Source: Coleofasciculus sp. B1-GNL1-01 | GTDB lineage: Bacteria > Cyanobacteriota > Cyanobacteriia > Cyanobacteriales > Coleofasciculaceae | Length of the DNA: 64,000 nt | Direction: 5' to 3' (one strand) | NCBI GenBank assembly: GCA_040220235.1 | Contig: JAVJTO010000039.1 | Shown here: piece by piece, positions 1 through 64,000 of the stretch | Numbering within the stretch: position 1 is the first letter of the stretch | How the letters are laid out: each line of letters opens with the position of its first letter | Position numbers and translations under genes: made by a program | The notes under the pieces: generated by a model | The model's input: the letters and a program-made list of their open reading frames with translations, nothing else | Database searches by the model: none | What the model was told of the DNA's origin: nothing

Positions 1-355
1 CATTAATTTGGAGATAGCCGCCAGTTAGGTGGTGTTAGCTTGTGGACTGGTTGAGTGCCGACACCGCCAGGATGAAGCAGGAAGTAAGTTCCAGGGATGT
101 CCATTTGTGGGTAGCTTTGGGTAAGTCTTATGTAACGGATACGACATGAGGAGGTAAGCGAAAAGATGCGATCGCACAAAAACACGATGGAATGAAGATC
201 CGTCCTACTCCTATGCTATTTTCAGGATACATGATGATTTCAGCAAGACGGGCAGCACATCGCTCTCGGTATTCTCGATTACTCAGCCGACCAACAGTTC
301 CAATCGTTACAACAATTACGTAGAAACGTGCCATGGCACATCTGTTATCAGTCCA

Positions 356-877
356 ATGAAGCAAGTTACAGTTTATCTCAACCACGGAAAACACTGTACC
401 GGAAGCTCCGATAACGGCAGAACCACCACCGAGAACCATATCTTGTATCCCGGTGATATGTGTATCGTTGATCCCGCCCATTCAAACAAACACAAATACA
501 GAGGTAGAATCGGCAGACTGGATGGCACCCAACGAAAAGGAATTCCCCGAATTTGTTTCACGGACAAAAAAGGTGGTTATGGTTACATCAATCCCGTTGA
601 TCTCTCCCCTCTCCCCGCTAATCTACCCGCTATAACCAGCATTAAATCATCGTCCCAAAAACCCCATCCCACCTTTTCCGTAGACTTACCGCCAAAAGTT
701 CCCGGCGACAAAGATAGTCTGCAACGCGCCATCTGTCTCCTGGGAAATCGCACCAAATCGGAACTCAAACCCAAGCATCAAACCGAATTAAAAGAACTCA
801 TTGGCACGTATCCCAACGCCCAGAGAGCCGCCGACTGGAAGAAAGGATTAAAGCAAGTCGTTAAACAGTCAAGTTAA
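356..877 (+). CDS. Hypothetical protein, possibly with a KOW/SH3-like segment
   Basis: 173-aa ORF; LYPGDMCIV..KYRGRIGRL resembles a KOW-like motif; no family recognised. Confidence 0.45.
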   Translation: MKQVTVYLNHGKHCTGSSDNGRTTTENHILYPGDMCIVDPAHSNKHKYRGRIGRLDGTQRKGIPRICFTDKKGGYGYINPVDLSPLPANLPAITSIKSSSQKPHPTFSVDLPPKVPGDKDSLQRAICLLGNRTKSELKPKHQTELKELIGTYPNAQRAADWKKGLKQVVKQSS

Positions 878-988
878 ATCAAGATAAGTAGGTTGGCATT
901 AATTAATAGTAGTCATTGAGGTAAGGCAGAAGGTAACGAGTAAGGTAGCAAGAAGGAAATGATAACAGTTTAGGCGGACAGACTAACC

Positions 989-1030
989 CTCTCTGCGTTT
1001 CTCTGCGTTTTCCTCCGCGTTCTCTGCGTT
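989..1030. repeat. Short tandem repeat (CTCTGCGTTT-like, about 4 copies)
   Basis: ctctgcgttt ctctgcgttt tcctccgcgt tctctgcgtt. Confidence 0.7.
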
Positions 1031-1064
1031 AAAAAATCCAACTAGCCATAGTATAAAATAACTC

Positions 1065-1958
1065 ATGTCTCATCCCCAAAAAATTCGCCAACTCCTCCAA
1101 CAACCCGAAACTCTCATCCTTCCCGGCGTATACGATTGCATCAGCGCCAAACTTGCCGAAAAAATTGGCTTTGAAGCCATCTTTACCAGTGGCTTTGGCA
1201 TTTCCGGTTCCACCCTCGGTAAACCTGATTACGGTTTTCTCACCGCTACCGAAATGCTCAATAGCGCCGGACAAATTGCAGAATCTGTTACCATTCCCCT
1301 TATCGCTGATATTGATACCGGGTACGGAAATCCCCTCAATGTTATCCGTACCGTCACCGATATCGTTAAACTTGATATTGCCGGAATTATCCTGGAAGAC
1401 CAAGAATTGCCCAAGAAATGTGGTCATTTTGCCGGAAAACGGGTGATCCCCGCCGCAGATCATATCCAGAAAATCCGCGCCGCCGTTCAAGCCCGTGGTA
1501 AAAGTGACTTAGTGATTATTGCCCGTACTGACGCCCGTGCGCCTTTGGGACTCGATGAAGCGATTCATCGCGGACGTGCCTATTATGAAGCTGGGGCAGA
1601 TATTATCTTTATAGAAGCCCCTCAGTCTCTTGAAGATTTACAGGCGATCGCCTCAGCCCTTCCTAATGTGCCTCTGTTTGCCAATATGATAGAAGGGGGC
1701 AAAACTCCGGTGCTGTCGGGTCAACAATTGCAAGAGTTAGGCTTCAAAATTGTCGTCTATCCCCTCTCTGGCTTATTTGCTGCGACTAAAGCCATGATGG
1801 ACTGTTTGAGTCATTTACGCCAACAGGGAACTACCGCAGGCTTTTCCAATCTCGTCTCCTTCCCAGAATTTGAGCAGCTTATTGACGTACCGCACTATCG
1901 CCAACTCGAACAGCAGTTCACTGTATCAGAAGCATCACCACCGGGGGAAATGGGATGA
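1065..1958 (+). CDS. Isocitrate lyase/PEP mutase family enzyme (2-methylisocitrate lyase-like)
   Basis: Motifs DIDTGYG, LEDQ..PKKCGH, IIARTDA, FIEAP, ANMIEGGKTP. Confidence 0.92.
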   Translation: MSHPQKIRQLLQQPETLILPGVYDCISAKLAEKIGFEAIFTSGFGISGSTLGKPDYGFLTATEMLNSAGQIAESVTIPLIADIDTGYGNPLNVIRTVTDIVKLDIAGIILEDQELPKKCGHFAGKRVIPAADHIQKIRAAVQARGKSDLVIIARTDARAPLGLDEAIHRGRAYYEAGADIIFIEAPQSLEDLQAIASALPNVPLFANMIEGGKTPVLSGQQLQELGFKIVVYPLSGLFAATKAMMDCLSHLRQQGTTAGFSNLVSFPEFEQLIDVPHYRQLEQQFTVSEASPPGEMG

Positions 1959-2373
1959 GATGATGGGGCGATGAAGTGATGGGGGAGTTAATTCAACATT
2001 ATTGCACTTGGTCAGGCGAGAGGCAATACTGCTCGGATAAGCTTTCTCCCCAGCTCCCCCAGCTTCCAGACGTGCCATGGCACGTCTCTACATTGCTTCC
2101 CCAGCTTCCCCAACTTCCCTGATTGATCCGGTTGACCAATAGAAGAATGTCAGTATACATGGGTAGAAAGGGACGCCATCTTCAAAACTTAACCGGAATG
2201 CCCTGAAATCCCCTGTAGACGGCAACTACACCTAACCATTACGGTTCTGCCCACTGATAGAGTCCATCATACAGAGGTAAAGTGTTAGTAGAAAGTACAT
2301 AAAAATTTACAAATAAGGGTAAATCGTTTACCCCTTCAGCCAATCATATACCGCTCGGCAAAGGAAACCAACC

Positions 2374-4857
2374 ATGTTTGAACATTTTACAGACAGAGCT
2401 ATCAAATCCATTATGCTCGCCCAAGAGGAAGCCCGTCGCCTGGGACATAACCTCGTGGGAACGGAGCAAATTCTCCTCGGATTGCTGCGAGAAGGAACCA
2501 GTGTGGCGGCGATTGTCCTCAAGGAGATGGATGTCACCCTGGAATCGACTCGGAAGGTGGTCGAAAAAATCATTGGTCGCGGGTCAGGCTTCGTTCCGGC
2601 TGAAATTCCCTTCACACCTAAAGCCAAACGCCTGTTTGAGCAGTCGTTTAAAGAAGCGCGACAACTGGGACACAATTATATCGGTCCAGAACATTTGTTA
2701 CTCGCCATTCTGCAAGACACCGACAGCGTCGCGGGTAAAGTGTTGCAAAGTTTAGGCGTCAACCCCTCCACCGCCCGCACCAAACTCATTCAAGCCATTG
2801 GCGAAGTCGCCGCCGCTGCTACCGCTAGAGGACCCGGTACTTCAATGATGGGTCGCACATCAAAGTCCGCCACCTTGGAAGAGTTTGGCAGGAATCTCAC
2901 CCAGTTAGCCTCAGAAGGTAAGTTAGACCCGGTGGTGGGTCGTGTCAAGGAAATCGAACGGATTATTCAAATATTAGGACGCCGAACCAAGAATAATCCC
3001 GTATTATTGGGAGAACCAGGTGTTGGTAAAACCGCGATCGCCGAAGGATTGGCGCAACGGATTTCCGATAATCATGTACCAGAACTATTGGAAAATAAGC
3101 AGGTGATCAGCCTGGACATCGGATCACTGATTTCCGGTACTCGTTTCCGGGGTGACTTCGAGGAACGCATTAAGCAGATTATGCAGGAAGTGCGTGAAGC
3201 CGGAAATATTATCCTGGTGATTGACGAAATCCATACCTTAGTTGGTGCTGGGGCGCTAGAAGGCGGATTAGATGCAGCAAATATCCTCAAACCCGCTTTA
3301 GCACGAGGCGAACTCCAGTGTGTCGGCGCGACAACATTGGATGAATATCGTAAGCATATTGAGCGCGACGCCGCCCTAGAACGCCGTTTCCAACCAATTA
3401 TGGTGGGTGAACCCTCAGTTGAGGAAACCATTGAAATTTTGCAGGGGTTGCGAGATGCTTATGAGCAGCATCACCGAGTCGAAATCTCTGATCATGCGTT
3501 AGATGCGGCGGCGAAACTGTCAGATCGTTATATTAGCGATCGCTTCTTACCGGACAAAGCCATTGACTTGATTGATGAAGCTGGAAGCCGTGTGCATCTG
3601 ATTCATTGTCAGCCGTCTCCAGCCACGCGAGACATCAAGCGTCAAATGCGTCAGGTGACAAAAGAAAAAGAAGACGCCGTTCGTCTCCAGGACTTTGAAA
3701 AAGCCGCCCAATTGCGCGATCGCGAACAGGAACTGGAAACTCAGCTTCAGGCAATTCTGCAAGAGGAAACGGATGCAGATACCCCCGTACAGACACCTCT
3801 GGTGAATGAGGAAGATATCGCCCACATTGTCTCCTCCTGGACAGGTGTACCCGTCAACAAGTTGACCCAATCCGAATCAGCGATGCTGCTGCACATGGAA
3901 GATACATTGCACCAACGCTTAATTGGTCAAGAAGAAGCGGTTACCGCTGTCTCCAAAGCGATTCGGCGGGCGCGGGTGGGGTTAAAAGACCCGAATCGAC
4001 CCATCGCAAGCTTTATCTTCTCTGGACCGACGGGAGTGGGTAAGACGGAATTGGCGAAAGCGTTGGCGGCTTACTTCTTCGGGTCAGAAGAGGCGATGAT
4101 TCGCTTGGATATGTCTGAGTACATGGACCCGCACACCGTCTCTAAGCTAATCGGTTCGCCTCCCGGATTTGTCGGCTATGACGAAGGTGGTCAACTTACA
4201 GAAGCTGTCCGGCGTCAACCCTACACGGTACTCCTGTTTGACGAAATCGAGAAAGCACACCCCGATGTCTTCAATAGCCTCTTACAACTGTTGGATGATG
4301 GTCGGTTGACAGATGCCAAAGGTCGTACCGTAGACTTCAAGAACACCCTGATTATCATGACCTCGAACATCGGTTCACGGGTGATTGAAAAAGGTGGCGG
4401 TGGTTTCGGATTTGAAGACTCAGACAACCTAGCTGAATCTCAATACAACCGGATTCGCAGCCGCGTGAATGATGAACTCAAGGATTATTTCCGTCCAGAG
4501 TTCCTCAATCGCCTTGACGATATTATCGTCTTCCGTCAGTTAAACCGCGATGAGATTAAGCAAATTGCTGATCTCCTGTTGGTGGAAGTTTCCACTCGCT
4601 TAGTTGAACAGGGAATTACCCTAGAAGTGACCGAACGGTTCAAAGAGCGTTTAGTTGAAGAAGGGTATGATCCCAGTTATGGGGCGCGACCTTTACGTCG
4701 GACGATTATGCGGCTATTAGAAGATAGCTTAGCCGAAGCCATGTTAGCGAGTGAGATCCTTGAAGGAGAAACCGCTGTGGTTGATGTTGATGAGAATGGT
4801 GAGGTGAAGGTTTTACCAGGTGAATCACCAGCGCGGTTGCTACAACCTGTAGGTTAA
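2374..4857 (+). CDS. clpC: ATP-dependent Clp protease ATP-binding subunit ClpC (divergent paralog)
   Basis: Clp N repeats, Walker A GEPGVGKT and [11 protein letters not shown] coil, GARPLRR. Confidence 0.95.
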
Positions 4858-4860
4858 CTT

Positions 4861-4982
4861 TCATTCCCAGGATCTTTTTAGGTTCCCAGGCAAAGCCTGG
4901 GAATGCTTTTAGGGAGGCAAAGCCTCCCATATTTTTCGGTTAAATTGGGCGCAAAGTTGGGCGCAAAGTTGGGCGCCCCTAC
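4861..4982. repeat. REP-like palindromes and GGGCGCAAAGTT tandem repeat downstream of clpC
   Basis: ttcccaggcaaagcctgggaa; gggaggcaaagcctccc; (ttgggcgcaaag)x2 followed by ttgggcgcccctac. Confidence 0.65.
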
Positions 4983-5256
4983 GGTTTCTGTGATACAACA
5001 GCGATAACTATCACACCACATCTCAAACTGAAAGCACAAAATGTTCAAGCAAAAAGGGAAATGGGGTGAGGGGGTGAGGGGGAGAAGTTTTTATTATGGG
5101 TGAGACAGCCGGACATCATAATAAACCCGTTAAAACGGGTTTTAGCTTTTAGCCGGAACTTGAGTTCCAGGCTTGAGTTCCGGACTGAAATCTGATGAAC
5201 GATGTGCAAAATAATCCTATAGTAATTAAAGAGCGGCGAATTCTTAAGAAACTGTT

Positions 5257-6453
5257 GTGAAATCAATTACTCTCCTCGGCTCCACTGGATCGATTGGCAC
5301 GCAAACCTTAGAGATATTAACTCACCATCCAGACCAATTCCGGTTGGTGGGATTGGCAGCACGCAGCAATGTGAAACTGTTAGCTGCCCAGATTCGGCAG
5401 TTTCGACCGGAAATCGTAGCCTTATGTGATGCTCAAAAATTACCTGACCTAAAAGCCGCGATCGCAGATCTTGATCCCCAACCGATTCTGGTGGCGGGAG
5501 AAGCGGGTGTGGTGGAGGTTGCCCGTTATGGTGATGCTGAAGCGGTAGTCACTGGGATTGTTGGATGTGCCGGATTACTACCGACGATCGCGGCAATTGA
5601 AGCCGGAAAAGATATTGCCTTAGCCAACAAGGAAACCCTAATTGCCGGGGGACCCGTTGTCAATCCCCTGATTGCCAAACATGGGGTTAAACTGCTTCCG
5701 GCTGACTCCGAACATTCTGCTATCTTCCAATGCCTTCAGGGAGTCCCAGAGGGCGGATTACGGCGGATTATCCTCACCGCATCTGGGGGCGCGTTCCGGG
5801 ATTGGTCAGTCGATAAGTTAGGGGAGGTAACAGTTGCCGATGCGATTAAACATCCTAACTGGTCGATGGGGCGCAAAATTACCGTCGATTCCGCTACCTT
5901 GATGAATAAGGGGCTAGAGGTGATTGAAGCACACTTCCTCTTCGGTATGGATTATGACGATATTGATATTGTCATCCATCCCCAGAGCATTATTCACTCC
6001 CTGATCGAGTTACAAGATACCTCCGTCTTAGCCCAGTTAGGGTGGCCCGATATGCGCTTACCCCTACTCTATGCCTTATCCTGGCCCCATCGGATCTATA
6101 CGGACTGGGAACCCTTGGATTTAGTCAAAGCGGGGACGCTGACATTTAAAGAACCTGACCATGATAAATATCCCTGTATGCAATTAGCCTACGCCGCAGG
6201 GCGGGCTGGGGGTTCAATGCCAGCGGTATTAAACGCCGCTAATGAGCAAGCCGTGGCACTGTTTTTAGACGAGAAAATCCAATATTTAGACATTGCCCGG
6301 TGTATTGAGCAAACCTGCGATCGCCACAGCCGTGATAACTGCCCTGATCCTGGACTAGAGGATATTCTAGCCGCTGATCGCTGGGCAAGGGAGGAAGTAT
6401 TGCGGATTTATCCAACCCTAGAAACGAGCGATCGCGTGGTTTCTCTGCGATAA
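5257..6453 (+). CDS. dxr: 1-deoxy-D-xylulose-5-phosphate reductoisomerase
   Basis: [44 protein letters not shown] start. Confidence 0.97.
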
Positions 6454-6618
6454 TGAAAACACTGTTGGTCAATTCACTAACGATTAACCCCTCCTACACA
6501 CCTACCCCTCTGCACTCCTGCACCCCTGCTCACAGACAACTAACTTAAGGAAGTTGGGGACTGTTGTTCTGGTGTGGTGTAATGGAATCTTAGATGATCC
6601 AACTTTAATAAACCTTTC

Positions 6619-7302
6619 ATGCACACCAAAGCTTTTAGTGAGCTTTTCCCTCTATTTAATACGGCGAACCCCGAGACACTAGAATGGCTATTGTCAGTTG
6701 GAGTCGAACATGAGTATCCCACAGGGCGAGCCGTTTTAATGGAAGATGCCTGGGGTAATGCTGTTTACTTTATCATGTCCGGTTGGGTCAAAGTTCGACG
6801 CCTGTACGGAGAAAACGCCGTTACGTTAGCAATTTTGGGTCGGGGAGATTTTTTTGGCGAGATGGCAATCCTGGATGAATCTCCCCGGTCTACAGATGTT
6901 GTCGCCCTTTCATCAGTCAAATTACTCAGCGTCTCCGCCCAGCGCTTTATTCAAACCCTGTTCAAAGATCCCCAGTTACACCACCGGATGCTACAACTGA
7001 TGGTTAGACGGCTGCGTCAGACGAATGTCCGCTTTCAACGACGCCATCAACCCCCAGCGATTAAGTTAGCCAATACCTTGGTCAACTTAGCAGATAATTA
7101 TGGTCAAGTGGGGGAAAAGGGAACCGAAATTTATAACATTCCCTATAAAGACTTGGCTAATGTTACGGATATCAGTGTGGAAGATACAGCTAAAATCATG
7201 AAAAAGCTGGAAAGTAAGGGTTGGACTGAAGTTGACCCCCAAGAGCAAAAACTTTGTTTGATTAATCTCAAACAACTAACCCATCTAGCTGGACGGCTTT
7301 AG
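6619..7302 (+). CDS. Crp/Fnr family transcriptional regulator
   Basis: cNMP-binding FFGEMAILDESPRS plus C-terminal HTH. Confidence 0.92.
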   Translation: MHTKAFSELFPLFNTANPETLEWLLSVGVEHEYPTGRAVLMEDAWGNAVYFIMSGWVKVRRLYGENAVTLAILGRGDFFGEMAILDESPRSTDVVALSSVKLLSVSAQRFIQTLFKDPQLHHRMLQLMVRRLRQTNVRFQRRHQPPAIKLANTLVNLADNYGQVGEKGTEIYNIPYKDLANVTDISVEDTAKIMKKLESKGWTEVDPQEQKLCLINLKQLTHLAGRL

Positions 7303-7316
7303 GATAGAAGGAAGCT

Positions 7317-7385
7317 GGGGGAGATGGGGGAGATGGGGGAGATGGGGGAGATGGGGGAGATGGGGGAGATGGGGGAGATGGGGGA
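7317..7385. repeat. 9-bp tandem repeat (GGGGGAGAT, about 7.5 copies)
   Basis: Seen directly in sequence. Confidence 0.95.
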
Positions 7386-7395
7386 AGGGATTACC

Positions 7396-7472
7396 AATGA
7401 ACCATGAACTATCAACCATCAACCATCAACCATCAACAAAGGACGAATGACAAATGACAAAGGACAAATGAC
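7396..7472. repeat. Heptamer STRR tract (AACCATC, ATGACAA/AGGACAA) running into the next start codon
   Basis: Seen directly; similar tracts at ~21690-21780, 26850-26883, 35496-35530, 37081-37107, 51590-51627. Confidence 0.85.
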
Positions 7473-9207
7473 TAAACCCACCTTTCATTATCACGTCGCT
7501 ATGCCTCAACCTCAATCTCATTTGTTTGAGGTGATGCTACAGGTAAATGGTTGGTCTGAATCAGTGCTAGATTTAAAAATGCCTGTCTGGACTCCGGGTT
7601 CCTATCTAGTGCGGGAGTATGCCAAACACCTACAGGATTTCCGAGTTGAAGCGGGAAACCAGCCCTTACCCTGGAATAAACGGAGTAAAAATCATTGGCA
7701 GGTTCAAACAAAAGACGCCTCAACCCTCATTGTCCGCTACCGCGTCTTTGCCAATGAATTATCAGTACGCACCAATCACCTTGATGCCACTCATGGCTAT
7801 TTTAATGGGGCGGCATTATTTTTATTTGTCCCGGATTTTGAGCAACAGCCCATTCAGGTGACGATTGTCCCCCCTAAATCCGATTGGCAGACAACTACAC
7901 CCTTACCCGCCGTCGAGGGGGCTGAAAATACCTTTGAAGCCGAGGATTTTGACACCTTAGTCGATAGTCCCTTTGAAATTGGCACACAACAGGTTTACGA
8001 CTTTAAGGTTCTGGGGAAACCGCATCAACTGGCAATTTGGGGACAGGGAAATGCTGATCCGCAACGGATTATTGCGGATACGACGAAAATTATCGAGACA
8101 GAAGCCGAGTTGTATGGGGGATTACCCTACGAACGGTATTTATTTTTACTGCATTTATCGTCCACAGGGTTTGGTGGTTTAGAACATAAAACCTCTTGTT
8201 CCTTAAATTATCCCCGTTTCGCGTTCCGGGCGAAAGATAAATACAATCGTTTCATGCAATTAGTCGCCCATGAGTTCTTTCACCTGTGGAATGTTAAGCG
8301 GATTCGCCCCAAAGTTTTGGAACGGTTTAACTACGAACAAGAAAGCTTTACCACATCCCTGTGGTTTTGTGAAGGGACAACCAGTTATTATGATTTAGTC
8401 CTCCCCTTACGGGCAAAGATTTACGACAGTAAAACATTTTTAGAGGGGTTAAGTAAAGAAATTACCCGGATGCAACTGATCCCAGGGCGTTTGGTGCAAC
8501 CGCTGAGTGAATCCAGTTTTGATGCTTGGATTAAGTTATATCGCCGGGATGCCAATAGTGATAATAGTCAGATTTCCTATTATCTCAAAGGCGAAATGGT
8601 ATCCTTATTACTGGATTTGCTGGTGCGATCGCGTCATGGGAATCAGCGCTCCCTGGATGATGTGATGCGGCGCATGTGGCAAGAGTTTGGTGTTAAAGAG
8701 GTTGGCTTTACGCCTCAACAACTGCGAGAGGTGTTAGAGTCTGTCGCTGATACTGATTTGAGTGATTTTTTCCGTCGCTATATTGAGGGGACAGAGGAAT
8801 TACCCTTTGATGAGTATCTTGAACCCTTTGGCTTAACCCTCACGGCAGTAGAAGATGAGGACTCTAAACCTTATTTAGGGGTAATTGTCAAGAGTGAAAA
8901 TGGGCAAGAGGTGGTCAAGTTTGTCAACGCCACCTCTCCAGCGGGAATAGCTGGGGTGGATGCAGGGGATCAGTTACTCGCCATAGACGGTTGGCGAGTC
9001 AGTGCGGATCAATTATGCGATCGCCTAAAAGATTACCATCCTGGTGACACGATTCAGGTAACCCTGTTCCATCAAGACGAACTTTGTACCTTACCCGTTA
9101 CCCTAGGCGAATCCCAACCCACCCGCTACCAGGTTGTGCAGCTTGAAAATCCCTCGGAGACTCAAAAACAGAATTTAGCCGGGTGGTTGAACACCAAGGA
9201 GGATTAA
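7468..9207 (+). CDS. M61 family glycyl aminopeptidase-like metallopeptidase with PDZ domain
   Basis: MPVWTPGSY, GGLEH, HEFFHLWN, EGTTSYY, C-terminal PDZ; start placed after the STRR-derived codons (track start 7447). Confidence 0.93.
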   Translation: MTKPTFHYHVAMPQPQSHLFEVMLQVNGWSESVLDLKMPVWTPGSYLVREYAKHLQDFRVEAGNQPLPWNKRSKNHWQVQTKDASTLIVRYRVFANELSVRTNHLDATHGYFNGAALFLFVPDFEQQPIQVTIVPPKSDWQTTTPLPAVEGAENTFEAEDFDTLVDSPFEIGTQQVYDFKVLGKPHQLAIWGQGNADPQRIIADTTKIIETEAELYGGLPYERYLFLLHLSSTGFGGLEHKTSCSLNYPRFAFRAKDKYNRFMQLVAHEFFHLWNVKRIRPKVLERFNYEQESFTTSLWFCEGTTSYYDLVLPLRAKIYDSKTFLEGLSKEITRMQLIPGRLVQPLSESSFDAWIKLYRRDANSDNSQISYYLKGEMVSLLLDLLVRSRHGNQRSLDDVMRRMWQEFGVKEVGFTPQQLREVLESVADTDLSDFFRRYIEGTEELPFDEYLEPFGLTLTAVEDEDSKPYLGVIVKSENGQEVVKFVNATSPAGIAGVDAGDQLLAIDGWRVSADQLCDRLKDYHPGDTIQVTLFHQDELCTLPVTLGESQPTRYQVVQLENPSETQKQNLAGWLNTKED

Positions 9208-9307
9208 GCTCATACCCAGCAACTGTAGGGGCGCAAAGACTTGCGCCCGATTCAATGGTAAAATCTATTCCACCATTTTAGATTTAAGCTGGTCAAGCGT
9301 CTGGAAC

Positions 9308-9369
9308 AAGGGCGGGTTTAGTTGCATTTTGGTGAGACAAGAAACAATAATAGTGAAACCCGCCCCTAC
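9308..9369. repeat. REP-like element with GGGCGGGTTT...AAACCCGCCC arms
   Basis: Inverted arms around a ~40-nt spacer; copies at ~18931-18995, 19092-19154, 43406-43466, 51483-51542. Confidence 0.8.
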
Positions 9370-9501
9370 AGCCCACTCAACCATCCACCCTCCCCCGTAT
9401 GTCCGATGCCTAAATCGATGTTCTAGTCTCTGGCAAAATCACTTAGCTGTAGTACAATCGATAACCATACCTTCCCGCAGCCTTGACTGTCTAGTTTAAA
9501 A

Positions 9502-10416
9502 ATGCATAAATTTCTGCCAATCGCTTACTTTAAAAATCAATTCCTTCCCTTCGATGATGCCAAAATTTCCATTGCTACCCATGCGCTGCACTATGGAACA
9601 GGCGCTTTTGGCGGATTGCGCGGGATTCCTGACCCCCAAAACCCCGAACAAATTCTCCTGTTTCGTTTAGACCGTCATTGTAAACGATTAAGCGACAGTG
9701 CCAAATATTTACATTACGACTTACCCGCTGATAAAATCAAAACTATAATTGTAGATTTCGTCAAAAAAAATAAAGTTAAAACCTCGTTTTATATCCGACC
9801 CTTTATTTATACATCCGATTTAGGAATTGCCCCCAGACTTCATAAGATTGAAAAAGACTTTTTCGTCTACGGATTAGAACTGGGTGATTATTTATCCCCA
9901 GAAGGGGTAAGCTGTCGAATTAGTTCCTGGTATCGTCAAGCGGATCACAGTTTACCCCTGAGAGGTAAAATTAGTGGCGCTTATATCACATCATCTCTGG
10001 CAAAAACAGAAGCAGTAGAATCCGGATTTGATGAAGCCTTATTAATGAATGCTCAGGGAAAAATCTGTGAAGCCTCCGGGATGAATATCTTTATGGTGCG
10101 GAATGGGCAACTGATTACGCCGGGATATGATCAAGATATTTTAGAAGGAATCACCAGAGATAGTATCCTGACGCTGGCAAAGGATTTAGGTATCCCCACA
10201 ATCGAACGCCCTGTCGATAAATCGGAGTTATTGATTGCCGATGAAGCCTTTTTAAGTGGGACGGCGGCTAAAATTACTCCAATTAAACAGGTTGAAAATT
10301 ATAAATTACCAAAAACCAGACCCATCACAGAGAAACTGAGAGATAAAATTACGGCAATTACGGAAAATCGCGATCCCAATTATCAAGATTGGGTGTATGT
10401 TGTTCCTCTAGGATAG
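9502..10416 (+). CDS. ilvE: Branched-chain amino acid aminotransferase (PLP class IV)
   Basis: HALHYG, GKISGAY, EASGMNIF, LEGITR, GTAAKITP. Confidence 0.93.
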   Translation: MHKFLPIAYFKNQFLPFDDAKISIATHALHYGTGAFGGLRGIPDPQNPEQILLFRLDRHCKRLSDSAKYLHYDLPADKIKTIIVDFVKKNKVKTSFYIRPFIYTSDLGIAPRLHKIEKDFFVYGLELGDYLSPEGVSCRISSWYRQADHSLPLRGKISGAYITSSLAKTEAVESGFDEALLMNAQGKICEASGMNIFMVRNGQLITPGYDQDILEGITRDSILTLAKDLGIPTIERPVDKSELLIADEAFLSGTAAKITPIKQVENYKLPKTRPITEKLRDKITAITENRDPNYQDWVYVVPLG

Positions 10417-10581
10417 AGTAAACATTAAAGTCGGTTGGGTAAAGCGTAAGCGAAACCCAACAGACTAAGCCCCTAGCGTTGGATGATGAAAAAAAAGTTC
10501 AGCCCAATCTAAACCGACAACGGTGATAGGCTTCCATCTGGCTTGTGTGTAACCAAATGGGACTCGTTAACCTAGATTAGA

Positions 10582-11919
10582 ATGAAACAACTTTCACTGT
10601 TTGAAACTGACAATACTACACCTCAATCCTCCTACTTACATCTTGAGGGCGACATTCCTATCGATCTCCCTGAAGATTCCCTAATTTCTTTACAACGAAA
10701 ACAACCCCTTAAAATTCATTCCCTTGGTTTCCAACCGGCAAAATCGATTCCGGAAATCCCACATTGGTTTTTAAGAAAGTATGGCAAAGGCAAATGCACA
10801 ATATTAGAACCTTTTGCTGGTTCAGGAACAACAATTATTGAAACTTTATTACAAGGTGCATCAATTTATTGGCTTGACTATCATCCTTTAAGTCGCCTGA
10901 TTTGTCGCGTTAAAACCCATGTATACGATGGAGCCGAGATTCTCGGCTATGCCGAGCAAATATTGAAAAATGCTTATACAGTCAAACATCCATTAGAAAC
11001 CATCAATTTCGCCAATAAAGATTTTTGGTTTCAAAAACCTGTTCAAGCTGGATTAGAAAGTCTCCGAGTCCAAATCCTTCAAGTTCCGGAAGCCATACAA
11101 CCTTTATTTTGGCTGGTTTTTGCTTCGACAGTCCGCAAAACATCTGATATGAATGATGGCATGATCCTCGCCGCCAAACGAGCGAATGTCAAAGAAATTC
11201 CCCAGCGTTCTCGCGAAGATGTTTATCGGTATTTTAAAGACTATCTTGATAAAGCGTTAGAGGCAATTGGGGAATGGCAGTTTGTCTTAAATAACTCGTT
11301 TCAAAATGCAATTGAATCGAATTCAAAAACAGCCATTGATATTACAGGCGATTGGCATTGTGATGCGGTAATTACTTCGCCGCCTTATATTAATGCAATT
11401 GATTACGTTTGGGCGTCTAAGTTTGAGTTACATTGGTTGGGCTTAGTGAGTAATGATCGCGAAAGACTTGATTTATATACTCAAGAAATTGGCACGGAAA
11501 GAATTACCCGAAACGAGTATTTACAATTGGGAAAAACTGGAATTTCCTATCTTGATCATTTAATTGCTGATATTTACTACGGTACGCAATATCAAGCGAG
11601 TAAAGGACAAAATCAGCTTCGTGCAAGAGTTGTTTATAAATATTTTATGGATATGAAGATGCATTTTTTAAGCTGCTTCAATTATCTTACTTCAGGTGGC
11701 TATTATTGCTTTGCAATTGGCGATATTAGTAAAATTTGCGGTGTTGAGATTCCAGTAGCTAAACTTTTAACGGAAATAGCTGAAGAAATTGGCTTCGCTA
11801 AAATATTTCAGTTTCACTTATTGCTAAAAAATCGTCGGCTTAATTTACCAAGGAATGTGAATTGGGCGGGAACAATTAAGCATGATACCGTTGTTGTCTT
11901 GCAAAAAAGCAAAACATGA
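10582..11919 (+). CDS. Amino-DNA methyltransferase, probably N4-cytosine, alpha motif order
   Basis: Motif I EPFAGSGTT precedes motif IV ITSPPY. Confidence 0.88.
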   Translation: MKQLSLFETDNTTPQSSYLHLEGDIPIDLPEDSLISLQRKQPLKIHSLGFQPAKSIPEIPHWFLRKYGKGKCTILEPFAGSGTTIIETLLQGASIYWLDYHPLSRLICRVKTHVYDGAEILGYAEQILKNAYTVKHPLETINFANKDFWFQKPVQAGLESLRVQILQVPEAIQPLFWLVFASTVRKTSDMNDGMILAAKRANVKEIPQRSREDVYRYFKDYLDKALEAIGEWQFVLNNSFQNAIESNSKTAIDITGDWHCDAVITSPPYINAIDYVWASKFELHWLGLVSNDRERLDLYTQEIGTERITRNEYLQLGKTGISYLDHLIADIYYGTQYQASKGQNQLRARVVYKYFMDMKMHFLSCFNYLTSGGYYCFAIGDISKICGVEIPVAKLLTEIAEEIGFAKIFQFHLLLKNRRLNLPRNVNWAGTIKHDTVVVLQKSKT

Positions 11920-12167
11920 CTCAAGAACAGTTAGATAATTTGTTAGAGCAGATTTTAAATCAATATCAACAAGCTTTTGCCGAAAGAATTTCTCCTGAAG
12001 AATCAACAGAGGAAGACGATCTGATGTTGGCGTTTGGTTTAACCCAAGATATAAAAACTACCAATAAGCAGTATTGGGGAAGGCAATTAGGTAGCTACCT
12101 AAAGAGTTTAACCCAATTCGATTTGCAAGCATGGTTGCGGACAAGACAAAATCGCTTTATTTTCTAG
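11916..12167 (+). pseudogene. Probable internally deleted type II restriction endonuclease
   Basis: ATGA-coupled to the MTase; only 83 aa; NKQYWGRQLG joined directly to YLKSLTQFDLQAWL, with no nuclease core. Confidence 0.55.
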
Positions 12168-12545
12168 GGGAGAATAGGTTGTAGGTTGGGTTGACGCAAG
12201 GAAACCCAACCAAGTTTAGGTCTAAAGTTCCCTACTACAAGCCGAATTTAATCCATCAAATTAATGTGCCACGCCAATAGGCGCATGACACGGCTGAAAT
12301 TGTGGACTAGAGTTGACAGGTTTTTTGGACGCAAGGACTTGCGCCCTTACCGTCTCTAAATGTAAGATTATAGGTGATCAAACTTGACTAAATGTAAACA
12401 TTATTCAATTAAAAGATTAAGTTAAATTAAGTTTTCTTAAAAATCAACTCAATTAACTGAAAAAACAAAAAAATGATTTTAATGTTAAGCAAACGGACGA
12501 ATTAAGTTGACTTGATTTGTCTCAACGTTTTTTAGGAGACAGCCG

Positions 12546-13130
12546 ATGATAAATTTTAAATCATTATTAACGACGTTGATGGGCGGGAAAACTCTCTCCA
12601 GAGAATCAGACAATACCGCCTCAAAATCAACCTTTATTGAAGATGTTGATGCAGGACACCTGATTTCGTCCGCTCAAGGTCCAATCGCAGTGCCAACGAT
12701 TAACACAATTGAGGGCAGTTTGTTTAGTCCGGCAGATATCGATCTCTACCAACTTGAATCTGAACGTCAAGCATATTTAAAATTTAGTGTTGCTCAAAAT
12801 CCCTTATTATCTGTATTATCTTTATCATCTTTGTCCTTATTTTTATTTGATGAAATGGGCAAAGGACTAGCAGCAGGAATCGGAGAAGTTGGGTTCAATT
12901 TTTCTGAAAACGAGACGTTCTATTTAGGTATAAGTGATGGTCTTAATCCGCTTAATAGTGCCGGAGAGGTGCTGTTATCACCTGAGGGAGAGGTGAATAC
13001 AGGCACTTTGACAGGTTGGCAAGATCCGGGAATTGTAATTCCTATATTTACTCATTATAACATAGTAATAGAAATCGAGACACAGGCTGTTTCTGAACCT
13101 TTGACAGTTGGAGATCAGGGTGTAGCTTAG
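12546..13130 (+). CDS. PPC/DVUA0089-like domain protein with a degenerate PEP-CTERM tail
   Basis: DIDLYQL, LFLFDEMG, FYLGIS; ends AVSEPLTVGDQGVA*. Confidence 0.55.
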   Translation: MINFKSLLTTLMGGKTLSRESDNTASKSTFIEDVDAGHLISSAQGPIAVPTINTIEGSLFSPADIDLYQLESERQAYLKFSVAQNPLLSVLSLSSLSLFLFDEMGKGLAAGIGEVGFNFSENETFYLGISDGLNPLNSAGEVLLSPEGEVNTGTLTGWQDPGIVIPIFTHYNIVIEIETQAVSEPLTVGDQGVA

Positions 13131-13214
13131 GCAACAGTAAACAGTTGACGCTTGTTATCATTTCTGAGTACAGCGGACAGAAATTATGTCCAGGTACTGA
13201 TTGGCACGAAGACA

Positions 13215-13901
13215 TTACTCTTTTCCCCGATACCATCGCGCCAGTTTGTCAGGAGAAACTCTCCAAAAATACCCCAAAATAATAAGCTGGTTAATTAGAG
13301 TGGTTTTGATGATACCTAACCGTTCCCAGCGTCGTCCTGATGTCAGAACCGATTCTGAAACAATCGTAATCCGTCCTTGGGGTTGTAAGCGACGAATGAA
13401 TTCAAAATCTTCCATGATTGGCAAATTTGGAAAACCTGCTATATCATGAAAAACAGTCGCTTTTAAAAATAGAGCTTGGTCGCCATAAGGCATCGAAAAA
13501 AAACGCGATCGCCAATTTACCAGTCGTTCAATGAGACGCAAGCCAAACTGTTGAGAATCAATGCCTAATTCAAACGCCCCGGCAATGGTTGGGGGATCTT
13601 GTAGCGCTTGGCGGATTAAACGATCAAAGTTTGCTGGTAAACGAGTATCGGCGTGGAGAAATAAGAGGATATCACCCGTCGCCCTCGCTGCACCCGCATT
13701 CATTTGACAGGCGCGACCGGGTGGGGTAGAAATAACCTGGACATTTCGCGATCGCGCTACACTGACGGTTTCATCTTGACTCTCCCCATCTACCACAATA
13801 ACCTCCACATTATCAGTATTAACCAGTCTATCTAAGACCGAACCAATCGTACTCGCTTCATTTAAAACGGGAATAATAACTGAAATTGTTTCGGTTTTCA
13901 T
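13215..13901 (-). CDS. Glycosyltransferase family 2, TIGR04283-like (arsenosugar-associated)
   Basis: ISVIIPVLNE, GRACQMNAGA, LFLHADT, PYGDQ, IMEDFE, TSGRRW. Confidence 0.9.
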   Translation of the reverse strand: MKTETISVIIPVLNEASTIGSVLDRLVNTDNVEVIVVDGESQDETVSVARSRNVQVISTPPGRACQMNAGAARATGDILLFLHADTRLPANFDRLIRQALQDPPTIAGAFELGIDSQQFGLRLIERLVNWRSRFFSMPYGDQALFLKATVFHDIAGFPNLPIMEDFEFIRRLQPQGRITIVSESVLTSGRRWERLGIIKTTLINQLIILGYFWRVSPDKLARWYRGKE

Positions 13902-13932
13902 TACATTAGAGTTTCTGCCCTAATCCCCATTG

Positions 13933-16900
13933 TCAATCAATTTCGACCCGAAAGCGAATCAATCCTACATTATTGGGAGCGGTGGTAGGAATATCGCCTA
14001 ACTCGACAACCACAGCGCCATTGGGATTGTTGGTTTCATCACAAGGCGTTGATACAGGATTGAGAGGCGGAAAAAATGTTCCCGAATCTTGGTCTGATGC
14101 ATTACTTTGGGGTGTCGGTGTTCCATCTTGATTTAACAAGATTCCGCTCCCTTGTCTAAAACTATCTGAGATAAACGTTGTCCCTTGAGGAATCAGATCA
14201 CAAAAATCGACACCGTTAACCACTGTGCCACCATTTGACAGGAAATAGATCGTATATTCCACAGTATCGCCACTTTCTAAACGTCTATCAGGACTAATCC
14301 TGGGAACACCTAAAAGCCCTCCTCCCTGTAGCTGAGACCAGCCACTAGCGTTATCATCCGGATCAGTGGGATCGTCTACAACCGTATCAAAGTTAATGCC
14401 TTCGATCACTTGTCCATCTCTCCTCACCTCAGTAATCCGTTTCACTAGAAGCAAGTGGGGTTCTCCAGCCAAAAATACCTCAGCACTGGCTCGATTATTC
14501 CCAGGATTTGGATCATCTTGATCTAAAGCACTAATCACCGCCGTGTTGGTAACAGAACCAGGAATATCTCCAGTGGTGGTAATCTGTAACCTAGCCTCAT
14601 TACCATTGGCTAGGTTCCCCACTGACCAAATTCCACTACTGCGATTATATGAGCCTTGAGACGCTTCTGCCGATCTAAAGGTTACTTCAGGGGGTAAGGG
14701 TTCCGTCACCGCTACATCAGTCGCGTCATTCGTATCATTATTAGTCAGAGTAATGGTATACATTATTTCGTCTCCCACATTGGCTTGGTTTGGGCGTGCT
14801 GTTTTGCTTAAGCCGAGGTCAACGAATTGCAAGGGAATCGTGGCACTATCTTGATCATCCTCGCCAGCAACGCTGTTTCCTGGGGTAGAATCGGGGTCAG
14901 GTCGATCTGAGGCTATCACTTGCGCCCGATTCACGACGGTTTCACTCGTGGTTAAGGTTGCCTCAATTTGCAACGTGGCGCTACTGTTGTTATCCAAATC
15001 GCCCACCGTCCAGACGCCCGTTTGGTTATCATAGCTTCCCTGGCTGGATGTCGCGGAAACAAAGTTCAATCCGGCTGGCAATGCGTCCCTAACTTGCACA
15101 TCCGTCGTGGCGAGAGGTCCATCATTGGTGACGGTGATGGAGATGGTTACATTGTCCCCCGGTTCGGGATTATCAGGGGTTGTTGTTTTGGTTAGGCTCA
15201 AGTCGGCGGTTCGTTCGATGGGGGTTTGAACGGTACTTGTATTATTATCCGGATTGGGATCGGTTACGTCATCTCCTATGGAGTCACCGGGTCCGAGGGG
15301 AACTGTGGCGGTATTGGTTAAGGTTCCGGAAGCCGTCCTCGAGAGAGTGCCGATTACCCTATAAGTAGCAGTAGCCTCCGGGTCGAGGGTGACGGTTGTA
15401 TCAATCACATTACCTGTACCATTTGCCGCACCGCAACTCCCTGTACCGTCAGTAATTGCACAAGTCCACCTGACGTCAGTAATCGTATCCGGAATATCAT
15501 CCCTGACTGTTGCCCCCATGACATCATTAGGACCATTATTGGTCACAGTGATCTCGAAGACAATCGGATCATTGGCAACCACTCGGTCTGAACGAATCCG
15601 TTTTTCAATTGCCAAGTCTGCTTCTGCAATGACAATAGCATCGGTAAAGGTAAAATCCCGAGACGGTAAAAACGCCCAAGTATCAATACCCCTGACATCG
15701 CCAAAGCAAGTTTCTTCACTACTAGCATCAGAACAACCATAGCGATGAGCGCCATTACTGCTGTTGACTCCTTCTAGACCAACTCCATTGATTGAGGCAT
15801 CCAGGGGATCAGGAGGAATGCCAGGTCCACTAAAACGGCTGTCGTCATAGTAAACGGTAAAATCCGGACTGTTTCGACCATTCAGCCGTTCTAGGATAAT
15901 CCCATTGGGACTCGCTTCCACATCTAAAAACGGAAAATGGACTTGAGCCGCAAACAGATTGATGCGAACCCGGAACCCTTGAAGTCCGCCCGGTATAGGG
16001 TTACCATTCCCATCTAAACCATCCCAAACCACTTGATTTTCCCCTTCAGTCACTCGACCCGTGATAATTCTGTCTCGAATGGAACTGTCATCATTTCCGA
16101 ACACGCCATCGCCATTTAAGTCAATGACAATTCTGAAACTACCCGCCTGTGTTGCTGTGAATCTAAAGATACCCCCACCCGGCGAGGCGGCTTGACCTCG
16201 CGTACCCTGATCACCGATAAACCTAAAATTACTCACGTCCCCAGGAGGGCTGGGTTCGGGAGGAGTGTCTAGGATGCCAGGTTCAGGTCGATTAAAGAAA
16301 ATTCTATGGGTTCGGTCATCACCAGTATTAGGATTAGTAAATGGATTTTGGAAGTCAGGGGGTGGATCTAGGGGAACAGAGGAGAAGAATGGGTTGCCGT
16401 TGGGTCGTCTAAATCCTTTATTGTTGGAGAAGAAGATGAATCCAAAGGGTTCTGTACCGTTCAAGTCGATGCGGTAAACATAACCTTGTTCAGTCAGGAT
16501 GTAGGCTTCGGAACTCAGGGGTACGTCTAAATCTCCCATATTCAACGCCAGAAAATTGGCAAAGGCGCGACCTTTAATGGGTTCATTCTCATCAGCTACG
16601 GTGACATCCCAAGCGGTTACGAAGTTATCATTGTTATCTTGTTCAGACCAAGGATCGTCGGCTGGAATAGGGTCTGGGTTGACTGTACTCGAAGGATCAG
16701 GACTAACAAAGTCAATTTGCCAAACCCCAGTTTGATCGACCTCCTCGATACAAGGGCTATAACCCCCAGAAAAAAGAGTATTCGGTCCTATTTCTTCTTC
16801 TGCACGATTTTCAATCTTACCCGTGTCGTCGCAACTACCAGATGCACCACTGGGTTTTGTGTAATCAATCCTACCCTGACCAACGCCCACAGCACTGGAA

Positions 16901-17136
16901 CCCAAGTAGAGTGTCTCACCTGCCTTAGCATAAACCAGAATCGTCGTTTGGCGTTGTATTGGTCCTGTATCCAGAGAGTCTTCGCGATAGTCCAAAAACG
17001 GGCGAAAGCCACCACTGGAGGTTAATTCCCGGCTTCCTTCAGCCTGAACGGGAGGAGTCCAAAGACTACAGATGCACCAAGAAAGGGCAAGGCTACCGAT
17101 TACCCTACTAAAGAATTGAGTTTTCAGGTTATTCAC
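13933..17136 (-). CDS. Secreted protein with DUF11/conserved-repeat Ig-like domains
   Basis: Signal peptide (..VQA/EGSREL); repeated ADL.I.K..TNNGP..TNTA..DPNPDNN domains. Confidence 0.85.
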   Translation of the reverse strand: MNNLKTQFFSRVIGSLALSWCICSLWTPPVQAEGSRELTSSGGFRPFLDYREDSLDTGPIQRQTTILVYAKAGETLYLGSSAVGVGQGRIDYTKPSGASGSCDDTGKIENRAEEEIGPNTLFSGGYSPCIEEVDQTGVWQIDFVSPDPSSTVNPDPIPADDPWSEQDNNDNFVTAWDVTVADENEPIKGRAFANFLALNMGDLDVPLSSEAYILTEQGYVYRIDLNGTEPFGFIFFSNNKGFRRPNGNPFFSSVPLDPPPDFQNPFTNPNTGDDRTHRIFFNRPEPGILDTPPEPSPPGDVSNFRFIGDQGTRGQAASPGGGIFRFTATQAGSFRIVIDLNGDGVFGNDDSSIRDRIITGRVTEGENQVVWDGLDGNGNPIPGGLQGFRVRINLFAAQVHFPFLDVEASPNGIILERLNGRNSPDFTVYYDDSRFSGPGIPPDPLDASINGVGLEGVNSSNGAHRYGCSDASSEETCFGDVRGIDTWAFLPSRDFTFTDAIVIAEADLAIEKRIRSDRVVANDPIVFEITVTNNGPNDVMGATVRDDIPDTITDVRWTCAITDGTGSCGAANGTGNVIDTTVTLDPEATATYRVIGTLSRTASGTLTNTATVPLGPGDSIGDDVTDPNPDNNTSTVQTPIERTADLSLTKTTTPDNPEPGDNVTISITVTNDGPLATTDVQVRDALPAGLNFVSATSSQGSYDNQTGVWTVGDLDNNSSATLQIEATLTTSETVVNRAQVIASDRPDPDSTPGNSVAGEDDQDSATIPLQFVDLGLSKTARPNQANVGDEIMYTITLTNNDTNDATDVAVTEPLPPEVTFRSAEASQGSYNRSSGIWSVGNLANGNEARLQITTTGDIPGSVTNTAVISALDQDDPNPGNNRASAEVFLAGEPHLLLVKRITEVRRDGQVIEGINFDTVVDDPTDPDDNASGWSQLQGGGLLGVPRISPDRRLESGDTVEYTIYFLSNGGTVVNGVDFCDLIPQGTTFISDSFRQGSGILLNQDGTPTPQSNASDQDSGTFFPPLNPVSTPCDETNNPNGAVVVELGDIPTTAPNNVGLIRFRVEID

Positions 17137-17433
17137 AATCTACCATTTACGTTTCAACAGTCATAAACAGTCATAGGAGGTGGCGCAGACAACGCCGACT
17201 AGGAACGGTAAATCTACCCCTAGCGTCGCTTTGCAGGGGTAGGGGAAAGTTAACCGAACAGGGCAGACTTACACCGGGCAAAAGCCCGATAAATTTCTCG
17301 TATTCCTATGATTTCGCTCAATTCGCGCTAAACATAACGCGATAGGGGCTAATCTAATCACACTTTGAAGGTAAAAAAATCAGTCTCTCGATAGATACCA
17401 AATATTATCTCTAGGCAGAATAAACGGGTGTTC

Positions 17434-18042
17434 TCACTTGCCCAAATCCTCGGGACGGTCAATATCATGGAGTATGGGCAGAGATGCGATCGCTAATCCC
17501 AGGCGATCGGCAATCTCGATGGTTTGTTGTCTGACTTGCGAGGTTCCCCAATGAATTCCCATGAAGAGTTCAGGAATTAACCGCCGCAAACCAATTAGAT
17601 AATATCCTCCATCTTGGGCGGGTCCTAATACTAAATCTTGCGTTTTAAGTAATTTAAATGCCTCAGCAATTATTTGAGTATCTAAATCGGGGCAATCTGT
17701 CCCAATAATCACTACACTTGTCATTCCCGCTGCAAAGGATTTCTCAAATGCGGATGCCATTCGTTTGCCTAAATCTCCCTGACTTTGTTGACGGTAAATC
17801 AGATCAGCACCTAACCAAGCTTGCATTAATGGTTGATTCCCGCCAGCAAAATGAATTTCTACAAATACAGGATAAAAGACTTGTAGTTTTTTCGCTTTAG
17901 CCAGGGTATTTTCTGTCATCTGGCGTTGCAGGTTTGCCGCCCCTTCCTCACCTAGGGCGGGAATCATGCGTGTTTTGGTTTTTCCCGGTTCGGGATAGCG
18001 GGTGAAAATAATTAGCGTTTCGTTTACGGTAGCTGGAGTCAT
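17434..18042 (-). CDS. TIGR04282/DUF2064 family glycosyltransferase-like protein
   Basis: FTRYPEPGKTKTR, QGDLGKRM, IGTDCP, GPAQDGGYYLIG, DIDRPEDL. Confidence 0.92.
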   Translation of the reverse strand: MTPATVNETLIIFTRYPEPGKTKTRMIPALGEEGAANLQRQMTENTLAKAKKLQVFYPVFVEIHFAGGNQPLMQAWLGADLIYRQQSQGDLGKRMASAFEKSFAAGMTSVVIIGTDCPDLDTQIIAEAFKLLKTQDLVLGPAQDGGYYLIGLRRLIPELFMGIHWGTSQVRQQTIEIADRLGLAIASLPILHDIDRPEDLGK

Positions 18043-18225
18043 TCGATTAAACTGATGTGCATCTAAATAGGGGCTTGCTACAGGGAGTTTTATGGTGAGG
18101 GGAGGGAACAGGGAATAGGAAAATTATTATCCAGCAAGCCTTTGACAAAATTCAATAACTTTTTCTGATCACCATAACTCCTGGAGAGCCAGAGTTTTTT
18201 GAATTTAAAGACCTTGTAGAAAAAT

Positions 18226-18837
18226 TTAGTCAACATCAGATTCGTGACTCTCTTCCCAAATCTCCCAGCCTTCTTTAATCAAATAAAACACGATAATAAA
18301 TCCGGCAAACGGATCAGCTTGCCAAAAGCCAAACCCGTAATTTCCTGCTAACCCTAAAAATAATGCCACTGAAAGAAAGGAACAGACTAAGGTTTCTTTG
18401 GCATCGGCAATCAGCGCTTTACTATTGAGTTGTTTACCAATTTTGCTTTTTTGCCACGCCAACAGGGGCATAATAATCAACGAAAGGATAGCGAGAAGTA
18501 TACCCAGGAATGATGGATCGGGAATGTCTTGGGTAATTAACTTTCTCAGGGATTCAAATCCAATATATCCAGCCATTAAGAAAAATGTAATTGCCACAAA
18601 CTGGGTAGCTTGTCGCTCAATTTTGGCTTCGGCTTCCGCTGTTAGGCTTTGATGCTGGCTGAGACGCCAAATTAAAATACATCCTGATAAGGATTCAACA
18701 ATACTATCGAGTCCAAATCCAATTAATGCAATACTATTATTAATCGCGCCTAAAAGAATTGAAACAACGGCTTCAAGGATGTTATAGCCAACCGTAAAAT
18801 ATTCTAAATAAAGTCCTTTTTGATAAAGCTGGCTCAT
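18226..18837 (-). CDS. Cation diffusion facilitator-type membrane transporter (TM domain only)
   Basis: YNILEA, GFGLDSIVES, ALIADA; multiple TM helices; ATG 18837 preferred over TTG 18855. Confidence 0.82.
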   Translation of the reverse strand: MSQLYQKGLYLEYFTVGYNILEAVVSILLGAINNSIALIGFGLDSIVESLSGCILIWRLSQHQSLTAEAEAKIERQATQFVAITFFLMAGYIGFESLRKLITQDIPDPSFLGILLAILSLIIMPLLAWQKSKIGKQLNSKALIADAKETLVCSFLSVALFLGLAGNYGFGFWQADPFAGFIIVFYLIKEGWEIWEESHESDVD

Positions 18838-19214
18838 TAAGAAATACCTCGGCAAGATTGGTAGGGTTAGTCGATAGGTTCAATACAGGATATGATTAAT
18901 AACATTTTCCTCTGTATGCCAGGTTGGGATTAGGGCGGGTTTCGTTGTGCAGTTTGAGGTTGGTTAACTCATTTTAACCCTAAACCCACCCCTACATCTT
19001 TAGGCGTGCGATCGCGCCGGAAAATCCAGTGGGTTTTGTTGTCCGGTTTTAGGTTAATCTATCAATCTGATATCTTGGCATCAAATCCCCTGTAGGGGCG
19101 GGTTTAGAACGAAAATTAACCGAGAAACAAATAATGTTTTTACAAAACCCGCCCTTCCCCGCCCTGTCACTGTGCCTGAAAGAAAGCGTAAGTCCTGCCC
19201 TAATTTTGCTGAAC

Positions 19215-20198
19215 TTAAACCTTAACTTTAGCACTCATGTCCAACATGCGCTGAATCGGTTGTAACGCCGCAATCCGAATGTGTTCGGGTAACGTAATTT
19301 CTGGCTGACGCTGCTTCATCGCTAGATAAAGTTTTTCCAGCGTATTTAACCGCATGTAGGGACATTCATTACAGTTACAATTATTCGTGGCAGGCGCTGG
19401 AATGAAGCGCTTATCGGGCATTTGCTTTTGCATTTGGTGAATAATTCCCGGTTCTGTCGCCACAATAAACTTAGAACGGGGACTGGTTTGTGAATACTTC
19501 AATAGCGCGGTTGTGGAGCCAATATAGCTGGCGTGACGTAATACTGGAGGTTCGCATTCAGGATGAGCAATTACCTCAGCGTCGGGATGTTCAATCTGGA
19601 GTTGGACAATTCTTTTTTCCGAGAAGGTTTCGTGAACAATACAACTCCCTTGCCATAAAAGCAAATCTCGACCTGTCTGCTGCATTACATAGCGTCCTAA
19701 ATTCCGATCTGGAGCAAAAATGATCGGTTGATCAGGGGGAATTTGCTGGACAATATCGACGGCGTTGGAACTGGTGCAAATAATATCGCTCATCGCCTTA
19801 ATTTCGGCGGAGCAGTTGATATAAGAGATGACTAAATGGTCAGGGTGTTCTGCCTTAAACTGGGCAAATGCATCCGGGGGACAACTATCAGCCAGAGAGC
19901 AACCTGCCTCTAAATCGGGTAGAAGAACAAGTTTGTCAGGATTGAGAATTTTGGCAGTTTCTGCCATGAAATGAACACCCGCAAAGACAATAACATCGGC
20001 ATCGGTATCAGCAGCTTGGCGGGAAAGTCCTAAAGAATCGCCAATATAATCGGCAATATCTTGAATATCGGGGTCTTGGTAGTAGTGGGCAAGGATAACG
20101 GCGTTGAGTTCCCGCTTGAGGGTGTCAATGGCGTCAAATAGGTCATCAGGGATTGACCCAAAGGGTTGTTTCGTTTGAGGCAGTACGGTTGTAAACAA
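19215..20198 (-). CDS. nadA: Quinolinate synthase
   Basis: AHYYQ, GDSL, HFMAE, GCSLAD, CIVHE, AHPEC, ECPYM. Confidence 0.96.
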
Positions 20199-20303
20199 TG
20201 TTGTAAATTACCCGGAATATATACCTTCCAAATTAATTATAGTGAATTTTACCAAAAATAGCAGGGGTGATGTCATTCTTTCTTGACGAATTGGTTATTG
20301 GTC

Positions 20304-21155
20304 TTATGTCTTATGTCCTTTGTCATTCGTCGGGTGATTGCGTTTTACTAACTGGGCAAACTCCTGTAATGCCTTCCCATATTGCTCCCCAGCCACCCAG
20401 AACAGATCATTATGACCCGCACCCTCTACCCAGAAAGAGCGTTTCGGTTCAGGGGCGGCGGCAAATAGGCGTTGTCCGTGGGAGAGGGGAATCGTGTCAT
20501 CAGCAGTACCATGGATGACTAAGACAGGACAGTTTACCTGGGTGATCTTGTCCAGGTTGGGGAATTTGTCAAAGGGTAAAATCGGGATGGGTACGACGAC
20601 GCGAAAGGCTGAGGTGAACGAACTTTCCAGAATCAAGCCAGCCAATGGGTAACGGGCGGCTAAATCTACGGCTGAACCGCCGCCAACAGAACGTCCATAA
20701 GCGATAATTTGTTCGGGTGGTACTCCCAGTTGCTCTTTTAAATAGGTCAAGGCGGCGTCACTATCGCGATAGGCATTCTGTTCAGAGGGATGTCCCTGAC
20801 TTGTGCCATAGCCGCGATAATCGTAGGCAAAGACGCTAAATCCGAGACTGTGCAGATGGTGCAGCAGGGGTTGAATCTCGCCTAAGTCCTCGGCATTCCC
20901 GTGAATGTAGAGGATAGTATAGGTAGCTGTCGGATTGGGCAAGTAAACGGCGGAAAGCTGGAGATCATCAGCCGTCGTCACTTTGAGAATGTCAGGGGTG
21001 TCTGGGTAGCTGGAGGGGCGAGGCAGAAAAATCATCCGATCTGCCATGAAGTAGACGTATACGGCAAAGAAGACGTAGATAAAAATTAGCGATCGCACGA
21101 GTCGTTTCCAGCTAAACTCACCCAAGAGCCGTCGTTTGAGGGTTTCTTTATCCAT
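20304..21155 (-). CDS. Alpha/beta hydrolase (ABHD-like) with N-terminal TM helix
   Basis: HGNAED, DYRGYG, GRSVG, HGTADD, GAGHND; start moved to ATG 21155. Confidence 0.9.
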   Translation of the reverse strand: MDKETLKRRLLGEFSWKRLVRSLIFIYVFFAVYVYFMADRMIFLPRPSSYPDTPDILKVTTADDLQLSAVYLPNPTATYTILYIHGNAEDLGEIQPLLHHLHSLGFSVFAYDYRGYGTSQGHPSEQNAYRDSDAALTYLKEQLGVPPEQIIAYGRSVGGGSAVDLAARYPLAGLILESSFTSAFRVVVPIPILPFDKFPNLDKITQVNCPVLVIHGTADDTIPLSHGQRLFAAAPEPKRSFWVEGAGHNDLFWVAGEQYGKALQEFAQLVKRNHPTNDKGHKT

Positions 21156-21218
21156 AGCGTTTATTATGGCGCGATCAGAAGTTGTACACTTAGCTTTGCT
21201 GCAAATTGAGGACATGAC

Positions 21219-21611
21219 ATGGCTTTAGAGTATCCTGAAGACTTAAAGTATCTAGACAGCCACGAGTATGTACGACTCGATGGGGAAATTGCCACGATTG
21301 GGATTAGTGCCTTTGCCATCGATCAGTTAGGTGATATTGTGTTCATCGAACTGCCTGATGTGAATAGTGCTTTGGAGAAAGGGGAAAGCTTTGGCACGAT
21401 TGAATCGGTGAAAGCCGTTGAGGATATGTATGCCCCAGTTACGGGAACGGTGATTGAACGCAACGATGCGATCGTGGAATCTCCCGAACAGATTGCTGAA
21501 GATCCTTACGGTGAAGGGTGGTTTCTGAAAGTGCGGGTTAATGATGCCGATGAATTAGAAGATACCTTATCGGCGGCTGAATATCAGGCTCAGGTTGAAG
21601 GAGAGGAGTAA
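21219..21611 (+). CDS. gcvH: Glycine cleavage system H protein
   Basis: Lipoyl motif ESVKAV; DPYGEGW. Confidence 0.97.
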
Positions 21612-21865
21612 GTTGAAGGGTGCAGGGGGAGCAATGTAGAGACGTAGCAAGCTACGTCTGGAAGATGGGGAAGATGGGGAAAAGAATTGACAAATGACGA
21701 ATGACGTAGCTGGCTTCTCAAGGGAGCGAGTATGACAAATGACAAATGACGAATGACGAATGACAAATGACGAATGACCAATAACAGCACAATTATGAAT
21801 GGTTTGTTAAAAAATAATAAGGAGTCACGCTGACTCTAGCGGCTTGATGCACCAAAACACCTTGA

Positions 21866-24859
21866 ATGAATCGGTTTGATATGGCTAACTCAAATGTCTC
21901 AGTTAATCCAGACACAACTCTCAATGGCTTCTCGAATGATTCTCAGCCAACGCTTGCGGCGGCGGATCATCTCCTATCAACTGATTCATTTGCCAGACGG
22001 CATATTGGTGTCAATGCTGAAGACGTAGCGCAAATGCTGGATGTTTTGGGTTACTCCAGCCTAGATGAACTGATTGATGTCGCGGTTCCCTCCACCATTC
22101 GGCTGAATCATCCCCTCAACTTACCCCCCGCCCAAAGCGAAAAAGCTGCCCTTGCCCAACTTCAGGATATTGCCTCAAAAAATCAGGTGTTTCGCTCGTT
22201 CATCGGCATGGGGTATCACGACTGTATCACCCCACCCGTGATTCAGCGGAATATTCTGGAAAATCCGGGTTGGTATACCGCCTACACCCCCTATCAAGCT
22301 GAAATTGCTCAAGGGCGTCTGGAGGCGTTGCTAAACTTTCAAACCCTAATTATTGAGTTAACGGGTTTAGATATCGCCAATTCGTCGTTACTGGATGAGG
22401 GAACAGCAGCGGCGGAAGCGATGAGTATGAGTTATGGCTTGTGCAAAACCAAAGCCAATGCCTTCTTTGTGTCGCAGGATTGCCATCCACAAACGATTCA
22501 GGTGGTGCAAACCCGGGCGCAACCCTTGGACATTGAGATTATTGTCGGTGATCATCAGACGTTTGAGTTTGAGTCGCCAATTTTTGGGGCATTACTGCAA
22601 TATCCGGCGACTGATGGCACGATTTACGATTATCGGGAGTTTGTCGCCAAGGTGCATGAGGCGGGGGGTTTAGTCACGGTGGCGGCTGATCCTTTGAGTC
22701 TCACCCTGCTGACACCCCCAGGTGAATTCGGCGCAGATATTGCCGTAGGAACGACGCAACGCTTTGGTGTTCCCCTAGGATACGGTGGACCTCATGCGGC
22801 ATATTTTGCCACCCGTGAGGCGTATAAACGGCAGGTTCCGGGGCGAATTGTCGGGGTGTCTAAAGATGCTCAAGGTAAACCCGCTTTGCGCCTTGCTCTC
22901 CAAACCCGGGAACAGCATATCCGGCGGGATAAAGCCACGAGTAATATTTGTACTGCCCAAGTCTTGCTAGCGGTGATTGCCAGTATGTATGCGGTTTATC
23001 ATGGACCAGAGGGACTTAAGCAAATTGCCCAACGGGTTCATCGGTTGACGGTAATCTTGGCAGCCGGGTTGGAACGGTTGGGGTATAACATTAGCTCACA
23101 ACCCTTCTTTGATACGGTGCGGATTGAGTTCGATAGCCAGGACATCGGCGATATTGTCAAGGCGGCGCAAGCCAAGGGGATGAATCTGCGGGTGTTGGAT
23201 GAGAGTGCGATCGCGATTACTCTGGATGAGGTGACAACGTTCCATGATGTGGTGACTCTCCTGGATATTTTCGGATCAGTTGGCGTTGAGGGGATTGATT
23301 CGCTACCCTTTCCGGTAGACTCCCTGCTAAAACGAGAGATTAAGGAGTTTGAACCGCCTTTTGCCCGCACCAGTGCCTATCTGACAGACCCAGTTTTTCA
23401 CCGTTATCACTCAGAAACCGAGTTATTGCGCTATCTTCATCGTCTCCAAGCCAAGGATTTATCCCTCACCACCTCAATGATTCCCTTGGGTTCTTGTACG
23501 ATGAAACTCAACGGCACCGCTGAGATGATGCCGATTACTTGGGCGGAATTTAGCCAGATTCATCCCTTCGCCCCCTTGTCTCAAACCCAAGGGTATCAAA
23601 TTTTATTCCAGCAGCTTGAGAGGTGGTTAGCTGAAATTACTGGATTTGCTGGGATTTCCTTACAACCCAATGCTGGGGCGCAAGGGGAATATGCAGGATT
23701 GCTGGTGATTCGCCAGTATCATGAACATCGGGGTGAGGGACATCGCCATATTTGCTTGATTCCCCAATCCGCCCACGGGACTAATCCGGCGAGTGCGGTT
23801 ATGGCAGGATTAAAGGTGGTTGCTGTTACCTGTGATGACCAAGGGAATATTGATTTAGAGGATTTGAAGGCAAAGGCAGAAAAGCACAGCCAGAATTTAG
23901 CGGCGTTGATGGTGACGTATCCGTCTACTCACGGCGTTTTTGAGGAAGACATTCGCGAAATTTGCGATACGATTCACGCCCATGGTGGACAGGTGTATCT
24001 GGATGGGGCGAATATGAATGCTCAAGTAGGATTGTGTCGCCCTGGGGATTATGGGGCGGATGTTTGCCATTTAAATTTACACAAAACTTTTTGTATTCCC
24101 CATGGTGGCGGGGGTCCGGGAATGGGACCGATTGGGGTACAGTCTCATTTGGTGCCGTTTTTGCCGGATGTGTCGTTTGTGAAAGGTCAGGGATCGGTGA
24201 CAAATCACGACTCCGTTGGTGTTGTGGCGTCAGCCCCTTGGGGAAGTGCTAGTATTTTACCGATTTCCTGGATGTATATCGCCTTAATGGGGGCAGATGG
24301 GTTAACGGAAGCGACAAAGGTGGCGATTCTGAATGCCAATTATATTGCCCATCGCTTAGCGCCTTATTATCCGATTTTGTATCAAGGGAAGTCGGGTTTG
24401 GTGGCGCATGAATGTATTTTAGATTTACGCGGCTTGAAAAAGTCCGCCGGGATTGAAGTTGATGATATTGCTAAGCGGTTGATGGATTATGGGTTCCATG
24501 CGCCAACGGTTTCTTGGCCAGTGGCGGGGACAATGATGGTAGAACCGACGGAAAGTGAATCGAAGGAGGAGTTAGATCGGTTCTGTGATGCGATGATTGG
24601 GATTCGCCAAGAGGTTAAGGCGATTGAGTCAGGGGAGGTTGATCAGGAGAATAATCTGCTGAAAAATGCCCCTCATACGGCGGAGGTGTTAATTGCTGGG
24701 GAATGGGATCGTCCCTATTCTCGCGAACAAGCGGCTTATCCGGCACCGTGGACAAGGGAACACAAGTTCTGGACGGCGGTAGGGCGGATCAATAATGCTT
24801 TTGGCGATCGCAATCTGGTTTGTTCTTGTGTGGGGATGGAGGCGTATAGCCAGGATTAA
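21866..24859 (+). CDS. gcvP: Glycine dehydrogenase (decarboxylating), P protein
   Basis: [36 protein letters not shown]; start may be 21881. Confidence 0.97.
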
Positions 24860-25247
24860 TTGGATTGTAGGGGCGGGTTTGACGGATAAGGTTATTGAGT
24901 TTAAGCGACAGCGATCGCAGGGGTGACAAACTAGCTGAAGTGTTGAGCCATCCTGCTTTTAGCTCTTTTCTTCTTGTCACAGATAAGGTCAAAGATAGCA
25001 GTTTTTTCTGGGGGACTAGCCCCCCAGACCCCCCAATGGGGGACGAGCGCCTCCCCCATACCCCCTGCGCAACGCTTCGCTTGAATATATCTCATCTGGT
25101 GGTCTTCATCTGTCAATAAGGCTTCATCTTTGGAAATACTAATGTCGCTTAAAACCTGTTTTTAAAAGGTTTTGGACGGCTTGTCACCCCTTCAGGGCTT
25201 GGTAACCAAGCTAGGATCAGAGTAAGCTCAAACCTAGCGCTGGAGGT

Positions 25248-26687
25248 ATGATTTTGACTAACAATTCTCCCGGTTCAAACCAAGACTGGGATTGGGCAAT
25301 GTGGAGTGTTGACGCGGTTCAGGGGGAACTCCACTACAAACGCGCCCAAGACTCTTTGCGTGAGTTAGTCAGCAATCTTGACTTAACCTCCCAAGAACAA
25401 GCGGGGTTAGAATCGGAAATTGAGGATTTAGCCAACCTCTTGGACAAGCTAGAACACAGTTGTGTGCAACTCGCGGCTTTTGGTATGGTTGGGCGGGGCA
25501 AATCCTCGGTACTGAATGCGTTATTAGGACAACCTGTGTTTGAAACCGGGGCGTTGCATGGGGTAACTCGGAATGCTCAAACGGCGAATTGGCAGTTAAG
25601 TCAAGAAACCCTGGCAAACACGGATCAGGAAATCCTGCGCGTGGCGTTACCGAGTATTGGGGAGTCCCAAATTCAGTTTATTGATACGCCAGGAATTGAT
25701 GAAGTCCATGGGGAAACCCGTGAGGCGTTAGCGGTAACTGTTGCCAGACAAGCGGATCTGATTCTATTTATTATCGCTGGGGATATCACCAAGGTCGAAT
25801 ATGACGCCCTGTCTCTATTACGAGATAGTGGGAAGCCAATGCTACTGGTGTTTAATAAAATAGACCAATATCCCGAAGCCGATCGCGAGGCGATTTATCG
25901 TAAAATTCGGGATGAACGGGTGAAACAGTTGTTATCTCCGGCTGAAATTGTTCGGGTGGCGGCTGCACCGTTAGAAGCAGTAGCGGTGCGTCGCGCTGAT
26001 GGGAGTCGGGCGATTCAACGGCGTCAGGGAACTCCCCAGATAGAAGAATTAAAGCTGAAAATATTGGAAATTTTGCACCGGGAAGGTAAATCCTTAGTCG
26101 CCCTCAATTCGATGATGTACGCGGGTGAGGTGAATGAACAACTGGTGCAACGGAAAATGGCGATTCGGGACGAAAGTGCCAATCAGGTTATCTGGAAAGC
26201 AGTGATGACCAAAGCCGTCGCGATCGCACTCAATCCAGTTACGGTTCTGGATCTACTCACGGCAACGGTTGTAGACGTAGTGATGATTCTAGCATTATCT
26301 CGCCTCTACGGTATCTCCATGACCCAGCAAGGTGCGGTGGGATTGCTTCAGAAAATCGCTCTGAGTATGGGTGGAATTGGTGCAAGCGAAGTTTTAGCCA
26401 CATTGGGATTGAGTAGTATTAAGGGATTGTTAGGGCTTTCGGCACCTGCAACTGGAGGAGTTACCTTAGCGCCTTATCTGTCTGTCGCCATGACTCAGGC
26501 GGGTGTCGCGGGGGTTTCCACTTATGCAATTGGACAAGTGACGAAAGTTTATTTAGCCAATGGTGCGTCTTGGGGAGAAGATGCACCGAAAACTGTCGTC
26601 AGTCGCATTCTGGAATCGTTAGATGAAACGTCAATTCTCAATCGGATTAAAGGAGAATTGGCAGCGAAATTAGGGAGTACGTCTTAA
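25248..26687 (+). CDS. Era/HSR1-like GTPase with DUF697 (YcjF-like) C-terminal domain
   Basis: GMVGRGKSS, DTPG, NKID; hydrophobic C-terminus. Confidence 0.9.
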   Translation: MILTNNSPGSNQDWDWAMWSVDAVQGELHYKRAQDSLRELVSNLDLTSQEQAGLESEIEDLANLLDKLEHSCVQLAAFGMVGRGKSSVLNALLGQPVFETGALHGVTRNAQTANWQLSQETLANTDQEILRVALPSIGESQIQFIDTPGIDEVHGETREALAVTVARQADLILFIIAGDITKVEYDALSLLRDSGKPMLLVFNKIDQYPEADREAIYRKIRDERVKQLLSPAEIVRVAAAPLEAVAVRRADGSRAIQRRQGTPQIEELKLKILEILHREGKSLVALNSMMYAGEVNEQLVQRKMAIRDESANQVIWKAVMTKAVAIALNPVTVLDLLTATVVDVVMILALSRLYGISMTQQGAVGLLQKIALSMGGIGASEVLATLGLSSIKGLLGLSAPATGGVTLAPYLSVAMTQAGVAGVSTYAIGQVTKVYLANGASWGEDAPKTVVSRILESLDETSILNRIKGELAAKLGSTS

Positions 26688-26877
26688 TCTCAACACGCCC
26701 TTCCCTTGCTCCCCTCTCCCCCGGTGGGAGAGGGGTTGGGGGTGAGGGGGCTGTAGCTTAAGTTGACACCCATGGGCATTGCGGTGCCTTTATTTTTTTG
26801 GCTACCATACATGACATAAGACGTAGCTTGCTTCTCAAGGGTAGCGAGTATGACGAATGACGAATGACGAATGACAA

Positions 26878-29800
26878 ATGACAACCATTACCATTCGCGA
26901 ACATCAGTCAACCGATAGCGGATTTACGGCGACTCTTAGTTTTGATCGGCGGGTCAATTATCCGATCGCAATTACTGACCCCTTCACCCCCAAACAAGAA
27001 CAGAATCTGGAATGGTATTTTGAGGAATGGTTGGTGTTTCCCCAATTGGGAACAGTGAAGGCGGAACAGGCGAAGGAATCGGTTAAGGGTTACGGGGAAC
27101 AATTATTTGAGCAGGTATTTAGAACTAATATTGATGCCTATAGCGAGTATCGGCAAATCCGGGGGAATTTAAGTCAGCTACAAATAGAGATTTAAAGCCA
27201 GACGCCAGAGTTTCAAGCGCTGCATTGGGAAGCCCTGCGTGATCCGGATTTACCGCGTCCCCTGGCGGTGGATTGTCTGATGCTAAGGAAACATACGAAA
27301 CCCGTTCCGATTGGGGCAAGTATGCCACCGTTTCCGGTGATTAATTTACTCTTGGTAACAGCACGACCGGATGAAGAAAGGGATGTTGGTTATCGTACCA
27401 TTTCCCGCCCGTTAATTGAAGCGATTGAGACGGCAAAGTTACGGGTGAATGTGGAGTTATTGCGTCCGGCTACATACAAAGCGTTATCGAAACAGTTGGA
27501 GGAGAAAGGGGCGGGATATTATCATATTATTCATTTTGACGCCCATGGCTCGTTGATGAGTTATGAGCAATTGCAGAAGGGGATAAAACGGAAGCGGTAT
27601 CTGTTTCAAGCGCGGTGGGGGCGAGAGGATATTGATCCATATCAAGGGGTGAAGGCGTTTCTGTTTTTGGAGGGGGAAACTCAGGGAAAAGCTGATCCGG
27701 TGGAGGCGTCGGAGTTGGCGGATTTGTTGACCGGAAAGGGGATTCCGGTTTGTATTTTAAATGCTTGTCAATCGGGGAAGGAAAGACCTAACCCCCCAAC
27801 CTCTTTTCCGGCTGATGAATCGGGGGGAGCTGGGGAAGCTGGGGGAGCTGGGGGAGCTGGGGGAGCAGAGGGAGGGGTTCTTGATGATGCCCGTGAAACC
27901 AGTTTAGGCAGTCGCCTGATGGCGGCGGGGATGCAGATGGTGGTGGCGATGGGCTATTCGGTAACCGTAACGGCGGCTTCGTTGTTAATGGAAACGGTTT
28001 ATAAACAGGTATTTGCCGAAAAGACGATTCGGGAAGCTTTACGACTGGGACGCCGCGAACTCTACAACGATAAAAAACGTAAAGCCTATTATAACCAAAC
28101 CATCGACTTAGAAGACTGGCTTTTACCTGTGGTTTATACCAATCAACCCGTTAATCTGAATTTACGGGAGTTTACGCCTCAGGAAGAAGAAGATTATTAT
28201 GCCGCGCGTCAGCAGCAGTATCAGTTTACTCCACCCACTTATGGGTTTGTGGGGCGGGATTTGGAGATTCTCAAGATAGAAAAGGCGTTGCTGCGCCATC
28301 CTATTTTACTGTTGCGGGGGATGGGGGGAACCGGGAAAACTACCCTCCTACTTTATTTACAGGAATGGTGGCAAACGACTCATTTTGCTGAAGCCATCTT
28401 TTATTTTGGTTATGACATAAAAGCCTGGACATTAAAGCAAATCCTGCGGGAGATTGGTAAGCAGGTTTATGATAAGTTCGAGTTCAGCCGATTTCAGGCG
28501 ATGAATCAGGCGGCGCAGGTGCAGAAATTGGCAGATAAACTGAAAACGGAGACTCATATCCTGATTTTGGATAACTTGGAATCGGTGACGGGGAAACGGT
28601 TGGCGATTAAACATACGTTATCCAAGACTAAGCGACAGGAAATCCAGGACTTTCTCAGCCGATTAGTGGGTGGGAAAACGCGGGTGGTGTTGGGTTCCCG
28701 CAGTGGCGAGGAGTGGTTACAAGGGACATTTGGCGATAATGTGTATCCGTTACAGGGATTAGATGTTCAGGCGCGTTCAGAGTTGGCGCAAAAGATATTA
28801 GAACGGTACTTACCCGCAAAGGCGATTCCCAAGATACGGGAAGATGCAGCGTTTATCCGATTAATGAAACTCTTGGCGGGGTATCCTTTGGCGATGGAGG
28901 TAGTGTTGGCGAATCTGAAGCAGCAATCCCCGGCGGAGATTGTTGAGGGGTTGGAGAGGGCGGATATTGGGTTGGATTCGGGGAGTGAGGATAAGACGGA
29001 GAGTATTGTTCAATGTGTGGACTATTCCCATCGGAATTTGTCGGCGGCGGCGCAGCAGTTGTTGTTGTGTTTAGCGCCGTTTAGTGGGTTTATTTGGCGG
29101 GATGGGATGGGGAATTATGTGAATGAGTTGCAGCAGTTAGCCCCGTTTCAGGATTATCCGTTTGAGGAGTTTGAGGCGGCGATTCAAGAGGCGATTAATT
29201 GGGGGTTGTTGTCGAACCTCTCCCCCAGCTCCTCTCCTACAAGGAGAGGGGAGCAAGATGACCTCTCCCCCAGCTCCTCTCCTACAAGGAGAGGGGAGCA
29301 AGATTCTCCACTGTTGCGGATTCAGCCGGTTTTTCCTTATTTCTTGCGGATGAAGCTGAATGAAGAGGATGCAGACAAGCGGGAAGCGTTGCGGGAGGGG
29401 TTTAAACGTCACTATTTGACGTTGGCGGTTGGTTATCAGCAGTGGCTGGAATCGAAGCAGGCGCAAAAACGGCAATTGGGGATTGTCTTCTGTCAACTGG
29501 AGTATGAAAATCTCTATAATGCCCTGCAACTCTGTTTAGAGAAGCAGGAAACGGTGGATATCTTTTTCTGTTTGTTTCAATACTTCTTGCAGATTAATGA
29601 TATCCAGAGTAATCTCAAACTCTCAGAATTTGTTTGTCAGAAACAAGCAGCATATCCGGCATCATTACACACCGGTAGAATTAGGTGGGAAATTGTCATG
29701 GCACAGGCTAAGTTAGCCTATTGTTACCTAGAAACCCAGAATTATGCTCAAGCCAAAGCCGTTTATCAGTATGTGCTGGAACTTTACCAACAGCTTGCCG

Positions 29801-31431
29801 GAGTAGAGGAGAGACAGAAACAGCTTTACATAGCTAGCACCTATCACCAGTTAGGAATAGTTGCCCAAAAGTTACGGGAGTATGAGCAGGCAAGGCAATA
29901 CTATCACCAGGCTCTCGATATTTTTATTGAATTTGGCGATCGCTACAATCAAGCCAAAACCTATCAGGAGTTAGGAAATGTTGCCCAAGCGTTAGGGAAG
30001 TATGAGCAGGCAAAGCGATACTATCAGCAGGCTCTGGATATTTACATTGAATTTAGCGATCGCTTCTCTCAAGCTGGCATCTATCACAATTTAGGAAGGG
30101 TTGCCCAAGAGTTTGGGGAGTATGAGCAGGCAAAGCTATACTATCAGCAGGCTCTGGATATTTGTATTGAATTTAGCGATCACTACAATCAAGCCAAACC
30201 CTATCACCAGTTAGGAAGGGTTGCCCAAGCGTTAGGGGAGTATGAGCTTGCATTGCACTACTATCAGCAGGCTCTGGATATTTACATTGAATTTAGCGAT
30301 CGCTACTCTCAAGCTCGCACCTATCACCAGTTAGGAATGGTTGCTCAAGAGTTACGGGAGTATGAGCTTGCATTGCACTACTATCAGCAGGCTCTGGATA
30401 TTAAGATGGAATTTGGCGATCGCTACTCTCAAGCTGTCACCTATCACAATTTAGGAAATGTTGCTGTAGAGTTACGGGAGTATGAGCTTGCATTGCACTA
30501 CTATCAGCAGGCTCTGGATATTTACATTGAATTTAGCGATCGCTACGAACAAGCTAGCACCTATCACCAGTTAGGAAGGGTTGCCCAAGAGTTACGGGAG
30601 TATGAGCAGGCAAAGCACTACTATCACCAGGCTCTGGATATTTACAATGAATTTAGCGATCGCTACTCTCAAGCTCGCACCTATCACAATTTAGGAATCG
30701 TTGCCCAAGAGTTACGGGAGTATGAGCAGGCAAAGCACTACTATCAGCAGGCTCTGGATATTTATATTGAATTTAGCGATCGCTTCTCTCAAGCTAGCAC
30801 CTATGAACAATTAGGAAATCTTGCAGTAGAGTTACGGGAGTAAGAGCAGGCAAAGCGAAACTATCAGCAGGCTCAGGATATTTACATTTAATTTAGCGAT
30901 CGCTTCTCTCTAGCTAGCACATATGGACAAATAGGAAATGTTGCTGTAGAGTTACGGGAGTATGAGCAGGCAAAGCGATACTATCAGCAGGCTCTGGATA
31001 TTTATATTGAATTTAGCGATCGCTACGAACAAGCTGACACCTATCACCAGTTAGGAAGGGTTGCCGAAGAGTTACGGGAGTATGAGCAGGCAAAGCGATA
31101 CTATCAGCAGGCTCTGGATATTTACATTGAATTTAGCGATCGCTTCTCTCTAGCTAGCACCTATGGACAATTAGGAAATGTTGCTGTAGAGTTACGGGAG
31201 TATGAGCAGGCAAAGCAATACTATCAGCAGGCTCTGGATATTTGGATTGAATTTGGCGATCGCTACTCTCAAGCTCGCACTTATGGACAATTAGGATTAC
31301 TGGCAGAAGCCCAGGAAAACTACGCCGAAGCGAGGGTGAATTTACAGACAGCCTTAGAGATATTCCTAGAGTATCAGGATGATTATTGGGCTGGTGTAGC
31401 GCGAGAAATCTTAGAACGCCTCCCAGATTGA
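26878..31431 (+). pseudogene. CHAT (caspase-like) protease + P-loop NTPase (NB-ARC/STAND-like) + TPR array, with three in-frame TAA stops (27193, 30841, 30889)
   Basis: One reading frame throughout; LHWEALRD, HFDAHG, LNACQSG, GMGGTGKTT, LILDNLE, GYPLA, 40-aa TPR repeats; terminal TGA at 31429-31431. Confidence 0.88.
29881..31320 (+). repeat. Twelve tandem 120-bp TPR-coding repeats
   Basis: Units start at 29881+120n (tatgagc...); very high DNA identity. Confidence 0.95.
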
Positions 31432-31712
31432 GACGGGCACGATAGTATCGTTCCCCTACCCTATCAATTCTCCCTGGGTGTCGTAGGGGTACGGCAATGC
31501 CGTACCCTAATCCGATGAATGAGCGCCTAGTGGACTGACACAGCTAAAATGGTGGCACAGATTTTACGATTAAATCGGGCGCACGTCGGGAGAGGGCGCA
31601 CGTCGGTGCGCCCCTACCTGTTTTCCACCGTGAATTGTAGGGAATTCTGCCTAGACGCGATCATTCCACACCTTTTGTCTTGCCACTCTGCCGCGATGAT
31701 ACAATATCAACT

Positions 31713-31856
31713 GCTTTTGATCCGCGTCGGGTTGCTGTACTACTTTTAGGGGGTAATAAAGGGGGAAATGATCGGTGGTATGACGAGAATATCCCCAAAG
31801 CCGATTTACTCTACGACGAACTTTTGCAGGAATTATCGGATGAGGGTTTGATATGA
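31713..31856 (+). pseudogene. 5'-truncated RelE/HigB (Gp49-like) toxin remnant
   Basis: Not in ORF track; reads AFDPRRVAVLLLGGNKGGNDRWYDENIPKADLLYDELL..EGLI*; ATGA overlap with the antitoxin. Confidence 0.75.
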
Positions 31857-32161
31857 AACGAAAGCCAATCAGTGAGTTAAGAAAACAAATGACACCTGAA
31901 CAACTAGCCGAGAGTCAAACTCGCGCTCAACTGGCGTCGTTGTCTCTGACTCTAGCCGAGTTACGTCAATCTCTCGGTGTTACCCAACAAGATATGACCG
32001 AGGAACTTGGTGTTATTCAGTCTACTTTGTCTAAACTGGAAAATCAAGAGGACATTCAAATTTCTACTCTATACCGCTATATTAAGGCTCTGGGTGGAAC
32101 GCTCCAACTGGTTGCCCATTTCCCGGATAGAGATGTGATTATTTCTCAGTTCGAGTCTTAG
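31853..32161 (+). CDS. XRE-family HTH antitoxin (HigA-like)
   Basis: LAELRQSLGVTQ..QSTLSKLE..ISTLYRYIKALGG. Confidence 0.88.
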   Translation: MKRKPISELRKQMTPEQLAESQTRAQLASLSLTLAELRQSLGVTQQDMTEELGVIQSTLSKLENQEDIQISTLYRYIKALGGTLQLVAHFPDRDVIISQFES

Positions 32162-32292
32162 GGACGGGAGGGGGATCTAAAAGGGGGACGGAAGGGGAAC
32201 CAGATCCAATAAAACCTACTAAAATAAAAGAATCCTTGCCCTCTTCAACAATAGCCAGGGCAACGGCAATCTTCACATCAGGAGACAGTACC

Positions 32293-32793
32293 ATGTCCTA
32301 TCACAATATTAGTGCCAGCCTCTCCGACACCGATATCGAAGAAATCAACACCGCCTTACAAACTATCGAACAGAAGCTACCCTTTCTGATTAACCTCAGC
32401 CCGAAAGAACGCCATGATCTGTATAAAATGGGCGATAAAAGTTTAGCCTTTGTCAACAATAGCCTCAACGCCGCCCAAACGAACTCTGGCATTCTCCCCG
32501 CCAATTTCAACACGGAGGAATTCGAGCGCGACTATCAACTGGCGTTGCGTCTTTCCGAGTTACTCATCCGACTCCAGCAACTGTCAGAAAAGGTGGATGA
32601 TACCCTGATAGCCGTCGGTAGTGAAGCCATGAAAAGCAGCTTAACCGTGTATGACTACGTGAAAATGGCATCGAAAACCACACCGGGCTTAAAAAGCGTG
32701 GCGGAGCAGTTAAAGGAACGCTTTAAAGGCGTGAAAACCAAAGGGAATGGGGGTTCATCAGGAGATGAATCAAGCTCTGAGAGTGATGAGTGA
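32293..32793 (+). CDS. Conserved-looking alpha-helical hypothetical protein (166 aa)
   Basis: RBS GGAGA before ATG 32293; LPFLINLSPKER..KMGDKSLAFV, GSEAM, YDYVK, PGLKSV; function not recognised. Confidence 0.85.
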   Translation: MSYHNISASLSDTDIEEINTALQTIEQKLPFLINLSPKERHDLYKMGDKSLAFVNNSLNAAQTNSGILPANFNTEEFERDYQLALRLSELLIRLQQLSEKVDDTLIAVGSEAMKSSLTVYDYVKMASKTTPGLKSVAEQLKERFKGVKTKGNGGSSGDESSSESDE

Positions 32794-33070
32794 CGCTCTG
32801 AGCGTGGTGATGGGACACTCCAAGCGTGGCGGGAGACGCTCCTAGCGTGGTGAGGGGACGCTCTAAGCGTGGCGGGAGACGCTCCTAGCGTGGTGAGGGG
32901 ACGCTCTAAGCGTGGTGGGAGACGCTCCTAGCGTGGTGAGGGGACGCTCTAAGCGTGGTGGGAGACGCTCCTAGCGTGGTGAGGGGACGCTCTAAGCGTG
33001 GTGAGGGGACGCTCTAAGCGTGGTGGGAGACGCTCTGAGCGTGGTGGGAGGACACTCTAAGCGTGGTGGT
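32792..33070. repeat. Array of 13 tandem 21/22-bp units, GACGCT-cta/cct/ctg-AGCGTGG...
   Basis: Unit starts 32792, 32814, 32835, 32857, 32878, 32900, 32921, 32943, 32964, 32986, 33008, 33029, 33051. Confidence 0.95.
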
Positions 33071-33337
33071 GGAGTCTCAAGGCGACAAACGTTACCCGAA
33101 CAATAGCGGTTAGGACACATAGTAGAGACGTTCCGCCGGAACGTCTAGAACAACAGGAAAGGAAAGTCCGAATAGATGTGTATACAAATAGAAAGGTGCG
33201 TTACGCTTCGCTCTCCCCACGATGGCGGACTGACACAGCTAAAATTGTGGAATAGATTTATCGTTAAACCGGGCGCACGTCTGTGCGCCCCTACAATTCT
33301 AATCCACCAAATAAGGTGTGCCACGCCACTACAACTA

Positions 33338-33448
33338 GGAAGGTGTACCAGATACAATAAAACCGACTAAAATACAAGAATCATTGCCCTCTTCAACAAT
33401 AGCCAGAGCAATGGCAATCTTCACATCAGAAAAAACAACAATGTCCTA
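33338..33448 (+). repeat. Second copy of the ~110-bp leader at 32190-32300, ending ATG TCC TA
   Basis: Shared ggaagg..accagat.caataaaacc.actaaaata.aagaatc.ttgccctcttcaacaatagccag.gcaa.ggcaatcttcacatcag..atgtccta. Confidence 0.9.
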
Positions 33449-33925
33449 GTCTATACCCCTGCGATACCGATCTAAAAATTGTTTCAGTAGAGTTGATGAT
33501 GCCCGAAAACTGGTTTGCTGTAAACGCTCAAGCGTATCGGGAAAGTCAATGATTTGACGGACTCCTGCTTGATACAAAACACCTAATAATCCCGTTACCG
33601 TTAATCCTCGTTGTGTCGCTATGCGTCGAGCATCTAAATCATCCAGTACAATTAAACTCGATCCTAAACGCTCTGCCAACAAAATTGCCTCTGTCTCACC
33701 AACATCTAAACGCTCTAACATCTGATCTGCTTCGCCAGATACAACATGAATATCAAGCCAGTCTGGTGCTTGAGCAATCCAGGTTTGCACAGAAGCACCT
33801 TCCGCGATAAGTTCATTCTGTACCGCCTGGGGAATACTGATTCGCCCAAAAAGTTGAGGCAGGACATCGATTTGGTCGATTAAAATCAAATAGCAAAGTG
33901 GAGACGTATCACAAACAATGGTCAT
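33446..33925 (-). CDS. DUF3368 PIN-domain (VapC-like) toxin
   Basis: IVCDTSPL, LDVGETEAI, LDDLDARRIA, TGLLGVL. Confidence 0.9.
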   Translation of the reverse strand: MTIVCDTSPLCYLILIDQIDVLPQLFGRISIPQAVQNELIAEGASVQTWIAQAPDWLDIHVVSGEADQMLERLDVGETEAILLAERLGSSLIVLDDLDARRIATQRGLTVTGLLGVLYQAGVRQIIDFPDTLERLQQTSFRASSTLLKQFLDRYRRGID

Positions 33926-34190
33926 TCGTTTGGATAACCTTGGCTACGGCTTGAAGATCCTGTTCTAGGTCTGCCTCAGTATAGTGTAGATACGCTCCTT
34001 CTCGTTTCAGAAATTCATCAACGGCTAAACGAGAGGGTAAATTAAGCATTCGTCGGACTTCACCTGCGGTAAGGATACCCGATTTATAGGCTTGAGCCGC
34101 CATAATTTCTAATGAGCGCTGGGGCAAATTGTGCCATTTTGCTGTCAAACGATTACCAATATCATCCGGTATTTCAAGGCTAATTTGCAT
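33909..34190 (-). CDS. UPF0175 family antitoxin
   Basis: MQISLEIPDD..AYKSGILT..YTEADLEQD; overlaps the PIN gene; start set at ATG 34190. Confidence 0.85.
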   Translation of the reverse strand: MQISLEIPDDIGNRLTAKWHNLPQRSLEIMAAQAYKSGILTAGEVRRMLNLPSRLAVDEFLKREGAYLHYTEADLEQDLQAVAKVIQTNDHCL

Positions 34191-34349
34191 ATTAAATAAT
34201 GCTTGGCTGTCTGGTTTATTAGAATTTATATTAATTATAGTCGTTAAGGTAGGTTGGGTTTCGACTTCGCTCAACCCAACAGATGCTTCGGAAACAGGAT
34301 TGATGCACCAATACTAGATAATAGGGTAGGGGCACGATAATATCCATTG

Positions 34350-34538
34350 GTGTCAACTTAAGCTAAACCCCTCACCCCCAGCCCCTCTCCCACGCCGGGG
34401 AGAGGGGAGTAAGAGAGTCTGGTTCCCCTTCTCCCCACGGTGGGAGAAGGGGTTAGGGGATGAGGGGGAAAATGTTGAGGAGTAGATAGACACGGTTTAA
34501 AACCTTGCCAGCATTGGTTTTCTACCTTAAGTTGACAC
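34350..34538. mobile_element. MITE-like element with 13-bp TIRs GTGTCAACTTAAG / CTTAAGTTGACAC, carrying CCCCTCTCC-type palindromes
   Basis: Perfect TIRs at 34350-34362 and 34526-34538; related single end at ~26757-26770. Confidence 0.75.
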
Positions 34539-34558
34539 GGATGCACATCGGTGCGCCC

Positions 34559-34921
34559 CTACTCACCTGGTAAGGATTTGGAATCGGAGGGTTCTGTATA
34601 TTGACAGAAAATATTTAAGCCAATCTTGAGAATATACAATACCACCACAGTGGCGATCGCAGGATCAAGGGGTAAGCCAGCTAATCCCACCAAATACACG
34701 ATTAATCCCGTCAGCAAAGGTGTACTTCCGGGATTCTTGCTATACTCCTGTACCTTAGTGCGAAAGCTATCATCACCACACAATTCCTGACGCAACTGGT
34801 TCAGCGTTACTTCCCACAGGGATTTGTCGGGAAAATCCGGGATTGAACCATGTTGCTGAAAATACAGTTCCTCAAAGGATGCCTCAATATCTCCATTATG
34901 GTCTTTGAGAACTGCGATCGC
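34559..34921 (-). pseudogene. Probably 5'-truncated hypothetical protein (LRQELCG..; C-terminal hydrophobic helices)
   Basis: Protein-like from AIAVLK at the HIP1 site onward; the ORF's upstream part is antisense to the GAF fragment. Confidence 0.55.
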
Positions 34922-35182
34922 GTCTTGGTTTATCAGTTCGCTGAGGATTGGAGTGGGGAGATTGTAGCCGAATCGGTGGGTGACTTTCCCTCGGTTCTCG
35001 GTTCCCAAGTTCGCGATGCTTACTTCCAAGAAACCAAAGGCGCTGACTATCTGAATGGGCGGCGTCAGGTGGCGCATAATATTTATCATCAAGGGTTAAC
35101 TCCCTGTCATTTAGAATTACTCGAACAGTTTCAAGTTAAAGCCATTCTCACCGTCCCAATTATTATTAACGAACAACTTTGG
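34914..35182 (+). pseudogene. Fragment of a cyanobacteriochrome-type GAF domain
   Basis: CDRVLVYQF..DWSGEIVAESV..DAYF..GLTPCHLELLEQFQVKA.LTVPI..LW; truncated at both ends. Confidence 0.8.
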
Positions 35183-35528
35183 GCCCAGAAAGAGGCTTTT
35201 ACTTTTCCCAAAAACTACTGCTTTTGTCAAGAGAATTAATGTTAAGAAAGATGTGAGTAATGCATAGCTTCAAAAGGGGAGACCAAAGGATGCTTCGCTT
35301 TTTGTTCCATGGGGAAGCCAGCGGATGCTTCGCTTTTATTGCACGGGGATTTAGGGGGATCGACAATGTACCGCATAGCAGAGCAAACTGCTGTATAACG
35401 CATCATTATTCAATGCATTGGTGGGTTACGGCGGATATTTCACTGAAGGGTTATTGTCTTAATTAAATCCCCGCCTAACCCACCCTACAAGACTGATGAC
35501 AAAGGACGAATGACAAAGGACGAATGAC

Positions 35529-35568
35529 AAAAAAATAACCCCTTCTGCTTGACTCGACAGAAGGAGTT
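35529..35568 (-). terminator. Intrinsic terminator of the PEP-CTERM gene
   Basis: Minus strand: AACTCCTTCTG-loop-CAGAAGGGGTT followed by a T run. Confidence 0.7.
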
Positions 35569-35616
35569 TACTGGGCTTCTACTATGTAAACTCGGAGGGA
35601 ATTACTTGAGACTTAA

Positions 35617-36240
35617 TTAAGCTTTGTTGTTTTTTTTGGACTGTTGGCGCTTGAGCAAACCGCCGATTCCTAGAGCCGTGGCGGAACCTAAGATGGTGAG
35701 GGGTTCGGGAACAGGTTCAGCATTTTGAATATCTTTGGGTGCTTGATATACAGTGACGTGAGATAAACCAGGACCAGGGTTATCACCACCGTTTACAACC
35801 CCATCAGTATTCCATCTACCACTGGTAGCACCATTCAGTTTATAAGCACTGAAGGATGGACCGCCCTTAAGCACAACCATTATATTAGATGTGTTGAAAT
35901 CAACGTCTGCCAGACTCCAAGTTCCTGATATAGCCTCCTTCTCCTCCTCCTCCTCATCATAAGTATCTGCTGTAACATTCAAGCCACCATCAACGCCACT
36001 AGAACTATCTACTTTAAAGAGTTGTGACCATGTATCGATACCAAACAGCTTATTATCATTTACAAGGCTTGAGGAATCATTATCCTTAAAAGCACCTTCA
36101 CAAAGTTCAGCGCCTTGTAAGTTTGAAGTGCTACATGTCCCTAAAGATGTTAAGGCGGCTTGAGCAGGAGAGAAAGCTGAAGATGCAACTACAACACCAG
36201 CAGCGGCGACAACAGAGGGAACGAGAGAAGAGAATTTCAT
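35617..36240 (-). CDS. PEP-CTERM sorting-domain surface protein
   Basis: Signal peptide; VPEPLTILGSATALGIGGLLKRQQSKK. Confidence 0.92.
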   Translation of the reverse strand: MKFSSLVPSVVAAAGVVVASSAFSPAQAALTSLGTCSTSNLQGAELCEGAFKDNDSSSLVNDNKLFGIDTWSQLFKVDSSSGVDGGLNVTADTYDEEEEEKEAISGTWSLADVDFNTSNIMVVLKGGPSFSAYKLNGATSGRWNTDGVVNGGDNPGPGLSHVTVYQAPKDIQNAEPVPEPLTILGSATALGIGGLLKRQQSKKNNKA

Positions 36241-36535
36241 GTAAGTACTCCTTAGGACTAGATAACTCGATTGCTGAAGCGTTTGGACTTATTTGCTTCG
36301 GCGTGTTTGCTTTTCTATATTCACACTATAAGGGACTTCACTTAGGTGTTGGGTAAAGTGGCAATGAAGAATAAGTTAATTTGTGTAAACTTTCTATAAA
36401 GATTAATCCCAATAAGGCTCAAGTCTTTATTGGATAAGGGTTTTAGAGTTTTGAGCAATCCTCCGAATTTGTCTCATTTTGAAGAAAAATCGCCCTAAAT
36501 AAGAAGCACAGAATGCTTTTTTGACCAAGGAAGAC

Positions 36536-36657
36536 TAAGCTGTTCGGCATTTAAACCTTAATATCAATAAGGATGAAATCCTTGTAGTGTGAGCATCTTG
36601 CTCACTACTAATACCCTTGCTCACTACTAATACCCCTTTTAAATGTATGACTGCTTA
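36536..36657. mobile_element. MITE-like element (TAAGCTGTTCGGCATTTAAA ends, internal REP palindrome)
   Basis: Homologous to 58253-58355 (inverted) and ~38672-38769. Confidence 0.7.
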
Positions 36658-36949
36658 CCTCTACTCAATTTCAAGACGTGACTTATGAGGGGTTGAGTCT
36701 AAAGCCTCGACTAGAAGCGATGTCGATTCCTACAGAGTTTGGTTAAACTTGCAATCAATCCTTAGTTGAAACCAGAAACCCGAAAAAAATAGCGAGCGAG
36801 ACGCAAAGCCTGCGGCATGGCTTCGCTTAACGCACTACTGTTCTCTCTGTCTCTTGCTCCCACCCTACAAACTAAAAATCCAGCTCAATTGGAACGTTGA
36901 GTAGAAGTCGTTCTGGATGTGGAATCCTTCGAGTAACTCATCAAGCAGT

Positions 36950-37054
36950 TATAGCAGTAGATACATCGATTAGGACAAGCGAACTGTTGTAGAGACGTTA
37001 CGCCGGAACATCTTTACCATAAGATGTGTCCTAACCACTATGACGGTTGCTATA
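36950..37054. mobile_element. MITE-like element with TATAGCA/TGCTATA ends and an internal GTAGAGACG REP
   Basis: Nested inverted repeats (taggaca/tgtccta); partial relative at ~33102-33147. Confidence 0.55.
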
Positions 37055-37086
37055 TCTTAATAACGTTCTATAACAACCAAGGACAA

Positions 37087-37193
37087 ATGACAAAGGACGA
37101 ATGACAAAAAATTACCCCCTCTGCTAGACAAACAGAAGGAACGAGAGAAGAAAATTTCATGTAATGTACTCCTTAGGACTAATTAACTCAATT
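37087..37193 (-). pseudogene. Collapsed remnant of a second PEP-CTERM gene (RBS and first 10 codons fused to a terminator)
   Basis: ATG 37160 encodes MKFSSLVPSV, identical to the 36240 gene, then runs into a copy of the 35529-35568 terminator and STRR. Confidence 0.8.
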
Positions 37194-37722
37194 CGAGAGT
37201 TATATAATTGCAAGATGTGAGCAAATTCCTTGAATTCTTTGCCAGATAAGGCTTTGAGCTTCATTGAATTCGCTCTACCGTTAAATATAGGGTAAACTCC
37301 GAGATATGTCTGTAAAGCTTCGATGAAGATATCCGGAAATTCCGTGATGAATATTTAAAGTTTTGATGAAGATGTCGGAGATTCCCGTGAAAATACGGTA
37401 AAAATGGCGACATTATGTCGGCTGAAAACTAGATATAATGAGGTTTTGAGGATTAGACGCTGCTGAATTAAGTGTTGGGGTGGGGCAAGTAGGAAAAGAG
37501 TAGGGAATTTCGTCGCCTTATACCAAGTTGCATTCTAAAGATATAACTTTCCCTCCCCCTGCTTCCCCTGCTCCCCCGGCTTTTCCTATCTACTATGTTT
37601 GAGCGCAACTCGGTATTAATCTTAACCCCCCTTAATCCCCCCGGTGCTTTGGGGGGAAATGTTCCCTCCCCTTGGTAAGGGGAGGGTTAGGGTGGGGTAG
37701 AGTCAAGGTATTGCTTGGGTTT

Positions 37723-38469
37723 CTAATCGCTACGTCTTGCCCAACCGGTTAAGCGCCAGACACTAATAAACAACGCCGCAGACACCAAAGCGCCCAAATT
37801 CCACTTCACCGAATTTTCCAACAATCGCAAGCGCCGAGACTTCTTCTGGGATTGAGCTTCCTCCTGCATCCGCGTCTCACCCTGTTCCAAAAATGTCGAA
37901 AGCTGCTCCTTCACCTCAGCTAACTGCTCAGTACCTTGAATCTGTGGCGTGCGCCCTTGACTATCCAATTGACTAATCAGAAACTGCATCTGTTCTACAG
38001 TCGTCGCTTGTCCTAGCGCCTCTCTCACCTGTTGAATCTGCTCCTGTCGCTGTTCAACTTGCCGAGTAATGTCATTCGTGTTCCGCGTGTCTAGTCGGAT
38101 TGTGTTCACCACACCCAAAGGAACCAGTAAAAAGAACAAAACCCCCACCAGCAAAGCCAGCCAGGACAAAATATTCAGTACTAAAGGTTCCCATCTGGTG
38201 CGTTGATCTCGTTCGCCTAGAAACACCAGCGCCAATCCCAGCAACGGTACAGGAACCCGTTCCACCAATTGTCCGATAGTCTGGAACTCCCAAGCGGGAT
38301 TCATCAAAACTGGAGGTACAAATATCTCTACGACATCGAAAAATGCCAACACTAATAACCCATAGCCTACCCACCGCACCACTCCAATGGACTTGGATAA
38401 ACCAGCGCTAAACTTCCACAGTTGGTCGATCGCGGGAACAAATTTATCTTTTTCTTCTGATTGCGTCAT
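37723..38469 (-). CDS. hpsJ: HpsJ-family membrane protein (cyanoexosortase A-associated)
   Basis: VGYGLL, P.LMNPAWEFQTIGQLVERVPVPLLG, SVKWNLGAL. Confidence 0.85.
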   Translation of the reverse strand: MTQSEEKDKFVPAIDQLWKFSAGLSKSIGVVRWVGYGLLVLAFFDVVEIFVPPVLMNPAWEFQTIGQLVERVPVPLLGLALVFLGERDQRTRWEPLVLNILSWLALLVGVLFFLLVPLGVVNTIRLDTRNTNDITRQVEQRQEQIQQVREALGQATTVEQMQFLISQLDSQGRTPQIQGTEQLAEVKEQLSTFLEQGETRMQEEAQSQKKSRRLRLLENSVKWNLGALVSAALFISVWRLTGWARRSD

Positions 38470-38781
38470 GGTTTTAATTATCGGTTATTTGTCATTCGTC
38501 ATTAGTCTTATGTCATTTGTCATACTTGCCCCCTTGAGAAGCAGACTACCTCTTATGTCCGACATAATGATCAAAACTAATTCATTAGTTAGCAGACTAA
38601 TGACGTTTAACGTTCAATAGATTATCTCTTTTTCCCTACCTCTGGAAACAGATTGTCTCAATTATGAGGGGTAAGTTGTTCGGCATTTAAACCAGAATGC
38701 CAAGAATTGGGAAATCCTTGTAGTGTGTTTAGCGAAGCTATGCCGCAGGCTTTGCATCTTGCTCACTACCTATACACAATT

Positions 38782-38991
38782 TCAATTCATGCCAGCTTCC
38801 GACTGTAAAGACGCGCCGTAGCCCATCTCTACCGACAGCGGCAATGTCAGGGACTCAACCCTGGGAAGCCTAGTCGCTGACTTTCCTTTCCCCTTCTCAG
38901 CCAGAGTTGCCAGAATGACTTTCAGCAACACCACGAGAACGGCTCCAAAAATCAGCGCTAACACAAAAATCCGCACCTGTTTCCAGGACAT
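38782..38991 (-). pseudogene. Likely truncated cyanoexosortase A system-associated protein (TIGR04153-like N-terminus)
   Basis: TAATG coupling to crtA; N-terminal TM helix MSWKQVRIFVLAL; only 69 aa; MITE immediately downstream. Confidence 0.55.
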
Positions 38992-39881
38992 TATGCCTCC
39001 TCAGCCTCCGGAGAACTCGTGTCCTCCAGCCGCAGCAGAAACCAATAAAACACGCCGAAAACCATCACCGCAATCATACCGAAGAGTAGAGAACCTTCAC
39101 CTTCATGCCAGTATTTAAAGGCTTCCATATTTTGGGCATTTGCCAGCACCGCCATCAACGCCACCCGGAAGCTATTGACGACAAATCCGACAACCAACGC
39201 CACGAGTGGCACGAAATACTGCTTGCGGCGACTGATGGGAAACATAATTAGGCAAATCACCGATAGTCCCAGCACATACGTCATCGCTTCCATACCGGAA
39301 CAGCCATGATACACCTTAACGCCACCTTCGGGTAGATTAATAAAGACCTTATCGTACAGATCGACCTGAAAGCCCATATAGTGCAGCATGAACGCCGAAA
39401 ATATAGCCGTGATTGGCGAGATATCCGGTATAAATGAGGCAATTGTCGCCGGTCCACCGAGAAAAAACAGAATCGTTACTTCTTGCCAGTATTGTTTGAA
39501 TCCTTTAAACCCAGAGGCAAGTAACGCCACACCAATGGCAGAAATAAACGGCAGCAGGCGCAGTAATGGTGCCAGCCTTTGCACATTGTTATTGGTTAGC
39601 TTCAACCCACTGATGTCGGCGCTATACCACAGGACAAAACCAATGACTAGCGCCCCAACAATGCTAGGGAGAACTTCACTATCCAGGTTTAACTCATGGC
39701 GTTTACCCCAAAGTAGGGAACCAACCGCTAGCCAAAACAAAACACTCATGCCTAGCTGGGCTTCGTCTCCGGCTTTCCAACTGAGTGTCATATAGATGGC
39801 AACTAAGCCAGCCGCGATCGCAACAAGCCAGTACGGGGGGATTTTTAATCGTTGCAGGGGTGTGAGAGAGGTCGCTTTCAT
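38991..39881 (-). CDS. crtA: Cyanoexosortase A
   Basis: Multi-TM; catalytic VYHGCSG, NSFRVAL, YWHEGEG. Confidence 0.92.
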   Translation of the reverse strand: MKATSLTPLQRLKIPPYWLVAIAAGLVAIYMTLSWKAGDEAQLGMSVLFWLAVGSLLWGKRHELNLDSEVLPSIVGALVIGFVLWYSADISGLKLTNNNVQRLAPLLRLLPFISAIGVALLASGFKGFKQYWQEVTILFFLGGPATIASFIPDISPITAIFSAFMLHYMGFQVDLYDKVFINLPEGGVKVYHGCSGMEAMTYVLGLSVICLIMFPISRRKQYFVPLVALVVGFVVNSFRVALMAVLANAQNMEAFKYWHEGEGSLLFGMIAVMVFGVFYWFLLRLEDTSSPEAEEA

Positions 39882-39915
39882 GGTGCTTTATCGGTAGAAA
39901 CGATGAGAGAGAAAA

Positions 39916-42900
39916 TTAGCCAAACTGAATGCCTATCATTACATCATTAAAGTCGATATCACTATCGTTTGTCAGGTCTTCCCAGGCAAATTCATTCGGG
40001 GACAGTCGCCAGAAATTATCCCTGCCATTGGGGTTCGCAGCAATGAATGAGAAAAAGGCTAAGGGCGAATTCCCCAGTAAATTGTCGGGATTCTCCCGTA
40101 AAAACTGTTCGGTTGTGCCGTTTTGGATCAAATACCATCCGAAAACGCGATCGCCCTCCACATTCAGTGTCCGTTGCCCATTTCCCGTCTCTGTTGGTGC
40201 AACGATAACCTGGCGATTCGCCTGAGACAGGGCAGCTACAGCATAACCCGGATCACCGGGGAATAAATTACCGATTTGTCCATTGGGCTGATCAAACAAA
40301 AATAAACCCAGTTCATGACTGATCGGGTTATCTTGTGCCATCCAGTTGACAATCAGGGATCTCATCTCACCCAAATCCCCTGGAACCGTCCAATCGGCGT
40401 TACCTACGTTGAAGACAACATCATTAAAATCTTGATCGCCTCCACCCGTGAGATCTTCCCAAGCCAGTTGCACCATCCCATCCCCCAACTCGGTACGTTG
40501 AACATGGTTAAACTGATCCGGATTTGCCGCCGTGACGGAGAAAAAGGCAATGGTTTCCCCATCCAGACGATTGTCCGGATTCTCGGCTAGCCAGTCTGCC
40601 CGGGTACTATCCTGAATCAAATAAAACACCCAATAGTCTCCCGCCTGGAGGCTTAAATCCACACCCTTACCCACAGTCTCACCTCGGGCAAATAATACCT
40701 GGCGTTCGGCACGGGTTAAGGCTTGCTGGGCATATCCGGGATCACCGGGGCGCACGCCATTCACCGTTCCCATGGCATCATCGACTCGCAAGACACCCAC
40801 TTCATTTTTAAACTCGGCTTCTCGGAAGGTCCAGTCAAACTGTAAACGCACCGCCTCTCCGGGAGTTCCACCCACTTGGAAAACGCCCTGGGTTGAACCA
40901 AGTTGTGCCAGATCCACTAAACCAACAGGTAGAGTAGGTGTCGGTGTAGGTGTAGGCGTCGGGGTATCATCAACAGCCGCGATCGCAATCTCAAAGCCCT
41001 CTTCAAAAGAGAAGCCATCGGCATCGGTACTGCGGACAGTAATCTGATAAATCTGATTGGTCTCAAAGTCTAAGTTAACACCATCGGCAACGAGCAATTT
41101 ATTATCGGCGATCGCAAACCGTCCTCCAGCATCATCAATTAACCTGTAAGTATGGCGATCATCCGTATCTGGGTCAATTGTCGAAAGCTGACCTACAACC
41201 TTCTCCTGTAACGTATTTTTAGTGATCGTTTGATTATCTAAACGAATCGCTGTGGGTGGATTACCAACAGGAGTCGCTGGACTTTGCCAAACCGAGAAAA
41301 AGGCATCCTCACTTCCACCCGAAGTCCCCTGAAGCGGATTAACCGTAATCATATTCGTACCAGCATTTGTGGACACCATCGCCCGGATATCTCCAAACAC
41401 CGCCACCCCATTCACCTCAGAACCCGAGGGATTACCTCCCGACCAAAGTCCCACCAGTTCCCTAGCTTGAAAATCTTCACTTACGGCAATCACCGCCCCT
41501 TCAAAGCCACTGTAGGGTCCTACAGCAGTGCCATTAATTTGCAACTCGTCGCGATTGGGTAAAGACGCCGCCGCTTGACCCCCAATATACACTCTGCCAT
41601 TAGCATCCGCCGTAATTGCATTAACTGTAAACGAATTCCCTTCCCCATTGGAACGGCGAGTGAGGAAAATCTGACCCTGATCCAAAGTTCCTGTCGCCGG
41701 ATTCATGCGGGCAAAATAGGCAAATTTCCCGCCACCACTATTCGAGGTGTTTGTGTAGTTGTCGATATTCACATTACCAGCCGATTGGCTGATAGTTTGG
41801 GGATCGCGTTGAAAAACACTATTCCCGCCATCCAAGCTACCTGCAAAGTAAAGCTGATTATCTTGTCCAATGGCTACCCGTAACCCGCGCGTATCTGCGC
41901 CTAAATTCTCTCCGGCGGCTTCATTGGCAGAAAAATTATAATTTTCCCAGTTAATCTCACCCGTGTAACTATAGCTGCGGAGTAAGGGAAGCTGTAAATT
42001 GGTACTTACCTGTCGATATCCGGTGACAAATACCGATGAGGTATTACTGTCAATTGCCACATCTTCAATCCGGGTTCCGGCTACAGTAAAATCCCCGATG
42101 GCAGTCCCCTGGGGATTATAAACCGTCACCTGTTTATCTGCGAGGACAGCAACTTGACCCTGCGCCGCCACCGCGACTCGTTGGGCGCTACCGGGATTGG
42201 CACTCCAGAGAACCTGACTGGCGTCACTGTTAAGAGTTTTGACACCAAAGTCACCGACAACGGTGATGTTGCCATTATTACGATTGAGATCCAAGTCATC
42301 CACATCAGCACCCACCTGAGTAACTGATAGTCTGGTTTGTCCCGTCGAATCCAAACGGATAACTGTCCCCTGTCCCTCTGCTAAACTCTCAGTCGGTGTT
42401 ATATCAAAATTTCCGCCAATCACAATGGTTCTGTCGGGGGCAATTTCCACCGCATTACCACTGTCATCCCCACTTCCCCCCAAAAAACTGGCACTATTAA
42501 CCGTGAGATTATTATCCACCGCATCCAGTACCGCCTGATACGCCGACTGCGCCCACTGATGCAACGCCACATCAGATTCAATCGTTCCCTGGAATACCTC
42601 CAACTCCCAGTCACCGCCCAGGGCTGCACTTCCCGTGCGATCGCTAGAGGCGGCGACATCTGCCCCTGTCAACTGACTCACCCGTTCGATGAACTGCTGT
42701 CCTGAGGCGGTTGCTGCCAGATTACAGCCATAGAACAGGATATCAGCCTCCGGTGTTAATGCCCCTGCCCAGGTTTGCAACTGATTGGTATACCTATTCA
42801 GCGTATCCAGGTTCAACTCTCCTGCGCCTAATTGCAACCCAGCCGACATCCCATGAGAGATAATCTGAACACTGGAGAGTCCTTGACGTTGTGCCAATAC

Positions 42901-43353
42901 CTGAGTAATTTGGCTAACTCCATCCTGATCCGGTGTCAGCATGACTACTTCAGCCCCCGGGACAACCCCAGCCACTAAGGTTTCAGCGTCTGCAATCCCA
43001 GCATCTACGAATACTAAAGTACCGTTGTGGGCGTTTCCAAAATCCAATCCGGTGAGGAGATCTCGCCCTGTCGCATTCTCTGATTCAGGGTTTAATGTCT
43101 CTGGAGAGTCTACGCTAGATAAGCGGCGTTCTAGTAACGGAACTGCCGCTTCAACGTCAATCACCGGACTATCTGGAAGTGGCTGTAACTCTGGGATATA
43201 CGCCTCACCGACAAGACTGCGATCGCGGTTTGGTCTCCCATTGACTCCCTCGATTTGATTAAACCCTAGTCCCTCTGAGTATCCCGATACCCTGTCCGCC
43301 TCAGCGGATATGATCAACCCTGTTCCTGGTTCTATCAATTCCATCTGCTGCAC
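39916..43353 (-). CDS. Large extracellular protein: DUF4347 + propeller-like region + cadherin + PT linker + two DUF4114-like domains
   Basis: IISHG, FYGCNLA, GGDWELE; cadherin LDFE; WEDLTGGGDQDFND twice; start uncertain. Confidence 0.85.
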   Translation of the reverse strand: MQQMELIEPGTGLIISAEADRVSGYSEGLGFNQIEGVNGRPNRDRSLVGEAYIPELQPLPDSPVIDVEAAVPLLERRLSSVDSPETLNPESENATGRDLLTGLDFGNAHNGTLVFVDAGIADAETLVAGVVPGAEVVMLTPDQDGVSQITQVLAQRQGLSSVQIISHGMSAGLQLGAGELNLDTLNRYTNQLQTWAGALTPEADILFYGCNLAATASGQQFIERVSQLTGADVAASSDRTGSAALGGDWELEVFQGTIESDVALHQWAQSAYQAVLDAVDNNLTVNSASFLGGSGDDSGNAVEIAPDRTIVIGGNFDITPTESLAEGQGTVIRLDSTGQTRLSVTQVGADVDDLDLNRNNGNITVVGDFGVKTLNSDASQVLWSANPGSAQRVAVAAQGQVAVLADKQVTVYNPQGTAIGDFTVAGTRIEDVAIDSNTSSVFVTGYRQVSTNLQLPLLRSYSYTGEINWENYNFSANEAAGENLGADTRGLRVAIGQDNQLYFAGSLDGGNSVFQRDPQTISQSAGNVNIDNYTNTSNSGGGKFAYFARMNPATGTLDQGQIFLTRRSNGEGNSFTVNAITADANGRVYIGGQAAASLPNRDELQINGTAVGPYSGFEGAVIAVSEDFQARELVGLWSGGNPSGSEVNGVAVFGDIRAMVSTNAGTNMITVNPLQGTSGGSEDAFFSVWQSPATPVGNPPTAIRLDNQTITKNTLQEKVVGQLSTIDPDTDDRHTYRLIDDAGGRFAIADNKLLVADGVNLDFETNQIYQITVRSTDADGFSFEEGFEIAIAAVDDTPTPTPTPTPTLPVGLVDLAQLGSTQGVFQVGGTPGEAVRLQFDWTFREAEFKNEVGVLRVDDAMGTVNGVRPGDPGYAQQALTRAERQVLFARGETVGKGVDLSLQAGDYWVFYLIQDSTRADWLAENPDNRLDGETIAFFSVTAANPDQFNHVQRTELGDGMVQLAWEDLTGGGDQDFNDVVFNVGNADWTVPGDLGEMRSLIVNWMAQDNPISHELGLFLFDQPNGQIGNLFPGDPGYAVAALSQANRQVIVAPTETGNGQRTLNVEGDRVFGWYLIQNGTTEQFLRENPDNLLGNSPLAFFSFIAANPNGRDNFWRLSPNEFAWEDLTNDSDIDFNDVMIGIQFG

Positions 43354-43613
43354 CCTATCATCGCCATTGCCACTCCAATCTAGCCTGAGGCATTAGGAAA
43401 GTGTGTAGGGGCGGGTTTCACTACTATCGTTGCTTCCCTCACCCAGATGTAACTAAACCCGCCCCGCCTTCCTTGTCTCCTAACGAATGACAAATAACAA
43501 ATGAAAACTTAAAAAAACGCAACATTATCGCGAGTGCTTCGCAAGAATATTTTACATTTTTTTGCTCTGATCTTGGTTAAGCTAAAAATAACAGAGGAAT
43601 TCAAGGAAAAATT

Positions 43614-44123
43614 ATGAATGCTATTTTAGGGACTAGCGCAAAGCGACCCACCTGGCAAACGATTGCTCTGTTTGTCTTGGGTCTGTGGTTAAGTAGTAGC
43701 TTTATTCTAGACTTCGTGATCATGCCCACTCTGGGAACGGCTGGAATGTTGAACGACGCCAGTTTTGCTAGTGCGGGTTATTCGATTTTCTGGATGTTTA
43801 ATCGGATCGAGTTACTCTGTGCCGCTTTAGTTTTAACCAGCCTTTTGGCAATACGTGGCACATCTAATCTCTATCATCATGTCCGACGCTGGTCGATCCT
43901 ATTATCTGGGCTTCTGTTAGCAATTGCTCTCATTAATACCTACATCATGACGCCCCAGATGAGCGCTCTAGCGATGCAACTGAATCTGTTTGCGCCAGCA
44001 ACGGGTATGCCAAGTGGAATGGTTGAGATGCATGAAGGATATTGGTTCCTAGAAGCGATTAAGTTAATTGTCGGTGCAACTGTACTGGCTTGGTGTTATC
44101 ACGATTCGCGAGAAATTGCTTAA
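43614..44123 (+). CDS. DUF4149 family membrane protein
   Basis: Four TM helices; FNRIELLC, TPQM, MHEGYW.LE..K. Confidence 0.8.
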   Translation: MNAILGTSAKRPTWQTIALFVLGLWLSSSFILDFVIMPTLGTAGMLNDASFASAGYSIFWMFNRIELLCAALVLTSLLAIRGTSNLYHHVRRWSILLSGLLLAIALINTYIMTPQMSALAMQLNLFAPATGMPSGMVEMHEGYWFLEAIKLIVGATVLAWCYHDSREIA

Positions 44124-44240
44124 TAGGTTATACCATTGAATCAACATCTGTAGGGGTACGACGTGTCGTACCCCTACTGTTGGTTGTGGACTAAATTGGA
44201 CAGCTTGATGGGCGCAAGGCTTGCGCCCCTACAACCGATA

Positions 44241-46133
44241 TTATTCGACGTTCGACAATCGACAACGTTGAACGGCTCCAGCGGACTCTCCCCGAATTCG
44301 ACGTATGGCGACTTCTAATTCACTTAAATCTTCTTGCAAACCACAATATTGAACTTGCAGAGTCTGCAAGGTTTCAGTTTCTACTGTCTTTCGCTCTTCT
44401 AACTGACGCAGTTCAGTTCGAGCCGTCGCGATTTGTTGTTCTGTGGTTTGGATTTCCGCTTGCAGTGTACTTAAACGCTGTTGTACGGTGCTGAATTCAC
44501 GGCGAGAGACTTCTAGGCGTTCTTGAGCGGTTTCGATTTCACCACGTACCTCAACCAGTTGTGCTTCTAAACTTTGCCGTTCACTCTGTAGCGACTCAAC
44601 TCTGGCTTCGGCGCTGCTAACCTCTTCTCGAACTTCAACTAACCGTTGTTGAGAGCGTCGCACAGAGGTTTGAGAGGCTTCTAGGCGTTCTTGAGAGGTC
44701 TCAATTTCTGCGCGGACTTCCACCAGTTGGGCTTCTAAGCTTTGCCGTTCATTTTGGCGTGATTCGAGTTCTACCTGAGCGGTACTAATTTCTTCTCGGA
44801 CTTCAACTAACTGTTGTTGAGAGCGGCGCACAGAGGTTTGAGAGGCTTCCAGGCGTTCTTGAGCGGTCTCAATTTCTGCGCGGACTTCCACCAGCCTCGC
44901 TTCTACGCTTTGGCGTTCACTGCGTAGGGATGTCAGTTGGGCTTGGGCGCTGGTAATCTCCTCTCGGACTTCAACTAATCGTTGTTGAGATTGTCGCACT
45001 GCTGTTTGCGAGGATTCAAGTTGAGCTTGGACGGTTTCAATTTCTTCTCGAATGGCGACTAACTGTTGGCGAGATTCCCGGATTTCGACTTGGGAGGATT
45101 CAAGTTGAGCTTGGGCGGTTTGAATTTCTTCCCGCAGAGCGACTAATCGCTGTTGCGATTGGCGTACAGAGGTTTGAGAGGACTCGAATTGGGCGGTTAC
45201 AGTTTGGCGTTCACTCCGCAATTCCTCTAATCGAGCTTCAGCGGTGCGAATCTCAGATTGCAACGCCACGAGTCGCTGTTGGGTGCTACGGACTTCAGTT
45301 GTCGATTCGCCGGAGGTGGTAAGAATCGAGAGTAAGGTGGTTACTTCTAAATCGGTTGCATCATAACTCGCCGCTCGTTCTAAAGACGCGATCGCTTGCT
45401 CATAACGTTCTAATTGATAGAGTGCTAATCCCCGTCGTTTCCAGGCGAGGGCGTTTCGCGGTTCAATTTCTAAGGCTTTATCACAACTCGCGACAGCATC
45501 TTGATACCGTTCCAGTTTATACAATGCAGCGGCGCGTTCTACCCACACTGACGCCATCTGCTCATTCGTTTGCAAAAGTTGGTCATAGATGGAGAGCGCC
45601 TGATTATACTCTCGCAACTCATAAGACAGCACTTGGGCAATTTGCTTGGGTATGACTGTAGTGATTAAGGTTTGTTCATACTCCGATTCGGCGTTTAAGG
45701 TTAAGGTTTGTTGCCAAGTATTAACCGCCGCCTGATAGCGTTGAAGTTCGTATAAGGCTTGTCCTTTCTGATACTGAGCTAAAAGATAATTAGGTTGAAG
45801 TCGAATTGCTTCATCGTAGGATGCGATCGCGCTTTCATACTGTCCCCAACTGCTGAATATCTCGCCGCGCCAATACCACGCCAAGAACGCCTCTGGCTGA
45901 ATTTGCACAATCCGATCTAGGATGGCGATCGCCTCACGATATTTACCCACACCCCGTAACTGGCTCACCTGTTGCCATAATTGATCCAGCAGTTGAGCTT
46001 GTGCGATCGGCATCGTAGTGGGAGTGCGATCGAACTCCATGGGTTCAATCGGGGTTTGCACCGTCGCACTGGCGATTCCACCAGTCATCAATGTCGCTAA
46101 GGCTACACTTATCTGAACTGGGATTTTTGACAT
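44241..46133 (-). CDS. Secreted TPR protein with a long repetitive coiled-coil C-terminus
   Basis: Signal peptide, TPRs (AIASYDEAIRLQP), heptad repeats SQQRLVEVREEI. Confidence 0.85.
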   Translation of the reverse strand: MSKIPVQISVALATLMTGGIASATVQTPIEPMEFDRTPTTMPIAQAQLLDQLWQQVSQLRGVGKYREAIAILDRIVQIQPEAFLAWYWRGEIFSSWGQYESAIASYDEAIRLQPNYLLAQYQKGQALYELQRYQAAVNTWQQTLTLNAESEYEQTLITTVIPKQIAQVLSYELREYNQALSIYDQLLQTNEQMASVWVERAAALYKLERYQDAVASCDKALEIEPRNALAWKRRGLALYQLERYEQAIASLERAASYDATDLEVTTLLSILTTSGESTTEVRSTQQRLVALQSEIRTAEARLEELRSERQTVTAQFESSQTSVRQSQQRLVALREEIQTAQAQLESSQVEIRESRQQLVAIREEIETVQAQLESSQTAVRQSQQRLVEVREEITSAQAQLTSLRSERQSVEARLVEVRAEIETAQERLEASQTSVRRSQQQLVEVREEISTAQVELESRQNERQSLEAQLVEVRAEIETSQERLEASQTSVRRSQQRLVEVREEVSSAEARVESLQSERQSLEAQLVEVRGEIETAQERLEVSRREFSTVQQRLSTLQAEIQTTEQQIATARTELRQLEERKTVETETLQTLQVQYCGLQEDLSELEVAIRRIRGESAGAVQRCRLSNVE

Positions 46134-46484
46134 ATTGACTCCTCAAACCTCAAGATACCATCAACGAGAATAACTCTGTTGATAGTTTAAATAATGTATA
46201 ACTTTATCAAGTTCTTTGTTTATATACTACTTTTGCTTAATAAATCCGTAATATCTTAGCAGAAGTTTAAGAAGTAGTTATTCCTAAAGAGAGCGTAGAC
46301 TGTTTTTTAGCGACGCAACCATCATCATTTGTCATTGGCTCCTATTGACAGACAAACTCAATTACCCAGACGCGATCATTGGAGGAGGTAGTACTTACGT
46401 TAGTGGAGGGTGACCAAGTTATCACCTCTTCCTCTAGCTAAAAACTTATAGAGCGATCACCAGTGGGATGAAATCGTGGTGAGA

Positions 46485-47432
46485 TTAATTAGAATATTTC
46501 ACAGTGCGAAGGTGAGAGCCAACATAACCGATGATTATCATCTTATCCTCAGTCGGAAAGAAATAAATTCGCCAACCAAAAGATAATTTAGCGTGCCAAC
46601 TAAAAACTCGCTCTTTACCATCTGGGCAAAGAAACATTCTTTCCTTACTGTACTTTGGATTCTGAAGTGTGACTTGGCTTTCTGGAGAAACATTTCTAAG
46701 ACTATTTGGTTCAAACGCTTCTTCTGTCCAAGTCTTGCAGTAGTCTTCAAGTTCTGACAATCGATTCTTAATAAGCTGCAATATCGGATTCTTAAGACTC
46801 TGTAATTGCTTACCAACAGCTTCGCAGAATATCAGATTTGGAAATAATTCATCTTTACGATTCCAGAGTTCTAGCCCATCACGCACTGTTGATCGGATAC
46901 GGTTGGTAATCCACTCAGCATGTTCCTGAACGTGATTACTACGACTGGCGTGGACAATTTCTAGTCGTTCATCAATTAAATCTTCATTTGCATCAAGACG
47001 TCTTATTTCCAACTCTAAGCGGCTGCAATCCCAGCAGGTTTCCGAAATCAAGCTCACTGTAAGTGCATCAATGACTACAGCAAAACCCAGTCCTCTTGCT
47101 TCCTTTCCTTGATGCCAAACCTGAGATAAATCAAAGTCATTTTTAATTTCTTCAGCAACATCAGTCCAGAAGGGTGCTTTTGATGTAAGAGTTCTGAAAA
47201 AACTACGCTTTTCTCGATTAACTTCTTTATCGTTACGCCAACGAGCTACAGGATAGCCCGGTGCGAGTTCGATAGTATTAATATCTTCTGAAGTACGAAG
47301 TACTCGCTTCACGCCACTTGCAGTTGCTTGGCGGATAGTACCAATCAGATCTGACATTAATTGCCGTGCTGTTTGCTGATCAGAAACGGGAGTCTGAAAG
47401 GAGAGTTCATTGAGTACCATTTCTAAATCCAT
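46485..47432 (-). CDS. Putative effector with C-terminal RelE-like nuclease (Menshen NsnC-like)
   Basis: WHAKL..GWRIYF..IIIGYVGSHL; third gene of the operon. Confidence 0.7.
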   Translation of the reverse strand: MDLEMVLNELSFQTPVSDQQTARQLMSDLIGTIRQATASGVKRVLRTSEDINTIELAPGYPVARWRNDKEVNREKRSFFRTLTSKAPFWTDVAEEIKNDFDLSQVWHQGKEARGLGFAVVIDALTVSLISETCWDCSRLELEIRRLDANEDLIDERLEIVHASRSNHVQEHAEWITNRIRSTVRDGLELWNRKDELFPNLIFCEAVGKQLQSLKNPILQLIKNRLSELEDYCKTWTEEAFEPNSLRNVSPESQVTLQNPKYSKERMFLCPDGKERVFSWHAKLSFGWRIYFFPTEDKMIIIGYVGSHLRTVKYSN

Positions 47433-47435
47433 GTA

Positions 47436-48578
47436 TTACTCTCCTGCTGGTTCTAACAAAGCTTCCAAACTTTTATCCCATTCATCAAAGAAACCATCGG
47501 GCCAGTAATCAATTCGTCCGTTTCGATCAATCCGTGGGGATATTACTTCGGTGTAAATTTGTCGATCTTTTTCTTTGCGATCAAAATAGTGCAACTGAAC
47601 ATTATTGGGTTTAAGTTTGCCACCATGAACAGCTAAACGAATCCCATTTAAAACATGATCGCTATGAGTTTCTATGACAACTTGAACACCACAACTAGCT
47701 GCAAGTGCCAATAATTCACCCATTTTTGATTGCCCTTTAGGATGAAGATGCGCTTCTGGATTTTCCAGTAAAATTAGTGTACCTGGAGGAGATGAAAGTA
47801 CGGCGACAATAATGGGTAAAGTGTAAGTAATGCCAAAACCAACATTAGTAGCACGGTAAGGATTGCTATCTCCATAGAAATACTGAGAGATCATCAAATC
47901 TACATCTAATTTAGGGTCAATTTTAAGACGTGTGCCTGGACTGACTTCTCCCATCCATGCCTCAACTTGATCTATTAAATCAAGTGATTTTTCTCCTTTT
48001 TTACCTGTTTGACCTTTAGTGTTTACTTTTGGATGGCTTAATTTCCTGTTGGGAATTTCTTTACGCCCATTCAAAAAAAGGAAATGAGAGGTATATTCAC
48101 CTCTAGTTCCAAGTTTGCCAAGCTGTCTGACTTGGAAATCAGACATTTCAAAAAAAGGTCTTGAACCAATTCTTTCGGCTTGTAGATAGTGAAAATTTTC
48201 ATGAAAAAGGCTTGAATCATAAACTTCTTTTTTGACAGGTTCCGAATCAAGGTTTAATACTTCTACTTCTCGATCGTAATTGAAACGCCATATACCATTT
48301 TTATTATTATCCAAAACAAGATTAAACTCGATTGGCTCCTTACCTGCTCCCTCGAAAAGCGCATCTTGCCCCGTTCCAATGCAAACCAAATCACCGTTTA
48401 GTGCCAAACCTTTTTCTGGTAATAATCCCTGTTGATAAGATTGACGCAGTAGCAGTAGCGATTGAAGAACAGAAGATTTACCCGTACTATTAAGACCAGA
48501 AAGTAGGGTTAGCGGCCTAAACTCAAGACGCTGATTAGAAAAAGGCTTGAAATTTATTAAGTGTAACTGACGAATCAT
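47436..48578 (-). CDS. ABC/AAA ATPase with DUF3696 (Menshen NsnB-like)
   Basis: GLNSTGKS, NVGFG, ENPEAHLHP, ETHSDH, WPDGFFD. Confidence 0.88.
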   Translation of the reverse strand: MIRQLHLINFKPFSNQRLEFRPLTLLSGLNSTGKSSVLQSLLLLRQSYQQGLLPEKGLALNGDLVCIGTGQDALFEGAGKEPIEFNLVLDNNKNGIWRFNYDREVEVLNLDSEPVKKEVYDSSLFHENFHYLQAERIGSRPFFEMSDFQVRQLGKLGTRGEYTSHFLFLNGRKEIPNRKLSHPKVNTKGQTGKKGEKSLDLIDQVEAWMGEVSPGTRLKIDPKLDVDLMISQYFYGDSNPYRATNVGFGITYTLPIIVAVLSSPPGTLILLENPEAHLHPKGQSKMGELLALAASCGVQVVIETHSDHVLNGIRLAVHGGKLKPNNVQLHYFDRKEKDRQIYTEVISPRIDRNGRIDYWPDGFFDEWDKSLEALLEPAGE

Positions 48579-49750
48579 GACAATACATCTTGAATTATTT
48601 TTTCAACAGTAGTAAATCGATAGTCAACCTTGTTCGCTGCCTGAGAAATAGATGAGTTGAATTCTTTATCATTGTTTATATAGTTACGGAATGAATCAAT
48701 TATTTCTTGCTTTTTGTTTTTTAATTTTTGGATTTCTTTATCACCTAGTTTTCCAAGATTCACTGACCACACTTCAAATATTGCTTTGTTTAATGGATAT
48801 TTCCTTTGATTTTTATTAGATAGTTTACGAAAAGCATTTTCGCCGAATATTTCATTTGCAGCTATCATGGCTTTTTTAAATTTATCTTTTATGCTAGCCA
48901 ATTCTTGATTCGTTAGTTTATTTATTTTAAATAATGCTTCACTTAAAAATTCGTCTCTATTGCCCTCTTCATAATTTTTATAAGATGTCAGTGTATAGGC
49001 AAGGAATCCTAAGACAAATTCTCGGTCATCCATCCGGCTTTTTTTAGAGTCACTAAGGTCAACAATTTGCTTGAATTCTTGCATTTTCGCAAGTTCGGCT
49101 AAAAACTCAGTTGCTTGACCTGGATTGAGTGCATGGCGTATTTCTTGAGGCGAAAGAGGTGTTCCACCTGTATTAATACGTTTAAATATATTGTATTTTA
49201 CTTCAGGAGGCGTACCACTTTGAATTAAATAAACAGTTGGTTGTGTTTCAAGAATGCGTCGCTGATATCTGGGTATCAATTGCTCATATCTTTTACCTTC
49301 AAGATTATTAAGATACTCTAATCCACTCAGCGTAAGCTTGTTGTCATTTACAAATTCTTTTAGGGCAAATAGCCGCTGCAATCCATCTACAACCAACCAA
49401 TTATCTTCATCAGTTGCATCAACATAAAAAGCTGGCAATGGAATGCGGATCAATATGGATTCAATGAGTCGGCTTTTGACATCAGGCTTCCATATATCCG
49501 CTTGACGCTGAAACTTCGGTGCTAAATTAAGTGCTTTTTGATCAATTCGTCTCAGAAGCTGTTCAATTGTTGGTTGTCTAGTAATAATATTAATTTCATC
49601 GGGATCGTAGCGAAAGCTACGTCGTTCATCTTGTTGATCATCATTCTCTGCTTCATCTAATAAAGTGTCTTCATCAAATGATTCTGGTTCTAAGTCTCGG
49701 TTATTTAACTCGGTCACAGCGTTGGCTCCTTTTGTTTCATACTCACTCAT
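48575..49750 (-). CDS. DUF262 (ParB-like/GmrS) protein (Menshen NsnA-like)
   Basis: PKFQR, SRLIESI, VDGLQRL, IFKRINTGG. Confidence 0.9.
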   Translation of the reverse strand: MSEYETKGANAVTELNNRDLEPESFDEDTLLDEAENDDQQDERRSFRYDPDEINIITRQPTIEQLLRRIDQKALNLAPKFQRQADIWKPDVKSRLIESILIRIPLPAFYVDATDEDNWLVVDGLQRLFALKEFVNDNKLTLSGLEYLNNLEGKRYEQLIPRYQRRILETQPTVYLIQSGTPPEVKYNIFKRINTGGTPLSPQEIRHALNPGQATEFLAELAKMQEFKQIVDLSDSKKSRMDDREFVLGFLAYTLTSYKNYEEGNRDEFLSEALFKINKLTNQELASIKDKFKKAMIAANEIFGENAFRKLSNKNQRKYPLNKAIFEVWSVNLGKLGDKEIQKLKNKKQEIIDSFRNYINNDKEFNSSISQAANKVDYRFTTVEKIIQDVLS

Positions 49751-49904
49751 CCTCTTACTTATAAAATATAGGGTAAAACATTAGAAAATGCTATGTAGCG
49801 TTTCTTGCTCAATTGCCCAATTTGAGTGGTAAGGACACAGCCTAAAAGTAGTTTTTCTTATCACTACAGCAAAACTCAAGAGTGATCGCACCCTCTTACC
49901 ATAA

Positions 49905-49933
49905 CAAATAAACCCCCCGGAATCCGAGGGGTA
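49905..49933 (-). terminator. Probable intrinsic terminator after chlN
   Basis: Minus strand: ACCCCTCGG-ATT-CCGGGGGGT followed by TTATTT. Confidence 0.6.
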
Positions 49934-49957
49934 GGAGAGATCTCAAAGGAGGAGAGA

Positions 49958-51397
<1,440 letters not shown>

Positions 51398-51628
51398 CTA
51401 CAAGTATCGATATAAGACGTCAACAATCACTGATGGTTAATGGACTCATACCCTTTGGTTGTCTTCATCACAGGTAGGATTCGGGCGGGTTTACTAACGG
51501 GGAAGGTTTCGTGCATCCGATAAGAGTAAAACCCGCCCCTACAAATCCATGTATTTTGTCTATGTCGTTGCTGAAACCCAATGGGTATGACAATAACATA
51601 CGACCAATGACAAAGGACAAATGACCAA

Positions 51629-52495
51629 TTAAACCATCATCAGGTCAAGTTCTTCTTCCTCTGACGTTACCTTGGGTTGTTGAGGATTCAGGTAGAAGTC
51701 AGACAGTAAGGAGAACAACTCGCGATCGGGGGCGTCGTTGGGAACCACACCTTCTGGACGTGCCAATACTTGATCGGCAATATTCAGATAGTAATCACAC
51801 ACAGGTGTCAGAGATGGATCAGTTTCTGCCATTTCAAAAATGGTTTTCCCCTTAACCCGCGAAATGCGAATATCTTCAATTAAAGGCAGAATCTCCAACA
51901 CGGGAATGGGTACAGCTTCAATATATTTATCAATCAGATCCCGCTTCGAGGTACGATTGCCGATTAGCCCAGCTAGGCGTAAGGGGTGGGTACGGGCTTT
52001 TTCACGCACAGACGCCGCAATTCGGTTCGCTGCAAATAACGCATCAAAGCCGTTATCGGTAACGATCATGCAGTAGTCGGAATAGTTCAGAGGTGCAGCG
52101 AATCCACCGCAAACAACGTCACCGAGAACATCAAATAGAATGACATCGTACTCGTCAAACGCATTAAGTTCCTTGAGTAGCTTCACTGTCTCGCCGACAA
52201 CATAGCCACCGCAACCTGCACCAGCGGGGGGTCCACCTGCTTCGACGCAATCAACGCCGCCATAGCCTTTATAGATAACGTCTTCGGGCCAAACGTCTTC
52301 GTAGTGATAATCCTTTTCCTGAAGCGTATCAATAATCGTGGGAATTAAGAAGCCTGTCAGGGTAAAGGTGCTGTCATGTTTCGGATCACAGCCAATTTGC
52401 AACACCTTTTTGCCACGTCTGGCTAACGCTACGGAGATATTACAGCTTGTTGTGGACTTACCAATACCGCCTTTTCCATAAACTGAGAGTTTCAC
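51629..52495 (-). CDS. chlL: Dark-operative protochlorophyllide reductase iron-sulfur ATP-binding subunit L
   Basis: [36 protein letters not shown] start. Confidence 0.97.
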
Positions 52496-53231
52496 GCTTC
52501 GTTGTCTCCTAACGTTTGGATCAAAACTGAAATGTTGTCGTAGCTGTTAAATATGCTGGCATCGAGGCTTGGGCTGAGTCGTCAGCCGTTGCTTGCTGCC
52601 TGCTAATCGCATTATTGACATAACTCCCTGAGAAATGAAAGGGGGTTTAGGAATGGGATGGGCTTTAAATCTGAATTAAATCATGCCTAGCAATGGATAA
52701 ATGGTTTTATCGGTTCAGAGTAACGCTGAAATCAATTTAATCAAATTATTTTAGTTTTGTGTCATAAATTTATATAAATATGAACAAAAGCAAAAAATAG
52801 GGTCAATTGACTTCCAGTTTGACTAAGCTGGCGCACGTTAGAGATCTGACTCCAGCTCAACGCTGACGGGAAATGGGGGATATAGATGGGGTTTAGCGCG
52901 ATCGCATTCCTTCAGCCTGAGACACCCTGATCCCCAAAAACCCTGGATTTACGTCAATTAGAGAACGTGCGATCGCACTTTTGGCGAACTCCGGCAAGAT
53001 TGTTGTAAATAAAGATTAATTTTTGTGGCAGCGATGACACTCACCGCGATCGCCCATCACTGGCATAGGTTAAAATCTATGGTTGCGATATAAATTTACC
53101 TATCCTCAAAAAGTAGAGACGTTGAATGCAACGTATTTTGGTTGCATCCAGATGTAACTCAACCCGCCCCGACCTAGCTAAAATAAGATGGATAGAGTTC
53201 CTATAACTTGAGAATTGACAGGGATGAAACC

Positions 53232-54161
53232 ATGAAATTCATTAGTCCTAAAGTCGATTATGCCTTTAAAAAAATATTCGGCTCAGAACAGAGCAAAGAC
53301 ATTTTAATCAGCTTTCTAAACGCGATTATTTATGGAGGCAACAAAACCATTCAATCCTTAACCATTGTCAATCCCTATAATCCGGGGCAGGTCATGAACT
53401 TAAAGGATACTTATTTAGATATAAAAGCTGTTTTATCCAATGGTTCAGTCGTTATTATTGAAATGCAGATAGCACGGGTAACGGCTTTTAGCAAACGGAT
53501 CGTATACAATCTGGCTAAAGCTTATAGTAATCAATTAGGAATCGGAGAAAATTATTTAACATTAAACCCAGTTATCGCTGTAACAATTACAGATTTTGTT
53601 CTATTCAATACTAGCCAAGATGTGATCAGTCAGTTTGTTTTCCAGGAAAAAAATCATAAGTTTGAATATCCTGATCCAGAATTGCAGTTAGTTTTCGTCG
53701 AACTACCGAAATTCCAAAAAAGCCTATCAGAGTTAACAAGTTTAAGTGATAAATGGATTTACTTCCTGAAAGAAGCGGCTCGTCTAGATAATATTCCTGA
53801 CAGTTTAGGAGAAGTATCTGAGATAGAACTAGCTTTAAACATTGCCAACCAAGCCAAAATGACCGAAGACGAGTTAGAAGTCGTAGAGCGTCGGGGAATC
53901 ATGTTGCAAGATGAGAAAGGGCGGATAACCTATGCAGCAGAACAAGGGGAAGCAAAAGGAAGAGAAAAAGGACGCTTGCAAGAAGCGATCGCTCTAGTTA
54001 TGCGTCTACTTAAAAAGCGTTTTGGAGATGTACCAGAGGCGATAAGTACCAAGGTGGAAAGTTTGCCTTTGCAAGACTTAGAAAATTTAACTGAGGAGAT
54101 TTTAGATTTAAATCATTTGGAGGATTTGGAACGTTGGTTAGACGAACATTCGCCATCTTAA
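53232..54161 (+). CDS. Rpn-family PD-(D/E)XK nuclease/putative transposase with DUF4351 tail
   Basis: DYAFKKIFG, LDIKA..IEMQ, FVELPKF, WIYFL, LLKKRFG. Confidence 0.9.
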   Translation: MKFISPKVDYAFKKIFGSEQSKDILISFLNAIIYGGNKTIQSLTIVNPYNPGQVMNLKDTYLDIKAVLSNGSVVIIEMQIARVTAFSKRIVYNLAKAYSNQLGIGENYLTLNPVIAVTITDFVLFNTSQDVISQFVFQEKNHKFEYPDPELQLVFVELPKFQKSLSELTSLSDKWIYFLKEAARLDNIPDSLGEVSEIELALNIANQAKMTEDELEVVERRGIMLQDEKGRITYAAEQGEAKGREKGRLQEAIALVMRLLKKRFGDVPEAISTKVESLPLQDLENLTEEILDLNHLEDLERWLDEHSPS

Positions 54162-54451
54162 TCAGGTTTACGAGAATCTAGGTAAGCCAATGGGTTCTCT
54201 TGGATCTGGGGTGAAAATTGTAGCGGAAAGCTACAAAATAGATTTTGGTAATCACGCAAATGCTTAAATCTATCCTAGAATAATGTTTGTTTATCACCCT
54301 AAGTACAATGGCACTGAAATAAGCATTTTTGGATTAACGAAACCTTGATATACCGTAGGGTGGGTTGAGCGAAGTCGAAACCCACCAGCATACCAGTCAG
54401 CACCATTCACCCTAAGAATGAGAGAGATCAACCGGAAGTTGCTTTTTGGAG

Positions 54452-57343
54452 TTAGGGACTTTCAACCGGAAGTAACTCTCGGAACTCCCAATAACCAAGT
54501 TCACCTAAGCGGTTGATCAGTTCTACAGCAGTTTGTTTAGCTTGATCATTACTGCTTTCAATAGCAGCAGATAGAATAATCTTCGCCTCCTCGCGATAAC
54601 CATAGATATGCCAAGCATTTTTGGCTGTTTCGATCTCGATCATAAGACTAAGACACTCGATGACTGACTGTGGTATTTTAGGAGCCAGTGTAGCTAAACG
54701 CTCAGATATCAGGAATTCCTCGACTTGAACACCCAGTTTAAGAACTTCTGCAAGCTGCTCAACTGCCCAAGTCTCATTAAACTTCCCAGAATTAAACCAC
54801 CAGCCAAAGGCAGCAAGTTCATGAGTATGTGAAGCAGGTTCGGTACGTGCTGTATCGAGGCGCTGTTGCCAAAGTAATTGAATTCGATTGAGTATGTCTG
54901 GTTCTATCGCCTCTTTCGTCTGATGCAAGCTTCGCCCTACGCATTCAAGAGCGTATCCACAAAGAGCATCAGGTGCTTTTGCGTAAAACTGCGCCAGTAA
55001 ACCTTCGGGTTCATTGAGATTGATCGTTCCCCGCCAGTAGAGAGTCATTAAGTGCTGAGCGAGACCTTCTTCTGAATGACTCAGTTGTTGGTTTTGATGT
55101 TTCGCGGTGTCGATTTTTTCAATTGCATTGTTGTATTCTTGATGCAGTACATCAAAGACATTATTATACACGGAGCAATAGGTAATATAGCTTTCCCAAG
55201 CCGAATCCCATAGGTGAGATAAAGCCTCATCTGCTGGAAAAATTTTACTCACATTCTGACTCGCCCAGTCTGAATCAAGTAAAACTAGCCAAGGAAACCA
55301 CTGACCATATACTGAACGAATTGCCTGTGATGGCTCATAATCTGGATCGAGATGTTCATCAAGTATTTGTCGAACTTCTGGCATTTCATTAAAACCCTGT
55401 GCAATTCGCTCGGCACTATCAGGCATTTGCTCAAAATGTCGTCGAATCCAGAGTGCGTAACGTACTACAGTATGCATTGCCGCACCGCGAACTGTATTCA
55501 GGGACAGTGTAGTGAAATCCCTATTTGATCTATTTTCCTGCGCTTCGTCTTCAGGAGTCGGGTTTGGATCTTGAGTAAGCCGTTTCAGAATGTTCCAAAC
55601 ATCGCCACGCAGGTTAAAGGGAATTTGCTGCTTCTGTTGATCAGTAAAACCGACTCTCAGCAAATCAGTAACTTCTTTATTGGCTGTACGCCAATAATGA
55701 TCAAATTCATGATCAATTTTCTCCTGATCACCAGCCTGATGAGATTCTTCCACTAACCAATAGCAGAGACGCAAAACAGATAACCAGGGAAATTCTCTCA
55801 ATTTGTCGTGTTGGTTAATTAAGGCATTTTCTAATCCACCCAGCAGACTGTATCCATATCTGGGATGTAAATCTTGGAATTGTTCTGCCAACCGTGCATA
55901 TTTTTCAGGATTTTTTTCAGCAAATCATCTGACAACTGACTCCAATCCTGCATAGGAGGGTTCATCAAATGGGTTATTAGAGTTGGGCTTCCAGGCTTTC
56001 AGAAAAGAGATTAGATCGTCGATACTCATAGAGTCCAATTCGGATTCAGTCTTAGGACTCTGAGTACCTAATATTCTGACCTCACCTATTCCACCAAAAA
56101 CAATTTGGGAAAGTTCAACAGTACCAAATTCTTGAACTAGCTGCTGATATCGCTGTTGCCACTGGGTAGGCAGACTATCTTTAAAGGGCGTTAGCTTGTG
56201 TAACTGCCAATATCTCAGCCGTTTCGCTTTTTCTTCTGGATTTTTTAGCAAAGTCCAGTCATGCTCAGGATTTTTAATCCAACTCAGAATCTTATCTTGT
56301 TCCTCTTTAGGTAAATCACCAAAATAGTCTTTGGCTAAATGAACATACTCATAATCCTCCCAAACAGTCCTATCACTAAACCGCTTCTGGTCTACTAATC
56401 TTTCAATCAAAAGATTACTGTCTGCGTCTGCAAACTTACGAATTAAGTAAAGAGCGATGCGATAAAAAACCCGCCAGTGATACTTTTCCAGCAGATCCAC
56501 AATTGAACGTAATTTTGATGGGTCGCTGTGGAGGATTGTATCGGCAGCATCTCGGACGGCAATCACTAAAAAATGTCTAACCCCGTAAGGAGAATTTCGA
56601 GGATGTTCCTCAATCACAGGTTGCCAGTAAATTGATTTATCTTCCCAAAAGTAAGAGTTGTCTTGTTGTTCTTCTCTTGTTCCAGATGGTCGTGAAAATT
56701 CTACTGTATCAGAGAGCAGACTGCAAAGTAGTTTCTTCAATACCTTTTCACCTGCTACTGACACCAATTCTGGCACGTACTTTTCGAGAATCTGTTTATA
56801 TTGCCAGTGACTAATGCGTGTTTTGGGTTCGGCACGATAATATCTCTGGGTTGCACCTGCATCCTGATTATTCAAGCTAGGTTCTGGCATTAGAGCAAGC
56901 AGTGACTTAGCAAGCCCCAGTGCTTTTTCGACTTCATCTCCCTTGGCAAGATGCACCACTAGGGAAGCAACTTGCTCGGAATCAAGATAATAGTCTGACA
57001 AATTTAGAGATTCTAACCATTCCTTAACTTTAGGCACTAGCTTGACTGCGATTTCAGGAGGCATTTGAAGTGCCGCCTCTATAAAATCTTCACACATCCT
57101 AAAATTATCAGTTTCTATGTTAAGTCCAATGTTTAGAACAGCATCCGGTTCATATTTAGCCATTCGTGCCAAATACCGAGACTCTGACGCAAGTGGATTT
57201 TTGAAGAACCCTTTTTTCTGTAGTGGCTCAATCCACTTCGGATTTTCAAGGCGGTTGAAAAAGTAATTTCGTTGCTGAGAATGAATCAGCAAGGCTACAG
57301 CTTTATCAACTTGTTCGGGAGTTGATTTGTTCCAGGATGTCAT
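54452..57343 (-). pseudogene. Large alpha-helical hypothetical protein (~960 aa) with one in-frame TGA at 55925-55927
   Basis: ORFs 55925-57391 and 54452-55891 share a frame (..ESVVR*FAEKNPEKYARLAEQ..); likely start ATG 57343. Confidence 0.75.
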
Positions 57344-58061
57344 CGAGTTTATCTGTAGTGCTGTAAAAACTTTGGGTGCGGGCGCATTCAATTAGAAACG
57401 ACTCGAACAGTTCAAACTTAGACTGGAGTTCCTGCTCGTTGCGGTTTGCCTCATCTGTATCAACTTTACCCTTATCATGGGTTTGATCCATGAACCACTT
57501 GGTTACATCCCGCCAATGCTTGGCTATGGGATGTAATGCTTCTGGGGAAGATTGCTTCGTCGGAATACATTTTTCAAAAAAAACTATGGCTTTCTCTCTA
57601 TTGTTAAGACGTACTTGCTGATGTTTTTGAAGCAGTTGTTGGATTGCTAAAAATAGTTTTTGGGGAACAGAGATATCAGGAGAGAGAGGAGGTAAGCTAC
57701 CTGAACTGTTCATTTGGCTATCTGGAACAGTTTGAGTCAGACTAAATCCACAACCTTGCCAGCTCTCTAAAAGTCTATCTACTTCTTTCGTGTATTCCAG
57801 TCTTTTATGACCATTACCACTGGAAATATAATCAGGTAAACGATTACGAATTTCTCTCACAGCATGAGCCACAAAGCGTAATTTACCAGGAATAGGTTGT
57901 TCAAACACTAAACAGACTGCACCTTCATAAAGTTGAGCTAGAGGCGGAGCTTGCTCCTGCAACCATTCAAGTATTTTCAGACGAGCATTTGTCCAGTGTG
58001 TTGATAGCTCTGGTGGTAAATTATCTAGGTTAGGAGTTGGTTGTTTACGGTTAAGTTCCAC
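57306..58061 (-). CDS. Hypothetical protein, weakly resembling pPIWI-associated nuclease/HEPN-like helical domains
   Basis: LYEGA..RFVAHAVREIRNRLP..WF...H; GTG start; family call tentative. Confidence 0.6.
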   Translation of the reverse strand: MELNRKQPTPNLDNLPPELSTHWTNARLKILEWLQEQAPPLAQLYEGAVCLVFEQPIPGKLRFVAHAVREIRNRLPDYISSGNGHKRLEYTKEVDRLLESWQGCGFSLTQTVPDSQMNSSGSLPPLSPDISVPQKLFLAIQQLLQKHQQVRLNNREKAIVFFEKCIPTKQSSPEALHPIAKHWRDVTKWFMDQTHDKGKVDTDEANRNEQELQSKFELFESFLIECARTQSFYSTTDKLDDILEQINSRTS

Positions 58062-58252
58062 AACTGCCTTAAAAAATTAATCCCAATGCTTATTTCTTTA
58101 ATTATAGTGATGATCAACAGGTCAGTGCCAATAGCACTTTTGATTAACTCCGCGTTCCCGTAAGGTGGGCAATCGCACAGAATGATAGTATGAGCCTTTC
58201 CAGGTTAATAACTCTTGCCCACCCTACCTAAAATTGACGGCTTTCAATTCGG

Positions 58253-58355
58253 TAAGCTGTTATGCATTTAAATTGGGTATTAGTAGCGAGCAAGATGCTC
58301 GCACTACAAGGCTTTCGCCGTTATTGATATTAAGGTTTAAATGCCGAACAGCTTA
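58253..58355. mobile_element. Complete ~100-bp MITE-like element with an internal REP palindrome
   Basis: TAAGCTGTTATGCATTTAAA...TTTAAATGCCGAACAGCTTA; internal GTAGCGAGCAAGATGCTCGCACTAC. Confidence 0.75.
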
Positions 58356-58397
58356 AATTGATATTCTGGCTATACAAGTCAGCAAACTTTAACCGAA

Positions 58398-58943
58398 CTA
58401 ACGTTTAAACCGTTTACGTCGAGTACGACGCCGCAAGACTTGTGCTAACACAGTAGCGTCCCGTTCAGCTTTGAATAAATCCACCGATCGCGTCGTCAGT
58501 AGAAATGCACCCGATGGTTTGTACTGCACCAAAGGTAACTTCGTGATCTGATATTCACAGATGTTAGGAATAATCGCCTGTGTTGACGAATGCTGTACCT
58601 GGTGGAGTGTTTTCCAATCCGTATTAACTTGTGACGCGATCGCTTTGAGTTCTAACAACGCCCCTTCTAGTTCTGTCGATAATCGATTGATATGAGACGC
58701 TTGAGACTCTAACCGTTTCCAGCCGTCTCTAGTTCGTTGTTGTAGCATCCGCACAGACGATTGAAATTCAAAGGATAAAGGCGGTTGAGACTTTACGGGT
58801 TGAGGGGGTGCCTTGATTGCCTTTCGGGGAACTGGGTAAGGGGAACGGTAACGCCTGCGAGGTGGCTTTTTTAAGACGCGAGGGGGTTGACGCTGCATGA
58901 ACTGGGAACGCAGGAATTGAAGTCCGGCTTGCAGTGTTTTCAT
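58398..58943 (-). CDS. Hypothetical protein
   Basis: ORF with coiled coil HINRLSTELE..ELKAIA; ATG 58943 preferred. Confidence 0.7.
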   Translation of the reverse strand: MKTLQAGLQFLRSQFMQRQPPRVLKKPPRRRYRSPYPVPRKAIKAPPQPVKSQPPLSFEFQSSVRMLQQRTRDGWKRLESQASHINRLSTELEGALLELKAIASQVNTDWKTLHQVQHSSTQAIIPNICEYQITKLPLVQYKPSGAFLLTTRSVDLFKAERDATVLAQVLRRRTRRKRFKR

Positions 58944-59347
58944 GAGGATCACGCTGTAATTTGGTACAAATGTACTATATTGAGCGTGAAATAGCAAGCT
59001 CTCCTCAATAAAGAACGCTACAACGAAGAATCCCCCCTTTTACTAGAAAAGAGGGGACTCCCAAGGAATATTTCTTCAAAGATAGAGAGTTCAGTTAGTG
59101 CTTCTGTATAGGATTCGCTGGTTGAATAAGTGAGTTGAATTTACCAGCACTTTTATAGTAAGCCCCTAATTAGCGGGTTGACAATAAAAATCGGTCAATT
59201 TTACAAAAACTTTATAGATCTCTCGATCAGCTTTATCAGAACTTAATATTTCAGGTCATCTGATATTTACAATGAGGGCGACTAGGGGAACATCCTCAAA
59301 GCGAATGTACGTCCCTGCCGCCCTTGTGGTTATGAAAAGAGAAAGGA

Positions 59348-60571
59348 TTACGGTGCTAAAGCGTTTCCGCGTAACAGACTACCAATCGTCTTGGCAGTAA
59401 TTTTGAGCTGCACTAAAGGATTAGCAGGCACAACCGTTTTGTACAAGTAACTGTCAAACGTGAGTCGCTGCACATCTAGATCTGAACACATTTCCACAAA
59501 CGCTTCACGAGTCGCATCGGAGCGATAGAAGACCGTTTGCAGAATATCCAGCACCTTGTAGGTGATGCCATACTTCTTATCCCAACGCTTGAGATACAGC
59601 TTGAGATCCGCTTCCGTAGGAATGCGAGTTCCGCCATTGGAAGTTTCCACAATGGTTTCGGCGCACATCCGCGCTGATTTTGCCGCAAAGTAAATCCCTT
59701 CACCCGACGATTTCGTCACCGTTCCCGCTGCGTCTCCAACTAAAGCCACCCGACCCACGACTCGGCGAGGTCTGGGATGCTCTGGAATTGGGTGTGCCTC
59801 AACTTTGATGATTTCACCACCGACAAGTTTCTTGGCGGCACGAGCGCGAATCCCTGCTTGTAGCTTTTTAATTTTGGCTTGGTTCACCTTCATCGTCCCC
59901 GTACCAACGGCAACGTGGTCGTATTTGGGGAAAACCCAAGCGTAGAAGTCAGGAGAAACGTCGTTACCTACATACATTTCTGCCAGGTCTTCATAATAGT
60001 TCATCATGTCCCCTGGCAGGCGAATCCGCTCTTGGAACGCGATCGCATAATTGTAGTCCCCGGCGTCAATTGCCTTAGCCACGCGGGAATTCGCGCCATC
60101 AGCACCAATCACTAGGTCTACTTTCAGGGTTTTTTGTACACCACTGAGACTTCCGTCGGAATGGTCAGCGTAGTGCAGGGTATAGGGTTCTGTATTACTT
60201 GTGGGAATATCGAGTTTATGAACAGTGCCATTAATTAAAGTTGCGCCCAGATTGGCAGCGCGGTTCCGCATGAAGCCATCCAGGATTTCCCGGCGGCACA
60301 TACCAATATATTCGTCTTCGTTTTCTAGGTTGATATCCACCTCTATATTCGATGGCGAGATCATCTTCATCTTTCTGACTCGCCGATCAATAATTTCAGG
60401 TGGCAGGTCAAATTCACTAACCATACAGAGCGGAATGGCTCCGCCACAGGGTTTAGCATTGTCTAGCTTACGCTCAAACAAGTAGGTTTCGATTCCAGCT
60501 TTTGCTAGAGTCTCTGCGGCAGACGAGCCAGCAGGTCCTGAACCAACAACCGCAACCCTTAGTGCAGGCAT
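59348..60571 (-). CDS. chlP: Geranylgeranyl reductase
   Basis: VAVVGSGPAG, KPCGGAIP, GDAAG.V..SSGEGIYFA; start set at ATG 60571. Confidence 0.96.
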   Translation of the reverse strand: MPALRVAVVGSGPAGSSAAETLAKAGIETYLFERKLDNAKPCGGAIPLCMVSEFDLPPEIIDRRVRKMKMISPSNIEVDINLENEDEYIGMCRREILDGFMRNRAANLGATLINGTVHKLDIPTSNTEPYTLHYADHSDGSLSGVQKTLKVDLVIGADGANSRVAKAIDAGDYNYAIAFQERIRLPGDMMNYYEDLAEMYVGNDVSPDFYAWVFPKYDHVAVGTGTMKVNQAKIKKLQAGIRARAAKKLVGGEIIKVEAHPIPEHPRPRRVVGRVALVGDAAGTVTKSSGEGIYFAAKSARMCAETIVETSNGGTRIPTEADLKLYLKRWDKKYGITYKVLDILQTVFYRSDATREAFVEMCSDLDVQRLTFDSYLYKTVVPANPLVQLKITAKTIGSLLRGNALAP

Positions 60572-60784
60572 TTTTTCTCCCAATCGTTTTCGAGGTACGG
60601 ATTGCATGGTATCACGGACATTTAGCGATTTCATCCGCAATGTGCGATCGCGGCTCAATTTGAAATACAGCTTAACAATTGTCTTAATAAAGCTTAATAT
60701 GTTGTCCGTTGTCCTTGGTCTTATATCCCAGGAAAGCTATCTGCATCGTTACAATTAGGACAACTGTTCACTACTTCTACTGAT

Positions 60785-61084
60785 ATGTCAGCACCACCCT
60801 TGTCACCAAAACCGACAAGACAAATACTGGTATGTCAGCACCGTACTTGCCGCAAACAAGGTGCAGCTAAAGTCTTGGCAGCATTTCAGGCTTTACCTGT
60901 TAATGGAGTTACAGTTAGCGGTAGCCGTTGTCTGGGAGAATGTGGCAATGGTCCGATGGTCGTGGTTTTACCTGAAGAAACATGGTACTGTCGAGTTCAC
61001 CCCGATGAAGTTCCCGCCGTAGTACAACGACATATCAAAGACGGACAACCTGTGAAGGCAATGCTTTATCAGAAGTATCATTGA
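60785..61084 (+). CDS. Thioredoxin-like [2Fe-2S] ferredoxin
   Basis: CQHRTC..CLGECGNGP.V..WY. Confidence 0.9.
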   Translation: MSAPPLSPKPTRQILVCQHRTCRKQGAAKVLAAFQALPVNGVTVSGSRCLGECGNGPMVVVLPEETWYCRVHPDEVPAVVQRHIKDGQPVKAMLYQKYH

Positions 61085-61193
61085 CCTTTGTAGGTTGGGT
61101 TGACGAAGGAAACCCAACTCCAAGATCAGCCTGTTGGGTAAATAGCGGTTTCGAGAAGGGCAGAATGAAATAAGGGCGGGTTTTGTTGAAAGG

Positions 61194-62604
61194 TTATTGG
61201 TAGGATACAACAATTAAAGGGTGACATCCTCCTACACGCTCCCCTACGGGTACAGTGTAGGCTTCTTTTGTCGTAGTCTTACGACTACGCTTCCGGCGTT
61301 TTATAGTGGGGAATATGCCCAGCCCCACTTTCTTGATGTTAATCGCTGCATTCCAGTCTCTGTCCAGAATTAATCCGCATAAACATTCGTGTATTCGGAC
61401 AGATAAATCTTTTTCTTGATAACGATTACAGCAAGAACATATCTGGCTTGTATCATGGGGTTTAACTTTCACCACCGACTTACCAGCTTTCGCAGCTAAG
61501 TAGCGTGAGAATTGAAAGGAATTGACTCCAGCCAGCATCATTGATCGACTTGTTTAAGCCTGATTTGGCACTCTGACCATTGGGTAAATATTTTCCATTT
61601 TCATCCTGCTTGGGTTTGTTTTTCCGGGATAAGTTTCCCGGCTTGATGTCCTCGACAAAGAATACCTGCTCGTCCCGACTCACCAGTTTTGTGGCTGACT
61701 CGTAATGAAACTGTTTCCGCTTGCGCTGCAACCTCTGGTGGTGTTTCGATATCTTTTTCGCCAACCTCCGCCGTGATGCTGATTGATGAGGTTTACTATC
61801 TTTGCGATTAGCTAGCTTTGCCAGCTTTGACTCAGACTTACGGTAGTGTTGCTGAATTGGCTCTACCTCACCATCTGATGCCGTCCAGAACTTCTCTAGT
61901 CCTACATCTAACCCAAGGGAATTCTTTTCCGTTGCTTCTATTTCTGGTGATTTTAGGCTAGGAACGGTCTTGTCCTCTAAGGTTAAGCAGATATACCAAC
62001 CATCGGCACGACGCGACACCAGTGCCGCTTTAATAGTGAACCCTTCTGGGATTGGGCGATGATAGATAAGCTTAACCTGACCGATTTTGGGCAGGTTTAT
62101 ATAAGCGATATCGCGCCGCGTGTCACCATTTTTGCGCCGATGAGGATTAGGAGCAACACTTAGGCAATCTGGTTTTAATTGGGGAATCGAAAATGTTCGG
62201 TATCGCCGCAGCGACTTAAACCGAGGTTTTCCACTTCGCTTACCATTTGAATCACCTGCAACAAAACGATTAAACGCATCCTCTACTCGCTTAATCGCCT
62301 CTTGAATTACCTGTGAGTGAACTCCCTTGTATAGGTGCTTAAAAGCTTCCCTTGACCAATGGGTAGCCCGTTTCTGTGAGTAATAGGTTGGCGGGCCTTT
62401 AAGTTCTGGTAAATGGGTGACAAAAATTGAGCAAGCATTGACTGGGCGGCGGTTACACTCCCACCAGTTAAACCTTTCCTCTAGCATCAGATTATGTATC
62501 CGGCATAGTTTGTGCAGCCAGTTGTTTAGCTGGCAATCCTGTTGTTTGTCCGGCACAATCCGATACTGGTAATTCAACTTAAACCTGTCTTTGCTTCGCT
62601 TCAA
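61194..62604 (-). pseudogene. tnpB: TnpB RNA-guided endonuclease with a 1-bp frameshift near 61504
   Basis: HTH, RuvC GLDVG / FVEDI / DRDWNAA, zinc ribbon; split over two frames. Confidence 0.9.
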
Positions 62605-62731
62605 TTTTTATCACCTCCCTTGCATTTTATTATAACACCTGCAAACCCAATAATCAGGTAGAAATAAACTTTTAATACTGGCGATTAATCCCACGCTCAA
62701 TCAAAGATTAGAGCGTGGGGCTTCTCGCCGG
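61221..62731 (-). mobile_element. IS200/IS605-family (IS1341-type, tnpB only) element
   Basis: Subterminal hairpins (62690-62719; ~61232-61262), each preceded by GAAG on the minus strand; right end TCAC at 61221; left end inferred. Confidence 0.78.
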
Positions 62732-62748
62732 GTTAGCTAAACCCGCCC

Positions 62749-63810
62749 CTACTGACTCCCCTGGTATTCGTGGGTTAAAAAGGGAACATCCACAACTTCA
62801 CCCTCAATCTCTCCCACCTTAACCTTAAGCCCAACACCCCCAGCTTTAGTGCGGATATAGGCTAAACCGATGCAACCGTGTTCCGTTGGCGTACAACTGG
62901 TTAACTTGCCGACTTTTTCCCCATCCATGGTGATTACGGTTCCCGGTTCCACAGGTGCTGGTAAACGCACTCCCCACAATTGTTGCTTGACGCCTTTGTA
63001 AGTATTTAATCGCGCGATCGTTTCCTGACCGATATAACATCCTTTATCAAAGGAAATCGTATTCCACAACCCCGCTTCTAGGGGATTATAATCCTCTGTT
63101 AGTTCATAATCAGGAAGCGGACGTCCTTGTTCAATTCGCAACTGTTGCCATACGCGATCGCCCATTGGTGTAGCATTGGCTGTAGTTAAGGTTTGCCATA
63201 ACTTTGCTGCATCGCTGGTGGGAACAATAAGGGTATATCCGGGGAGTGCTAAACCACTTCCTCTAGCAATTCGCACTTCAATATCATTTAGCGTCAGGTG
63301 TTGATGACTAGCATACGCCTCACCAATCGACAACTGCACACCTGCCTTGCTCAAAAGGGTATCACTTTCGGGTCCAACTAGGCTAAAAATAGCACTATCC
63401 TGGGAGATATCCGCCAATTCCACCCGATCCATGGGAAAGATATAGCGATCCAGCCATTCGAGTAACTGTTGACGCCGATTGGGAGATACCAACAGTAATA
63501 CCGCCTCTTCAGTGACGTAAGCGGTTACCAGATCAATAGTACGGGCAGTTGAGGTCACAAAAACTGTATCACATCCCTGTCCCGGTTTCAGGTTCTGGAA
63601 ATCATTGGTACTTTGATTATGCAAAAAGCGCAGTCTATCCTCATCAGAGATTTTCAGCAATCCCCAATGGGATAAGTCAACTAAAGCCACCCCTTGACGC
63701 GCGGCTTGGATGGCGGCTGCATCATTCCCGAAACTGGTTGGCGCTTGCACCTGGGCTGGATCAAAGGTTGCTCCTGCACTACGCTGTATCTCTTGTAAGG
63801 TTTGGCTCAT
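62749..63810 (-). CDS. ygfZ: YgfZ/GcvT-like folate-binding protein
   Basis: KGCYIGQE signature; DLSHWG, FLHNQST. Confidence 0.92.
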   Translation of the reverse strand: MSQTLQEIQRSAGATFDPAQVQAPTSFGNDAAAIQAARQGVALVDLSHWGLLKISDEDRLRFLHNQSTNDFQNLKPGQGCDTVFVTSTARTIDLVTAYVTEEAVLLLVSPNRRQQLLEWLDRYIFPMDRVELADISQDSAIFSLVGPESDTLLSKAGVQLSIGEAYASHQHLTLNDIEVRIARGSGLALPGYTLIVPTSDAAKLWQTLTTANATPMGDRVWQQLRIEQGRPLPDYELTEDYNPLEAGLWNTISFDKGCYIGQETIARLNTYKGVKQQLWGVRLPAPVEPGTVITMDGEKVGKLTSCTPTEHGCIGLAYIRTKAGGVGLKVKVGEIEGEVVDVPFLTHEYQGSQ

Positions 63811-64000
63811 ACGTCAAATCCTGTGGTTAACCCAATACGGCTTGGTTAATCAAAATTGTAGAGTAAAAGATGAACAGGGAAAACAGTTGTGGGCAATTTG
63901 AAAGAAATCAACCGCTAAACCTTTTTCTGTGCTTGCAAGTGAGTAACTAGATGATGTATTGTTGTTGATGGGTTATTACTTTCTGATAATTGCTTTTCTA

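Follow-up and report, generated by a model that had tools for sequence, protein, structure and literature searches.

A family of small, all-helical bacterial proteins is tied to non-coding tandem arrays of fixed period; its gene predicts the presence of arrays in a genome, for the one array type tested, and carries a known type of promoter. The pairing of gene and array is a trait of the family. The literature that we searched, with most subscription papers and bioRxiv supplements outside its coverage, held no description of this protein-array pair. The family offers the constant-period tandem repeats that are called enigmatic in the available parts of PMC8161180 a candidate binding protein and an expression condition, SigJ-dependent hormogonium differentiation (PMC6495340). 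If this holds, the system represents either a novel mode of bacterial chromosome organisation or a self-maintaining repeat of a novel kind.

Gene and array in the window

The window is the whole 64,000-nucleotide stretch analysed, from contig C39 (JAVJTO010000039.1) of the 8.66-Mb genome of Coleofasciculus sp. B1-GNL1-01. Its sequence and translation give a gene with an ATG start (32293..32793, plus strand) for a 166-residue all-helical protein, followed by a non-coding array of 13 quasi-palindromic units (32793..33073). An earlier note, made from the letters of this DNA, had described such a protein and a 13-unit array overlapping its stop codon, and both points stand: the A that opens unit 1 is also the final base of the TGA codon. 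The degenerate unit that the note placed near 32771, within the last codons, is also present (32771..32792), and TRF extends the array to 32774 with period 43 and score 425. In the window clade this degenerate unit gives the protein an acidic tail; the last 22 residues of family members are usually basic.

Units start at 32793, 32815, 32836, 32858, 32879, 32901, 32922, 32944, 32965, 32987, 33009, 33030 and 33052, with lengths of 22, 21, 22, 21, 22, 21, 22, 21, 22, 22, 21 and 22 bp before the last unit. These measured lengths agree with the 21/22-bp alternation and 43-bp superperiod already reported, a period of about four DNA turns. A recount likewise returned ACGCT-nnn-AGCGT in 11 of the 13 units and ACACT in two, with variable loops (CTG, CCA, CCT and CTA). 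Stop codons occur in every one of the six frames across the array (10, 6, 6, 4, 3 and 3), confirming the non-coding assignment. CRISPR arrays consist of identical repeats with unique spacers; here linkers of 8-9 bases recur between units and no Rfam CRISPR family matches to E 1, and the earlier rejection of CRISPR holds. STRRs are heptamer units at many loci, unlike the window array, which has a primitive period of 43 and whose exact unit gives 11 matches in one cluster, that is, one array locus in the 8.66-Mb genome. The note's worry that the unit might recur at many unrelated loci is thus answered in two parts: the exact unit is unique, whereas arrays of the family as a whole are dispersed and mostly gene-less.

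Gene and array lie within a longer module, spanning 32206-33212 in orthologues, behind a CHAT-ATPase-TPR gene and among cassettes that come and go. Its 5' edge is a conserved leader (32206..32292, plus strand), where the orthologous alignments of loci L001, L002 and L163 start at 32206. The leader contains an inverted repeat formed by TTGCCCT (32236-32242) and AGGGCAA (32257-32263), with 21 bp from the start of one arm to that of the other, a J-box-like motif, GGCAATCTT (32265..32273, plus strand), with one mismatch to the consensus GGGaAtacT (PMC6495340), and a ribosome-binding-like AGGAG (32280-32284, plus strand). At the other end, a 3' flank common to orthologues (33074..33212) closes the module. 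It includes a palindrome (33122-33146) that we take to be REP-like. A second copy of the leader, identical at 97 of 111 aligned bases, follows on the plus strand (33338..33449) and ends ATG TCC TAG; judging from the alignment, it is the remnant of a second module that has lost its gene and array.

The CHAT-ATPase-TPR (NLR-like) gene (27268-31431, plus strand) holds 12 tandem 120-bp repeats that run to about 31284, and stops in frame at 30841 and 30889 truncate it short of that point. An HTH_3 antitoxin-like gene (31853-32161, plus strand) has no intact toxin ORF ahead of it; L001 and L163 lack this cassette. Downstream lies a minus-strand UPF0175 and PIN-like (DUF3368) pair (33446-34274); the segment 33213-33847 is missing in L001, L007 and L163. 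Coding-type tandem repeats of 84/168 bp occur further along on the minus strand (44504-45182).

The protein family

The closest named matches of the protein are from Coleofasciculus. Of 736 candidates close to it in length, a protein search identified 684 as relatives, and the family counts 2341 representatives at 50% identity, with Atlas clusters that include Cyanobacteriota and Bacteroidota. It is common in filamentous cyanobacteria and is also found in other bacteria. Its distribution is patchy: the gene occurs in 27 of 401 sampled cyanobacterial genomes, with at most eight matches each, fragments counted, and any chromosome role would therefore be accessory.

The structure model (pLDDT 93) is all-helical, with predicted helices at residues 12-28, 37-42, 48-63, 74-126 and 133-144, the longest of 53 residues. 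Basic residues are conserved at positions 28, 40, 45, 49, 79, 124, 128 and 143 and are joined by the basic tail; D80, D103, T104, E111 and Y120 are conserved as well, with D80, T104 and Y120 near-invariant. The net charge of the family is near zero (median -1).

No family in Pfam, NCBIfam, PADLOC or PHROG fits the protein (Pfam and PADLOC over 129 members), and the Atlas named clusters gave nothing usable for its identity. The note had also looked to a fold search of the model, which brought no clear structural match: Foldseek found none at E 0.001 against the PDB and viral models, and the best hit of a wide VIA search (Z 6.0) fell on generic helix pairs. These family and fold searches revealed no recognised DNA-binding domain. 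The best match among PDB sequences, dynein (E 0.0033), was read as a coiled-coil artefact, and the label 'methyl-accepting chemotaxis protein' carried by some homologues was rejected, being without Pfam support. In a search for longer forms with a single-protein query, none of 1164 candidates gave a score, which counts as weak evidence. The phage records and viral contigs searched contained no homologue, and 72,556 plasmids contained one, with no adjacent array by eye. Two variant genes were seen. In L004 / L015 (G008 C34) the gene is cut to residues 83-166 and the array is whole; in L027 (G010 C77) the N-terminal 55 residues of the family are fused in frame to an unrelated ORF.

Pairing of gene and array across homologues

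We collected 96 loci from the cyanobacterial phylum and retained 80 after removing duplicates, partial genes, those lacking a profile match and two with fewer than 600 bases downstream. An array was called when a repeat of period 21, 42 or 43 lay within 900 bases downstream, at scores of 40 and 20. By this measure 60 of the 80 genes are followed by an array at score 40 and 68 at score 20, against 25 and 41 of 4857 control ORFs from the window's own genome, a control from which 3-, 6-, 7- and 14-mer repeats were left out. The remaining 12 comprise four with an upstream array, one whose array is displaced by an inserted transposase-like ORF, and seven with none, meaning no downstream array at score 20 and no strong upstream one. 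In a paralogue, L100 (G000 C63:9735-12152), a 400-aa transposase-like ORF, presumably of IS605 type, lies between gene and array.

More distant homologues show the same arrangement. Among 80 metagenome loci, 57 are at less than 55% identity to the cyanobacterial set and 45 of these have enough sequence; the top downstream period is 21, 42 or 43 in 42 of the 45 (26 of 29 clusters), and the array reaches score 20 in 34 (20 of 29 clusters). Upstream, the same periods come first in 1 of 39. The pairing thus holds at about 35-55% protein identity although the unit sequences are unrelated, and in the loci scanned the array stands on one side of the gene only. The gene-plus-array module proposed in the note is accordingly a recurrent one, and its caution that homologues might lack downstream arrays applies to a minority.

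Period, length and axis of the arrays

All 61 strong arrays have a best period of 21 (17 arrays), 42 (40) or 43 (4), with a GC content of 30-75% and a median length of 249 bp (10-90% range 181-315). Units of the window clade average 21.5 bp. Twenty-one base pairs correspond to two turns of DNA. A profile built from 26 related arrays is quasi-palindromic, with a self-symmetry of 0.92 at one shift and 0.65-0.81 at the other 20, and three of the 26 fit it in reverse orientation to their gene. The dyad of the window unit coincides with the axis of this profile; the overall fit of the unit to the profile is weak, at 2.9-4.1 (null -1.9, sd 2.5, max 6.2). The 22/21 alternation is kept in five clade loci, apart from one departure in the window array.

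Arrays tend to be more alike where the proteins are more alike (rho 0.58; 1596 pairs, which are not independent). There are exceptions, such as L012 and L069, whose proteins are 43% identical and whose arrays are alike at 17 of 21 positions. Such cases suggest array swaps, and binding specificity may be loose, as the array does not always track the protein sequence. A role for G-quadruplexes was dropped, many family arrays being AT-rich.

The fixed period, variable sequence, non-coding state and presence of several types per genome are shared with the bacterial tandem repeats of constant size (20-21 nt) described by Subirana and Messeguer (PMC8161180), which have been reported in Cyanobacteria among others. 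Those authors noted the two helical turns and guessed at nucleoid binding or small RNAs. The available parts of PMC8161180 name no partner gene; here the arrays are linked to a specific protein family.

Promoter and expression

In 66 of 78 family genes the start codon is preceded, at a distance of 28-91 bases, by a GGGnAnnnT motif; the reverse strand has it in 5 of 78, and 335 of 3492 control ORFs carry it. The consensus GGGaAtacT, the J-box, is the promoter motif of SigJ in Nostoc punctiforme, where SigJ drives most type IV pilus genes in hormogonia (PMC6495340). We identify the motif of the family leaders as the J-box, and this promoter suggests a place for the family in the SigJ motility programme. 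In the window copy the single mismatch falls in the G trio; its sister allele L002 carries the full motif, GGGAATCTT, at this place. The host genome encodes two sigma factors resembling group 3, and pilB there is preceded by a J-box-like site. A sigma-70 scan found no promoter before the window gene on its strand, save one inside the upstream gene. Leaders of distant, non-cyanobacterial members show no J-box-like motif by eye. In one Nostoc clade (L030, L036 and relatives) a short inverted repeat with a 3-base loop stands just behind the J-box.

Among ten promoters from motif searches of Data Set S2 (PMC6495340), four match family leaders by eye. They are those of Npun_F0425 (79 of 80 bases against the L061 leader), Npun_R1178 (76 of 79, L085), Npun_F2482 (65 of 68, L040, followed by codons for MAYQN) and Npun_R5806 (77 of 79, L069). 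Npun_R5806 also shares its ABC-transporter neighbours with L069 and L074. On the strength of the promoter matches and these neighbours, the four genes are likely members of the family, and they provide named genes in a tractable strain. PMC6495340 lists them as hypothetical proteins in cluster 12 of the sigJ regulon; the available parts of that paper do not discuss the four genes and arrays. According to its Data Set S1, signal rises within 12 h from 44 to 1072 (Npun_F0425), 29 to 2098 (Npun_R1178), 9 to 134 (Npun_F2482) and 45 to 3604 (Npun_R5806), and stays at or below 5, 40, 2 and 27, respectively, without sigJ. This amounts to a 15-80-fold SigJ-dependent induction in hormogonia. Behind three of the genes the signal is SigJ-dependent too, at Npun_F0426 (12 to 346), Npun_F2483 (1 to 29) and a predicted RNA behind Npun_R5806 (22 to 937), and Npun_R1177 does not respond (PMC6495340); these are annotated or predicted features. 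Metatranscriptome contigs were rejected as proof of expression of the window copy: in four runs contigs reach 54-109 kb, so that DNA is among them.

Dispersed arrays and their dependence on the gene

The window's genome contains two family genes and, on C80, C149, C153 and C70, related arrays that lack a gene, at least four in all. It holds both 43-bp and 21-bp array types; the array at C80:6801-7073 is a related one of 43-bp period without a gene. Queried with a single array, five near-complete genomes yielded 27, 25, 39, 7 and 1 matches, many of them at full length. Of 33 distinct array loci examined in these genomes, five lie beside an intact gene, two beside a remnant and 26 beside neither within 1.5 kb. 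Gene-less arrays are intergenic, mostly beside housekeeping genes in any arrangement, and have no common flanks or terminal repeats by eye. Most are closest to the gene-linked arrays of their own lineage.

The tested array type occurs in 15 of the 401 genomes, and all 15 are among the 27 that carry the gene, in a test that scored at most two candidates per genome and in which the genomes are kin and the counts not independent. For family f7, arrays are present in 13 of the 18 genomes with the gene and in none of the 28 without it. Within the window's own genus, long arrays of the 43-bp type are found in the five genomes with a window-type gene, whole or truncated; the other four have array fragments of at most 65 bases or nothing. 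Two orthologous intergenic sites, compared over 36 loci, hold 10-16 units in four loci, 1-2 units at the junction in four, two units further off in one and none in 27; no locus holds 3-9. From this distribution it appears that arrays grow from, or collapse to, a single unit in place.

Proposed mechanism and alternatives

The reading that we place first, and hold with about as much confidence as doubt, is that, in the motile stage, the protein acts in trans and coats the double-stranded DNA of its arrays. Gene and array would be two parts of one system, with the protein forming a dimer or polymer along one face of the helix and occupying one quasi-palindromic site per two turns. The 53-residue helix could serve as a ruler, at about 80 Å (standard rise) against about 71 Å for 21 bp. 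The protein would act in trans on a few to tens of arrays per genome, and coating would keep arrays at full length or repay their upkeep. Expression at hormogonium differentiation would make it a stage-specific chromosome organiser or anchor. The arrays are better explained by a double-stranded site whose half-sites alternate about once per turn than by an RNA hairpin or by a peptide. Of the options in the note, DNA binding is the one that the evidence favours, given the kept period, dyad and length and the occurrence of either orientation.

Centromere-like sites with a small binding protein are known from parC/ParR of plasmid R1, RacA/ram of sporulating Bacillus subtilis and MatP/matS; RacA belongs to a developmental sigma programme and has many chromosomal sites. 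As in parC/ParR, phased repeats adjoin the gene of a small helical protein, whose binding is putative here. Unlike these systems, the family has no conserved partner NTPase, is nearly absent from plasmids (the single match noted above), and has long arrays of lineage-specific sequence as its sites; the family and fold searches turned up no RHH or HTH domain. The neighbour ORFs scanned, 198 cyanobacterial and 75 from distant loci, included no partition NTPase gene.

A wider claim, which we put forward tentatively and consider doubtful when taken as a whole, is that family and arrays represent a new class of protein-plus-DNA element found across phyla. It jointly supposes that an all-helical protein of new fold gauges two DNA turns and builds or maintains satellite arrays from seed units, that a developmental sigma factor deploys the protein to reorganise the chromosome, and that unrelated long-helix proteins (for example the product of C87:10765-11424) use the same principle.

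An unlikely alternative, and one compatible with coating, is that the system is a selfish or domesticated replicator in the manner of RAYT/REP, in which the protein would place single units at new sites or multiply them to about 12 copies, with the array beside the gene as master and any host benefit secondary. RAYTs are tyrosine transposases related to IS200/IS605, flanked on both sides by inverted REPs; the gene stands beside its cognate palindromic repeat, which has many dispersed intergenic copies, and the presence of the two is tied (PMC2817692). The family resembles this in the gene beside a cognate repeat, the dispersed copies, the dependence of the repeat on the gene and their co-drift. 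A replicator would account for the confinement of the tested array type to gene-positive genomes, the match of orphan arrays to the gene-linked array of their lineage and the gap at 3-9 units; near-invariant D80, T104 and Y120, with K45, K124 and R143, could be catalytic. Against it, the 129 members include no HUH or transposase family, no histidine is conserved and the model is all-helical without a transposase fold match. The array is one-sided and forms a head-to-tail lattice of fixed period and length, unlike RAYT/REP. Orphan arrays lack common flanks and terminal repeats by eye, and collapse by deletion would leave single units as well.

It is improbable that the coated array works as a local cis-regulator, either damping, as roadblock, attenuator or operator, the SigJ-driven read-through that would reach the following gene (in many cases one for an NLR-like ATPase) or exerting autoregulation on the family gene itself. 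The signal does fall from 3604 at Npun_R5806 to 937 at the predicted RNA behind it and 19 at Npun_R5805 (PMC6495340), but an ordinary terminator would give an equal drop. A NACHT/STAND gene lies directly behind the array in many cyanobacterial loci, and in four loci the array is upstream of the promoter; set against this, most orphan arrays sit beside housekeeping genes in any arrangement and the distant loci have no conserved partner gene, several having T9SS-type neighbours. Frequent cyanobacterial neighbours are NACHT/STAND, HEAT, WD40, toxin-antitoxin, Uma2 and XisH/I genes, in a scan of 198 of the 219 listed cyanobacterial neighbour ORFs that gives frequencies without a background rate. 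This mix of neighbours supports a variable region rather than a defence function, such as the note had suggested in placing the module in a defence island.

We give little credence to an RNA-level system, in which read-through of the array would yield a type III toxin-antitoxin-like antitoxin, a decoy or processed small RNAs. In type III systems (ToxIN, CptIN, TenpIN) the array precedes the gene on the strand that is transcribed, has a conserved RNA fold and is paired with a nuclease toxin. The family shares with them a small gene beside a tandem non-coding array of lineage-specific repeats; it differs in that the array is downstream in 68 of 80 loci, upstream in four and reversed in 3 of 26, and in that no ToxN-, CptN- or TenpN-type Pfam or PADLOC match occurs among 129 members. 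These placements speak against the type III reading that the note had entertained. In favour of an RNA, three of the four N. punctiforme genes have SigJ-dependent signal on the features immediately behind them (PMC6495340), and transcription past the gene is something that an RNA role would require; the units are self-complementary and the sense strand folds with z below -2 in 12 of 31 arrays. The antisense strand does so in 11 of 31, however, and the mean z is -1.7 on both strands. Nor do the mini-hairpins that the note took as the feature of the array prove to be conserved: over 61 units of five window-clade loci, 32 break the stem, by 29 A.C mismatches at the central pair and 3 C.C at another, with 0 compensatory changes, under a model of simple, pseudoknot-free stems. 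The RNA of the window array has z -1.8, an almost unpaired centroid and a poorly defined ensemble. Rfam gave no match at gathering level; two snoRNA matches were rejected as chance level. A double-stranded DNA site is thus likelier than an RNA antitoxin, given the kept period, dyad and length of about 250 bp, the occurrence of both orientations and the upstream position of some arrays.

The least probable reading, that there is no physical interaction and the array is a mutable dispersed repeat hitchhiking with the gene in cassettes that are shuffled, or the decayed remains of a heptad-coding tail or peptide, can appeal to the region being a cassette hot spot, to 21 bp being seven codons, to predicted homologues P0048 and P0116 that read into the array in frame and to sense ORFs covering at least 70% of the array in 42 of 57 loci, but it is opposed by antisense ORFs doing the same in 30 of 57, by peptides that differ in frame and composition, by equal information at codon positions 1-3 of the 26-array profile (0.76, 0.77 and 0.75), by a 22/21 alternation that is non-coding yet kept in five loci, and by a link that persists between diverged proteins with unrelated units.

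Other arrays of 21-bp period

The C87 locus, in the same genome as the window, has an arrangement of its own. A 21-bp array at G000 C87:10461-10717, open as a heptad ORF of 98 codons, lies directly upstream of the gene at C87:10765-11424 (L098), which encodes a 220-aa protein of helices and a beta-strand with 133 relatives, some from Phycisphaerales; array and gene stand between two caspase-like genes. Profile comparison of the window family with this protein gave no similarity (probability 0.3%). The helix plans are close, at 17, 54 and 7 residues in the C87 protein and 16, 53 and 12 in the window protein, and this modelled likeness, together with the 21-bp array, is compatible with the idea of a ruler, without being proof of it. 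A further, unlike tandem family of 21-bp period occupies at least 13 loci of near-identical units, at best 13 of 21 positions alike to the family studied here and several at contig ends, on G000 C35, C40, C44, C54, C55, C77, C87, C88, C118, C122, C145, C147 and C157.
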